Assembly (NCBI GenBank): GCA_028534125.1
Contig: CM052816.1
Coordinates: forward strand, 9,798,001 to 9,862,000
Reading direction: 5' to 3'
From: Lama glama
Taxonomy: Eukaryota
Length of the DNA: 64,000 bases
A program made the translations under genes and the position numbers. Position 1 is the stretch's first letter; every line of letters begins with the position of its first letter. Of this stretch, positions 1 through 64,000 are shown piece after piece. The notes under the pieces are model-generated. The model was not told where the DNA came from. It was given only the letters and a program-made list of their open reading frames with translations, and searched no databases.

Positions 1-890
1 TATCTGTGAATTTCCTCTACTATTTCTGATATTGGTTATTTTTACTCTACATCCCCACTTTTTGGGCAACCATTTTAAAAGAAATGACTTTTGGTTTCAT
101 TGATTTTAGCTATTGTTTTTATCCTTTCAGTTTCACTGATTTTTGGTATTACCTTCATTCTTCTTGCTTTAGATTGTATTTACTTTTTGTTTCCTTTTTA
201 TTTAAATGGGAAACTTAGACTGCTGATTGATATATTTCTTTACTTACACCATTAAATGCTATGCATGTCCCTCTAAGCAGTACTTTGGTGCAACCCATAA
301 ATTTTGATAGAATGTTTTCATATTTCATTCCACTAAAAATTGCTTGAGTCTTCCTCAGTAACCCATGAGTTATTTAGAAACCATGTGTTGTTTAACTTTC
401 AAAGAATTGTGGATTTTTTGAGATATTTTTCAATTGTAGACTTCTAATTTAATTTTTTCTTGGTCAGAGAACATACATTGTGTGATTTCTTTTAAATTTT
501 TTAAGATTAGTTTTATGCCCCATGGTATGGTCTATCTTAGTGTATATGTGTAATTGAAAAAAAATTATGTAATCTGCTGTTGTTGGGTGAAGTGCTCTAT
601 AAATGTCAACTAGGATGATTTATCTGGTGGTGGTGTTCAGATCTTCTGCCCACTTGTTCTGTCAATTACTCAGGGAAGTGTTAACATCTCCAGTTATATT
701 TGTTAATTTAAAAAATTCTTAGAGTTCTATTGATTTTTGCTTAACATATTTTCACGATCTGTTATTAGATTAATATACATCTAGGATTGTTATTAGGTAA
801 AAATGCATCTGTAATTGCCCCCTTTATCATTATGTAATGTTCCTGTTTATCCCTGGTAATACTTCTTGTTCTGAAGTCTGCTTTGTCTGC
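1..890 (-). mobile_element. Old L1 ORF2-region fragment
   Basis: T-rich antisense L1 motifs (ccctctaagcagtacttt...cccataaattttgatag; tggtcagagaacatac); boundaries approximate. Confidence 0.7.
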
Positions 891-1039
891 CATGTGGTTC
901 TTTTAACTGTCAATAAGATTAGGGGAGGGAGAAGTAAACCAAAAGAATTATCCACTTTTCAAGAATGTAGATGAAAAGCTCAGGGCACAGGACAGCCTTT
1001 CCAGCTAGCTAGAAATTATGTTGAAATTGAGTTAATATT

Positions 1040-1300
1040 CTTTATGGCAGAGAGGCTGAATAGAAAAGAACAGATACTCCCAGGTGACAGTACCACTGAG
1101 CTTCATGTTACCAGGAGGTACCAACTGCAGCTCTGTGAGTAAGGCTGTTTTGAAACTTCCACCCACATCAGCACTCCAGCTGACCCCATGTGAAGCAGAA
1201 TTAGTCAACCCCCCATATTGTGAAAACAACAAATTGTTATAATTGCTTTAAGCCACTCAGTTTTGGAGTATTTGCTGTTTAGCAGTAGATCACCAAAGCA
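1040..1300 (+). mobile_element. MaLR (MLT1-type) LTR fragment
   Basis: MLT1 3'-end motif ttgctttaagccactcagttttggagta...gcagtagat. Confidence 0.6.
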
Positions 1301-1899
1301 CGATGGCAGAGTGAAATCAGACCATAGAATTGCTTTCTTCTAAATTTAAACAAAATGAAAAGAGTGTCAAAATTTTTTGTCAGTATCAAAAAAATACATA
1401 GGGTCCAGGTTGCAAAGTACATTGCAAAATTTGAAAATAGGGGGGAAAAATCTGATATGTCAAAACGTAACTTCTAACCTGAAATTTACCCTCAGATGGA
1501 AAATAATGAGATTACAAAACTCTGAAAGTTTTTCACAAGTAAGACTATTTGAAGACTAGGAAGAGGGCATTTTTATTGTTTTCCTCTTCTGATAGCTTGG
1601 AGACTTAAAGAATGAAAAGAGACACCATGAAATGAAAGTTGAAAGAAGTGAATTCAGAAGTTAGATCTAGTCCTCTTTGATGGAAACTTAGACTCCCAAG
1701 TTCCAGACCAAAATGGGGGAATAAATGAATCACTAAGCTATATTTTCCGTGTGCTTAAGATATATTACTGTTCATGACAATTTAAAAGGAGAGAAAGCAG
1801 AGACAGCCAGATTCTTCTGACAAAGGATATATTCTGTCTAGCTGAGCTCTCCTTATTTAATCTCAAACTTCACAGCACCTATTTCTGGTATGAGCCACT

Positions 1900-2790
1900 T
1901 GTTGGATATGTGTTGGAAACATTTTCTCCTAGTTGGTGGCTTACTTTTTACTCTACTAATGGTGTATTTTGATGAACTGATGTTCTTAATTTTAATATTT
2001 CACGGTTCACCATAGTTTGACTTAGGCTTGGTGGAATTTTTTGCCAATTTGAGCAATATTTTCATACACTAAGTTAATGAAGATATATTTCCTTTCAAAA
2101 GATTTTTGAATTATTTTTAATATCAATTTAAATTAAAGATGAGTCAATATTCATATTCTCCCATGTGCATATCCCATGTGTACATGGAAGGATATTCTCT
2201 TTCATGATTTTGCGGTGTCTTTTGTCATTAATCACATAGATTGTATACGTGTGGGTCTGTTTCTGGACTCTAAATTTCATCTCAGTGGTCTCTTTGTCTA
2301 TCTTTGCATCAGTGTATTTTTTAAAATTGTTATTACTTGACAGTAAGTCTTGTTACCTGGTAGTGTAAGCCCTCCATCTTCATTTTTCCTCAGGATTATG
2401 TTGTCTACTCTTTATTCCTATTACATTTCATGCAGATTTGAAAACCACATTGTTATTCTCTCAAAAAAAGATTACCTGTTTTGAGTAATATTATATTGAA
2501 TCTATAAAACAGAGGTGAATGTACCTCATCAAACAGTATTGAATTGTTTGATAAATGAGTATATACTTCCATTTTATTTAGAGTTTTTTTTAAAAAAAAA
2601 TCTTTGATTAATGTCTTGTAATATTCAGGATAGAGATCATACACGCCTTTTTTAGAGTTGTTTTTCCTTATACATTTGCTATTTTTGATATTCTGGGAAA
2701 TACCTTTTTAATGTTTTATTTTCTATTATCCACACATTTAGAATATAATTTCTTATTTTGCATATTGACCTTGTTTTCAGCAAAGTGTCA
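1900..2790 (-). mobile_element. Old degraded L1 fragment(s)
   Basis: gtgtgggtctgtttctggactct and related antisense ORF2 motifs; boundaries approximate. Confidence 0.55.
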
Positions 2791-3750
2791 TTTCAAAAGT
2801 AGCACGTATAGTGTGATCCTGTTTTTATGATATTATTTCCATTGCACTCGATCTATACACTTAGTCACTAGGAGACAGAGAAAGAGGAAGAGTTCAGGAA
2901 AGATGTTCATCTAAGATTAACTACAGTAAGTCCTAGTTGTAATAGTTTGCCTAATATTATTCTTTTAATTAAAATTTGCTTATCCGTGGTTTTTAAGTTC
3001 TTCTTGAAGAGTATATATTACTATTCTAGAGGAAAATAATATTAAAAATTTTAAATTTAAATTGAAGAAAATTATCTACAGCGTAGGTTGTTTTATTTTT
3101 TGCAAGATAGTTTAGATAACAGTGAGCCTGCTGCTAATGCTGGCTGCCTATACAGACCCACACTCCAAGTAATTCCTAATTTTTGTTTGGAAAATGTATA
3201 GTTAACAGTTTGGGTCTTGGAGTTGATTAACTTTCTTTGGGTAAAAAGGATCTAATCAAGAGAAAAAGAAAGGACTTCATAGAATTATAAGAGTAACATT
3301 TAGTTCATGAGAAAGAAACATTTCTCAAGTCTCTCGTCCAATGTGAAACCTAAATAAGAGCTCAGCATGGACTGGGTTGGGAGATCTCACCTTCCTGGGA
3401 AGAAGGAAAATAGAAAAATAACATCAGAAATTGCTGCCAGCTCTCTTCATCTCAAGCTCTCCCCCTTACTTGGATTCAGACATGGGCATTTGTAAGCAGG
3501 CAAAGAAGGACAGCCCTCTTGCTTCTACCTAGGATTTTGCCCCCATTTGTTACTCATCTGGGCATCCCTATTTAAACTTTTTGGAGCTTTACCTCTCCTC
3601 AAAATCAAGTATATGCTATTATTATCACCACTCTAAGTGTTGAGAAATATGTAGCTCACAGAGCATTAGCAGCTTGCCCCAAATCACATCATCGGTATGC
3701 AGTGAGTTGGCCATAGAGCTAGTCAGTTACTGGTTTAAACGGCAGCACTT

Positions 3751-3768
3751 TACTGCCACCTTGTGGGG
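3751..3768 (-). promoter_or_regulatory. Candidate CTCF site CCCCACAAGGTGGCAGTA
   Basis: Close match to the CTCF core; motif only. Confidence 0.45.
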
Positions 3769-4182
3769 AAATAGGGTTTGTTAAAAGTCCTTCAAGAGCT
3801 ATTACGGGTGAAGTTGGGCTTGAGAGTGCCTGTAGCAGATGACACAATAAAATGTTTGTTATCATAACACACACAAGAGAGTTCTTTTTAAAACAGCTCG
3901 TATTTAAATCGTTACAGAATGGAGGCAGAATGATGGCTGGGAGGAGAGAATGGAGGCTGAAGTAATAGTTAATAAGACTATAAAAATAACCCGCTGAAAC
4001 GCGATGAAGACTTGGATTAAGCACATGCTTATGGGTTTAATTTATACTTGAAATAAGAAATATATAGAAATGATATATTGAAATTGAGTTTGAGTGAGAA
4101 AGGGCTCAAGAGTAGTGACTAACTTTCATTAACTCAAAACACATGGAGGAGCCCATTCAGAAAGAAAGAAAATAGAACTCAT

Positions 4183-4310
4183 TATTATTTTTTTTTGGTA
4201 GGGAGAGGTAATTAGATTTATTTATTTTTAGAGAAGACTCTGGGGAGTGAACCCAGGACCTTGTGCATGGTAAGCATGTGCTCTTCTGCTTGTGCTATAC
4301 CCTCCCCCAT
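4183..4310 (-). mobile_element. tRNA-derived SINE, camelid vic-1-like
   Basis: GGGGAGGGTATAGC..GGTCCTGGGTTCA head, A-rich tail, 14-bp TSD AAAATAGAACTCAT (4169-4182, 4311-4324). Confidence 0.85.
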
Positions 4311-5019
4311 AAAATAGAACTCATATTGGACAGACTGATTTTTAAAATTCCGTGAGCCAATTAAATTAATATGTTTGATATCTGATACTAAAAAGATGGA
4401 TACAGTCCCATGATGTGAATTTGTGAGTTGTAGGTAGAGGGGTAATAGAGTAGTTACAGTTATGAGTATGATGATCAAGCAGAGGAAGTGGGATGGGTAG
4501 AGAGAAGGTGGCTGTGACAAAGCCCTGGGACTGAGCAATAATTAGAGGGTGAAAAACAGAGGGAAATACATACATGGATTTCAAAATTCAAAACATCTAC
4601 CAGAGAGGGAGAGCAAGAGAGAGAAAGCAGAGGCAGGGGATGGCAGAGCCAGGAATGCTAAGGGGGCAGCTCCTTTCTTGGCAGTGGGAGGATATGTGTG
4701 CAAATGAGCAGCTTTTAGGGGTTGCACTGAAGAAGGAAGTCTTGCACATGACCTCCCTTCCTTTTTCGAAAATGTCTACTATCAAATGACAGGAAAAAAA
4801 TATTATTATGAAAGTTCTTTTCACTATTGTGTATAGCAAATTTAAGTAAATGTGTTATTCCCCCCTAGAAAAAAATTGTTACAGAGCACAATCTTATCCT
4901 TTGCAATTCTTAGAAAAAGTAAGATAATGGCATTGTACTCTAGTCTAGACTTCAGAAGGTATCAGAGGTAAGCATGGGCACGATGACATGATAAAGATAA
5001 AGCTGATTTCTACTTTCAG

Positions 5020-5930
5020 ATAATACGGAGTAAGAGAAACTAGATATACTTCCTAGCTGAAAAGACGAAAAATCAGACAAAGTAAAGAATGACATGACAT
5101 CAGGCAATGAAGGGTGCTGATTCCGGAGAGTTGAGAAACAAATATGGTGAGCTCTGTGATTGGCTTTGGTTTCTGCCTTGGAAGAGATTCTAGAAATAGG
5201 AAAGAGGAATCCAGATGGAGCAAGTGGATGCCCTGAATTGACTTAGAGCTGAGGGGAAAGGGACCAAGGTGACTATAGTTTGCAGGACCACAGCATTGCA
5301 GAGCATTAGAGAGCTCAGCAGATTACTGATTAGTGCTTGTGTGTGAGGAAACTGCCCAAGGTAAGAAAGAACCTCAGAGAGGATTAGAGACAACAGAGCC
5401 CAGCTCTTATGTAGAGCTGGTCATGGTGCTTGTTCCTATTAGCCAGACTAGAAAACGTTATCACCCCTGGTGCGCTGAGTAGAGTATTCAAAAGACTCTT
5501 GCTTCAGGGAATGAGGATAATTAGCCCACTTAGTGAATACTGTACTGATCCCACCTGACTCTTACAAGCAAAGTTCCAGAGGATCCGATTGTTTCCAAGT
5601 AATTGTGCTATAACTCAGAAGAAAGCTGAAGAGTAATTCTAGAAATACAAAAATATTTAGAACCAAACAAGGTAAAATTCATAAAAATATAATCTATAAT
5701 GAGAAGAGAAGCATCCAACCTAAAATGGACACAGATATTTTAATTAGCAGATAAAGTCATAAAGTTAGTTATCGTAACTATATTCTAGATGTTCAAAAAG
5801 TTAGAAATATGGACGATATAAATCGAACTTGTAGAGATGAAAATTAAAATGTTTGATATGAAAAATCTACTGAATGGTATTAATGGCAGTGATTACTGCA
5901 GAAAAAAAGATTTGTGAACATGAAGTCAAA
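5020..5930 (+). mobile_element. Old L1 5'/ORF1-region fragment
   Basis: A-rich ORF1-like motifs (aatcgaacttgtagagatgaaaat...ttaatggcag); boundaries approximate. Confidence 0.5.
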
Positions 5931-6883
5931 GCAGTGGTGTTGGAAAACAAACTTCCTTGGAGGTTTGCCTGCTCCTGTGTGGCCCATCACTCAGAGTGAT
6001 GGAACCAGGCCTGCTGTAGAGTAGAGAATATCTCATTGTCCCCAGAGCTATTTGCTTTTCATATTCTAACAATGACAGACCAAAGGTGACTGTTTCCTTT
6101 CGATTGGAGCCACGTGTCTTCTCTCTAATGATCATGGTAGTTAATCTCAAAGAGCCAACAGAACGTATAAACAATCTGACCATAGTCTTACAGTCTATTC
6201 AGAGGCAAAAGAGATACTCTTTGCCAATTGGGAGCAAACTGCTGAGGGAGAGAGAGCATGTTAGTGTATATTAGTCTTCTTTCCGTATAAAATGAGTGTG
6301 TGAATATATATTTATATATATTTCATATAATGTGTGTGTATATATATATGAAAGAGAGAGAATATAACCCAAAGAAAAACATGTCCCTATATGTTTCAGA
6401 GGTTAAAATGTGTCAAAAGAACTTAAGAAAAAGACTAGTGACCAATGGGACATTCATGGATACCACTGATATAGACCTCCTTCTATAGAGAAAAGTGGGG
6501 CTGGTGAAAATATGGGGCCCTGCTGATGTAAGCCAGACATGCATAAATGCCTCTGCTTCAAGACTGAGTATAAAAGTGAGGTTGTTTAATGAGGAATTGT
6601 GGAAAGTGAGCAATAGGAATGGCCAGGAAGAGCACAAAGCTCCATAATTCCTATTAATTGATGTTTTAAAAAAAATTCCAGAGGAATAAGGCAGAAATTT
6701 CTGTTGTGTTCCTTGGAAGACAACCTGGAGCCTTTATATAGATTGCTCCACAGTTTACTGTCCCAGTGACCTGATTAAGCCCCATGTTTGTCTTTGAGCT
6801 TTTGTTCAAATGTTCATTTTGTTCTACTTCCAAGACTTGAGACACAGATTTGAGACCCACGTTAAGTGAGACTTGCAGAAAAG

Positions 6884-6889
6884 TTTATT
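6884..6889 (-). terminator. SPINK14 polyA signal
   Basis: AATAAA ~190 nt after the stop. Confidence 0.7.
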
Positions 6890-7080
6890 TATTAGGGAGA
6901 ATATGGAAGGCAGTGAATCAGTGAGGGGAGAGGTAAAGAAGGACTCTTGGGCTGTCTGATACAAGCTCAGCAGGGCAGCTCTCTGTCACTGAGAACAATG
7001 CAAGGAGGGGTGAGTTGCAGAGAAGGATTTTCTTGATGGAAAGAAGCGAAGGCTCTTCTTTTACATCTGAATCCACTCAG

Positions 7081-7126
7081 CTAACATTTTCCATCACGTA
7101 GAAACCTAATTTTCCCCTGAGATTTC
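7081..7126 (-). CDS. SPINK14: SPINK14 exon 4, KSQGKIRFLRDGKC-stop
   Basis: 46 nt, tttag| acceptor, TAG. Confidence 0.93.
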
Positions 7127-10100
7127 CTAAAGGAAGAATTGGAGTAAATACTTCATTAATAGAATGTCAGAGCTCCAGAAATACTTTTAAAATTATCTTA
7201 CCACCCTTACTTTATATTTGAGGAAGTAAGAGCACGAGGGGAACTGACTGCAGATATAAGCCAGGGTACTAGCTTTTCTACCCTGTCCTCCTTCTGTGAT
7301 TCTAAGATGCCACTGAGGATCCTATGACCCCTACTACAGTCTCTTTGAAAATAAGTTATTTAATGAGACCTGAGCTTGTGATAGGTGAGGCTTATCAATC
7401 TTCATCATGTTATGTCAGCACTCTGACACTTTGGCTGAATTCCTCACTAGCGGGGACAGCTTGGGGTTTACACATTCCTGTCATTGCTCTTTGTAAAAAA
7501 TTACAAAATGCTCGTCGGGTAGAGGGGCTCCTGTCTGATGCCATAGGGAGAGATTTTTCTCCTTGGGAACTGCAGGAATCTTGGGTCAACCCTGCAGCCA
7601 CAGTTTTGTGAAAGCTGAGGGTCTAATCACTGATAATCATGTCACGTCAATCCCCAAACTAAACACTGACTCTTAGCTAAAGGACCCACACTTTGTAGTC
7701 ACCTCATCCTAGCTCAGAGTTTCAGACACATAAGAGGTTAAAGATGCCTGAGAGAAGGCAAAACTGCAGTTTGTCTTAAAATCAAAGAATTTCAAGGACT
7801 CAAGGGGTATTTGAAGCCTCAGGTAAAACATCCTCAGTTGGCACACGGGAATGTGAGGACTGAGAGAGAAGAAAGGGCCCGACAGAGAGCACTGAGTACA
7901 GCAAGCCTGCTTTCTCCTCCAGTGGCCTTTGTGTTATTACGTGTTCTCCTGAGTGCGGGCTGATTGTTATCTGAGTGAGCTGGAGCCAATTCCTGGCTTC
8001 AAGGCTGATATACTTGGTAGAAAAGATAGATGGTAATTGCCATGGACTAAGCTTTTTCGTATTTCTCTTCTTTTCCCCCAACAGTACTCACAAGCTCTCA
8101 ACACACAGGATGCAAGGGTTTTCATAGGTTACAAAATTGGTGCCACAGATGGGTTGATACACGCCAGGGCAGGGGTTCGCTGTTCCTCTGAACCAACTCA
8201 AGTCTACTTTCTTATATGGACATTTCACCTGAAATTGAGTTGCAAAGAGTGATCCGATTAGAATCACACTCACAGATGCCTCCGGACTGTATTAGGAAAA
8301 TCTAAATGTGGGATCATATCCCAGTCTGACAAAAGCTCTCTAGCTCCCCCTCCACAAAGCAAGGGAACCAGAGCCTACGTGAGTCCCATCTGCTCACAGC
8401 GTGATGCCCTCGGTGTCAGGACCTCCTGACGGGAGTAGAGAAAGGAGGCCTGCTGTGCTGTCGTGGGAAAAGGAAGAGTGCATAAACAGGATGGATTCGG
8501 GGAATGTGGCTTCTTTCTCTCTCAATTTCCTTCATTCCCAGACTGTTAGACTTGGGGTTAGTCTTAGAGATTTTCTGTGGCAACTCAGCTAAGGAGACTG
8601 AAACCCCAGAATTGGAAAAGAAGTTTCACTGAAATCTGTGTGCCTTAACTTAAAATATTTGTCACATCTTATCTACTCAGAGAGCCTCCAGGCTCTTACC
8701 TTGAAGTTGTGAAATGTAAGAGCATTTAGAATGACACCCTGATTTTGTAGAGAAAACTGAAAACAAAGGAGAGGGGCTGTCTCAGCAGGGGCTGGAACCC
8801 ACGTCTGCTTGCTGTGCTGGGACCAGGGGTGGCTCGGAAGCAGTGACTCTGGGATGACTGAGCTTGAGGACGGCCATCTCAGGGGCTCTATGAGTAGTAC
8901 CATAAGGTGGATAAAGTACCTCTGACAGAAGGTGGGAAAGAGTTTGGGCTGAGTATTTAGAGAAAGAGAGATCATATCTGAGCTGAGAAACTCTTCTTTC
9001 TTCCCTTATCCGACACCACCACCATTTATTTGCCTCCTGTCCATCTGTCACCCAGCAAATCCCTCCTTCCTCTGTTCCTTTATGGCCGCTGTTTTCTATA
9101 ATCATCAACTGAATCATTTTATTCATGTAATTCAGCTCCTTCAAATGCATTTTACTGCACATAAAAAAATTGCTCTTAGTTTGGGCAAAAGGCCCTATGT
9201 GGTCTGTACCCTACCAATTTTTATAACCTTGCCTTTACCACCTTGCTCTTTGCATTTTATAGTTTTTTTCCCCCTTCAGATGCTCCATGCCTCCTCCATC
9301 TCAGGGTCTTCTGGTTTGTCATGACTACTCCCATCAAATGTTTTCTCTTTTTCCTGAACTTAGACTCAATACTGCCTTCAGATTATAACCTACTTTCTCA
9401 GAGGTACTTCTCAAAATACAACCCCAACTTTCCGTTCTTCTTATACTTCTAATCAGTAGGTCATAAAGCATTTGTATAATTATTTGACTAATTCTATACC
9501 CTGAAGGATTATAAGTCCATGCGGATAAAGTCTGTGTCTGATCAGACCAGCCAGCACATGTATCGGCACTTAGTCATTGCCCTGTGAGTATCTGCAAAAT
9601 GAATAAGATAAAAATAGTTCAAAGTAGATGAATGTTGAGTAATCAAATAATAATAATATTAGGTAGTATCGTCTGTAAATACAGCTTTTTTTCCCTCTTT
9701 AGAGTGAGATGTATATTCACCAGGTGGCTAGGATACACATTCATGTGCTGTGTCGCTGTAACGTCAGCTGCACCCTCTCTCCCCCCATCTCGGTGTTCCA
9801 ATCACACAGGCCTTCAGTCAGTGATGCAAGTAGGTGAATGTTCCTCCCTGTTCGCCACCCGGATGGCTCCTTTTCACCCTTCACGTCTCACTTAGATGTT
9901 CCCATGCCCAAGAAGCCTTCGCTGATCACACTGCTGACAGTAGTGTCTCTACTTTCACTCGATACTCTCTGCTGTACCAGCCTGCTTTTCTTTATAGAGT
10001 TTACCATAAATAAGGCGCTCTCTTCCTTTATTCTGGCTATTAAGCTTCATGAGAGAAGGGACTGTGTTTTCCTCAACATTGTATCCTAGGGCACAGTATG

Positions 10101-11985
10101 GGCGATAAGTATTTCTTGGAAAAATAACTAAGAATGAGACTGAAGAGGAAAACCCCAGAGTATAAACCCCAGACAGATTCTACAGGTTCTTTTGCTGGAG
10201 CTGGAGCCTCTGACCAGATTCTACGCTCTGATCTGTGGGTGCCTTCAAGGCCCTCAAAACATCTTTCTCACCAGTCAACTCATGAATGTATTTTTTTAAG
10301 AAATAAAATTTACTAATGAGACAAAATCTTAAAATGCAAATACTCCTAAAGTGAAGTACAGTGATGCAGATCCACATCAAAAAACCAAAACAGTCTTTCA
10401 TTCACCTTTTCCCTCATTTATCAAACATATAATTGACCTCACAATATATTCCGTGATCAGAGGGGTAGGTGAAAAGGAAAAAAGTGTCTTTTTCACTTTG
10501 CCCTCATACAAGTTATGAATAGAATTTGAGGCTCTCTTCAGAGATACCCTGTTCCTTGACATCCTCAAACTGTCTCTCATAGGATGTGTCTGCCATTAAC
10601 AACTCACGTAGGCATTCTCTGCATGTCTCAGGGCAGTTAGGAGCATTCTTTGCACCAAACTGTCAGCCCCTTGAGAGCAGGAACCGTGTTATACCCATGT
10701 CTGTGGGCCTTTAAAAACCTGCCCTGCCCCTGGCAACTGTCAGTGTCCATAAACATTTTCTAGGCACTACTGAGGGTTCCCTGGTTTACCAATGACCAAA
10801 TCTCAGCCTGGGTCCCAGTTAGGATTACGCTACTCTGGGCTTCTATACCTGCAGGGTGCCTGCCACATTCTTGTGAGTGCACCTTGATGAATATCACATA
10901 TGACCTTCTCCCAGTAGGATTCTAAAATAGCAATTCCAAAGACAGCTGAGGTTGGAATCTCATTTCTGGGAAATCTAGAGAAAGATTACCTTAATAATTC
11001 CATTTGGTGGCCACCAGTGTTGAGGGCCTGAAACCATAACAAATGAAAATAGTTACAGAATCTATTATCTGGGAAATCATAGCTTAATCTGTTGGCAAAA
11101 GAAAAGAGTTCCAATATGCTAACAAGAAAGCTTGTAATAATTGAAAACATGGTTTCATTTATATATATATATATATATTCATTCATTCATTTTTTCCAAA
11201 TGTGGAATAACTCTTTTATTCCTGGTAGATAATCAGCAGAGAACTATCTAGACGCATCATTGTTTTCATAAATGTTGCCTGTCCTGTGTACCAAAAATTT
11301 TTTGACTAACAGTAATTAGCCTGGGCTTGAGAGGATTCAGAACCAGCAGCCAGTGTATGAAAGAAATTAAGAAATGCTGGAACTTTCAAGAGATCTTTTA
11401 ACCCAATCCCCATATTTTATGAAATGCCCAAGAATTCATGGCAGATATGGAAAAAAAACAAGTTCTTCAGTTCTTGAAGCTTGGTCTCTTTATAACTCCC
11501 TACATGACTTCTCTTAAAAAAGGATGCAAAAGATAGTAACCCACTCAGATATATGGCAAAGCATTTTTTTAAGTTCTGAATTTTTGAGATGCACTAGAGT
11601 AGAGGCATATTGTCAGTCACTTTCACAAGTTACTCACTAAATCACCAAAGCCCACTCGTCCCCATGAGTCAGGTCTTATTATCTGCATTGACAGATGGGA
11701 AACTAAGGCCCCTGCCCATTGGCCCAGAACCCTCCCCCTGTTTTTTGATCACACTGCATTGTCTCTCTATATAAATGCAGATAAATACATAAAGTGATAC
11801 ACTTAAATAAATTAAAAAAATACATAGATAAGAATTTCAAAGCATTCTCTTTCAGATTATAATGTCAGAGCCCACTGATCAACCTTCCATGCCTACCAAC
11901 AGCCACATTACTCACCAGATGATAACGCCGAATGTGTCAGGATAAAGAAAAAAAGTGAGCAGAGTGCTGGGAAGGATTTGGCCAT
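7081..11985 (-). CDS. SPINK14: SPINK14 (~96 aa); exons 11916-11985, 10990-11027, 8092-8228, 7081-7126
   Basis: MAKSFPALCSLFFFILTHSALSS-GPQHWWPPNGIIK-VKCPYKKVDLSWFRGTANPCPGVYQPICGTNFVTYENPCILCVESL-KSQGKIRFLRDGKC*; HWWPP motif and position after SPINK5. Confidence 0.93.
8092..8228 (-). CDS. SPINK14: SPINK14 exon 3 (Kazal core)
   Basis: 137 nt, tttcag|GTG...TT|gtgagt. Confidence 0.95.
9750..10130. mobile_element. L2 3' fragment
   Basis: taagcttcatgagagaagggactgtgt...gtatcctagggcacagta...ataagtattt. Confidence 0.55.
10990..11027 (-). CDS. SPINK14: SPINK14 exon 2, (G)PQHWWPPNGIIK
   Basis: tttcag|GC...AAG|gtaatc, 38 nt. Confidence 0.82.
11916..11985 (-). CDS. SPINK14: SPINK14 exon 1 (signal peptide)
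   Basis: 70 nt, ATG...TCT G|gtgagt. Confidence 0.92.
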
Positions 11986-13674
11986 TTTTCCTCCTGGCAT
12001 GTCCTTAGAATGATGCTCTGAGCTATTGCTTCAGGCTGTTGCCTTCTGATCCAGTCACCAAAGAGGAGGTAATCAGGAGATTAGACCCCTTTTGAAGTGA
12101 ATACCCATCTCTAGCCTGCCCCTTGTATCCTCCTTCCCTAAGAACAAATGCTCAGGAAAAGTTAAACCTTGGCTAGTCGTAAATAAAAGTGTAGATCTCA
12201 ATGACAGATCTGTGACTACTTAGAAGATAGAAGAAAATCAGAGATTGCTCTTTGGGAATAATTGTATTATTTTAATATGGAGTTATTTTATTTTTTTCTC
12301 AAAAATTTTTTGTTTGAGGGGTTACAAGGGAAATGATGAGGCTGCTGGGGGCTTCTAGACCAGAGCTTCTCAATAGAGGAAGCAGGGCTGCATTTGGTCA
12401 TGAAGCAGAGATTGCCTTTTGAGATTAAGACAAAGGTTTCTGTTACTCCAGGCATACTTGGCTGTGCTGAGAATCTTCTGACTTGGAAAGCTAGACTCTC
12501 TTGGAGCATTCAGAGAGAATGCAAGGGAGAGAAAAAAAAAAACCCCATGCCATCTCACAGGAGTTCCAAAGCTCTTTCATCCAGATGCAGAAAGGACAAT
12601 GTCAGTCAGTGAATCCTTGTAGCAGCCTTTCTGACCCTAAAGAATGGTACATGGCAGTTCCAGGGCCTGACCAAGGACTACATCGAACCCTCCGTATCTT
12701 CCTAACCCTGCAGAAGTGACCTGGTCCTCCCTACGTCTGATAGCGCTTCCCTCTGCTCTGTAGCGTATGTTGATAGGTAATTTACATAACCTTTGCCAAC
12801 ATGTCACGGTGATAGGTGTTAATCGGAGACACTGAAATGTCTCCAGAGTACTCCGCTCTCTAGAGGGGCTGGGGGCTTTTGGCACAATGTCCAGAGCCGT
12901 CTACTCTGATTGCTCCTGAGACAGTCCTGGACTCCATGTTTTTGCTAAACACCCCCCCATCTCTTCCTGGCATCTCTGAATTCCTTCAGGGATGGAGCGT
13001 CACTCATGGAAGATCCAGCTGCACTAGAGCGTAGTGCCAAATGCCCACACTCCCTACAACATGTACCCCCATTGACCCACCTCGGAAAGGAGGAGAGATG
13101 TAATGTCCTCCTTTGTGGCTGGTGCCTCTCCTTTAAGGAGCAGGTGGAAGGGCCTCAAGAGGGGATCGAGCATCTGCGTACGAGAGAGAAGGCACTGATG
13201 CATTGTGTGCTGGGCTGAGCAGGCCCTGGGAGGCCGAATGTGCCGAACGTTTAGGATGAGTCAGAGTCAGACTCAGCAGGAGGTGCTGGGGAAGAGGGCA
13301 TAGAGATGCGTGCAAGACTTGGGGGGTGGGAACGGGTCTCTGCCAGGGCAGCTGCGGACGCCAATCCAAAGAGGCAGCAGCAGAAGAAATATACCACAGT
13401 AGGAAAGAGCAATGATTAGTGCCTTCGGCCACATTGCACAATGTGGAAACAGCTGAGGAAGGGAGGAGGCTGCAATGACAGATGAGGTCCGGGGATGCCA
13501 TTTACAGTGGGCTCAGCCTTGTCTTTGCAGCTTTGTAACACGGAAAATATGTTATCATAGCTGGGTTTCCTCCTGATAGCTGAACTTCCTGCCTCTATCT
13601 TATGTTCTGTAAAAGACAATTCTTCTTCTATCAAGGAAATGCATGTTTACTCTAGAAAATTCGAAAAGCAGAAA

Positions 13675-14245
13675 TGTTGTGGGAGAATAGGTTCTCACTT
13701 CGTGCAGGAAAGAATTCAAGAGCAAGGCATGGGGAAGTGAAACCAAGTAGAGAGATGCACATTTCAGAGAGTGGGGGTCTAGCTCACTCAGAAAGGAGAA
13801 TGGCTTAGGAGATACACACTCCATAGACAGGAGGTGGGCCATCTCAGAAAGGTGAGAGGGAGAGAAGTTGAGAAGTGTGGGGTGTTTAGTTTAAAGTAAA
13901 AGTAGATACACACTCCATAGACAGAGTGCAGACCATCTCAGAAGGCAAGAGAGAGAACGACCACAGGGTATGGAATCATTAGGTTTTATGGGCTCAGTGA
14001 TTTCATATGCTAATAGGTAGGAGGATTATTCCAACTACTTTGGGGGAAGAGGTAAGGATTTCCATGAATCGGGCCCCTGCCCACTTTTCGACTTTTTATG
14101 GTCAGCCTAGAAACTGCCATGTTGCCTGCAGGTGTGCCATGAGGCTCAAGGACTACTAGAAGTCGAATCTTCTGCCATCTTGGTTCTAACCAGTTTGCTG
14201 TTATTCCTTCAGTGGTTGTGCCCTGCCCCCTTTCCTCCCACTTCA
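13675..14245 (-). mobile_element. Solo ERV1-class (MER41-like) LTR, 571 bp
   Basis: TG...CA termini, 4-bp TSD GAAA (13671-13674, 14246-14249), internal ~94-bp direct repeat. Confidence 0.75.
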
Positions 14246-16496
14246 GAAATATTATGGAAAAAAAGACATGAAATCACAACCCAGTGATAACTGTTGAATA
14301 TATGAATTATATTGTTCCAGTTTTTAAAAATATGTGTGTATATATATGCACACAGATGAACACATACATGTTCTTATTGTCATATTCAATCAAGTTTTTG
14401 TAGTATATGTTGTATTCTGCATTTTTCACTTAGAAATGTACTATGAAATTTTCTTGATCTTTAAATAGTAATAGAACATGAATTTAGATGCCTAGGTCAT
14501 ATTTTGTCACATATATGGATTTTTATTATATTAATATTTTTTCCATAATTGCTCACTTAGGTTGATTTGGATTTTCATTATAATTAACAGTGCTGGACTG
14601 AACACATTTTTATTTACCTCAGTTAATTTATCTCATTATTTCATTTCAAAAAATGCCTAAAAACAATTCTACTAGAAACTTCCAGAAAGGACTTAGGTCA
14701 CATAGAATATGAAAGAATGGTTTTTATCCATATGGCTCTGTACTTGGGATACAACATGGAACAGTTTGAAAATACCCTGTCATCTTCTTGAGTAAATCAT
14801 TCGTCCCCCAGTTCAGAGAGGTAGAGGCACTCGTTTTTTTATAAAGGATTTTGGACATAAAAACAGAAGACCTAATTATAATATTTTGTCAACTTGAAAG
14901 GTAATTTATTCTCTGTGTACAGAATTTTCCTGTTTGCACAGTGGAGTAATCAAACCTTCCTTAGGAGGTTTAAGGTTTAAGCTTGGAAAACTGCTTGATC
15001 CAGGTTAGCCACTAGTGAAAAGCTATTTATTTTGGCCCTTTCTTTGCCTCAGCACTGATAAGGGCTTTATAGGCTCAGAGTCACAGAGTCATTGCATTGT
15101 GTGAATATTCAAAGACAATGATGAGAGTGAAATTGCTTCCCACCTGATAATAAATAATTTACATTTTTTTCAACTTTGCCTTGTCACTGGTGAAGTAAGG
15201 CGTCGCTGGTGAAGTGAGTTCCCGTAGGCCTTCTACTATCTGGGAGTCTGGTTTGTCAGGATTTGTCTAAGGCACTGGAAATACAGCAGTGAAGAAGACT
15301 GGCATTTTCCTTACCCTAATGGAGATGATGTTAGGAGAATACCAGTCAACAAGTAATTACTCAGGGCAGGAAGACCTGAGGAAGCAATTTTTAATATTTG
15401 AGTTTTCTGAATCTTGTGACATTTTGATAATTATCTTAGCCCCTGTGTTTCTCATCCATATCAATATGGAGAAATCAAATAATTAATTATACAAATCCAA
15501 TATATCAACTAGGTAAAAGTGAAGCACAATATCCTAAGATAAAAGGAAGTGTGTATTATCACCATGAGGCTCTGTTTAATAGATGCAAAGGTATTTAATC
15601 CTAAAGCACACAGAGAAAAAAGTAAAACACAGGAAAGAAGACAGGCTAAAACTTTTTCAGCTTTCTCAAACGCCCCCAAATTCCAGTTGAACTAATACTG
15701 GGAGAGCAGAGTGGGTAAGACTAAGAGATCACATATTTCTCAAAGAACCCTTAGTCTGTGACTTCCCCACCATCTACCGTGCCCATGGTTTAATTCCAAA
15801 AGCTGCAACTTGGGGCTTTGTCCCTGGATGTCAGGTGCCTATTCCTAGCTATGAAATAATTTAATTTGTATGTTCCAGTGTCACCTCAAACTAATGTTTT
15901 CAAAACCATTTCCTCACTTTAGTCCAAAGCAGATTCTTTTCACCTTTCAGAGATGTCAGAATCCTTCACAGGATTTAACCTAAGGCTCCATGTTCTCTAG
16001 CAGAAAGGAAAGTCTCAACTCCACTGCCCAAACCACACAGCTTTCACAGTCGGCCTGTTCTGTACCCAGTTACTTCTCCAGCACACACTGAGCTGCCCTT
16101 CTTAAGGGTCCAAAAGCTGTTTCTCCATCACAGAAACACCTTCACACAAATGATCAGTCCCACCCTGGGCTGTAGGGTGAAGTCTTGCCCTTCTCAGGGG
16201 TTTTGTGGCAGCCACAGGACAGCATTACCCAGACTTGCATACTCTCCTGGGGAAATTTGGTTAGACAAAAACGGAGTTTATGTAAATAAACTCACCTTTT
16301 CAATTTGTAGGTTCAAAAGGCAAAATTATGTACTTATTGCATAATTACATGTATTTTTTAAACATTATATATAATATACTCTACAACATATAGACTGTTG
16401 TTTTTGTTTGTAGTTAAGCAAATCATTTAATATAGGTTCAGCAGCCATCCTTCCAGTCATGAGCTGGGATGGTCATCATCCTAAATGTCTCCTATG

Positions 16497-17326
16497 AGTT
16501 ACTGTCTGAATATTTGTATCCCCCACAAATTCATATGTTGAAACCTAATCCCCGATGTGATGGTATTAGGAGGTGAGATTTTTAGGAGCTGAGTAGGTCA
16601 AGAAGGCACAGCCCTCAGGATTGGAGTCCGTGCCCTTATAAAACAGATTCCAGAGAGCAACCTCTTGCCCCTTCATTCATAGGAGGTCACAGCAAGAAGA
16701 CACTCTGTGAACCTGGTAGTGGGCTCTTACCAGGCACCAAACCTTCTGGCGCCTTGATCTTGGACATCCCAGCCTGCAGAACTGTGAGAACATAAACTAT
16801 TGTTTAAGACACCTGGTCTGTGGTACAGACAGTTCTCTACTTATGATGGATTCAACTAACAGATTTTCAGCTGTATAGTGATAGACATTTTGTAGAAACT
16901 GAATTTTGAATTTTGATCTTTTCCTGGGCTAGCGATATGCATCCGACAGTCTTGTGTTGCTGGGCAGTGAGCCACAGCTCCCGGTCAGCCACTCAATCGT
17001 GAGGGTGAGCAGCCGATATGCTGACACCATTCTGTACCCATACAACCATTCCGTTGGTTGCTTTTACAGTATTCAATAAATTGCATGATATGTGCAACAC
17101 TTTATTATAAAACAGGCTTTGTGTTAGATGATTTTGTCCACCGTAGGCTAATAAAAGTGTTCTGAGTACATTTAAGGTAGATGAGGCTGAGCTGTGATGT
17201 TCAGTAGGTTAGGTGCAATTTTAGTGTATGATATTTTTAATTTATGATGAGTGTATCAAAATATAACCCCATCCTAAGTGGAGGAAGGTCTGTATTTTGT
17301 TATGGTAGCCTGAGGAGACTAATACA
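16497..17326 (+). mobile_element. MLT1A-type MaLR LTR split by a DNA transposon
   Basis: MLT1A motifs; tggta / ttttgttatggtagcc rejoin across the insertion. Confidence 0.8.
16826..17292. mobile_element. Tigger5/MER47-like non-autonomous DNA transposon
   Basis: Imperfect TIRs CAGA..TC.TC.ACTTA.GATGG, TA TSD (16824-16825, 17293-17294). Confidence 0.8.
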
Positions 17327-18334
17327 CTAGCTCATCATGTAACTAACACCTCAAGTCTTCCTTTCAATTCTTACTGAACTTTTAATAATTCTGGAGTGTA
17401 ATCTTTTTACATTGTTTAGTAATCAGTTCTTTCAGTCTGTCTGTTTGATTGGTCTACAAATGCCTTGATGGCTGGGACTCTTTTTGCCCATTTGTAGCGC
17501 CTCTCCCCACACAACACATTGCTTGACCTCTAGTGATCTTTCTATATATGCTGTTAGGGAAAAACACACAAATCTCTCCAGCACAACTGGCAAGCATTTA
17601 ACCAGTCTTTGCTGAAAAATGAAAACCATCGCGCTTTGAACACGTGAACTAGTAGGGCATCACTATGCCCCTAGTTGCCAACTCACTATTAGAAAATTAT
17701 TTTCCAAGGTAAATATCTTTGCACATTTTATTTAGGACCTCAGTACTCTCTGGAGTCCCAGAAAGTTGTCACATCTCTATCTCGTGACAGTCCTACATAT
17801 ACCCTCATTTGTTCCCAACTAACTTGACTTTGCCTCAGGCCTTATTAGTGATTTCAACATTTAATTAGAGTCTGTTTTTTTTAAACTCTCCCCCAAAATG
17901 AAAACCAAGATGCCTTCCTTTGCAGATGCCTGCATGTGACTGAGTTCTCTTTAAGGGGTGATCAGCCTAAAGCATTATGTTATTCCTGGCCTGTTCCAAT
18001 TCGTTTGTAGTGTTAGGGATTCTCACTGTGTCTTTTTCCAACTCTGGATTTTCCGCTTTTCATTAGTGTAGCTAAAGGTAACGTAATACTAATGGTTAGA
18101 GCCGCCCTTTGATCCATGTTTATTTTTTTTTAAATGAGTCTTTTTTAAATGGGGGCTATGAGCAGACTCTTCTCTCACCAGGGTGTGTATAATCTCTCCA
18201 GCTCTCAAAGTGAGTAGAAATAGAGGAAATATTTCTGTGTGATTTATACATTTAGGAAAATGAGCATAGATGATTTCTTGAAAAGAAGAATTGTATCCAC
18301 AAAGACAACCCTGACAACTTTCTGCTGAGAATCT

Positions 18335-18340
18335 TTTATT
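18335..18340 (-). terminator. PolyA signal of the Kazal gene
   Basis: AATAAA ~55 nt after the stop. Confidence 0.75.
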
Positions 18341-18394
18341 GAAGAATCAGGTCTCTGGATTTGTCCCCACAACCGTCCTAGGGAAACCAGTTCT

Positions 18395-18491
18395 CTATGT
18401 GGACTCTTCCAAAATAAACGTAGGGCCCTTGGGCACCGGGGAGACCCTGCATGGTCCATATTTTACGAAAAAAAGTGTGCCGCGGCTCCTC
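18395..18491 (-). CDS. Kazal gene exon 4, [35 protein letters not shown]
   Basis: ttgcag| acceptor, phase 2, sixth Cys, TAG. Confidence 0.88.
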
Positions 18492-20420
18492 CTGCAAGAG
18501 AAATCATGTTTTTAAAAGGAAAGCTTTAGAGACCTTAAATTAAAAGTTGCATATTCTTAGTTCCAGCCAGCCAAATGCGTATACACCGTGAAAGGTGAGC
18601 AGTTAATCACTGAGCTTCAGCACTGTGGGAAAAAGGAATTCAGTCAACTGGTAAAAGCCAGTGCCAGGAGCCAACAAGTCTGTAAATTTCTCTTTTTGCT
18701 GCCACTTAATCATATTATGATGTTGATCAAGCCTCTCTTTCCCTAGCTTCAGTTTCTCCTTGTTATGCATTTCCTTTTTCTCTCCTTTTCTCTCTTTCTT
18801 TTTACCTCTTTTTGTAAAATGTCATGATTATCAGTCAGCCATCTCCCTCTTACGCTTTATGGCAGCGTCTAGCTTACTGGGTAGCTAAGATGGCTTCCGG
18901 TTCTGGGGGAGAGGCTCTTCCTACACACAAAATGTTAAACTAAGCACTTACGCAACGGCGCTGCAGAACAAGCATTTGTTGCCGTATACTCTTCCATCAG
19001 ATCCACAATGAGGATTGTACTCCAAGGTGCATACAGTATAATCAGAATATTTGGGGCACTGAACTATGCTCTGTCCAAAGAAAGGAAAAGAGAAAAAACA
19101 ATTTCAAAACGTTAAATCCTAGAAAGCCTTGAGGGATCATTTAATCCGAAATCCCACATGCCAGGGTACACATCCTCTGCAATTTCCTTTATCTGTGATG
19201 GTGAGAATACCGTCACAGCAAGGGAGTGCTCAGCCCAAGTTCACAGCCGTCTGATGAATAGGATGAATAGGATACAGCTGGGGATTCTATTTTGTACCTA
19301 ATTTTGAATTAGCCATCTCCTGCTCATACTGTCATCCTCTTTATTCAGACCCTCACTATGTGTTGCCTACATGGTTGCAGTATCTGCCGGTTTATCGCCC
19401 AGCCTCCGTGTTTATCGGAGATTGAAATCACCTTCCACACTGATACCAGAGTGATTTTTTTTGAAGCCAAATCAGATCTTGTTCAAATATTCAACTTTTT
19501 AGGGCTATAATGAGAGTCCAGTAGAATAATGAATGTGAAAAATACTGAGAAAAATTTAAAATGCTACCCAAAGGTAAAAGTTAACTTAGCCTCACTGCGC
19601 TTTTGCAAGGAGATTCCTTTTGCAACCTTTGAAAAAAAGAGACAGCACCAGGACAGGGAGAGTAGGAGCAGCTTCACGTCCTGCGGAATGATTTCAGCCC
19701 CTGCGCCCCAGTTTAGGTGCTTTCACAGCTCATTTACCCACAAGCTCTAATTTCATTTTTACGAAGACCACACAGAAAAGGTTGTACTCACTTTTGGCCG
19801 TATTACTTGATCACCCGAAGAGTGTGGAATAAGATGCATTTGGAGAGAAGGAATTGGAAAAAGAGTAAATTCCACAGTTAGAAATGCAAAGCTGAATTCC
19901 TTGTTCACAGTAACTGAAACCCATTTCCCTTGTCCAGGCCAGACCTAAGAGAGGTCACTTCTTTACTCAGGGCCATCTCAGGGTGAAGTCAGAGTGTATG
20001 TGGTCCTGATTTTAAAAATGGGGGAAAGGGCTTTTACAGGTACCCAGGAGATCCCGTGGGCATGCCCAGAGTAAGGTTGGAGTTATAGCCTCAAACTTGC
20101 ACAGGTAGTTTCCAAAGGGCCAGTCAGAAACCTAAGAGATCGTGATCAGGAAATGAGCAGAAAGCTCACAATCCTTTTATTCTTCTCAGTCTCTCTTCCT
20201 CTTCCTGAAGGTCTCACTCACCCCCACTTTGTTAATCTGATCAATCCAGACAGATGCCTTCTACATTTTCTTTTGACTTTAACATTCTGTAACTACTGAG
20301 TACTGGGTATGTCACAGTTAACAAAGAACCACTGAAAAGAATTCCTAACTCACCAGGTAGAGAGGCAGCCCACGTAGTGGCTGCCAGAGCAAGGATGACA
20401 CAAGCGGTGATGCTCTTCAT
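18395..20420 (-). CDS. Secreted single-domain Kazal inhibitor, double-headed submandibular inhibitor / ovomucoid-like (~98 aa); exons 20354-20420, 19792-19805 (micro-exon, less certain), 18952-19070, 18395-18491
   Basis: Signal peptide [20 protein letters not shown]8-C-X7-C-X10-C-X2-C-X17-C Kazal spacing; phases 1/0/2 compatible; polyA signal downstream. Confidence 0.85.
18952..19070 (-). CDS. Kazal gene exon 3, [39 protein letters not shown]
   Basis: 119 nt, long pyrimidine tract, cag|...GC|gtaagt. Confidence 0.92.
19792..19805 (-). CDS. Kazal gene candidate 14-nt micro-exon 2, (V)IRPK
   Basis: aag|TAATACGGCCAAAA|gtgagt; first AG after a ctaac branch site and pyrimidine tract; converts phase 1 to 0. 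Confidence 0.55.
20354..20420 (-). CDS. Kazal gene exon 1, [22 protein letters not shown]
   Basis: ATG in ACTATGA context; 67 nt; CCTG|gtgagt phase 1. Confidence 0.88.
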
Positions 20421-20508
20421 AGTGATGATGAAGGAGGGCCGTAGGGATACACTGCTCTGAGCAGGAAGTTCAGAGAGAGCGAGAAAAAGCGGTCTGCCAA
20501 ATACACAC

Positions 20509-20515
20509 ATATATA
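20509..20515 (-). promoter_or_regulatory. Candidate TATA box (TATATAT) of the Kazal gene
   Basis: ~90 nt upstream of the ATG; motif only. Confidence 0.45.
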
Positions 20516-23500
20516 CACAAGGCAGGGTCCTGTCCTCGTTAAAAATTGACTTTCTCAATGATTGGCTGTTAACCCAAGCTAGGGCAGTTTATTGTATTTG
20601 TCAAGGAAAACTTCCTTATTATCTTGAGTTACTGACAGTTGGAACAATTACCTCTTAAAACTCACCTACCGAAAGATATTTTACATAATAATCCTTTGAT
20701 GGCTCAGCAATATAATGGCATGACTATATTTGAGAAACAAATAAAATCATAGGGTAGTAAAGAGCAAGCAGACTTTCAAATGACATGTATCAAGGGTGTT
20801 AAGGGTTAGAGTAAATGCATAGAACATAGAAGCCATGAGGACATGTCTTTACAATGTACTGTGGGAGACAAAATTAATAATCAGCCCTGTGAACCCTGCT
20901 TTTCTAGAGTGTGGGCACACTTTTCAGCATTCTCCGAAGACCTGTTACATGATTAACTTTATGAAGTATGAAGAGGAGTAATATTGCTATTTCGCAGGTA
21001 GAACAACAAAATCAGAAAGCTTCAAGTGTATTGTCTTTAGTCACACTTAACAGTTGGGAGAGCCAGTTTCCCAGCATCCTAGGCCTACACTTTTTTTTTT
21101 AAACTGGGATATACTACTTCATTAACTAAAATGGACATTTATGATAAAAATCCAGGTTTTGCCCTGCTGTCTCCTGCCTCTTAAGACTGTAACCATGGTA
21201 TTCTGTTTTAACACATTCCCCGCTTCTGTATCTGATTTCTGTTTATCCGCATAACCGATATTTTTTCAATAACACAGGCCCAGTGATTTCCAGTTACTTA
21301 GCACATTCACCTCTCTCGTCTCATGTGGTCTTCACATCAGCCGTCCAGAAGACAGAGTTAACATAAAAATAGAATTAATTCTCAAAGAGGAAACTCACAG
21401 ACTGGAAGACTTAAAATTCCCCACAGCAGACACCTATTGAGATCTTGACCAAAACCACGTCTTCCAGTTTCAAATCTTACGGTCTCCCAGTAGCTGATTG
21501 CATTTCTTTCTGTTTTTTTTAAGGTATGTCTCGCTCATTCATACTTTGCATTTTCCAGTACCACCTCTTCTTCTCAGATAGATGTCTACAGTTTTAGTTT
21601 ATGCCGTTGTAAAAATTCAAATGCTTGCACCTGACATGTACTTCAAGGCTTCATCAGCATTTGAAACATGTGCACCGCAATGAGATGCAATCCAGAAGCT
21701 TTTCTGAATAGGATAAGTGCTCTTCTCTCCAAGTTATGGTGAAACGTCTGATTAGACTGACCACGTTCTAAGTAGAGGGCAGAGATGAGAACAATGGCTC
21801 ATTGGGTGTTAGACCTGGGGAGTCCCTGAACAAGCATCTGGGTCGGTGGTTTTCAAACTCTCTGCTGTGGTGGTTCAATTAAAAAATGGAACCTTTTCCA
21901 CACAGAAATGTAACTTTATGAGGCAAGTGATAAATGAACAGATTTTTTAAAAAGTAACTTAAATAGAAGCAGTACAGGGTTTAAAAGTACCTGCATTTCC
22001 ACCACACACCTCACGGTTCCATGGAAATCTCTTTGAAAACGTCTGATCTAGACTGCAAACAATAGAGGAAGTGAGGCCCTGAGAGGAAGGGTATCTGGTC
22101 CAAGGCCACTCCATGAGGCGGATCCCCTGGTTCTAGTACAAGACTCTCCCCTGTGCCATGTCTTCTCGGCAACCACACAGCTCCAAGTCAGCATTTCTGC
22201 CCCTCCTTACTTTCCCAGAGAAGGTGAGGGCGGATCTGCCATCTGGGTCCTACACTCAGTTCTCTACTCCTCCCTGGATACCGCCTTTCTGGCACCCCCA
22301 GGATCTTCCATGTTAACTTTGCTGCTAAATCCCGTTTTTAGGCTTCTCTCCGGTTTCATTCTGCTAATAGCTGTCAGTAGGAACCCAATCCAGGAAAATG
22401 TAGGCATCTTCATTTCCTGTCTGGTTTTCACACTCAAACCTAATCTATCACCAGTTAGGTTTTAATTTGTGTGTGTGCCTTCCTCTCCAGGAAGATTTTT
22501 TAAAAATTTTGTTTCATTTGTTCATTCATTTGTGTAAATTCAGAGTTTAAGAATCATGCCCTATAAAATCTGCCTTCCATGGTCCTCCCTTTCTGGAAAT
22601 CCTCATAGGAAAAATTAATCCTGTTAATAAACTCTTAGCAGGACTGCATTTTCCTTTCTTCTTTTTGCCATCTACTCAGTAAACTAAGGATTTAGAAACA
22701 GTATATAGAATTATGTTAAACTCAACATCATTGCAATTCATTGCCCAAATCAGAAGTCACCAACGAATCCACACCCATTTCTATTACCAGTTCCTTATCA
22801 GGCTCAAGATTTTGTTTCAAAACTCATTGATGGGTTTTGATTCTAGCGCTTGATGTGAATACGCGCTGCACGTGAATTCCTAGGAAATCCCCAGCATGGT
22901 CCTACACAGAATAGGTGTGAGTTTTGATCAGTAACTGTAGATGTACAACATAATCTACTTCTTCTCTTTTTCTACATAAACTTATGTCTGATTCTGAGCG
23001 CTCCACTCTGCCTGGATTTGGGGAGATTTGGTCTCATTCATTTTTGGAGTTTATGAGGATCTGAGATGCTTACGCAGTGCACAGAACATGAGAGCAGGTC
23101 CTCTCTCGTCTCTGGACGGTCATGACTGCTACCTGCATCTCCGTGGGCAAAGCCTGCCTTAAATGGTTCACCTCACTGAGGCTGCTCCCTGATTCTGTGC
23201 CACACGTGAGACAGGGTGATTTCTGACTGAGATTGAGAAACCCCTGAATCTGCAGACACTTTGTCACACTCAGCAGTCGCTGCCTGTTCAGGAAGCTGCC
23301 CAGCAGCAGTCTTGTTAGAACTCAGTCTCTCTGATTTCTCTTGAAAATGTTATTTCTTCTGTCTTGGTAAGTTTCTAAAGTATTCATGCCTCTAAGGGTC
23401 ATTTTTTTTTTGGCCTATTTTCTATGTTTTTGTCCAGTTGATTTCAAACCTCCTCTAAGGCAAAAAATATATCCCTTTTTCTTCTAGCTTTGTGATAACA

Positions 23501-25049
23501 GGAGGAAGGACAACTACAAAGAAAGCGAGTTAATAGCTTTTAACCACTGCCGTAGTTGCTGATGCTGTGTTGTGATTTCTTGTTTGACATACTGGCATTA
23601 AAATGACTGTATCAAAATCCCGTTCTTCTTTAGAATCTTACCTTACGCTTCCAGATAAGTGCGTATCTGGGGGTTGAGCACCTTCTGAAATTCTTCTGTG
23701 GGCCCTTGCAAGTGGAGGTCATCTAACTGCCTACAGCTCTTCTCAGCACCTAGGAGCAGCCTCTAGAAAAGAGTGTGACATTTCCTGCTTAATTCAACAA
23801 TGCCTGTCCTGTGACCAGAGGCTGGGACTTAAGCAAATATCCTTTGTGAACACAATTTGTCAAAAGCTCTTTTTTAGAGACCTTGGCAATTGGCGCTCTG
23901 GCAGCCTTCTCACATGAATTCTAGGAGCAAAGTGGACTCAGAGATGAGACTATAATAGCTGGCAAATTTTCATTTTATTCCTGCTCCCAGGACTTCTTTC
24001 TTGTAAGTCAAGCCATTAGAATTAGCCATTAGAATTCACTTCTCATTGCTAATCCCATGACTCTGTACTAAAACACTTCCATATGTACTGTCTCCTGCCA
24101 CACAATCCATAGATTTGGAATTGAAGTGTGCCAGAAATAAACAGAAGTGACCATTTCTGTAGATAATGAATAGTTTTCTAGGATCATGGGACTAAAAAAA
24201 AAAATCTAGTCTTTTGCCTGAAAATATGATCAGATAGATAATGTCATTTGCATGAAAAGCATGGAACTGTGGTTCATGAGACCAGAGGGAGTGGTGTAAG
24301 AGACATAAGATTAAAAACCATTTACTTGAATGTGTATTTCTCATTTACACCCATTTGGGTAAGCTCAGAAAAATCACTTCCCCTCTCTTGACTTCAGGAT
24401 TCCCATACATTAAACCCGTGAGATAAATCATCTCTCATTTTCTTCTAGCTCTGTCAATCTAGGATTTTATCCTGAAATAAAATAACCTTTCCCTGATTGA
24501 GATTTTCTTTTGTAGTGGTAAATATATTTAGCTGATAAAGAGCAATTAATTAGTTGAAAGTTATTATAAGATTAATTATAACAATACACCTCACAGCATT
24601 TTTTTTTTTCTGGGCTCACACTGCTTTTGCCTTTCTCTTTAGCTACAGCTTTTGCTAGTATTTCTAAGAAACACCTCATGAATCTAGCCTTCATGTGGGG
24701 AGGAGGTATGTTTTATAAGTTCATATTTTCATGTAACTAGCTTGTTTCTAAGCATCAGTGCCAGCGATTTTAAATTTGTACCAGGGAGGTAATGTGGAAT
24801 CTCTAAATGCTTTGAAAATAAAAGTCTTTGTGGGCTTTATGTCATTGACTGTAACTGAGAGTGCCTGTCCTAAATTTCCTTTTGAAACTTTTATCTTAAG
24901 GGTCTAGCTTTACTCAACAACTTTTAATAAGCAATTGCTCCATGCTAGGTATTGCACTAGCCACTAGGAATGTAAATAAGAACATTAAAGTAACTCTTCT
25001 CTAAAAAAGCCAGGTCTAATGAGAGACGTGGACTTGTAAACAGGCAGCT

Positions 25050-25600
25050 GTGAAGCAGTGACAGCTGGTAATGCAGGTGTAAGGACAGGGGGTCAGGGGA
25101 GCATAAGGAAGGAATAACTGACTCACATCCAGACAGGAAGGAAGCCGTGGAAGACTTTCTCGGAGAAAAAAAAGCTGCACTTTTAATGTGTTGAGAACAA
25201 ATTAGTGTACAGTTTAAAGGAATGGATCTTGTGAGATAGAAGGAAAAAAGTGGGAGAAGGACCAGGGGTGGATAAAAGGGATATGTTAGGAGGAGAGGAC
25301 AAGTAGGAACAAGTTCAAGAAAATTATTCAAGGGTAGGAAAGAAAGAGGACAATGTAAGAGTTGAGACTGAAGAGGTGGACAGAGGGCTTGCATGGCAGG
25401 AGGAGTTCGGCGTTCATCTTGGGGGCTGGAGAAGCCACTTAAAGGTTTTACGCATAATACCATCAGATTTGGCCTTAGATCATTACTCTGCCTGCAGTGG
25501 AGAATGCAGTGGAAGAGGAGACTGAAGCAGGGAAGTCATGTATAAGGCCGTTGTAGTCGATCATGAAAGGATGATGATGGCTTAAACCAAAGAGTTATTA
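25050..25600. mobile_element. L2 fragment
   Basis: gagaagccacttaaaggtttta...gatcattactctgcctgcagtggagaatg; boundaries approximate. Confidence 0.6.
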
Positions 25601-26571
25601 TTTTTGGTGATCAGCTCTGTAGAGGATAAAAGGGAGAAAGGAAGACAGTGCCTAGATTTCAGGTTTATCTCATTTTGCTTTTTTTTTTTTTTACTGCAGT
25701 GTGTCTGCTTAGTAGGAGTTTTCAAAAAAAAATCGAACTGGGAAATTAAACAGATCTCTGTTTTGAAGAGATCATTTGGAGATTAAAAAAAAAAGTGTAA
25801 AGAATGGAGACAAGCAAGTCTGTGAGGCCACTGAAAAAAGTCCACTGAAAGGAAAGAGGGTCTAAACTTATAAAACAAGGTAAAAAGTGAGATGTCTTTC
25901 GGCATGAAAGAAATTTACAAGGTCTGTAACAGATTAGGAGAGAGAGCATAGAATAGCTTGGAGGAGGATTATTTTCATCCCTGAAAGTAATCCAGAAGGA
26001 AGTACAGTCAAAAATGAAAAGTCCATCAAGGATAACAAAGACTTTATTGCATTTTTTTTTCCTGGGACTTATTTTCAAATGACAAAGCCTCTCTGTTTCC
26101 TCTTCACGCTTGAAGAATGATTTATAGCCATATATGATTTAGATAGAACTTTAACTTCAGTACTGGGAAGAAAAAGGCATTTGTGTGCCAGGACGGTTTC
26201 AAGGAAAGAACAAGATATCATGTTATGCTTTTTTTTTTTTTTTAAGGAGGGAACCAGATACTGCCCATCATTGGTAGAGGCCACAGGGAGTGTTATTTGA
26301 GGACACTTTCACTCCCATTTACCGTAATCTAACTGTGAAATATATGAGATTGGCCTTGGTCAAAGTCAACAAACAAGGCCACAAATTGGGATACAAATGT
26401 CAGTCTTGCCATGTGCTTTTCTCAGTTTCAGGCACATATTAAATGTTTAGAAATGTCAACACTTATTATTTTCCACTAGCATTATCATAGAGTAAGAAGC
26501 ATGGTTAGTATTTAAGTGTATGGAAGGTAACAAAGACAAGTGAGTTACAAAGGAGGAGGACAAGAGACAGA

Positions 26572-27875
26572 GTCTTCTTTGTTTTTGAAATATAGTTCAT
26601 TTACACTATTGTGTTAGTTTCAGATATACAGCAAAATGACTCAGTTATATATATATATATTTTTCAGATTATTTTCTGTTATGGGTTATTCTAGAATATT
26701 GAATATAGTTCCCTGTGCCGTAGAGTAAATCCTTGTTGCTTATCTATTTTATGTATAGTAGTTTGTATCTGTCAATCCCCTACTCCTTATTTATCCTCTC
26801 CCTTCCTTTTTCCCTTTTGGTAACCATAAGTTTATTTTCTGTGCAAGTCTGTTTCTGTTTTACAAATGAGTTCATTTGTATTATTTGTTAGATTTCACAT
26901 GTAAGTGATATCATAAAATATTTGTCTGACTTACTTAGTTTGATGTTCTTTGGGCCCATCCATGTTGCTTTAAGTGGTAATATTTATCCTTTTTATGGCT
27001 GAGTAGTATTCCATTGTCTATATATACCACATCTTTAGCCACACATCTTTCAATGGACATTTAGGTTGCTTCCATGTCTTGGCTATTGTAAATAGTGCTG
27101 CTATGAACATTGGGGTGCATGTATCTCTTCTAACTATGGTTTTTGCCTTTTCTGGATATATGCCCAGGATTGGGGCTGCTGGATTATATATGGTAACTCC
27201 ATTTTTAGTTTTTGAAGGAACCTATATATTTACTGTCCTCCATAGCGTCAGCATCAATTTACATTCTCACCAACAGAATAGGAAGGTTCCCTTTTCTCCA
27301 CACCCTCTCGAGCATTTATTTATAGACTTTTTGATGATAGCCATTCTGACCCTTGTGAACTGATACTCCCAATGTGGTTTTGATTTGTATTTCTTTAATA
27401 ATTATTGATGTTGAGCATCTTTGCGTATGCCTGTTAGCTATTTGTATGTCTTCTTTGGAGAAATGTCTATTTAGGTCTTCTGCCCATCTTTTGATTGTGT
27501 TTTTTGTTGTTGTTGTTATTGAGTTGTATGGGCTGTTTGTACATTTTGGATCTTAAACCTTTATCGGTTGCATTCTTTGCAAATATTTTCTCTTATTCTG
27601 TAGGATATCTTTTCATTTTGTTGATGGTTTCCTTTGCTGTGCAAAAGCTTTTAAATCTGATTAGATCCCATTTATTTTGCATTTATTTATTTTGCCTTGG
27701 AAGACTAATCTAAGAAAATATTGCTATGATTTGTGTCAGAGAATGCTTCACCTATGTTCTCTTCTAGGAGTTTTATGACATCATGTCTTTTACTTAGGTA
27801 TGTAAACCATTTTGAGTTTATTTGTGTATATGGTGTGTGGCCATGTTCTAATTTCATTGATTTACATGTAACTGG
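26572..27875 (-). mobile_element. 5'-truncated L1 (ORF2 end and 3'UTR)
   Basis: Clear antisense L1 ORF2 3' sequence; probable TSD AGAGACAGA (26563-26571, 27876-27884). Confidence 0.9.
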
Positions 27876-27907
27876 AGAGACAGATTTTTAACCATTACTG
27901 AGTTCTA

Positions 27908-28090
27908 GCCCAGGGGTCCCACCTGGCCCACCACCTATGTTTGTAAGTCTTTGTTTTATTGGCACACGGCCATGCATATTTATTAACATAAGGTAAATTC
28001 GTATGTTTACACAACAGCAGCGTTGAGTGGTTATGATAGAGACTGTATGTCCCACAAAGTCTGGCTCTTTATAGAAAGTTCGCTGACAGA
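27908..28090. mobile_element. MER58-like hAT element
   Basis: tttattggcacacggccatgc...gagactgtatgtcccacaaag. Confidence 0.6.
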
Positions 28091-29584
28091 GTCTACATAA
28101 GTGCTCTCTGCACTTGTTTCTGAAGCCTTGACAGAGAGAGGGAGACTTCAGGTGAGTTCCTTACATGAGAAAATAAGAAAGTTGACAGTGGTGGATCTAT
28201 GAAAACCCATTTTCTGACAATAGAATCTGAAATATCAGTCACAGAGAAACGCACAAGTTGGTGGTAGTGACCAGGAAGCAGGGATAGAAATAGTTTGGCT
28301 TTCTTTAGTTCTATTTCAGGATCGCTTGTCACTTCCTGGTTTAGAATTTTAGGGCTGCTTTGTGAAACATCAGTGAGATGGGTCTGGTTTTCATTTGCCT
28401 CCAGTCCATCAAGATACGACTCAAGAAGCAACTCAAAAGTTAGCTTACTTGCTAGTTACTGTAGCTGTTTTGTTGTGACCATTTTGACACAGATGACGTT
28501 TTATATTCACGTCTTGGGTGTGTCTCCAAAATAAACAACTTTCAGCTTTTTTTAATCTCCCAGGTAATGTTTTCAACACATTTGCACTCTTAGCCCTGAT
28601 CCCTGAGCCTTAGTCCATTCTGTACTTTATTATCCTTGATCCTGATCCCATTCTTGACCCCTGCCACCCCTACTTCACCCTTGACCTTCACTGAGTCCCT
28701 AGGCATTTGTTCATCCTGTGTCTCATCCCACTCTGGGCCACCCTATCCTTCACCTCACCCTATCCCTAAGACACACTCTCCCTGCTGCTCTGAATGATTA
28801 TCAAGGGTTGTTTAAGTCTTTAGTGTGAGATAACCAAGTCTTTTGTGCACATTACCTAATAGTACTGAAAGCAGTATAAGGGGTTGGTTCTTTATATCTT
28901 AATGAAATATTCAAAATGACATAACAAAGCAGGTACTTCTCAAAAAATAGTATGTCTTGGCCAGGAAAATAGAATTTCTGGATTTCCTAGAAATAACCAG
29001 GAAGGAGATACAATCTCATATGTTATAGAATCTCTAAACCCATCTTGGATATCCTGGAATTGCCAAAGGAAATAGCAACGATGTTTCCTCTTTTTTGTCT
29101 GAGATGAATCTGTATTTTCATGCTTAAACAATGATTTACAAGCCTTCTTTCTTCATTTTTTTTAATAATGATAACAAAGGAAAAACAGAGGGATTGACTT
29201 ATTTTCACTCAGTTACAAAGGACAGAGATCACAGAATTCTACTACAATTGGCCTAGTGGCAACTTACCTAGAAGAAAAAGGGCAGAGGAATAATTACAAA
29301 ATGAACTTCCCCAATCCAAGTAGGCCTGCCATTCAGACACAGTTCTTCCATAGCTGAGAATGGCTTGAAGCACGGTGGATTCCCCTCAAGCTTCCTCCAT
29401 CTACCGTGTGTTCAGCGTCAGCCCACAGTCTGCAACTGAACAAAGTAACTTGGTACTGGGTACTGTCACAGGGTACCAGGAGCATGACAGGGTTTCAGCA
29501 TCGAGACGGGAGCTTACAAGCTGTTCCATCCCACCCCTCTCTAATGCTTGTATTCCTGGTGGATTTCTCAGGTGTGTTAGGTCG

Positions 29585-29872
29585 CTGTCTAGTTTAGTAG
29601 CCTCTAGCTCCATGTAGCTACTGAGCACTTGAAACTTCACTGGTCCAAACTGAGACATGCTGTAAGTATAAAATACTTATCAATATTAAAGACTTAGTAA
29701 CATAAAATTTTTTACCAATTATATTTTGAAATAATAGTTTTGATATATTGGGCCAAATATATTGCTAAAATTAATTTTACACATTTCTCTTATAGCTACC
29801 AGAAAATCTGAAATTACATATTTTCATATGTAATTTGAAATTTGTGGCTCCTATTTCTGTTGGACAGTGCTG
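29585..29872. mobile_element. MER3/MER33-like hAT element
   Basis: tagctccatgtagctactgagcacttgaaa...tatttctgttggacagtgctg. Confidence 0.65.
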
Positions 29873-30336
29873 CTGAGACTTGCACACGTTGGCAACTCTC
29901 TTTGCCTTAGTCTTCCCCCAGACTGTGTGTCTAAGACCCTGATACAGGAAATCAGAAGGCAATGTGATTGAATGTGAGAAATTACTGTTCTGTGTCATTG
30001 GATGAGGTCCACATAATTGGGATAGTTAAGCTATTCATGGAAATACAGAAGCTAGATAGAGGAGGTGGTAAGGTAACAAGATAGTGAAGGTGAGGTTGAT
30101 TCATAGCTGACTGAGCTTTATATAGCTGTTGGCTGCTGGGGAACCCTGTCTCCCCACCTCTCTTCTAGACATTCCTTCCCAACTATGATAGTAACTTGAA
30201 TCTGAAAAAAAAGTGAGCATTCTCTCTCCACCCACAGGCGTGACAAGACACAAGGGTAGAGTTTATCAGCTTCTGCAAAAACACGTTTCTGTTATCCACA
30301 AAGAAGTCCCAGAAATCGTGTTCTGCTGGGTGTACT

Positions 30337-30342
30337 TTTATT
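30337..30342 (-). terminator. SPINK5 polyadenylation signal AATAAA
   Basis: AATAAA ~270 nt after the stop. Confidence 0.85.
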
Positions 30343-30611
30343 GAACAGGCAGTTGAACAGACAGCATTGTGATCAGGTTTCCAGAGCACAAACTGGGTGA
30401 AGATGTCTCTGTGCCCTCAGATCACAGAATCTAGGAGGAAAGAGATGGAAAAGACTGAAAATTAGTGAGTCCATTCCCCCAACAGCTCTGTATTGCTTTC
30501 TATAGTAAATAAGACAAGCTCTGAAGAGTTCTTCATATATACAGATGGTGAAGGTAGGCGATTCATAATTGGAGTACACATTTTCTCTCATGGTATTCAC
30601 CAACTCTTGCA

Positions 30612-30620
30612 TCATTTGAA
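30612..30620 (-). CDS. SPINK5: SPINK5 terminal exon, coding part F-K-stop, followed by ~290-nt 3'UTR
   Basis: tctcttctag|TTC AAA TGA; downstream sequence resembles recalled human SPINK5 3'UTR. Confidence 0.85.
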   Translation of the reverse strand, partial: FK

Positions 30621-33600
30621 CTAGAAGAGAAGATGAGTAGGTTAGATGCTAGCAACTCAAAGACACTGTAGAAACTCAGGCTGTACATATAATAACTGTA
30701 CCATAATCAAAGAAATCCAGATCCCCGCATTCTGCCAAGAACACACAATTTCAAATCATTTTCACATATCATTCGTTTCAATGAGTATTTATTGAACACC
30801 TTGTACATATTACCTGTTGAGGTAGATATAAAAATGAACTCTGCTTTTGATTATGTGTAACCTTCATGGTAATGAAAAGAGGAAGCTCTCACTCACATCA
30901 TTTCACAAAGGAGGAAATTGAGCTTCAGAGAAGTTGAGTGACTTGCCAAAGGTCTCATATTTGGTCAGGACTTAAATCCAATTCCTATAGCAATTAATGA
31001 TTTACTATTACAGTTTGTTTGAGGCCATGAGAATTTAATCAGCTAGTTTCCTTGCCTGACTCATCCATGTAGTCATATATATATTTTTTTAATTGAAGTA
31101 CAGTCAGTTACAGTGTGGCAGTTTCTGGTGTATAGCACAATGTCCTAGTGATGCATATATATACATATATTTTCATATTCTTTTTCATTAAAGGTTATTA
31201 TAAGATACCAAACATAGTTCCCTGTGCTATACAGAAGAAATTTTTAAAATCTATCTTTATATATAGTGGCTAGTGTTTGTAAATCTCAAACTCCCAAATT
31301 TATCCCTTCTCACCCCCTTTCCCTGTAGCCATAAGATTGTTTACTATGTCTGCGAGTCTGTTTTTGTCTTGTAGTTGAGTTCATAGGGTCCTTTGTTTTC
31401 TTTTTTTTTTTTTTTTTTTTTTTAGATTCCACATATGAGTGATATCACATGGTATTTTTCTTTCTCTTCCTGGCTTGCTTCACTTAGAATGACGGTCTCT
31501 AGGTCCACCCATGTTGCTGCAAATGGCATTAGTTTATTCTTTTCTATGTCTGAGTAGTATTCCATCGTATAAATATACCACAATTTCTTTATCCTGTCAT
31601 CTGTTGATGGACATTTATTTAGGCTGTTTCCATGTCTTGGCTATTGTATATAGTGCTGCTATGAACATTGGGGAGGATGTATCTTTTTGAATTAGAGTTC
31701 CCTCCAGATATATGCCCAGGAGTGGGATCACTGGGTCATACGGTAAGTCTATTTTCAGTCTTTTGAGGAATCTCCATACTGTTTTCCACAATGGCTGCAC
31801 CAAACTGCATTCCCACCAGCAGTGTAGGAGGGTTCCCTTTTCTCCACAGCCTCTCCAGCATTTGTCATTTGTGGACTTATGAATGATGGCCATTCTGACT
31901 GGTGCGAGGTGATACCTCATTATAGTTTTGATTTGCACTTCTCTGATAATTAGTGATATGGAGCATTTTTTCATGTTCCTATTGGCCATTTGTATGTCTT
32001 CATTGGACAATTGCTTGTTTAGGTCTTCTGCACATTTTTGGATTGGGTTGTTTGTTTGTTTGTTTTTCGTGTTATTAAGTTGTATGAGCTGTTTATATAT
32101 TCTGGAAATTAAGCCTTTATCAGTTACATCATTTGAAAATTCTTTCTCCCATTCCATAGGTGGTTGTTTTGTTTTGCTTATGGTTTCCTTTTTTGTGCAA
32201 AAGCTTGTAAGTTTAATTAGGTCCCATTTGTTTATTTTTGCTCTTATTTCTATTGCCTGGGTAGACTGCCCTAGGAGAACATTGCTAAGATTTATGTCAG
32301 AGAATGTTTTGCCTATCTTTTCTTCTAGGACATTTATCGTGTCTCGTCTTGTATTTAAGTCTTTAAGCCATTTTGAATTTATTTTGGGGTATGGAGTGAG
32401 GGAGTGTTCTAACTTCATTGATTTACATAGGGCTGTCCAGTTTTCCCAGCACCACTTGCTGAAGAGACTATATCTTTTCTCCATTGTATATTCTTGTTTC
32501 CCTTTGTCAAAGATTAATTGACCATAGGTCAGTGGGTTTATTTCTGGGCTCTCTGTTCTGTTCCATCCATCCATATGTCTGTTTTTATGCCAATACCATG
32601 CTGTTTTGATTACTGTTAGTCATATGTTCTTAAAATCAACATTTAAAACATAATATCAGTGTTTAAAAAATGTTTAAATGGGTAACTGCATCTTGTCTGC
32701 TGGTCTCACCTGTAACAGTAGCAATTTTATTATTCCAAACTCAAACCTCTGTATTCGTTCTCACATTTACCCCATAAGGCTTCCTGTCATTTGTTGGCAG
32801 CTGTAATCTTGTTGAGTCCTTGAAGATCTTTGTCATGAAATTGATAAGTCATTTACTCATCTCTCAAAATAGTATTGATATTTTTCTTGACATAGGAATT
32901 TCCTTCCAATGTAGCTAATCTTTAATTACTTGAGATAATGCCTTCTCTAGAGCCCCTGGTTTTCAGAATCTCCTGACAACTAAAGGATGGTGGCAGAGGA
33001 TAAAAAATGAAGGCAGAAAATCTACACTGGACCTCAAATATAATATTCAATTACTTTGGTAAATTGCAGGATTTCTCCCAGGGTTGATTTTCTGTAAAAT
33101 GGGAAAGATAATGATCCCTGCCCTGAATACAGGTTTATTGTGAGGATGCAAAAGGGAAGATCACACAAAACTTGAAAAAGTTACATAAATCTTGGTAGTT
33201 ATGTCTACTGTATAATGTAAAGTACTTCTTGGAATAAGAAGTAAAAGTTTGGATTCCAGGATTTTCAATCTAATTTTCCAGGAAAGTTGTAAGTGCCTGG
33301 ACTTTTCTTTATTCTCGAGGTTCCAGATTCTCACAGAGAACAGGAAAAAAATGTTTAGGCAGTAGGTTCTAACTTCTGGGATATGTACCCGTAATAGTTA
33401 CCAGAACAATGCAGGGTGACACCGTATCACCTTGGTGTATCCGAGATCACATAATTGAATCATACAGCAAGCAGGAACTGAACCTCATGCCCAGGATACC
33501 TCTTGTTCTAATGATTTGTTCCATCAGATAATGCTAAGTAATTCCTGTCCTTAATAATGCCTGTTATATAACTCTAGTGGGAAGAAAACACCCAAAAATG

Positions 33601-36600
33601 AAAGGAGGAAACTTACAGAAACCTTTTGTGCTTGGCTCTGGCGAGATTCTTCATTATTTGAATAAATACATCTTATTAGCATTATTCTATGGCAAGTTCC
33701 TCATAAAGTAGTTTTCATCAAGTTGTCTATATGAAATGACAGCAAGGCATGATCTAAGGTGTGGTCTGTAGGACTTGTGTAAAGATTATTTTTACCTCTC
33801 TGTTCTGAGATGTGTGTGACCAGGTGTGTTTGAGATGCGGGGGGACGATTATATTCTGGCAATAAAACGAGGAGCAAACCACCGAGAGTTCCTATATGCA
33901 GTAAGATGGCAAAGATAGTATAGGGACTAGGGCAAAAGTTTAAACCCTGTCTTTATGGGTGTGTAAAGACCCATAAAGAGTAGACAAACGACTTTTTCAA
34001 CCCACATGAGAAAACAATGAAGGTCTCCTGATTTCATTCCAGTACCCCACCTACTCTCCTCTGCCTCCCAGCTGCCAGTGCGAAACCAGAAACACCTAGC
34101 TGACAACTCTTGTTTTTCCAGTTTCCCGTATCAGGGCTCACTGAGTACTTCTTTTGAATATGGCCTCATCTAGTGTTGCTTAAGATCCCCAAATCCGGTG
34201 GAATTGTTTTTAATTCCATATTGCCAGAGCTTTTGGTGGCAGGGAAAAGGAGCCAAAAAGTTGTGAATCATAATAAGTAACTATCTTAAAGAAATATATT
34301 TTCAATGTCAAATATAAATTTATTAAAACATTATTTATTAAAATTATTAAAAATAAGCACTGCACCAGGGTCTGTTTCTTTATATTCATACTTTAGACTC
34401 TTAGGCATAATAATAATAGCTATTAATTTTTAAACACTGTGCCAAATCCTTGAAAGTCAGTATTCAGTACATATTTTCTATAACTCAGTGAGATCTTTGG
34501 TTACATATTTATATGATTTGCCAAAGGTCTCATATATGAAAAACATATCAAACTCTGAACCTGTATTTTCTTGGTAACGAAAAATTCTCTCTTATTTGAA
34601 AATTCCTAGATTTTTCCCCAGGTTATATATCATCTTGCCTGAGAAAGAGATTCCTCAAACGCAGTATCAGGCGGAATGTTAAATTTATTCCAAGATCCCT
34701 ACTGGATGCCTGGGTAACACCAAACCCTATATATACTGTTTCTTCCTATACATACGTACATACCTATGATAAAGTTTAATTTAAAAGTTAGGCGTGATAA
34801 GAGATAAATAACAAGAAATAATAATAAAATAGAACAATTACAATATTATGTAATAAAAGTTACATGAATGCAATCTCTCTACGTGATGGGATGATATGTG
34901 GTGAATGACGCTGGAATTGTGACACGGTGTCAGGCCACCACTGACCTGACAGTAGGTCAGGAGGAGGATCTTTGCTTCAGGTGATCCTGTATACTCAAGC
35001 TATGACAGCGTTGGTGGCTAGATACCAAAAAATGATGTCAATGGTTGGGAATCCTTGATAGTTGAAAGGTTTTTTGCCCAAAACGTTTAGAAGAACATTC
35101 TAATCAGAAATTGTTGCTCTTTCTAACGCTTCAAGGTTGTAATCCTTCAGGGATCATATGGGTGATGTTAATGCTGTGTTCCATCTAAAGATTGTCTTCC
35201 ATAATTTTGTCCTTTAATGTCTGCAGTTAGAAATGGTTTGGCAAGTTTTGGTAATGTAAATTGCTGGTTCTGCTTTAGTTTCTTCTTTATCTTCCTCTTC
35301 CTCTGTAGATGACTCAACGAGTTCTTCCAGCTTCTCATTCATTAATACTTCTCAGTGGCCTTCAATATGTTCTTCGACTTCTTCATCAAGGATGTCAGAA
35401 AATCCTTCCCCATCAACTTGTCTCACCCCATGAATGATTTTCCTAACTTCTCCATTGATCCTTGGGAAACCTTTATAATCATTACAACTTCACTCCATAA
35501 ATGTTTCCAGCAGTTATTTACAGTCACTGGTTTTAATCGATCCATTGCAGCTTTGATGAATGTTATCATGTCAGCAGTAGTAAATGATTCCCAGCACTGC
35601 ATTATGTCCAGAGTAGGGTCTTCATCAGTTGCTGATAAAAAGTGACCAGATACCAGGCAGGTGTATGTGGTCTTGACAGACTCAATGATGCCCTGGTCAA
35701 GGGGCTGAAGCAGTAAAGTTCTATTTGTAGGTAAAAAATACAACCTCAGCATTTTCATTTTCATAGCAAATAGATTCAGGATGGCCAGGTGCATTGTCTA
35801 TTATTAAAAGGACTTTAAATTCTAACCCTACCTCTTCCAAGTATTTTTTCACTTCTGGGATGCAGCATTGGTGAAACCATTTCATGAACAAGATGGCTGT
35901 CACCCTCCCTTTCAGAGTCTTACCAGTACATGGGTGATAATTTTTGTTTTTGTTTTTGAGAGCAAGTGGTCCTTCACTCTTTACACCATGTCTGGCTTAA
36001 TCATGTGCTCTACAGCGTTACCTTGTCATAGTACCAGAGTGAATGTGTCATTTCATGTTTTATGCCCTGGTGCTTAATGAGAGCATTAAGACCTTGCACT
36101 TTTATAAACGTAGGTTCTATTGGGCATCTTTTTCCAGAGGAGCTTGGTCTCACTGTAACTGAAGACTTGATTTAGATGGTATCTTTTCTCCTTAATCAAC
36201 TTGTTCCATTCTGCTGGAAATGTGGCCAAAGCTGCTTCGCTGGCAGATGCAGTCTTTCTAAGTGCTACACTTTTCAGTCCAAATCTGTCCCTGAATCTGT
36301 GTAACCATTCTTTACTTGCAGCAAATGGCTTGGTGTCACTAATTTCCAGGGATCCCTTGCCAAAGTCCTCGTTTAGGCTCAATGCTTTTTGGTGCAACAC
36401 ACACAAATCAAAACACATTTTCCGTTTGTGTCTTCCAGACATGACTTAAAGCCTTTTCCATCTTAACTAACCACTTATCACCCATTGTGGCTGTAACTTT
36501 TGCAATTTGAGGTGTGGCAGTAAAACTAGCGTGAATTTCTTTTTTGTTCTTCATAATTTCATGGATAGAAGATTCATTCTTACTGAAGACCTGAGCAACC

Positions 36601-39600
36601 GGAGCATATGGGTTTTTTTCCTTATTGAACCTAGAACTTTCACCTTGCACTTAAAGGAAGAACGTTTTGGCGTCTTTGGCATACATTAATTTCCATTACC
36701 AATACTCCTGCACTTTGGGGGCATTAGTCAGTAAAATGAGGGTTATTTGAACAAAAGACTCCACTACCACAGCGGTCAATCTGATAACGTAGATGACAGC
36801 TAAGTGACTGACAGGCGGGATGTACTGGACAAAGGTATGACTTACTTCCCAGGAGAAACGGAGTGGGGCACTGCAGGATTTCGTCACGCTGCTCACAACA
36901 GCATGCAGTTTAAGACTTAGGAATTGTCTATTTCTGGAATTTTCCACGTAATATTTTCAGACCTTAGGTAACTGAAACCATGGAAAGTAAAACCTCAGAT
37001 AAGGTAGGGTTACTGTAATGTGTGTGGAAACATCCTTGTAGGGAGTTAAATGAAAAGGTCAACTTTTCATGCTGGGTAACAATGCAAAGCACAAGGATGT
37101 GTGGGGGCTACACAGAAATGGTTTCAGTCCAGTTCTGTCACTGACCTCTCTTGGTCTCTGTCTCATCTTTTTATTGGAGGTCACAGAAAATAAAACTTAT
37201 TCTGCAACAGTGTTACATTATGGACACTGCACTTAATCTGTTAATGATCCCAGTAAATATTTTTAAATGTTAAAGACTGTATTTCTGTTCCTACATATTT
37301 TAGTAATTACTTAGTTATCTTCACAATGAAGATGTGACCAATTCTAGGGTTACCTGACCTGGTATGATTTTCCTGGTCAGAGATATGTCCATCACTCAGG
37401 ACAAGAATACAGAAGCAGAACCAGCTGGTCCTAACGCGGTAACCACGGACGCCGGCGTACTTACAGATGCGGGCAGGCTGACCGGTGTTGTTTCTGGGAT
37501 GCCATTCTCCTCACACCTCCCTTCACTGCGTATGTGTGTATTAGTTTGGTATATTCTAAAACAAAGATGGGAACACTTTGTTATAATGAGAAAAAAAAAG
37601 GATTAATATGAGTGCCATTTGGGCATCAAAAACCAGAACTGAAATTAGGGGTAGGGGCTGGGATCTGTATTCAGCTACTTTCTGGTAGGCATCATTCAGG
37701 TTTCTTCTCCCTCTTCTGATTTAACTCCTCATTTGTGCCCCAGGCCTGGACCCATTCAACTGTACACTCATGGAATTGTTGAATGTTGGAAATAAACTTG
37801 GAGCTCGTCTAGTCCAAAGGCCATTATTTTAAAGATGGGAAAATTGGATCCCAGAGAGAAGTTTGACTTTGCTGGATATCTGTAATGTGACTTGGGGATT
37901 ATAAAATGCAATATATTTTATATAAGTATATATAAATTCTCTGTATATAATAAATATAGCAATACATTATCGTAAAGTTGAATTTGATAGAAAGAATCTT
38001 AAAAGGTATGACTTTTAATGCCATTCTCTAAAAAAAATTATATATCAAATATCTACTTGTTTGCCTTGGTGGTGGGAAACTCATTGTCTATCAAGGCAGT
38101 TGATTTTGTTCTTGATCATCGCTCAAGGTGAAACTGCTTCCCTATCGCTTCCTCTGAGACCACAGAAACCAGTCATGTTCCCTCTTCCATGAGACAGCCT
38201 GAATCTTCTCTGTATACTCCTAGTTCCTTTAGCCAAACAATCCATCCTGAGGCATGCTTCATCAGTATTTTTTCATGTGCATTTCTGAAATTAGTAAAAT
38301 TGCTAAAGTTCCCTTGAGTAGAGTATGACCCATTGTGGGTCATATGGTTAGCAGAATGTGTAAAGAATCTTGGGTGGAAAATTTAGGCCTGACATTTACA
38401 ATGAAGAGAAGTTGGAGGATTTCTAGGCTGAAAATAAGGTATATATAGTAACAAATTCATGAGTGGGTGTACTCATTCCTTAAACATTTAAGATATTTAA
38501 GAATTAACAATTCCTTAAATCTTAAAATTCTATAATCCACATATGGATTTCCAGAGATTTATGTACCCACAGTCCTTGTGTATACAAATTGTTAATGTTT
38601 CATCATTTTCTTGTCTGTGAAGAGATAACTTTCTCCATATTATCAAAGGAATCTTTGACGCCCAAATGTTTAAGAAACTACTGCCTTGGATATAACAATA
38701 GTGTAGTAGAGAGAAAAGAAAACTGAATTTACACCCAAGTCAACAAGGTTAAAATCCTGTCTGATCTACTTCCTAGCTTTGCCATTTTAAACAAATTACC
38801 TGGAGTCTCTCAGCCTCAGTTTCACTTTCTGTACAATGAAGATATTGCCACTGCATAGTGAGGAGTGAGGATTCAGTGAAACTGTGAATATGAAAGTGTC
38901 TTACTTATGATATAAAGCACGCATATTCAGATTTTAGTCTACGTATATGAACTACGTATATCGATGGCTTTTTCTTTTGTGAGTTCTTTGATTTAAAAGA
39001 AAATAAATGTAAACTCAAATATTTTTCTGGGATTGAAAATCAGGATATCAGGCCCATCCTCAATTTCTGGGCCTTGCTTATCGTATCCTAAGAGAGAGAG
39101 AACAAACACTCATGGACTGTGCTGCAAGTCTGGGTTGGGTGGGGCAGGAAAGTCAAGATGTGCCGCCGTGCTCTCATTTAAAGCTGGGGAGATGGAGGCT
39201 GGGGAAAGGTGAGGAACGTGAATGGGTAAAATAGCGTCTGAGCAGAAAAGCACCAACAAATCTGCAACCAGTAATGAAAGTATTCAAACAAATCCCTTGT
39301 ATTTAACTAAAAGAATAATAGTAATTTTTCTTAATAATCTTGTGATGTCAGCTGGCTAAGAGAACCGTCTCCAGTTTTCCAATGAAGGAACTGAATCTCA
39401 GAATGATGAGGTAATATGCCCGCAGACGCACAGATTAGAATGAAGCTGAGAACAGACACCAGGCCTGCCACCGGCTCCATTGTGCTTTTTTTTTGCTTGT
39501 TAGCACTTCCTGCTCTAAGGAGACTTGGGGGCATAGGGAGTCTGTGACTATCGGGTAGTCATAAGGCCCGTTAGAGATTAGAGGCTGGGCTGACTCTGTA

Positions 39601-42600
39601 TAGCAGTGATTCTCAACTGTTTTCTCTTTACACAGAGGACAGATGACGTTCACACTCCCATGGGTGCACATGGGCTTAGCGAGATTTTCTCTAATGATTG
39701 TCACCCCACCACTTTTTCCTTTCTCTTCCATTCAGTAAAGTATAGGAACGGTCTTATTAAAGGGATAACCTTAGATCCTCTGCTTTATGCGTGAACAAGA
39801 TCATTCATAACTGCTATGATTAGTAAATTGGTTGCAACACACCTCAAATTTATATGAGTACGCTACTGTGGGGCAGTACTGTCTTCAAGAACCTCTACAC
39901 TGGAGGACGGAATCATTCGACTTGTATACTTACAGGTTTTTGTGACACAGCATGCAGGGGTTGTTGTATGTCTGGCCATCATCACCACAGACAGGGTGTA
40001 AGTCCTTTGGGCAAAGGTAACCCATCCTGGGCAGTACTCTGTAGTGTTTGCACATGGCAGCATCCTGAACAAGCAACACATAAAGCAGATTCACTCAATG
40101 GCACTCAAGAGATACGGGCTTGGGAAACACTTCTGATTTCCTCAGTCATGTGTGAATAAATAGTGAAGACAGCTCTTTCCTGTACAACCATTTACTGTAT
40201 CATTTTTCTATTTTATTTCCCCCTTGCTATTATATTTTATTTATTCACATCATCTATTACCTTTGTTCTTCCAATAGAAACTCTGTAAGTGTAGAGAGTT
40301 CTGCTTTGTTTGTGGCTATTGTTCTCATATACATAGTAATGCTTGAAAAGTAGTAGGTACTCAAGAAATACTTGTAGAATCCATAAATGATGGCTAAATA
40401 AATGACAAAGTGAATATTGAGTGTAGTTCTCTTCAAGAGAAAGCTCGGCTCAAAACCAGATAATACAGGAGGAAGCATGAGGTTTCTGGTGTGCTGGTGC
40501 TCTCTCATTTCTTCACATACGTATTAATACCACAGATGTGATCACTTTGTAATATTTCATTTAGCAGTGCACTTATGTGCATTTTTTCTGTGTGGCTATT
40601 TTACTTCAGTAAAATGCTTTTAAAAAATAACAAACTTTACTATTAATAGTAGCCAAGATACACACACACACATATATACACAAAGGAATATTATTCAGCC
40701 ATGAAAAAGGAAGTCCTTCCATTAGTGACAGCTTGGATGAGCCTTGAGAGTACTATGCTAAGTTAAAGAAGTCAAAGATAAATACTGCATGATATCACTT
40801 ACATGAGGAATCTAAAGCCAAACTCACAGAACAGAGTGGAATGGTGGTAGGGATGGGACTGGAGAAAATGAGGAGACATTGGTCAAAGGATGTAAGCTTT
40901 TAATTAAAAGATGAGTAAGTTCTGGGACTCTAATATATGGTCTGGTGATTATAGTAATAATACTATGTGATATACTCAAAAGTTGGTATACTCCAATAGT
41001 CTCACCACAAAAAAGAAATGGTAATTATGTGAGGTGATGGAGGTGTTAGCTAACACTATAGTGGTAATCATTTTGCAGTCTTTAAGGGGAGCAAAATCAG
41101 TGTGTGTACACAAATTTACACAGTGTTATATGTCAACTATATAGCTCAGTAAAGCCAGGGGCAGGGTAACAGATTGTGTGAACAGCTCTCCTCCATGTTG
41201 GGGGATCCCTAGTGTAGTGCCTCATTGACTAGAAATATGTAACTAGTATACATTTCGCTAGTGTAACTCATCTATTATCCTATTTGATTTGGAAAAATAA
41301 TCATTTTTTTATACCTGTCTTTCTCCCTTGTTGGGTTATCAGACTAGGTGCTAGAGTCTCCCTTCTGGGGCCCAATCGGAGATTGTGCTTCATGAATGAA
41401 TATCCTTATGCTCTCGTATCCTCTTTCCTTCTCTCTACTGACTTTGGTAAAGCTCTAAAGAAGCAATCCCATTTAGGTTCAGTGACACCAAGGTACACGT
41501 TACTGATGGCCATCAGCCTACATTTTAAATAAAAAGTTTGAACTACTGTGAATTGCTCATTGGTGGAATTTTCCAAGTATAAATATGTTTAGCAGAGTGT
41601 CCCAGGCTTAGAGGGGGAGTGAGAGGCAGCTGGGTGAGGAGCCTTTCTGGTCTGCTGAAATTACAGAATTGAGGCTCCTAACTGCTAATGTGACCACATG
41701 TGCCATAAGTCACATTCATTATATACCCACTTTTTAAAATTTCAAAAGTGTATTAAATTCGCTTGGAGCAGGCCAGTAATCTCAAGGAGCACAGAGTTAT
41801 GCACCAATGAATAATCCCAGAACTCTTAGTTACTAAGCATGAACTCCACTTAAGCCTCAAAGGACTTGAGGCTGCTCTGAATCAGTCTTTCCCCGACCTT
41901 CACATGGAATGAGGTTTATGGAGAGCAAGTGGCAACAGGCCCCCTAAAATAAGTGAATTAAGTAACTTTTTAGAAGTCGCCTTTCTTACCAGAGACCTAA
42001 CGGAAGAATCTGGATTGTCTTCCCCTTCAGAAGATCTAACGTGGGATGGCCTTTCTTGAATGCTTGTCATTTCCAAAGCTTCTTTTCGACTAGAGAAGAA
42101 GACAAAAGTATTTTAAATTTACAGCTAAAAAGGCTAGCTCCTATAACTTCCGGGGAAAGCTAAGCAGTTCTAATGAAATACGATGGAACCACAGAACATT
42201 CAGTGAGAGCATGATTAGGATGACATGTTAAGAAAAGTACATAGCTTCGAGCTGGCTTAGCACTCCTGTCGCTTAATAGATGTGCGACCTTGAACAAGTG
42301 GTTTAAATTCCTTGAACTTAGATTTCCTGGAACATAAAAAGAGGGTAGTATTGGTAATTCCTACCTCAAGGAACATACTTCGAGGAGCTAAAAAAAAAAA
42401 TACTGATTATTATTATTGTGTTTCATAGTGTTTTTCCACAACCATCATCATCACCATCTGCCATACCCAAATATGGTTGTTCATCAGAATAAACTAGAAA
42501 CTCTTTCTAAAATAACAAATTCCTTAGTCCTGGAGACCCTGACTCCAGACGTATAAAAATTTGAGATAGAAAATCTGTGTGTGTGTGTGTGTGCGTGTGT

Positions 42601-45600
42601 GTTTGACTTTTCTGTTGAGTCTGATCTAGTTGTGGAGTGAAGATCTGGAACAACTTCCTGTAACTATGAACCTGAGAGTTAAAAAAATACAAAACATTTT
42701 TTAAGTGACACAGCTAGTAAATATCATGGTTGGAACTTACGTCTGGATTTTCCGTCTTCCAGTCCAAGCTTGCTTTCTCTTATAGCAGGTATTTTTAACT
42801 TAAGAGCCTTGCATCTAAAGACTTGGTTCAAGGCCCCCATGGATGCATGAGCACATGTCTATTTAATCAACAGTCTCTAAAAATGCAGTTCCCCCTCTAG
42901 CTGGGGGCTCAGGACCCTCTTACTCACAAGATAGTTCTGCACATGTAGCACTTGTTTTTATACAACTGTCCATCGGCACCGCGCACGGGGTCGTTCTCTC
43001 GAGTGCACACAAGCTCGTCATTCCTTGCGTACTTGCGGAAGTTACTGCACTCATCCTAGAAAATGAGAAAGGGGCAGTGGGCATGGCTTTTCCCTTCTTG
43101 GCTTGGTGGTTTTCTCAAAGTTGGTTTCAGGAAGCCCTCTCTTGGCTCTGGACTCAGACTCACTGCACTCATCCTGGCAGTGGAGGCCAAGGAACACCCA
43201 GACAGTCTAAACTCCCATCCTCCGCTTCATTCCGAACCTCTCTGCTCTGGTGCTGGAAATGTAGGGAAACACAAAACAATACTTGATAGACCTCCTCGTC
43301 TCTCTCGTCCTTTCTATCAATCCTTCATTTTCCCCATTTTCTACATGAGGTGTATGTACTCTTGACCAAAGGACAATCTCACAGGAATCTAACTCTGCAA
43401 ATGTGATCATCACTCTTAGAGGACTGGTTGAAGATGTCTTCTTTGAGGTCTTGATGAGCAAATAGAAAAGGCAGCTTCATGCATGCTGCTACTGATCCGT
43501 TGTTGCTCAGAGAGCCATCTGGAGAAAATGGAAAGGACATCAAGGAGAGACACCAAAGGGGAGGCTTTGAGACTTGTTTATTTTGCCTGAATTATTAAAG
43601 TCAGTGTCAACAAGCTACCTGAAGCCTCGTTTCACATTTAAAGTGTCAGACGCAAGCGTGCAGTTGAGGTGGTAAAAAATTTTACTATTTTTCAATCCAC
43701 ATTTCTCCCAAAGAGGAGAGACTAAAGCAATATTCGACACACACTGCAGGAGAAGTCTCTATAAAATTGAGAAAAACGATAAACTTCGAAACCAGAAAAT
43801 AAATCTCATTATAACCCAAAGTGAACAAGACTGGCAAAACCACTTTTCTTTGAAGCAGAAGATTAGCAATTTTATTATCCAAAAAGTGGAGGAGAATGCA
43901 GGAATCTGAGGATGAACAGTAAAATAGTTATCTTCGTATCTTTTAGGAAATAACCTTTGCATCATTTGACGGCCTTGCATTTGATCTTCCGCCTTCATTC
44001 TTTTTTCTTTCATTAGCTTCTCGCTCACTGCAGAATTTAAAAAAAGATAGGGTAGTTCTTCCATAGTTTCTGCCCAATTTTTTTTACCAAGTATTTCTCC
44101 AATTTTAAACATTACAGTATCTAACAAAGTTTTCTTGTATCTGAAAAGAAATCTAAGATACTTTACCAAATGAATTTTGACTGTTGGTGTTTTCATTATA
44201 CATTTGTGGTAATGCTATCACCTTTCATAAATCCAGTTACTATCCTGTCATGCAGAATTATATAAATTTAAAAGGCCATTATTTTTTTCCTATTTATGGC
44301 TTTCATATAGAGAAGTTGCTTCATTTCTCCTTTTTCAATTTTTTAATTAAATTAAAATGGAGCTCTCCAGGATGGATTGTTCTTTACATAGTTATGCTTT
44401 AAAGTTTATAAACATTAAAAAAATTCTCTCTTCACATCCCTACAAAAACAGTATTGCATAGTTATTAGTCTCTTATATACAAGAGGGACTGAGGCTCTGC
44501 ACAGTGACCCGGCCTGCCCCATGTTAATTTTCTGATAAGCTTCCTTTTGGAAAGTTGATGATCTTGGCATGACCCAGCAGCTGTCTTCCTATCCCAGATG
44601 CTCCAGGTATTATTATGCTTCTCATCATCAAAATATAAATTCCTTAGGAAAGTACTTTGGAAACTTACTGTTCTCTTCTCAAGTAGGGCGCCATTATTGT
44701 ATTTTTTAATGTGTGAAGCCAAGTGCCTTAAGTTTTAGATTAAGAGGAACTATTTTCTGGCAAACAGGCACAACTTATTAAACTGATTGATGGACCTCTT
44801 CTTCACTTACAAGATGCTCTGACACATAGCACACTTGTTGACATGCATCTTGCCGTCTGGACCACGAACAGGGTTGTTTTCTCTGGTGCAGGCAAGACCT
44901 CTTCCCTCTATCACCTTGTCCCGGAATTCATGACACTGATCCTGCCAACAGGAACAAAGCAAGGTGTTACTATGATAGTCTGATCTTTAAAACTGAAAAC
45001 ATGATTGGTTGATTAGATATAAGCTCACAACACTTGAGGAGGAAAATAAAACCTAGAGAAAATAAAATTTTAGAGATAGAATGTGTTTGAAAGGCCCTGT
45101 ATTCAATGTCTGTTTAAGAAGCTTGACTCCTCTCTGTAGCATCCTTCTCAAATAACTGTCTTGCCACAATGGAATTTCACTGCCACCTCAGGCAGCTTGT
45201 ACCATTTTCATACAATATTCATTAGGCTGAACCCCAAACCAGTCTCCCTGCACCTCTACTCATTCCTCCACACATAAAAAAGCTGTGGAAAGAACTGAAA
45301 GACACTCTTTTGGCGAGACATGTAGACATGTAAAGTTTTAGCTTTATTCCTCGAGAACAAATTTTTTTAAAAAATTTAAACCAAATCTGTATAATAGTCC
45401 AGGCACTTTGTTGTGTGCTCTAATGCATTTCATTTGGTTGTCATTAAAAAACCTGTAAGGTAAACACTCGTTATCCCCATTTTACAGATGAGAAAAATTA
45501 AGCTCAGAGAGAATAAGTAATTAGAGTCAATGTTGGGGTTGTGATCAGAAACCTGCTAACAATCAGGCTCTACGTCTCGCCTTCTTTGCCTTAACATGGC

Positions 45601-48600
45601 AGAGAAGACTCTTATACATCAGGGAGGACACGGAGCTGCCCTTTTCATTTATTGAAAAGTAAGAACCTTAAAAAAGAAAGCAATGGAACAGGGTCCACAG
45701 GCGTTGACCTCTGTTGGAATTTTCGGACATCCAAAGAAGTTTGTCTTAAACTCCCTTCCTAACCTCAAAGAGCCAAAGCAGAGTTACGGAGGAGCACCTT
45801 AAAAAGCACTGTAACCGAGACTGTAGTTTCCCTTTCTTTAAATTGTGATACCCATGAATGACTCCAGACCTACTTTTGTCTGTAGCATTTCTACAGTTCT
45901 CTGGAACTGAATACCTGATCACCATACTAAATATCTCAAAGCTGTCATTTTTAGAAGTTACTAGAATTCTTTTTCCAGGCACCCCAAATACCCCATACAC
46001 ATATGTTTATGACAGCACTCATCTGCCTGCGTTGCAGCCTTCGCTATGGGTACAAATCTCTGGCTCTTCTATTTGTTATCTATGTGTAGTTAACTTCTCT
46101 GAGTTTCTCAGCTGTAGAATTGGAACAGTACCACCTACTGCATAGATGTTGGGCGGGTTTCAATATGACGGTGCACGTGCTTTGTAAAGCTCGCTTTACT
46201 TTGCATATCAGATCAGACTAGCTTTCTTTTTGCCATGTGCACAAAAAAAATCTAGGTATTTTCTATACATACATAGTTTTATCTTGTTTGAAATTCCTAA
46301 AATCTTTAATTTTTAAATATTTATTTAAAAAGCTGAAAAAAAAAATCAACCAAGATTATAAATTGAATAGATGGCCAGTAGAGATCACTGGAAGTCGTAC
46401 AACAGTCTTTTCTCAAAGCCCTTCATCTACCCAAATGCACATCAGATATTCCCAACATATTTTTTTAAAAACGATAATTACTCTTAGTGTTTCAGTTTGT
46501 TTAGTCAGTACAGAACTGATGAAAAGTTGCCTCATTCATGGGAAAACTTCCCTGGGGAAATTCTTACTATTTTACTTTTTTATCTGAAGTCCATAAATGG
46601 ATTAGAAGAGACCGTGCTGTGTCGCAGTCTGTGTGTCGGTGTTGTAAAGCCCTGAACATTATGTTTAACACCCCAAGTTGAGCACAAGATGGCACTAGAA
46701 TGCCAAGTCAAGACTTTATCATCTGGACCTCCAAGTTTTTGATACTTGCTTTCTTGTTTGTAATTTTGGAATCTGTTTGCCTAATTGTTTTAAAACTTCA
46801 GGAAAAAAATGTATCTGACACCAGCAATAATTTGACAGCTGCCACTGTTCCTACAAATGTGTGGTACTTGCATCAGAGTTGCTCTTAGGGCACTGAATTC
46901 CGTGCTGTTTCTTTGAAGATCTGGCATGTCTTGCTTGTTTCTCACTAAGTCCACAATGACGGGGACAGAGTAGGCATTCCATAAATACTTGTTGAATGAA
47001 TCAATCTTACAACCAACCACCCAAATTTAAGTATAAGGATGTCTAACCGACATTACCTGTTTTTCATCGTCATTTGCGGCTGTATTTCTCAAGCTGTCCT
47101 CCTCTTTCTTTTTTTTTTCAGCTGCTTCCCTTTCCCTTAGGGGGAAAAAAATGGGAAGAAACATTTCAAACAAAGTGAACAAACACCTCATTAATTACTA
47201 GATATGCTTTAAAAAACAAAAACTCATTTTCTCAAATTGATGAGAAATGATTATTTACTTTAAGGTTCACAATTTGAGGCCCATTTTTGAAAAAATACTC
47301 ACAGTTTTTCCTTACACATAGCACACTTATTGCCATGTGTCTTGCCATCTGGGCCCCGGACAGGGTCACTTTCTCGGGTGCAAATAAGTTTTCCATCTTT
47401 CATTTGACTTCTAAACATATCACATACATCCTGAAAAGAAAGATTACATTGGAAATGGTTGTTTTCACATAGTATTTGAGTGAGCTTGAGAATTGAAGAT
47501 TTGACTTAACTTTGCTGTGGGAGGTTGTTTAATGGACCACAAAGGTGCTCATGTTCTAATTCCTAGAACCTGCATATGTAGTCTTACGTGGCAAGGAGAA
47601 ATTAAGTTTGCTAATCAGCTGACCTTAGAATGGAGAGGTTATCCTGGATTATCTGGGTGGGTTCAGTGTAATCACAAAGGTTCTTATGAGTGAAACAGGA
47701 AGGCAGGAAAATCAGTGTCAGAATGATGCAACATAAAAAAATTCAACTGGCCTCTGCTGATTTTAAAGGTGGCCACAAGGCAAGGAATGCAGGCATTTCT
47801 AAAAGTTAAAAAAGCAAAGAAATGGGTCCTCCCCAGAGCCTCCACAAAGGGAAGTAGCCCTACTGATACCTTGGTTTTAACACAGTGAGACCCAGTCAGG
47901 ACTTCTGAACTCCAGGAATGTATGATAATGAATTTGGGTGGTTTTAAGCCACTATTGGCAGTTAGTTACTGAGGCTGAACCTCATTTTCCCTATTTATAA
48001 ATAAGGTTAAAAAAAACTTACTTGACCAGGCTTTTGAGATAATTAAATAGACTACTATTCATAAAAGTAATTTGTAAAGTGTTAGACTGAAAGATTTCCA
48101 TTTGGTGTTAAATCTCTAAGCTGAACGAGTTACCAGTGATATTCACATTAGTGATGACTTCAGACCTTCTCAGGGCAAGATCTTGACTGGCAACACTGAC
48201 ACCCTCTTTGACATTCTTGATAGTCAAGTGTTGACTTACAGAAAGACCATTCTTGCGAAAACCTAAAGATTCACCTTTCCTGATGCTGATTCAGTCTCAT
48301 TTGATCTGTAGCCAGAATGCTTATTTTTTTCCTCTGCTTCTCTTTGCCTGGAAGAGAAAAGAGTCAGTGGTCATCCTGCTAACACACATGCAGGTTTGGA
48401 AGGGGCCTTAGAGTTTATGTATCCTAGACCACCTCCTTCACAGACAAGCTCTCTGCACCCCCCAGGGACAGACGGCCACCTCGGTTATTAGCAAGCTCCC
48501 TCATTACAAGGGAGATATTCTAGGCAGACCAACTCAAGTCATCTCAGAGTCTCTTTAATTTGTACCCAAATTTATCTCCCTGTAACTTTCATCCATTAGT

Positions 48601-51600
48601 CTTACTGCACATTCTCAGGACAACACAGAATAAGCCTACATTTCTTAGGGGATGCAAGAGAAAGAGGTATTCAAGAATTAACAAAAAGGATAGTTTTCAT
48701 GAAAGGAGCTATAAACCAATGAGAAACAGCCCCTAACGCAGGAGGGATATGTAGCTATCTTTCAGACATGGGCAGGTTGAGGAAAGTACTTACAGGATCT
48801 CCTTACACATGGTACACTTGTTGTTGTACGATTTGCCATCTGCGTCCCGTACAGGGTCCCTCTCCCGAGTACAGCTGAGTTTTCCATCTTTCATTTTTGC
48901 CCTAAACTCAGCACATTGGTCCTGAAAGGGGAGAAGAGAGCAGACCTCCTGGATGATTCGATCTTTTGTGCTGGTATTAGTTTGTTAAACAGTATGAGGA
49001 AGAAGTTCGTGTCTCTTTCCTCTTATAAGGGATTGCTGTGTACGGAGAAAGAGGGCCTGGAATCATCCATGTTCTAAGAGGTCAGTTGTCATGGGTTGTA
49101 ATGCTGCTTTGAAGGGTCTACAACAGGGAAATTACAGAGCTGGCTGGGATTTAATCGCGTAGATCAAGGGTCAGCAAACTGTAGCCTACAGGCCTAATCT
49201 GTCCTGCTTTAGTCTGACATACGAAGGTTTATACATAAAACTGGAAACACACCCTCACTCACTCATGTACCTATTATTTATGGCTGCTTTCCCACAGCAG
49301 TTGCAGAGCTGAATAGTTGTAACAGAGACCATGTGACCCACAGTGTCTAAAATATTTGCTATCCGGCCTTTTACAGGAAAAAAAGAAAACCTGCTGACTT
49401 CTGGTATAGGTAGAAGGGAAGGAAGAAATGCTGGGAGAGAGCATAAATCACGCAAAATGCCAAGGAAGACTAGGCTTGAGCAAATTATGGAGAAGATAGA
49501 TAGAAGGGTCTTATACTCTGTCACTTGAGAGTGAGAACTCAGCCTCCTGAAGGAGAAAAGAGGGGAAAACAGAAAGGCCACAATGTAGCAAAGGCAAATA
49601 TTGGGCCTGTGTCAGATCTGGAGGCAAGCCATGGTCTTGGTCTCCCCAGGTTCTAACAATAGCAATAAGGTGGCTGTGATCTTAGGCGGCTGTGTTCACG
49701 TGCCTGAGGAACGGGGCCTACATGCAACACTGTCATGCTGACACTTGAAAATGCCTCAGGAAATGTGCTGAACACGTGCCTAAGTTATTTTATTGTATCC
49801 CTGTAGGAGGACCGCTAAATAAGAGAAACTAGAATTTAGTGAGATGAGGTGACTGTTTCACTGCTTCACTTGTCCACGTGGCAAGGGCAGAATCACACCC
49901 AAAACTGTCTAACCCCCAAAGCTGTGCTCTTTCGCCATATTATCCTGCCTTGGAACAATCAGGGAGAGAGAATAATAAAAGGAAATGAGCAGCATGTGAG
50001 GCTGATGTGGAACTTGTCCACACAGCTGTACCACTTGCTCTCCTAGGATCAATTATTGGCCTGAAAGGTAGATGGAAGAAAAAAAAAACAGAGGCGTCAG
50101 GAGACTGGGATAAGGTCGTCATGTTAATTATTTCATAAGTCATAAGTTAATAAGTCAGAATGAGCCCTGGAGAGACCAAAACTTGCCCAGATGTGACCCG
50201 ACAGTCTTAAAGGGAAACCCCCTGTTCTTCCAAGGACGTTTTCCAACAAAGCACTAAATACACGCGGAGGCTTTTTCTGTGGGCTCCGCTGCGGCCCTGC
50301 TGTCAGTGAGCGGCGCCCTCTCGTTATGGCAATCCGAGGCTGCTCACCTGAGCTTTCCCTCCACCGCCCCTGCCACTGGAGCCGTGCCCTGCGGCGTTTC
50401 TCTGCTCCTCCTCTTCTTTTCTCTTTCTTTCTTCATCTTCTTTCTGGCTGGAAATTAGAAAGTGGGAGGTAGGGAATGACAGATTACAGAGAGGGGAGCG
50501 CATTTCTCTTGAGTTTCTGATCCTATGACAAAATTAATTCACCAGCATTCAGTGAACATCTATTACATTGCAGGCCCTCTTTGAAAACAGAAAGGTGAAT
50601 TCTGCAGAGTCCCTTTGCCTGGAAGATCTCTTAGGGCAGTAAAAGAAAACCAGTGTTTACACAACCGCAAGCAAGACTAGGTGAGCAATTAGCTAGCATT
50701 TCATAAATGCTCATGGGAAATCTCCAGCTGGATTTCTCTCAAATACCTCATATTCAGGAGGTCCCCATATAATTATCTTCTCTGCCAAATGTGTTCTCCC
50801 TCCTGGATCCTCTGTCTTTCACAAAGAACAAAGCGTTGGAGCCATCCCGACCCGCTCCCTCTCCTTCAGCTCACGTCGCTGTTGGCACAACCCTGCTTTC
50901 ACCTTCGCCGTGTCTCCCATGTCGATGCACTGACCCTCTGTGCTGGCTCCCTCGCCCTGATTACCGTGCCCCTGGAACCACCAGCAGCATTCTCAGTTTT
51001 AGTCCCTGCCTTCTCTTTTTCTCCTTTCTACTGCTGACATATGCATCTTCCAAAAGGAACCATCTTTATGCTACTCTCTAAGCTGAAAAATTTTAGCAGC
51101 TCCCCGTTATATATAAAATTATCCTCAAAATCCTTGATCTGGCATTCAGAGTTGGCAAAATGAGTGCATTCTAAGTAAACCAAAGTGACTTGCTCTTTTG
51201 TGCACATTCTCCAGTTTTCTTAATTTTACATTTTACCTCTCCTTTGTCCCTCTTCTCAGTCCTTCCTGTGCTGTTCACATATTATCCAAAGTGCAAGGTC
51301 CAGTTTTATCCCTTCATGAAACTTTGTTACCTCTCCCCTTCCTGAAGCACCATGACACCCTATGTCCCTCACTTTCCATTTAGCAGTTCCTCCTTTGTAT
51401 TGTATTCCTTTATGCCCATGTTTAATCCCTAGTGAATTCTGATTTCTAGGAAGGCTGTTTGATTCATCTTTGTATAATCATACACTGTAGATGTTCAGCA
51501 GATAACTGTTGAATGGTAAATATTTTGGGCACACTTGCAAACTGTGTGTAAAGAGCTATTTTTCATTTCCTAAAAATGTGATATTTTCAAAATTGAGGTA

Positions 51601-54600
51601 GAAGAGTTAGAGTGATAGTAAAATCCATGTGTGTTCTTCCCAGTGGGAATCACAGGGTAACCCAGAGAAGGAATCCACCTTACAGTCAAGGGCTTGGAAT
51701 TTTATCAAGAAAAATACTGTGATCTCTTGGTAGGCACCACCCCAAAACTAACGCAGAACACAGTGTGATAACTTAGCCATCGGTTATCCATTTCTAGAAT
51801 TGTGATAGACTTCATAAAGAAAGAGTCACCTAAAAGTGCTTTACCGGTCATCATCTGTTGCTTCTATATGTAAGAAAAGGACAAACACAACATAGCCTTT
51901 CTTCCCAGCTCTTTGCCTCCCCAGCCCAGCCGCCCACAGCACGGGCGTCATCTGTGCACTCACAAGACTGCTTTGCACATGGCGCACTTGTTGCCATGGG
52001 TCTTGCCATCCGGGCCACGCACGGGATCATTTTCTCGAGTGCAGAAAAGATTTCCATCCTTCAGAAGGCTCCGAAATTCATTGCACATATCCTAAGAGGA
52101 GGAGAAAAGGCAAGAGCTTGGGTATTTTCTTGTAAGTTACTTTGTTGGTTTCCTACTAAGTGCTTCCTGAGGGAAAAAAGAAGGAAAATGACCTAAGGAT
52201 TTTTTTTCCTGGTAGTTGTTTTGCTCAATTCCTCCTGAGCACACAGCACTTAAAAACAGGTTTCTTTTTCTTTTTCCTTGAGATTTGTGCCCCAGATCCA
52301 GACTGAACACGCAGTCACACACAAAAGCAGGATCTCTTAATAAACTGGGTTCTCTGAGGACTGGTCACAGCCCTTAGTCAAGATTTTGTCGTCTAGCTCT
52401 ATTATAATGCAATAAAAAACACTGTACATGACATAGAATCAAAAAAGTTAAGATTTGGGCAAAACTTGTAAGTTCATCTGGTGCTACCATGCATACAACA
52501 TCTCAACCCCTTTTATGTCGTCCGTACCTGCCAAGAAGTCATCTAATGTGCATTGGAACATCTGCAATGATAAGGAGTCCATTACCCTCCGGATAGTTCA
52601 TCCCCAAATTTTCATTAGATCATTCCCACAAATTAGCCACAGTGCTGCTTCGGAGGGATCTTGGAAAATACCTCTAATCGATCCTGTAGATTCCTGCCCT
52701 TAGGGTTTTGTTGTTCTAAGATGTCATTGCAAGTAGAATGAGTGTGTTCCTTCAAACCAGTAACCAAAGTCAAGGTATTTTACTTCCCTTAGAGAAACAG
52801 AGGATTATTTTTTTTTTCATACAGACAGTTCTTCAGATATTTAGAGAAAGCTTTCTTTGCCTTCTCCCAGGCTTCCCTATGTTCTTTTCCAAGAGCTAAG
52901 CATCCCCAAATACTTCAGTCATTCTGTTTCAATCATTGGCACCATTTCTTGTTCTGAATTCTTCCCTTTTCCTAAAGAATGTGACATAATATCCCCAGTA
53001 TGTCCGGACAAGCACGGATAAGTTGACGGCTACATCATTACTGTTACTTAGAATTCCAGTTTGCCACCAAGAGACATTGGTTGAGAAGTGTTGCCTCTCC
53101 GTGCCTCAACTACCTCTTCCATAAAATGGAAGTGACAGTAGCTGTTTCACATGGTTAAAGCAATAATGGCCAGTATGTATTAAGTGTTCAGTATGTGTGC
53201 TGGATTATTGTGAGAATAATGTGAGAGAATATAGATCTCTGTGTACCTATGACTGATGCCTAGGGAGTACGCAGTAAATTTTAGCTCTAGAGCTAAATTG
53301 AGATAAAACATGCAAATCACCTAAGATCATGGAATTAATTACTGATGGCAATTAAGACTGAATCTGTGAGGGTTTTTTTTTTCCCCACCCTTGTATCTTT
53401 TAGTTCAGTTTGAAACTCAGTGAGGGCAAGAGAGAGTTTTTCTCCTAGCTCTGCTTCCTGGTTCACGGCCAATTCCCTAACTGATCATATTTAGCAAAAG
53501 AAATATGGTATGAGAGGACAGTTTACTTGTAGTAGCTAAGGTGAAATCAGAAATTGTCTCATACTAAAGAACATTCTTTTGTTGATGTTGAAAGGGAATC
53601 ATACGAGCTGCTCGTATTTCAGTGGTTCCTCGAGTTAGTTTTAAAGGAACAATCGCAAACTTCATCCTTCCGCTGTGGTATGAACCTTTCAGGACAGCTA
53701 CCTTTTCAGCTTCTCTCTTCGCTCTTGTTCTAGATTCAGCTTCTTTTTCTCTTGCTTCTTGCTGGCTGTAAGAAAGGGCGGGGGGATCATTCCCAGCACC
53801 CAATACGTACGATCCCAAAGGGAAATCTCTCTAGATGGAAATGTTCCGTTACTTCCACACCTCTGCCAAGCCAGCTTGGGAGCAGAAAGGCAAGTGCACG
53901 CCTCTCTATATATTGTTCTTGTTTTTAATGTTGCTTAGAGGATGAAACACACACGCCAGGGCAAATCAGTAAATAAATTCCCACTACTATATTCTTTCAG
54001 AAAACAAAGATACTGTCCTTCTCCCCAGAAAACAGCTAGGGTACTTAAAAATGACTAGATGTTAGCAGATTATTGATTTGTTGGCACCTAGCGACAGTAT
54101 CTGTGGACTCTTCACGGCAGCATGGATGCAGAGAGCAGAAACCCCAGTCCTTGTATGCCACTCACTCTGGGCGGACGTGCCCTTAGCACATGGTCCTCCC
54201 CGATGGCAATTCACATGCCTTTCAGAAACTGAGAACACTACAAAGAAAAGCACTAAGTATATGGCTTTATAATAGTAAGTCCCCGAACCCAGTGCAAAGC
54301 TAGCCTTCACTACATCCCTCCTGGAGGAAACCTTCAGCATCATCTCTTGTGCCCACCGCAGGCCCATCTTCTCCTGCATCAGCAGGGGCAGTGACTGCAG
54401 CTCTACTCACAAGAAGGCCTCACACATGGAGCAGGTGTTGCCGTGCATCTTCCCGTCTAGGCCCTCGATAGGGTCGTTCTCTCTGGTGCAGGGAAGGTGT
54501 CCATTCCTCACATAGTTACGGTAGTCACGGCACAGCTCCTGCCAAGAGAGGGATGCCTTAAGACTCACATAGCTAAGTACTGGAAAGCTTCCTCCACGTT

Positions 54601-57600
54601 ACTCCCTTTGAAAACTATGATCTAGTGCCCCACACATAATGGATGCATCAGAAAGGTGATGCAGAAGGTCGACATTAGCCGAGATGCTTTTCAGAGACCT
54701 AGGTCATACATTAGTTGGAATATACAATTGCTGTCAATTAGTTTATTAGAAAACCTTCAGCTGAATTCAAATATTCTGGGCTAGGCACTGTGAGAGATAC
54801 AAAGAAGAATTTACTGTCCTTTTTGTAGAGGAATTTGTGGTTGGCCGAATAATAGCTCCCTCCACGTGAATTTGTCCAACTGTAATACCCAAGACCTGTG
54901 AATATGTTATCCTGTAGGGTAAAAGGGACATTGCAGATGTGATTGAGTAGAGGACCTTGAGATGAGGATATTATCCTGGATGATTCTGTGGTGCCCAATG
55001 TAATCACAAGGGTCAGTCTTAGAAACTAGAAGAATAAGATGGAAGAGTGGGAGAGGGAGAGGCGACTACGGAACAATTAGAGATGCAGTGTGGTTTGCTT
55101 TGGTGGAAGGGGTCCAAGAGCCAAAAAGCAAAGAGACAGATTCTCCCCTAGAGATTCCACAAAGGAATGCAGTCTTACCAACCCTTTGATTTAGTCCATT
55201 GAGATCTATGTCAGAGTTTTAACCTAAAGAACCATAAAACCATATTTGTCTTGTCTTTTAAGCTACCAAGTTTGCAGTAATTTGTTACAGCAACAATAAA
55301 AAGCTAACAAGGAGTTTTTAGTTTCTTTGGAGAAAATACATAGAAGTGTCTATAAGTTACACTAAAAAATGGTGTAATTGAGAAATAAAGAAAAATTGCC
55401 GACAGATGATAGAGCTATTCAATATAAATGGGGAAAATCTTTAGGGAACAGGAAATATTTATGCTGAGCCATGAAAGGTGGCCAGAACTTTGATTGATAG
55501 AGAATGAACATTCATGACTTAGTAGGAGAAAATCCATATAGAAAACAGAGTTCATTGTATGTATGCTATTGAGGACTTAAACATGTGGGGGACTGTGCTG
55601 TTATACATGGTAAGTTCTTGGAACCTCCATAAAAATAATAACCATAATAATAATTCTATTATTATTTTATAAACAAGGAAACTAAGACATGAAGATGCTA
55701 AATGTTTGACTTTACTGGTTGGAAGACAGAGTGAGCACTGAACCCTGACAATGTGAGTCCAGAGTCTAGGTTTTTAACGACAGTCTTACTGAGTTCACGA
55801 GATGGGAAGCCATGAATCAATGATTAGTATATTCAGGGAGCAATCAGGTGACCAGTGTGGCTGGCACAAGGGGAGCATTGGGTAGGAAATGCCACCTGAG
55901 AGGTGGCCGAGGTCAGATCACATACAGCATTGTAAGTCCCTAGAAGGACCTTGATTCTTGTTCTGAGCGAGATGAGAAACCACTGGGCAGTAAATAATTC
56001 CTTTGGCTTCCGAGTTGAGAGTAGACTGTAGGGATCAAAGGTGAGAGCAGAAAGAAATGAGAGCTTCCAAATTAGATAAGGATAAAGGAAAGGAGTAATG
56101 AAGCCCTGACGCACAGCCCGCAGGACCTTCTCAAATGGAAGTAGGGTGCAGCATCTAAAGGGCATCATGGGCTTCAAAGCCAGAACTTGTGGTTCCGTTG
56201 TTAGCTCTCAAATTACTAACTGTGTGTGTAAATATATACATCCTATGTGCATCCTAACTTCTTCTGTGAGTCTCCAGTTCCTCTTCCATAAAATACAGAT
56301 ATGCTCCTTGAATAGTTACTACCAAGATCAGTTATAAATTGTCATACTCAAATAATTAAGTAGCAAATAATTAATACCATGACCATCATCATTCTCATCA
56401 CCATCATCCTGTGAGATGTTACAGAAAACAAACCCAAGGCTCAAAGATGCTTTTAAGTTATTTTCCCAAAATCTTACAGTCAACTGGGATGAAAAACCTA
56501 GGTTTGTGTTTTGTTTTGTTTTTTTAACTAAACACGCTTATACAAAAAGGTATGGAGAAAATTCTAAAATCTACCTGTATTGGTTTGCATTCAGACAAGA
56601 CAGCAGTGTGTATACACTTCTTTCATGGGGTAGTATAATTCACATGGTCAGTGGAGAAAAGGGGGATCGGCTTCTTCTCAAATGCACAAGCAACTAGATC
56701 AGATCTGAGGTGAATAAACTGAATAAGGAAGAAGGGATCTTCTTATATATGAGAATCTAAATACATTTTGGAGGAGATGGCGGGAGCCTTGCCTGGAGGG
56801 AACGGGCTATTTTTGTGGTTCTGATGGTCTGAAACAACTACCTGTATTGCTTCTCTCTTAACCTTCTCGGCCTCAGCTTTCTCCTTTTTTTCCTTGCCAT
56901 TTTTTTTCTTCTCTTCTTCTTCAAGTTTGCTGCAATAAAAAAAGATACAAGCTGACTGCAATTTCCCATTCTCTTTGGTAACATTTTTTTTAATCTTATG
57001 GACTTAAACGTTTATAGATCATGAATTATATAATATCCCAATAACTATCACTAGTAGTTAATCAAGATATTTGTCGATTTGCTTATGTTACATAAAGGAG
57101 AGTCTGAGAAACAATTCCTCCTCTAAAACAATCAAAATCTGGCTGCTAATATTTGTAATATATATGAAATAATTTCCTTACTAACCACCATTCATCTGTT
57201 TTCTTTTGTAATATATTTTAAGAATGAAGGAGGATCTTCCAGACCAAAGGTCATAATAAGTCTTCAGTACAAATTTATCCAGTCAAGAGGTGCTCATGCT
57301 TTGCCCAATAATGCAGATTAATTCAGTAGTTTCCAATCCCTCTTAGAAATATAAAACTAGCATGCTTTTTCATCAGTGTGTGAACTTTGAGGTGTCTTTT
57401 ACGTATCAGTCGGTGATTTCAATCAATGATCTGAAAAAAGCCACAGCTGCCTTGACTTTTTTTAATTGTGCAGCTTTTTCTGTCTAAATAGCCACCGTAT
57501 TCATGATGAGAGCAAGGGGTGATACGAGGTCAGACCACGGACCCCTAATCAAAATAAACCATGTTTCACTGTAAAATTAAATTTTAAATATTATTTTAAT

Positions 57601-60600
57601 TGCATTGAAATTCAAGTTTTAGAGTGCAATGATGATTCAAGTCCAAGAAGGTTCAACCAGTAATCTTTGGAGGTCGATCATGAGCCTAAGATGTTGGATT
57701 CTTGTTGTGTGTTTAGTGGCACGAAGCCTGTCAGCACTAGAAAGATCCTCAGCGTTTATTACCTGTGATACGGTCATTACCGCAGCCCCAGCAGACGCGG
57801 CAGGTGAGGGGAGAGCCCTGACTTCTTGAATCTCAGGGCCCGTTTAATCTACTGGCTGCCTCTGTCAAGCTCTCCTTTAAGGAACTGTGTGCATATACTT
57901 AAGATGAGACCAAGACATGTGAAAGTTAAGGGGAAACAACTTTGAAACTCTTTGAAGCTCTTTAAATATTATTTGAATATTTTTCTGAGCATGTATTTTA
58001 GTGTGAGGCTTGGGAGGGAACTGGGAGTCTTACAAGGAAAAGCAGCAGAGGTGGTGACAGCCAGCATCTCTGTCGTCCCACACAGTGGAGCTCTACTCAA
58101 GAGGACATTTTAGTAAATGTCTGTTACGTGGCCGAACTCTTGGGGATTTCACTCTTTAAGCCACTTAGCAAAGTATTTATTTCACTTGCCTGTAGTAATG
58201 CTCCCAAAAAGATAAGTACAACCCACTCTGTTCCATTTCTTGTTCAGGCTATTTTAGACGTGTTTACATGCTGGCCCCATAGACCTCTGCCCAACCGGGT
58301 TTCCCTTACCCAGTATCTGAATATACTCACAGAATCAAAATGTCAGGAGTGAGAGACCAGAGAGACAGTCCCACCCAGATCATCCGTCTTCTGCTCTCTT
58401 TGTTATGAGTGATGATTATCAAGTGTTAAAAACCTACTTCCATATATTAAGACTCTTCCCTGACTTAGCTTAGAAGAAAGATTACCGAATGGAGAATAAT
58501 GTTGTCACTAAGTGATTAAATATTACATAATTCCTTGTCCATGGGCTTTTAAAATGATCTCGCATACAAACCACGGTACATATTCTATACATTTACAAAG
58601 AGATTGAGACTCAGGGATGGTCAGTGGTGAGGAGGTGCAGGGACACTCACAACATGCTGGCACACATTGCACACTTGTTTCCGTGCATCTTGCCATCTGG
58701 GCCACGGACAGGGTCATTCTCCCTGGTGCATATGAGCATTCCGTTCCTCAGTTGGCTCCGAAATTCACTGCAGAGTTCCTGCAAAATGAAAACATTTTCT
58801 CAGCTTGGTTTTCTACCCTTCCTATGCTTTTGTCTGTTTATGACGAGTAAGTAATGCAGAGTAAGAGGAAAGAAGAAAAATGATTGCATGTAGCAGTGAA
58901 TCAGTTAGCATTTAACAGGCTTCTGGCATGGCCTCAGCATTGTGCTGACACTGGTGGGTGTGTGAATATTTATCATCGACGTTCTCCTGAGGGTGCTTGT
59001 AATCTAGGTACAGAAGAGAGCTGACGAAATTGATGGAGACGGATATGAAATGTATGTGTGTATGTTGTGTTGCACATCACGGTCTATAAAACCTATGAAA
59101 GATCAAAGGTGAGGAGATTCAACAGGCCTCAGGGAGGGGCTTTCTGGATAAACCGAGACTACGAATGAGCCTTCATGAGAAAGAAGGAAATCCTGCCGTT
59201 AACAACAATTTGGGTAAAACCTGAGGGTGTTGTGCTAAATAAGTCAGATAGAGAAAGACAAATACTGTGTGGCATCACTTATCTGTGGAATATAAAAGCC
59301 ACATTCACAGAAACAGAAATTGGTGTTGCCAGGGGCGGGGGAGTGGGGGCTGGGTGAAAGCGGTCAGGGGTACAAACTTGCAGCTGTAAGATGCGTAAGT
59401 TCTGGGGACCTAATGTACAACATGGTGACTGCAGTTAACCACGCTGTGTTATATACCTGAAAGGTGCTACGAGGGTAGGTCTTAAATGTTCTCATCACAA
59501 AATACAAATGTAGTTATGTGACATGATGGAATTGTTATCCAGCGCTACGGGGGCAATGATTTTGCAGTACAGAAATGTACCAAATCAACAAGCTACACAA
59601 ACTTACACAGTGTTAAATGCCAATCATATCTCAATAAAGCTAGACATTTTAAAAATAATATGCAGGCAAAAAAAGAACACTGTGAGTCTTCATTTACCTT
59701 TAAAAGGCTGAGAAAAAAGAGGAAAAGACACATGAAAGCTAAGAAGGATATATCTAAAATAAAGGTATAGAGGAGAGAAAAAAATGTTGGTATAACATGA
59801 ACATTCCTGAGATAATTACCCCCGCAGTTTCTCTTTTAGCCTTTTTTCTTGCTTTTTCTTCTTGTTGACTATACGAAACAGGAAAAAAAAAAAAAAGAGA
59901 GAGAAAGCAGAAATGAATCTTAATATGGTAGGGAGGTAGATAACTTAACATTCACAAGTTGATCATTCATTGCTTTGACTATCGTCAAGCAACTCCAAAG
60001 ATCCACTCATAGTAATTTGTATATTTTTGGGTAACAGATTGATTTATCACATCTCAAGAGAATGATATGCAAGAAAATATCCCTTAATTAATGAGTAAAC
60101 CTATTTAGCTTCCCAGCAAACAGACTGCAATTTAAGACTTTATTTGCTGATTCTTTCGCATGTGAAAAAGATGCAAACTGTTTATAAAGTGGTGGTATTT
60201 GGTTTCTGGGAGGCAGTACAACATGGTGATTAAGAAGAAACTCTGCAGCCAGACTGAATAAGGAACACAAAATGTGTCTTAACCTCTCTCTGCCTTCCTC
60301 ATCTATAAATGGGGAAAGGGAGCGGGGGGATAGGAGAGGTATTAAGAATACTTTTTTCATGGGACTGTTGTGAGCATTAACTGAGTTGATATACATGTAA
60401 AGCAATTAGAATAAGTATCTGGGACATAATAAAGTGATCGATGTAAATGATCGGTATCATCAGCACTGTAATCATTTTTTAAAGTGAGCCCTCCAAAAAT
60501 AGGCATTTGATGGAAATAAAATGAGAAACTCAACTTGCAACACTGTTAGTTAATATACTCAGTCTATAGCATAACTGGATGTATAATGCAAATAATTCAG

Positions 60601-63284
60601 TCATGTTGTAGAGACAAAAAATATTAAATAACTTGTTAAAATGTTTTATTATGTTCCAATCAACATAAAAATTGCTCATTGAGCAAACTGAAACTTTTAA
60701 AAAACTATTTGTGTATGCTTTGAAAGTGTGCATGAAATGATTATGGAGGGGAGTACGATTCTTAAAGTCAATAGCCTTTACTAACATATCCATTAAATAT
60801 GAGGTAATAAAACCTTAGTTTGATAAAGAATTTTTATATTGATGGAAGAAAATAACTAAAATAGCTGCAAAATTGTGGGGTTTCTTATACTTCTTTATAT
60901 GGAGACTGATCTAAACTGATGTAAATTTTACCATGAGTCTAAGTTGACTAAAATTTAAGAAGCATTTTCTTTTCATAATGGAAACTTATCAGAGGAAACA
61001 GCAGAGCTGACCACTAGGTGGCAGAATGACTTCCTTTCGCTGAAAGAGTAATGGTAAAGAAAACAGATGGAAAAAAGAAACCTAAATACAGGCAAGTGCA
61101 ACTACCTGAAGTTGATAATAGCTTTGCTAAATAAGTGTGCCCTGTCTAAACCCTACAATGAGAAATACTTTATTTTCCCTTTGCCGAAATTTTCCTCATT
61201 CTCATCTTCTCTGGGCCTTAATTTTTCCATCTGTAACTTGTGATAATGCAGAACCCATTTCATTTTGTTGTGAAGATTAAATGAGATTAGGGAGCAAAGC
61301 CCTTAGCTAGTATATGCCAGTTACATGCCTTCAGTAAATGTTGGTTATGGTAACACTATGGTCATCGTTTTGACTTCAGCCCAACAGATTTTTCACACTG
61401 CTCTGGCTCACCTACACTGCGGGACACGTCTGTTGGGTTATATTGCTCTCCACCAGGGAAGACTGAGTGACTGAATCCTTTCAGAGATTCTGGGCTTATA
61501 GAAAATTAGAGTATCCCTTGGGACAAAGGTTAAAAGACTTAAGGAATATCATAGACTCTTGTTGGAGAGAATACACCATTTTACCTATTCTGAAGGCAGA
61601 CTTTAGTCCCCTGTATGGGTATCCAACTCCTGCACATTAATATCATCATTCCTGAAGCAGCCTTCCTCTACTGTGTTGCAACATCCATCTTCATATTGTG
61701 CTCAAATCTGTCTCCCTATACATCTCATCACTTTTAATTCTATTCTTGAGGTCACACACAATGAGTAGAAAGGAAAATAGTGAACCGAACCAAAACAAAC
61801 TCCCAAAATTTGCCCTGCACCATAGTGATACATTACAAGTAATCGCATGTATTTCCTATTTCAGCTGACAATCCTTCAGAAAACTAAAAGCAATTAGTAT
61901 TATCATAGAGTATTCTCTTCTCTGAAAAACGGATTCTGAGTTCCTTCTGAAATGTCCTGAAGCTATTTTGCGTCTCTTTATAGCTCGGTAGTTATCATCT
62001 GAAAGCTCTCCACCTGCTTTTAGATTTTGTGATTTGTTTGTTTGTTTTTCAGTACATTTAAATGTGACACCCCAAACTGAATGCTACATTGAAGAGGAAA
62101 ATGTATTATGCACTGTTATGTGAACACTTCCCTTAGCAGGTGTCCCCACCCCCTCAGAAGCCCTGAGCTCTACTCACAAGAAGGCCTCACACATGGAGCA
62201 GGTGTTGCCGTGCATCTTCCCGTCTGGGCCCTTGATGGGGTCATTCTCTCTGGTGCAGAGCAGCTGTCCATTCTTCCTAGATTTGCGGTATTCACTGCAC
62301 AGCTCCTGTGACATCAAGGAGGCAAGTTTGAAGTACTGAACACAGGTCGGATTAGACCGCAGAAAGAGCTGTAGTGTAGACTTTTTTTTCTTAAATGGGG
62401 TCAGCAATTGGCTAATTTAGAATAGTTCTTAAGTTTGAAGACATGAATATTTTTAAATGATACAAGTTACAGACCCTCAACCTAGAAATAGTCACATATG
62501 CACATGTGTACACGCACACCTATAAACAAACACCGACACAAACTGTGTAAATGCTTCATACAGTTTCAGGGAGTGTTGGGGTTCTCTGAATGCCATCTAT
62601 GGTCCCCAGGTCCATATGCCTCCGACTTGTTAGAGAAGGTCCCCTCACCTCAAAGGAAGCTGTATTCTCAGATTGCCTTTTGTTTCTTGATTCTGCTTCC
62701 TTCTGTTTCTTTTCTTTTTTCTCTGCTTGGCTAAAAGAAAGTGATTTTAAAAAGAGATGAGTAAGAATCATAGAGTCTCCAGACTGAATGTGATCTGAAA
62801 TACGCAAATGTCATTTAATTATTACAGTTTATATAAACACATATATATTCCATATTATATGCTGGGTATGAACTGATTTGGCATATTGAAATGCTTGTGC
62901 TTTGTCTTGTGATTTCATATCCTGCTCTGCAAGAGTCAGATCCTTGTTTTATATTGTTTCCACTTCCACAGGAACTCAGTGATTATACGTAGGAATCATT
63001 CTTTGCTAATTATTACACTGTGCAAAAATGTGTCACAAAATGCCATCGACAAGAAACAGACACAATTTAAGAAACAAAATATAATAAAGCTCAAAAAAAA
63101 CGTGAAGCAGAAGGACAAACCCCTCCCCTCATCTTTCCAGCTGCACAACTACTCACAAGAAGGCCTCACACATGGAGCAGGTGTTGCCGTGCATCTTCCC
63201 GTCTGGGCCCTGGATGGGGTCGTTCTCTCTGGTGCAGGGCAATTTTCCATTTCTCAGCAACTTTCGATATTCACTGCACAGCTC
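30612..63284 (-). CDS. SPINK5: SPINK5 / LEKTI, 3' part (domains D6-D15, about human exons 13-33); 5' part lies beyond the window end
   Basis: Alternating 128-nt domain exons (phase 0->2) and charged linker exons (phase 2->0), all with AG/GT ends; translation follows LEKTI domain order; no in-frame stops. Confidence 0.97.
31079..32616 (-). mobile_element. Relatively young 5'-truncated L1 in the last SPINK5 intron
   Basis: ORF 31615-32574 encodes the L1 ORF2 C-terminus ([18 protein letters not shown]); TSD TAGTCATAT (31070-31078, 32617-32625). Confidence 0.93.
34688..37015 (-). mobile_element. Near full-length Tigger (Tigger7/MER44-like) transposon with decayed transposase
   Basis: ORF fragments [11 protein letters not shown] (CENP-B HTH-like), [12 protein letters not shown] and LQPLDQGII (DDE); right TIR CAGTAACCCTACCTTATC next to TA. 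Confidence 0.9.
37465..37555 (-). CDS. SPINK5: SPINK5 exon (~32): [30 protein letters not shown]
   Basis: 91 nt, tag|...|gtaagt; carries the sixth Cys of D15. Confidence 0.93.
38740..38900 (+). mobile_element. MIR
   Basis: Core motif tctctcagcctcagtttcactttctgtacaatg. Confidence 0.6.
39934..40064 (-). CDS. SPINK5: SPINK5 exon (~31), D15 (6-Cys Kazal): [43 protein letters not shown]
   Basis: 131 nt, cag|...|gtaagt; P1 Lys. Confidence 0.95.
40680..41160 (+). mobile_element. L1MA/MB 3' end
   Basis: ggaatattattcagccatgaaaaagga...ggtaattatgtgaggtgatgga. Confidence 0.8.
41990..42089 (-). CDS. SPINK5: SPINK5 exon (~30), linker [33 protein letters not shown]
   Basis: 100 nt, tag|...|gtaaga. Confidence 0.93.
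42576..42602. repeat. (TG)n microsatellite, one interruption
   Basis: Direct reading. Confidence 0.85.
42928..43055 (-). CDS. SPINK5: SPINK5 exon (~29), D14: [42 protein letters not shown]
   Basis: 128 nt, tag|...|gtgagt. Confidence 0.95.
43164..43252 (-). other. SPINK5: Homolog of the LEKTI-long cassette exon; 89 nt, frameshifted, contains TGA
   Basis: ccag|CAC CAG AGC AGA GAG GTT CGG AAT GAA GCG GAG GAT...AGT GCA|gtgagt; resembles the recalled human 30-aa insert DQCRQVQNEAED...ARMST. Confidence 0.8.
43871..43876 (-). terminator. Intronic polyA signal for a LEKTI-short-like isoform
   Basis: AATAAA ~70 nt after in-frame read-through stop TAA (43943-43945). Confidence 0.6.
43955..44027 (-). 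CDS. SPINK5: SPINK5 exon (~28), linker [24 protein letters not shown]
   Basis: 73 nt, cag|...|gttatt (weak donor). Confidence 0.9.
44811..44941 (-). CDS. SPINK5: SPINK5 exon (~27), D13: [43 protein letters not shown]
   Basis: 131 nt (one codon longer than sibling exons), cag|...|gtaagt. Confidence 0.94.
45400..45520 (-). mobile_element. MIR
   Basis: tatccccattttacagatgagaaaa...gctcagagag. Confidence 0.65.
47057..47135 (-). CDS. SPINK5: SPINK5 exon (~26), linker [26 protein letters not shown]
   Basis: 79 nt, aag|...|gtaatg; contains coding A10 run. Confidence 0.9.
47303..47430 (-). CDS. SPINK5: SPINK5 exon (~25), D12: [42 protein letters not shown]
   Basis: 128 nt, cag|...|gtgagt. Confidence 0.95.
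47516..47972 (+). mobile_element. MLT1C/D MaLR LTR
   Basis: atcctggattatctgggtggg...ccagagcctcca...gacttctgaactccaggaatg. Confidence 0.8.
48275..48347 (-). CDS. SPINK5: SPINK5 exon (~24), linker [24 protein letters not shown]
   Basis: 73 nt, cag|...|gtgaat. Confidence 0.92.
48794..48921 (-). CDS. SPINK5: SPINK5 exon (~23), D11: [42 protein letters not shown]
   Basis: 128 nt, cag|...|gtaagt. Confidence 0.95.
49165..49403. mobile_element. MER58-like hAT element
   Basis: caagggtcagcaaact...gagaccatgtgacccaca...tgctgacttctg. Confidence 0.7.
50348..50447 (-). CDS. SPINK5: SPINK5 exon (~22), linker [33 protein letters not shown]
   Basis: 100 nt, Gly-rich linker typical of LEKTI D10-D11. Confidence 0.94.
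51964..52091 (-). CDS. SPINK5: SPINK5 exon (~21), D10: [42 protein letters not shown]
   Basis: 128 nt, tag|...|gtgagt. Confidence 0.95.
53702..53765 (-). CDS. SPINK5: SPINK5 exon (~20), linker [21 protein letters not shown]
   Basis: 64 nt, cag|...|gtagct. Confidence 0.92.
54411..54538 (-). CDS. SPINK5: SPINK5 exon (~19), D9: [42 protein letters not shown]
   Basis: 128 nt, cag|...|gtgagt. Confidence 0.95.
54836..55308 (+). mobile_element. MLT1C/D MaLR LTR
   Basis: cctgtgaatatgtta...gggacattgcagatgtgatt...taatttgttacagcaacaata. Confidence 0.8.
56842..56929 (-). CDS. SPINK5: SPINK5 exon (~18), linker [29 protein letters not shown]
   Basis: 88 nt, cag|...|gtagtt. Confidence 0.92.
58651..58778 (-). 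CDS. SPINK5: SPINK5 exon (~17), D8: [42 protein letters not shown]
   Basis: 128 nt, cag|...|gtgagt. Confidence 0.95.
59170..59650 (+). mobile_element. L1MA/MB 3' end
   Basis: aagaaggaaatcctgcc...tcaataaagct. Confidence 0.8.
59820..59868 (-). CDS. SPINK5: SPINK5 exon (~16), linker [16 protein letters not shown]
   Basis: 49 nt, tag|...|gtaatt. Confidence 0.92.
60220..60430 (+). mobile_element. MIR
   Basis: cttaacctctctctgccttcctcatctataaatgggga...gttgtgagcattaa. Confidence 0.6.
61008..61026 (+). promoter_or_regulatory. Candidate CTCF site TGACCACTAGGTGGCAGAA
   Basis: Close match to the CTCF core; motif only. Confidence 0.45.
62178..62305 (-). CDS. SPINK5: SPINK5 exon (~15), D7: [42 protein letters not shown]
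   Basis: 128 nt, canonical splice sites. Confidence 0.95.
62649..62730 (-). CDS. SPINK5: SPINK5 exon (~14), linker [27 protein letters not shown]
   Basis: 82 nt, tag|...|gtgagg, furin-type RNKR. Confidence 0.94.
63157..63284 (-). CDS. SPINK5: SPINK5 exon (~13), D6: [42 protein letters not shown]
   Basis: cag|GAG...TT|gtgagt, 128 nt, 4-Cys LEKTI pattern. Confidence 0.95.
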
Positions 63285-64000
63285 CTGCCAAGATGAAGTA
63301 ATTTGGACATGCATTTCATTCCCATTCAAAGCAGAAGTTTGCAACATCTACACTGGTAGAAACTCATCTTTGAGCCCAAGATTTTAGCTGTGTTTCTTTC
63401 GCGTATTTCAGTTTCGCAAAATTCAGTTCAGCAAACAGAACTCGTGATTGGCTAAGGGATTGAAATAAATAAGACGTAATAGGACGGCACAGAATAAAGT
63501 AAGAGGTAGACAAGTGAACTCCACCATAATCTAAACGGTAAAGTAAGTGCAAACTTACAGGTACAAGAGAACCTGCGAACTCAGAGGTTGGGATCATGAA
63601 ATGGGATTGTGGAAATCAGGGACGGTGTCGAGGAACTGGAATAATTTGTGTGAGACTATGACGAGTAAATTGGATTTTCCTGGTTGAGAAATACGCATTT
63701 TAGATGGCTAAAATAAGCTGAGAAGCGCAGGTTGGAAACTATACGGTGTATAGCAGAACATAAATTTCTGAATGAGGGTAAGGCGCTAAATAAGGAAAGA
63801 GATAAGGAGACGGAAATGCATCTTTTAGTGAATAATGAGCTATTTGTGCATTTTAAGGAGAGCGAAGAGCAGTGTTGTGATCTGGTTAATATTTTCAAAC
63901 TTTACTCTAGCTTCGTTAGGGAGGGTGTTTGGATAAGAAAAGGAATAGAACCTAGAGGGAAGATTAGGAGACTCTATCATCTAAATAAAAGGTTAGGCTA

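Follow-up and report, generated by a model that had tools for sequence, protein, structure and literature searches.

The gene described here encodes a small secreted protease inhibitor with a single Kazal domain and is, with a probability of roughly 85%, the camelid member of the double-headed submandibular inhibitor lineage, from which the module for the first head, carrying Arg or Lys as P1, has been physically deleted. It is located on the minus strand of a 64,000-nucleotide stretch of the llama (Lama glama) genome, hereafter called the window, whose coordinates are used throughout. The gene, its family and the mechanism are already known, and the case is one of lineage-specific domain loss and not a new kind of biology.

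The gene extends from 20420 to 18395 and consists of four exons with 98 codons, yielding a spliced coding sequence of 297 nt in which the only stop codon is the terminal one. All three introns (548, 721 and 460 nt) have GT..AG boundaries, and the window contains no N. The coding part of exon 1 (20420-20354) starts with the ATG at 20420, encodes the signal peptide in 22 codons plus one nucleotide (phase 1) and is followed by the donor GT at 20353-20352; the 5' untranslated region reaches upstream of it. Exon 2 (19805-19792) is a 14-nt microexon encoding (V)IRPK, bounded by AG and GT sites, entered in phase 1 and left in phase 0. According to its translation and the Pfam match, exon 3 (19070-18952) encodes the first half of the Kazal domain, from Cys1 to Cys5, and thereby the reactive loop CTLEY, in which Leu43 is P1. 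The translated coding part of exon 4 (18491-18395) supplies the second half up to Cys6 (residue 81) and a 17-residue tail, and ends in the stop codon TAG (18397-18395). The polyadenylation signal AATAAA is read directly from the letters at 18340-18335, and the 3' untranslated region runs from 18394 to about 20 nt past this signal, an approximate end since contigs cannot show transcript ends. A TATA-like box, TATATA, is likewise read at 20515-20510 and is a putative promoter element. Its last base also opens an in-frame upstream ATG (20510-20508).

Of the cysteines in the predicted protein, residue 7 belongs to the signal peptide and residues 32, 41, 49, 60, 63 and 81 to the Kazal domain. The spacing of the latter agrees with the Kazal pattern, and all six are invariant columns in the alignments. 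Exon 3 alone matches Pfam Kazal_1 with an E-value of 1.4e-10 and 41.4 bits (cut-off 21), while the 98-residue alpaca protein matches this profile (PF00050) over positions 1-49 of 49 with 54.1 bits (cut-off 21). The complete four-exon minus-strand gene that an earlier note had proposed, with its signal peptide, six-cysteine Kazal domain, TATA-like box and AATAAA, was thus found in place in every part. The same note had put the gene between SPINK5 and SPINK14, and the flanking exons bear this out: a Kazal exon at 8091-8237 (minus strand) is 98% identical to alpaca SPINK14, and an exon at 39933-40055 (minus strand) matches LEKTI domain 15 (PDB 1uvf) with an E-value of 4.9e-24.

Splicing was assessed with contigs from public runs of close relatives that are 95-99% alike to the window. 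Two of these runs, X5 and X7, come from two different studies and are labelled as RNA only by guess. In X7, 15 contigs join exon 4 to exon 3 (18490/1 to 18951/2), skipping 460 nt with CT..AC on the plus strand. One X5 contig joins exon 3 to exon 2 (19067 to 19792) and skips 724 nt, so that no domain-1 sequence stands between these two exons. A further X7 joint leads from exon 3 to exon 1, ending at 20354, with 10 letters in between that are the reverse complement of the first 10 nt of the microexon, apart from C for T at base 1. Contig depth within the same run is 1e4-1e5 on exons and about 1e2 on introns, although contig depth is a poor measure. X7 contigs also cover the bin 20468-20551 and none extends past 20551, a weak hint at the position of the 5' end. 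Four runs are recorded as RNA; the two of them that were compared here, X1 and X3 (RNA-Seq labelled as reproductive system), cover exons and introns alike at a depth of about 5-9; their contigs contain no splice joints, and this unspliced cover says nothing for or against expression there. The spliced gene is real, including its microexon, and the gene model together with the matching joints far exceeds chance.

Several comparisons tie the gene to double-headed inhibitors. A protein search returned 11 matches, one of which is the dromedary gene itself and eight of which either carry the name of a double-headed inhibitor or are the same protein from pig; the remaining two are a bird ovomucoid-like protein and a sequence-archive protein without a name, also of this pig type. 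Every named non-camelid mammalian match among the 11 is a double-headed inhibitor, and these are the nearest named proteins outside the camelids. Over 20-23 residues, the signal peptide shares 75-83% identity with seven of the eight double-headed orthologue models; with the eighth, from a bat and extending into intron 1, it shares 58% over 31 residues. The signal peptide columns M1, A6, L12, A14, T15, W17 and A18 are invariant in the alignment. In the orthologues, the microexon peptide corresponds to the segment AIGTE/EIGVE. Exon 3 shares 62-72% identity with domain 2 of these proteins but only 37-47% with domain 1, and exon 4 shares 85.7% identity over 14 residues with the C-terminus of the pig protein. 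In a representative-library search, the 150 matches listed are mostly multi-Kazal proteins, with at least P0097 and P0138 being further double-headed inhibitors; P0107, also among the matches listed, was set aside as a read-through artefact. Furthermore, in a tree of 44 Kazal half-domains built on 40 columns, the four camelid rows fall into a clade with all 14 domain-2 rows with moderate, unstarred support (84/67), and a starred clade (96/90) encloses this group and excludes all domain-1 rows. The searches, the exon 3 identities and the tree uphold the resemblance that the earlier note had drawn with the second domain of the double-headed submandibular inhibitor.

The camelid and double-headed proteins are thus alike in the type of signal peptide, the five-residue exon-2 peptide and the second Kazal domain, including PHCGSDG.VYGNKC.FC, and probably likewise in lying on the chromosome that carries SPINK14. 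Contigs of equal size bear SPINK14 and the double-headed gene in pig, Rhinolophus, Rhynchonycteris, Tamandua, Dasypus and Nycticebus, which indicates coarse synteny and not gene order. The camelid protein differs in having one Kazal domain only, with the entire first domain (P1 Arg or Lys) missing, in two extra residues between Cys1 and Cys2, and in the 17-residue tail past Cys6, a camelid-only extension. It retains a head of the domain-2 type and contains one Kazal_1 stretch; the gene is therefore read as a descendant of the double-headed group without the feature that gives the group its name.

Alternatively, the gene could be a distinct paralogue of the SPINK6/SPINK9 type whose single head is original and which resembles domain 2 through a shared branch of ovomucoid-third-domain-like sequences. 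The dromedary gene is indeed currently called 'SPINK9-like' in RefSeq, although no protein named SPINK9 is among the 11 search matches or came up in any other search. SPINK6 (PDB 2n52) and the SPINK6-like exon in the llama assembly (G000:C266937) are likewise secreted single-domain Kazal inhibitors from the same chromosomal cluster and have a stretch of sequence in common with the camelid protein, and the E-value of 1.7e-12 for SPINK6 is near the 5.5e-13 of the turkey ovomucoid third domain (OMTKY3). In the tree, the SPINK6-like exon and two sauropsid domains are placed just outside the clade of camelid and domain-2 rows, with the inner branches unstarred. The SPINK6-like exon, however, differs from the camelid gene in being a separate locus that lies outside this clade and in having Arg (CTRES) and not Leu as P1. 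When the pig double-headed protein is searched against the genome, its best match is exon 3 of the present gene (E 4.9e-9, 63%) and its sole other match is the SPINK6-like exon (7.5e-7, 55%), so that exon 3 is the better counterpart. In addition, the gene has its signal peptide and its microexon peptide in common with the double-headed proteins, and the assembly holds no second, double-headed candidate, which means that a paralogous origin would also need the loss of the true double-headed gene in camelids. Such an origin is quite unlikely, and descent from a double-headed inhibitor is preferred.

That the first head was lost follows from its distribution outside the camelids. Two heads are present in every one of the 14 orthologues compared from outside this family, namely those of pig, warthog, peccary, five bats, three pinnipeds, loris, anteater and armadillo. 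The earlier note had left it open whether the head was lost or never gained; on this comparison the first option stands and the second falls. Pfam detects one Kazal_1 stretch in the alpaca protein and two in the pig protein, and in the multiple alignment a single clean gap, some 53 columns wide, takes out domain 1 only.

The two domain-1 exons would be expected in intron 2 (19791-19071, 721 nt), and no domain-1 exon was detected there. In tblastn searches with nine double-headed proteins, nothing resembling domain 1 was found in this intron below an E-value of 8. A profile built from 15 domain-1 sequences gives -2.6 bits against it. A frameshift-tolerant protein-to-DNA alignment reaches 30.6 with long skips and 25.1 without them, scores that are also reached by 139 of 150 and 81 of 150 dinucleotide shuffles, respectively. 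The weak tblastn match at 19647-19600 to the bat sequence CMYCFQNQVKGLSLRK (E 8) was rejected as chance on the basis of the profile and the shuffles, and a frameshifted VDCSKY look-alike seen by eye at about 19680 is judged chance from the same scores. The idea of a hybrid exon, with the 5' part of exon 3 derived from domain 1, was also dropped, its only basis being translations of pyrimidine tracts (FFGQS versus FLSQLQ). With all three methods negative, the earlier observation that these roughly 720 bp show no domain-1 core exon holds. The non-coding DNA directly upstream of the microexon still aligns to bat (62% over 29 translated residues, E 6e-8), so a domain-1 exon that is merely skipped should still be visible.

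These searches also bear on whether a two-headed protein is still made, its domain-1 exons having been missed through assembly error or alternative splicing. The assembly is fragmented (1,072,352 contigs) and some members of the cluster, such as the SPINK6-like exon, lie on small separate contigs. Against this, the window is free of N, the transcript-type contigs of related animals join exon 2 straight to exon 3, and four independently annotated camelid genomes give the same 98-residue model. A 55-residue part of the pig protein representing domain 1, searched against the whole assembly, found nothing closer than E 0.011 (46% identity), and those matches are other Kazal genes. A hidden first head is therefore extremely unlikely.

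Under the preferred reading, a deletion would have excised the domain-1 module, probably a former two-exon cassette as judged from the two-exon structure of the remaining domain, and left a gene of four exons that encodes a secreted inhibitor with one Kazal domain. The junction between exons 2 and 3 is in phase 0 on both sides, so that the reading frame survives the removal of domain 1, an argument that covers these two flanking exons. As camels and the llama/alpaca group share the 98-residue architecture, the loss predates their split.

The supposition that the gene is unannotated proved wrong. RefSeq contains the same 98-residue model in four camelid species, three camels and the alpaca, under names of the form 'double-headed ...-like', and these models read AIRPK at the microexon. 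The current RefSeq models depart from it: the dromedary 'SPINK9-like' model uses an upstream ATG and has 128 residues, and the alpaca model has 207 residues. If these starts were used, the signal peptide would become internal. Literature searches found no mention of a double-headed protease inhibitor together with camel or alpaca, nor of 'Kazal-type 9-like' together with camel, and a search on domain loss in submandibular, Kazal or SPINK proteins gave nothing relevant among the matches listed.

Of its 98 residues, the window protein shares all but two with the alpaca model and all but 6-7 with the camel models. The differences between the camelid sequences all lie outside Cys1-Cys6, in the N-terminal linker and the C-terminal tail. 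Such divergence of linker and tail between camels and the window, together with a tail that is exclusive to camelids and predicted to be disordered, might suggest a decaying remnant that drifted as a pseudogene after the loss of the head, its transcripts being noise. Yet the frame is open, the segment Cys1-Cys6 is identical in the four camelid sequences compared, every splice site is canonical, and spliced contigs with the exon-biased depth given above, poor as that measure is, come from two studies. Decay is therefore very unlikely, and an intact, domain-deleted inhibitor gene remains the preferred reading.

The reactive loop Cys41-Thr-Leu43-Glu-Tyr (CTLEY) aligns to Cys16-Tyr20 of OMTKY3 and is identical to it, which defines Leu43 as P1; the PDB titles of OMTKY3 structures give P1 as residue 18. 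Among the 14 orthologues, the homologous position is Arg in 13 and Lys in one for domain 1, and Met in 13 and Leu in one for domain 2, so that the camelid Leu departs from the usual Met and agrees with peccary. The AlphaFold2 model has the Kazal topology of a hairpin (strand 48-50), a helix (59-68) and a C-terminal strand (75-78); block-mean pLDDT is 68-80 for core residues 41-80, while confidence for the whole chain is low (mean 58.3). The best 30 Foldseek matches are ovomucoid third domains and SPINK6, with a target-normalised TM-score of up to 0.75. The best solved relatives are OMTKY3 and its silver pheasant counterpart OMSVP3 (PDB 1cho, 1ppf, 3sgb, 2ovo; sequence E-value 5e-13), with TM-scores of 0.73-0.75 at 52-54% identity, the loop CTLEY with P1 Leu18, and, according to the PDB titles, solved complexes with chymotrypsin, leukocyte elastase and SGPB. 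They differ from the camelid protein in being bird egg-white proteins, each one of three ovomucoid domains, that are not orthologues and have no C-terminal tail.

By analogy, the signal peptide would be cleaved, probably after Ala18, to release a mature product of about 80 residues that may act as a canonical substrate-like ('standard mechanism') inhibitor through Cys41-Thr-Leu43-Glu-Tyr. With Leu43 as P1, as in the turkey ovomucoid third domain, its predicted targets are chymotrypsin-, elastase- and subtilisin-like serine proteases and not trypsin-like ones. In the dog inhibitor, domain 1 blocks trypsin and domain 2 blocks chymotrypsin and elastase, as described in the older biochemical literature. 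The lost camelid head, with Arg or Lys as P1, is accordingly of the type predicted from sequence to be directed at trypsin. The dog and pig double-headed proteins occur in saliva, according to passages in two papers (PMC6008695, PMC6789591).

The gene provides a clean natural case of the in-frame loss of one module of a tandem-domain inhibitor, fixed across a mammalian family. It also puts right misleading database names, under which a one-headed protein is called 'double-headed ...-like', 'SPINK9-like' or 'uncharacterized protein'. The predicted change in inhibitory spectrum is that trypsin inhibition is gone, while inhibition of chymotrypsin, elastase and subtilisin is kept. A tentative and rather doubtful extension is that, along the camelid stem, a two-headed inhibitor of the salivary type was reshaped and not simply damaged. 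The head directed at trypsin would have been cut out in frame, the P1 of the remaining head would have changed from the oxidation-prone Met to Leu, which lacks this weakness, and the Cys1-Cys2 loop would have gained two residues, followed by the 17-residue tail, with the product perhaps still abundant in at least one tissue. If this is true, the change would represent a lineage-specific retuning of mucosal anti-protease defence, possibly aimed at subtilisin-like enzymes of microbes or at leukocyte elastase-like enzymes in the mouth and foregut of these animals, and camelids would offer a natural 'one-head' experiment on the role of each head of the double-headed inhibitor.

The minus-strand Kazal gene claimed in the earlier note is present in the window, as was found by reading the strand over 18000-20900 and translating its pieces. 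The coding part of exon 1 opens with an ATG at 20420 and comprises 22 signal-peptide codons followed by a GT donor at 20353, after which come a 14-nt microexon (exon 2, 19805-19792), the 119-nt exon 3 (19070-18952) and exon 4, starting at 18491 and ending in a stop codon at 18397-18395. A TATA-like box (TATATA, 20515-20510) and an AATAAA (18340-18335) complete the gene, all on the minus strand. When joined by coordinates with a script, the spliced coding sequence measures 297 nt or 98 codons with a single stop at its end, and the three introns of 548, 721 and 460 nt each have GT..AG ends; the window contains no N. The Kazal-domain Cys are residues 32, 41, 49, 60, 63 and 81 of the 98-aa protein, and exon 3 by itself matches Pfam Kazal_1 with 41.4 bits (cut-off 21).

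Splicing of this gene, which the earlier note had proposed to look for, was observed in contigs of public sequencing runs. Contigs of four runs (X1, X3, X5 and X7) were aligned; these are 95-99% like the window and thus stem from close relatives, not necessarily llama. The records of X5 and X7 carry the label 'RNA? (a guess)'. In 15 X7 contigs, the 460 nt between 18490/1 and 18951/2 are skipped, with CT..AC ends on the plus strand, joining exons 3 and 4 as modelled. The joint between exon 3 and the microexon is found in one X5 contig, running from 19067 to 19792 with 3 differing letters of that animal between. Furthermore, an X7 joint links 19074 to 20354 across ten intervening letters, and these correspond to bases 1-10 of the microexon in reverse complement. 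The microexon is thus real. Its base 1 is C in X7 instead of the T of the window, giving Ala, the residue found in the RefSeq camelid models, in place of Val. Domain-1 sequence between exons 2 and 3 was not found in the X5 and X7 transcript contigs. Depth figures of contigs, which cannot rank genes, are 1e4-1e5 on exons against about 1e2 or less on introns of the same run. X1 and X3, recorded as RNA from a reproductive-system sample, show even exon and intron cover and lack the joints. An intronless DNA copy as the source of the joints is unlikely, because the pig double-headed protein has no matches in the whole assembly other than the exon-by-exon locus and one SPINK6-like exon.

A second in-frame ATG is located at 20508-20510 (minus strand), 90 nt 5' of the signal-peptide ATG and overlapping the TATA-like box. 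Of the newer RefSeq models, that of dromedary (128 aa) begins at this ATG and that of alpaca (207 aa) farther upstream; with either start, the signal peptide would become internal. On this 5' side, X7 contigs reach within 20468-20551 and none passes 20551.

The position between SPINK5 and SPINK14 is borne out by the flanking exons, with all three genes on the minus strand. On one side, the Kazal exon at 8091-8237 (within 8091-8291, minus strand), the first of SPINK14, matches the alpaca SPINK14 protein with 98% identity; in its search 48 of 49 candidates scored E 0.001 or better, nearly all gene-named ones being SPINK14. On the other side, the 3' part of SPINK5 (39933-63240, minus strand) contains a canonical Kazal exon at 39933-40055 that matches the solved domain 15 of LEKTI/SPINK5 (1uvf; E 4.9e-24), as well as at least nine LEKTI-type half-domain exons with the pattern CTRE.DP..G.DGK..GNKC.MC at about 42.9-63.2 kb. 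Coarse synteny places the double-headed gene and SPINK14 on equal-sized contigs in six species. About 70 kb from the gene, another Kazal exon (L007, G000:C1:9745721-9745846, in the same assembly) has an unusual core, CTSEYVPLCATNAKTYDNDCLFC, with A-T-N-A in place of the usual Kazal G-x-D-G and a very long tree branch.

A word-indexed search with exon 3 led to a 128-aa dromedary protein named 'SPINK9-like', the last 98 residues of which have the architecture of the window model. These residues as query gave 11 matches at E <= 0.001 among 16 candidates, including dromedary itself, a pig UniProt protein, an unnamed sequence-archive protein of this pig type and one bird ovomucoid-like protein. A cluster look-up revealed the same 98-aa protein in RefSeq for Camelus ferus/bactrianus, C. 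dromedarius and Vicugna pacos, later versions having upstream-ATG starts (128 aa, 'SPINK9-like'; 207 aa, 'uncharacterized protein'). Of its 98 residues, the window protein has 2 that differ from the alpaca model and 6-7 that differ from the camel models, all outside Cys1-Cys6. Neither the gene nor its family or mechanism is new, and RefSeq has a gene model for four camelids. Literature searches pairing the name of the double-headed protein with 'camel' or 'alpaca', or 'Kazal-type 9-like' with 'camel', returned nothing, and the papers considered on the double-headed name concern dog, pig, sheep or shrew. A one-headed camelid derivative is a point absent from the searched literature.

The likeness to domain 2 of the double-headed submandibular inhibitor holds: exon 3 is 62-72% identical to domain 2 of the orthologues compared to 37-47% to domain 1, and identity to pig over the final 14 Kazal-domain residues is 85.7%. 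Signal-peptide identity with seven of eight orthologue models amounts to 75-83% across 20-23 residues, and with the remaining one, from a bat, to 58% across 31 residues. An alignment of 11 sequences shows a single gap of about 53 columns in the camelid rows, covering exactly domain 1 and flanked by the exon-2 peptide (AIRPK versus AIGTE/EIGVE) and the start of domain 2; by Pfam, camelid proteins have one Kazal_1 stretch and pig two. In the reverse search of the 2.35-Gb assembly with the pig protein, the exon of this gene was the best match (E 4.9e-9), the sole other being the SPINK6-like exon on a different contig (E 7.5e-7). This SPINK6-like exon (L002, G000:C266937:11230-11358) lies on a small separate contig, apart from the chromosome-scale contig of the cluster, probably because the assembly is fragmented or the contig is an unplaced haplotig. 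In a maximum-likelihood tree of 44 half-domains, from which a duplicated pig pair and the SPINK14-like exon (not caught by the extraction pattern) were left out, the 4 camelid rows and all 14 domain-2 rows form one clade (support 84/67). The enclosing starred clade (96/90) adds the SPINK6-like exon and two sauropsid domains, with every domain-1 row outside. With its 40 columns, the tree lends moderate support, short of proof, to the grouping of the camelid rows with domain 2.

Two heads are present in every one of the 14 non-camelid orthologues examined (pig, warthog, peccary, five bats, three pinnipeds, loris, anteater and armadillo), a set within which the camelids fall in the standard mammal tree. 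The single head of the camelid gene is therefore derived; of the proposal that the other head was lost or never gained, only the loss stands. The absence of a domain-1 exon from the intron of about 720 bp was confirmed: tblastn with nine double-headed proteins gave no domain-1-like match in the introns below E 8, a domain-1 profile scored -2.6 bits on the intron, and a frameshift-tolerant alignment for a remnant was not better than shuffles. Pig domain 1 against the whole assembly gave a best E of 0.011, these matches being other Kazal genes. When translated, an intron 1 stretch (19814-19900, minus strand) shares 62% identity (E 6e-8) with a portion of the RefSeq model P0015 of Hipposideros; this model evidently continues into its own intron, and the pig (P0010) and bat (P0012) models show similar read-through. 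This points to conserved non-coding sequence directly 5' of the microexon and to mis-prediction of database models. As the sequence 5' of the microexon still matches bat, the lack of any domain-1 trace in the 721-nt intron favours physical deletion over exon skipping with subsequent decay. The exons flanking the lost module are in phase 0/0 (67 + 14 = 81 nt ahead of exon 3), so that excision of domain 1 is frame-neutral. As the surviving domain is split over two exons, domain 1 would presumably have been a two-exon cassette.

Compared to non-camelid double-headed orthologues among the 11 aligned sequences, only the camelid proteins have a two-residue insertion between Cys1 and Cys2 and a 17-residue tail after the last Kazal Cys. 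This C-terminal tail (18398-18448, minus strand) occurs in all four camelid sequences and is predicted to be disordered; in the aligned non-camelid orthologues it is absent or just 3 residues (ESP). A frameshift or stop loss may have given rise to it. In the predicted structure the core adopts Kazal topology with block-mean pLDDT of 68-80, while the linker and tail have low confidence.

The retained domain aligns to the turkey ovomucoid third domain with every Cys kept and an identical reactive loop, CTLEY. As residue 18 of the latter is named P1 in PDB titles, P1 in the camelid protein corresponds to Leu43. The equivalent position in the orthologues is Arg (13) or Lys (1) in domain 1 and Met (13) or Leu (1, peccary) in domain 2, and thus camelids have lost the head with the basic P1 and kept that with the hydrophobic one. 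The peccary protein (P0179, Catagonus wagneri) is alone among the 14 in having Lys at the domain-1 P1 and Leu, the camelid residue, at the domain-2 P1. The double-headed protein has been found in saliva of dog and pig (PMC6008695, PMC6789591). Because the identical loop has been solved in complex with chymotrypsin, leukocyte elastase and SGPB (PDB titles), the camelid protein is predicted to act as a canonical inhibitor on proteases of the chymotrypsin-, elastase- and subtilisin-like kinds and would have lost the trypsin-directed site.
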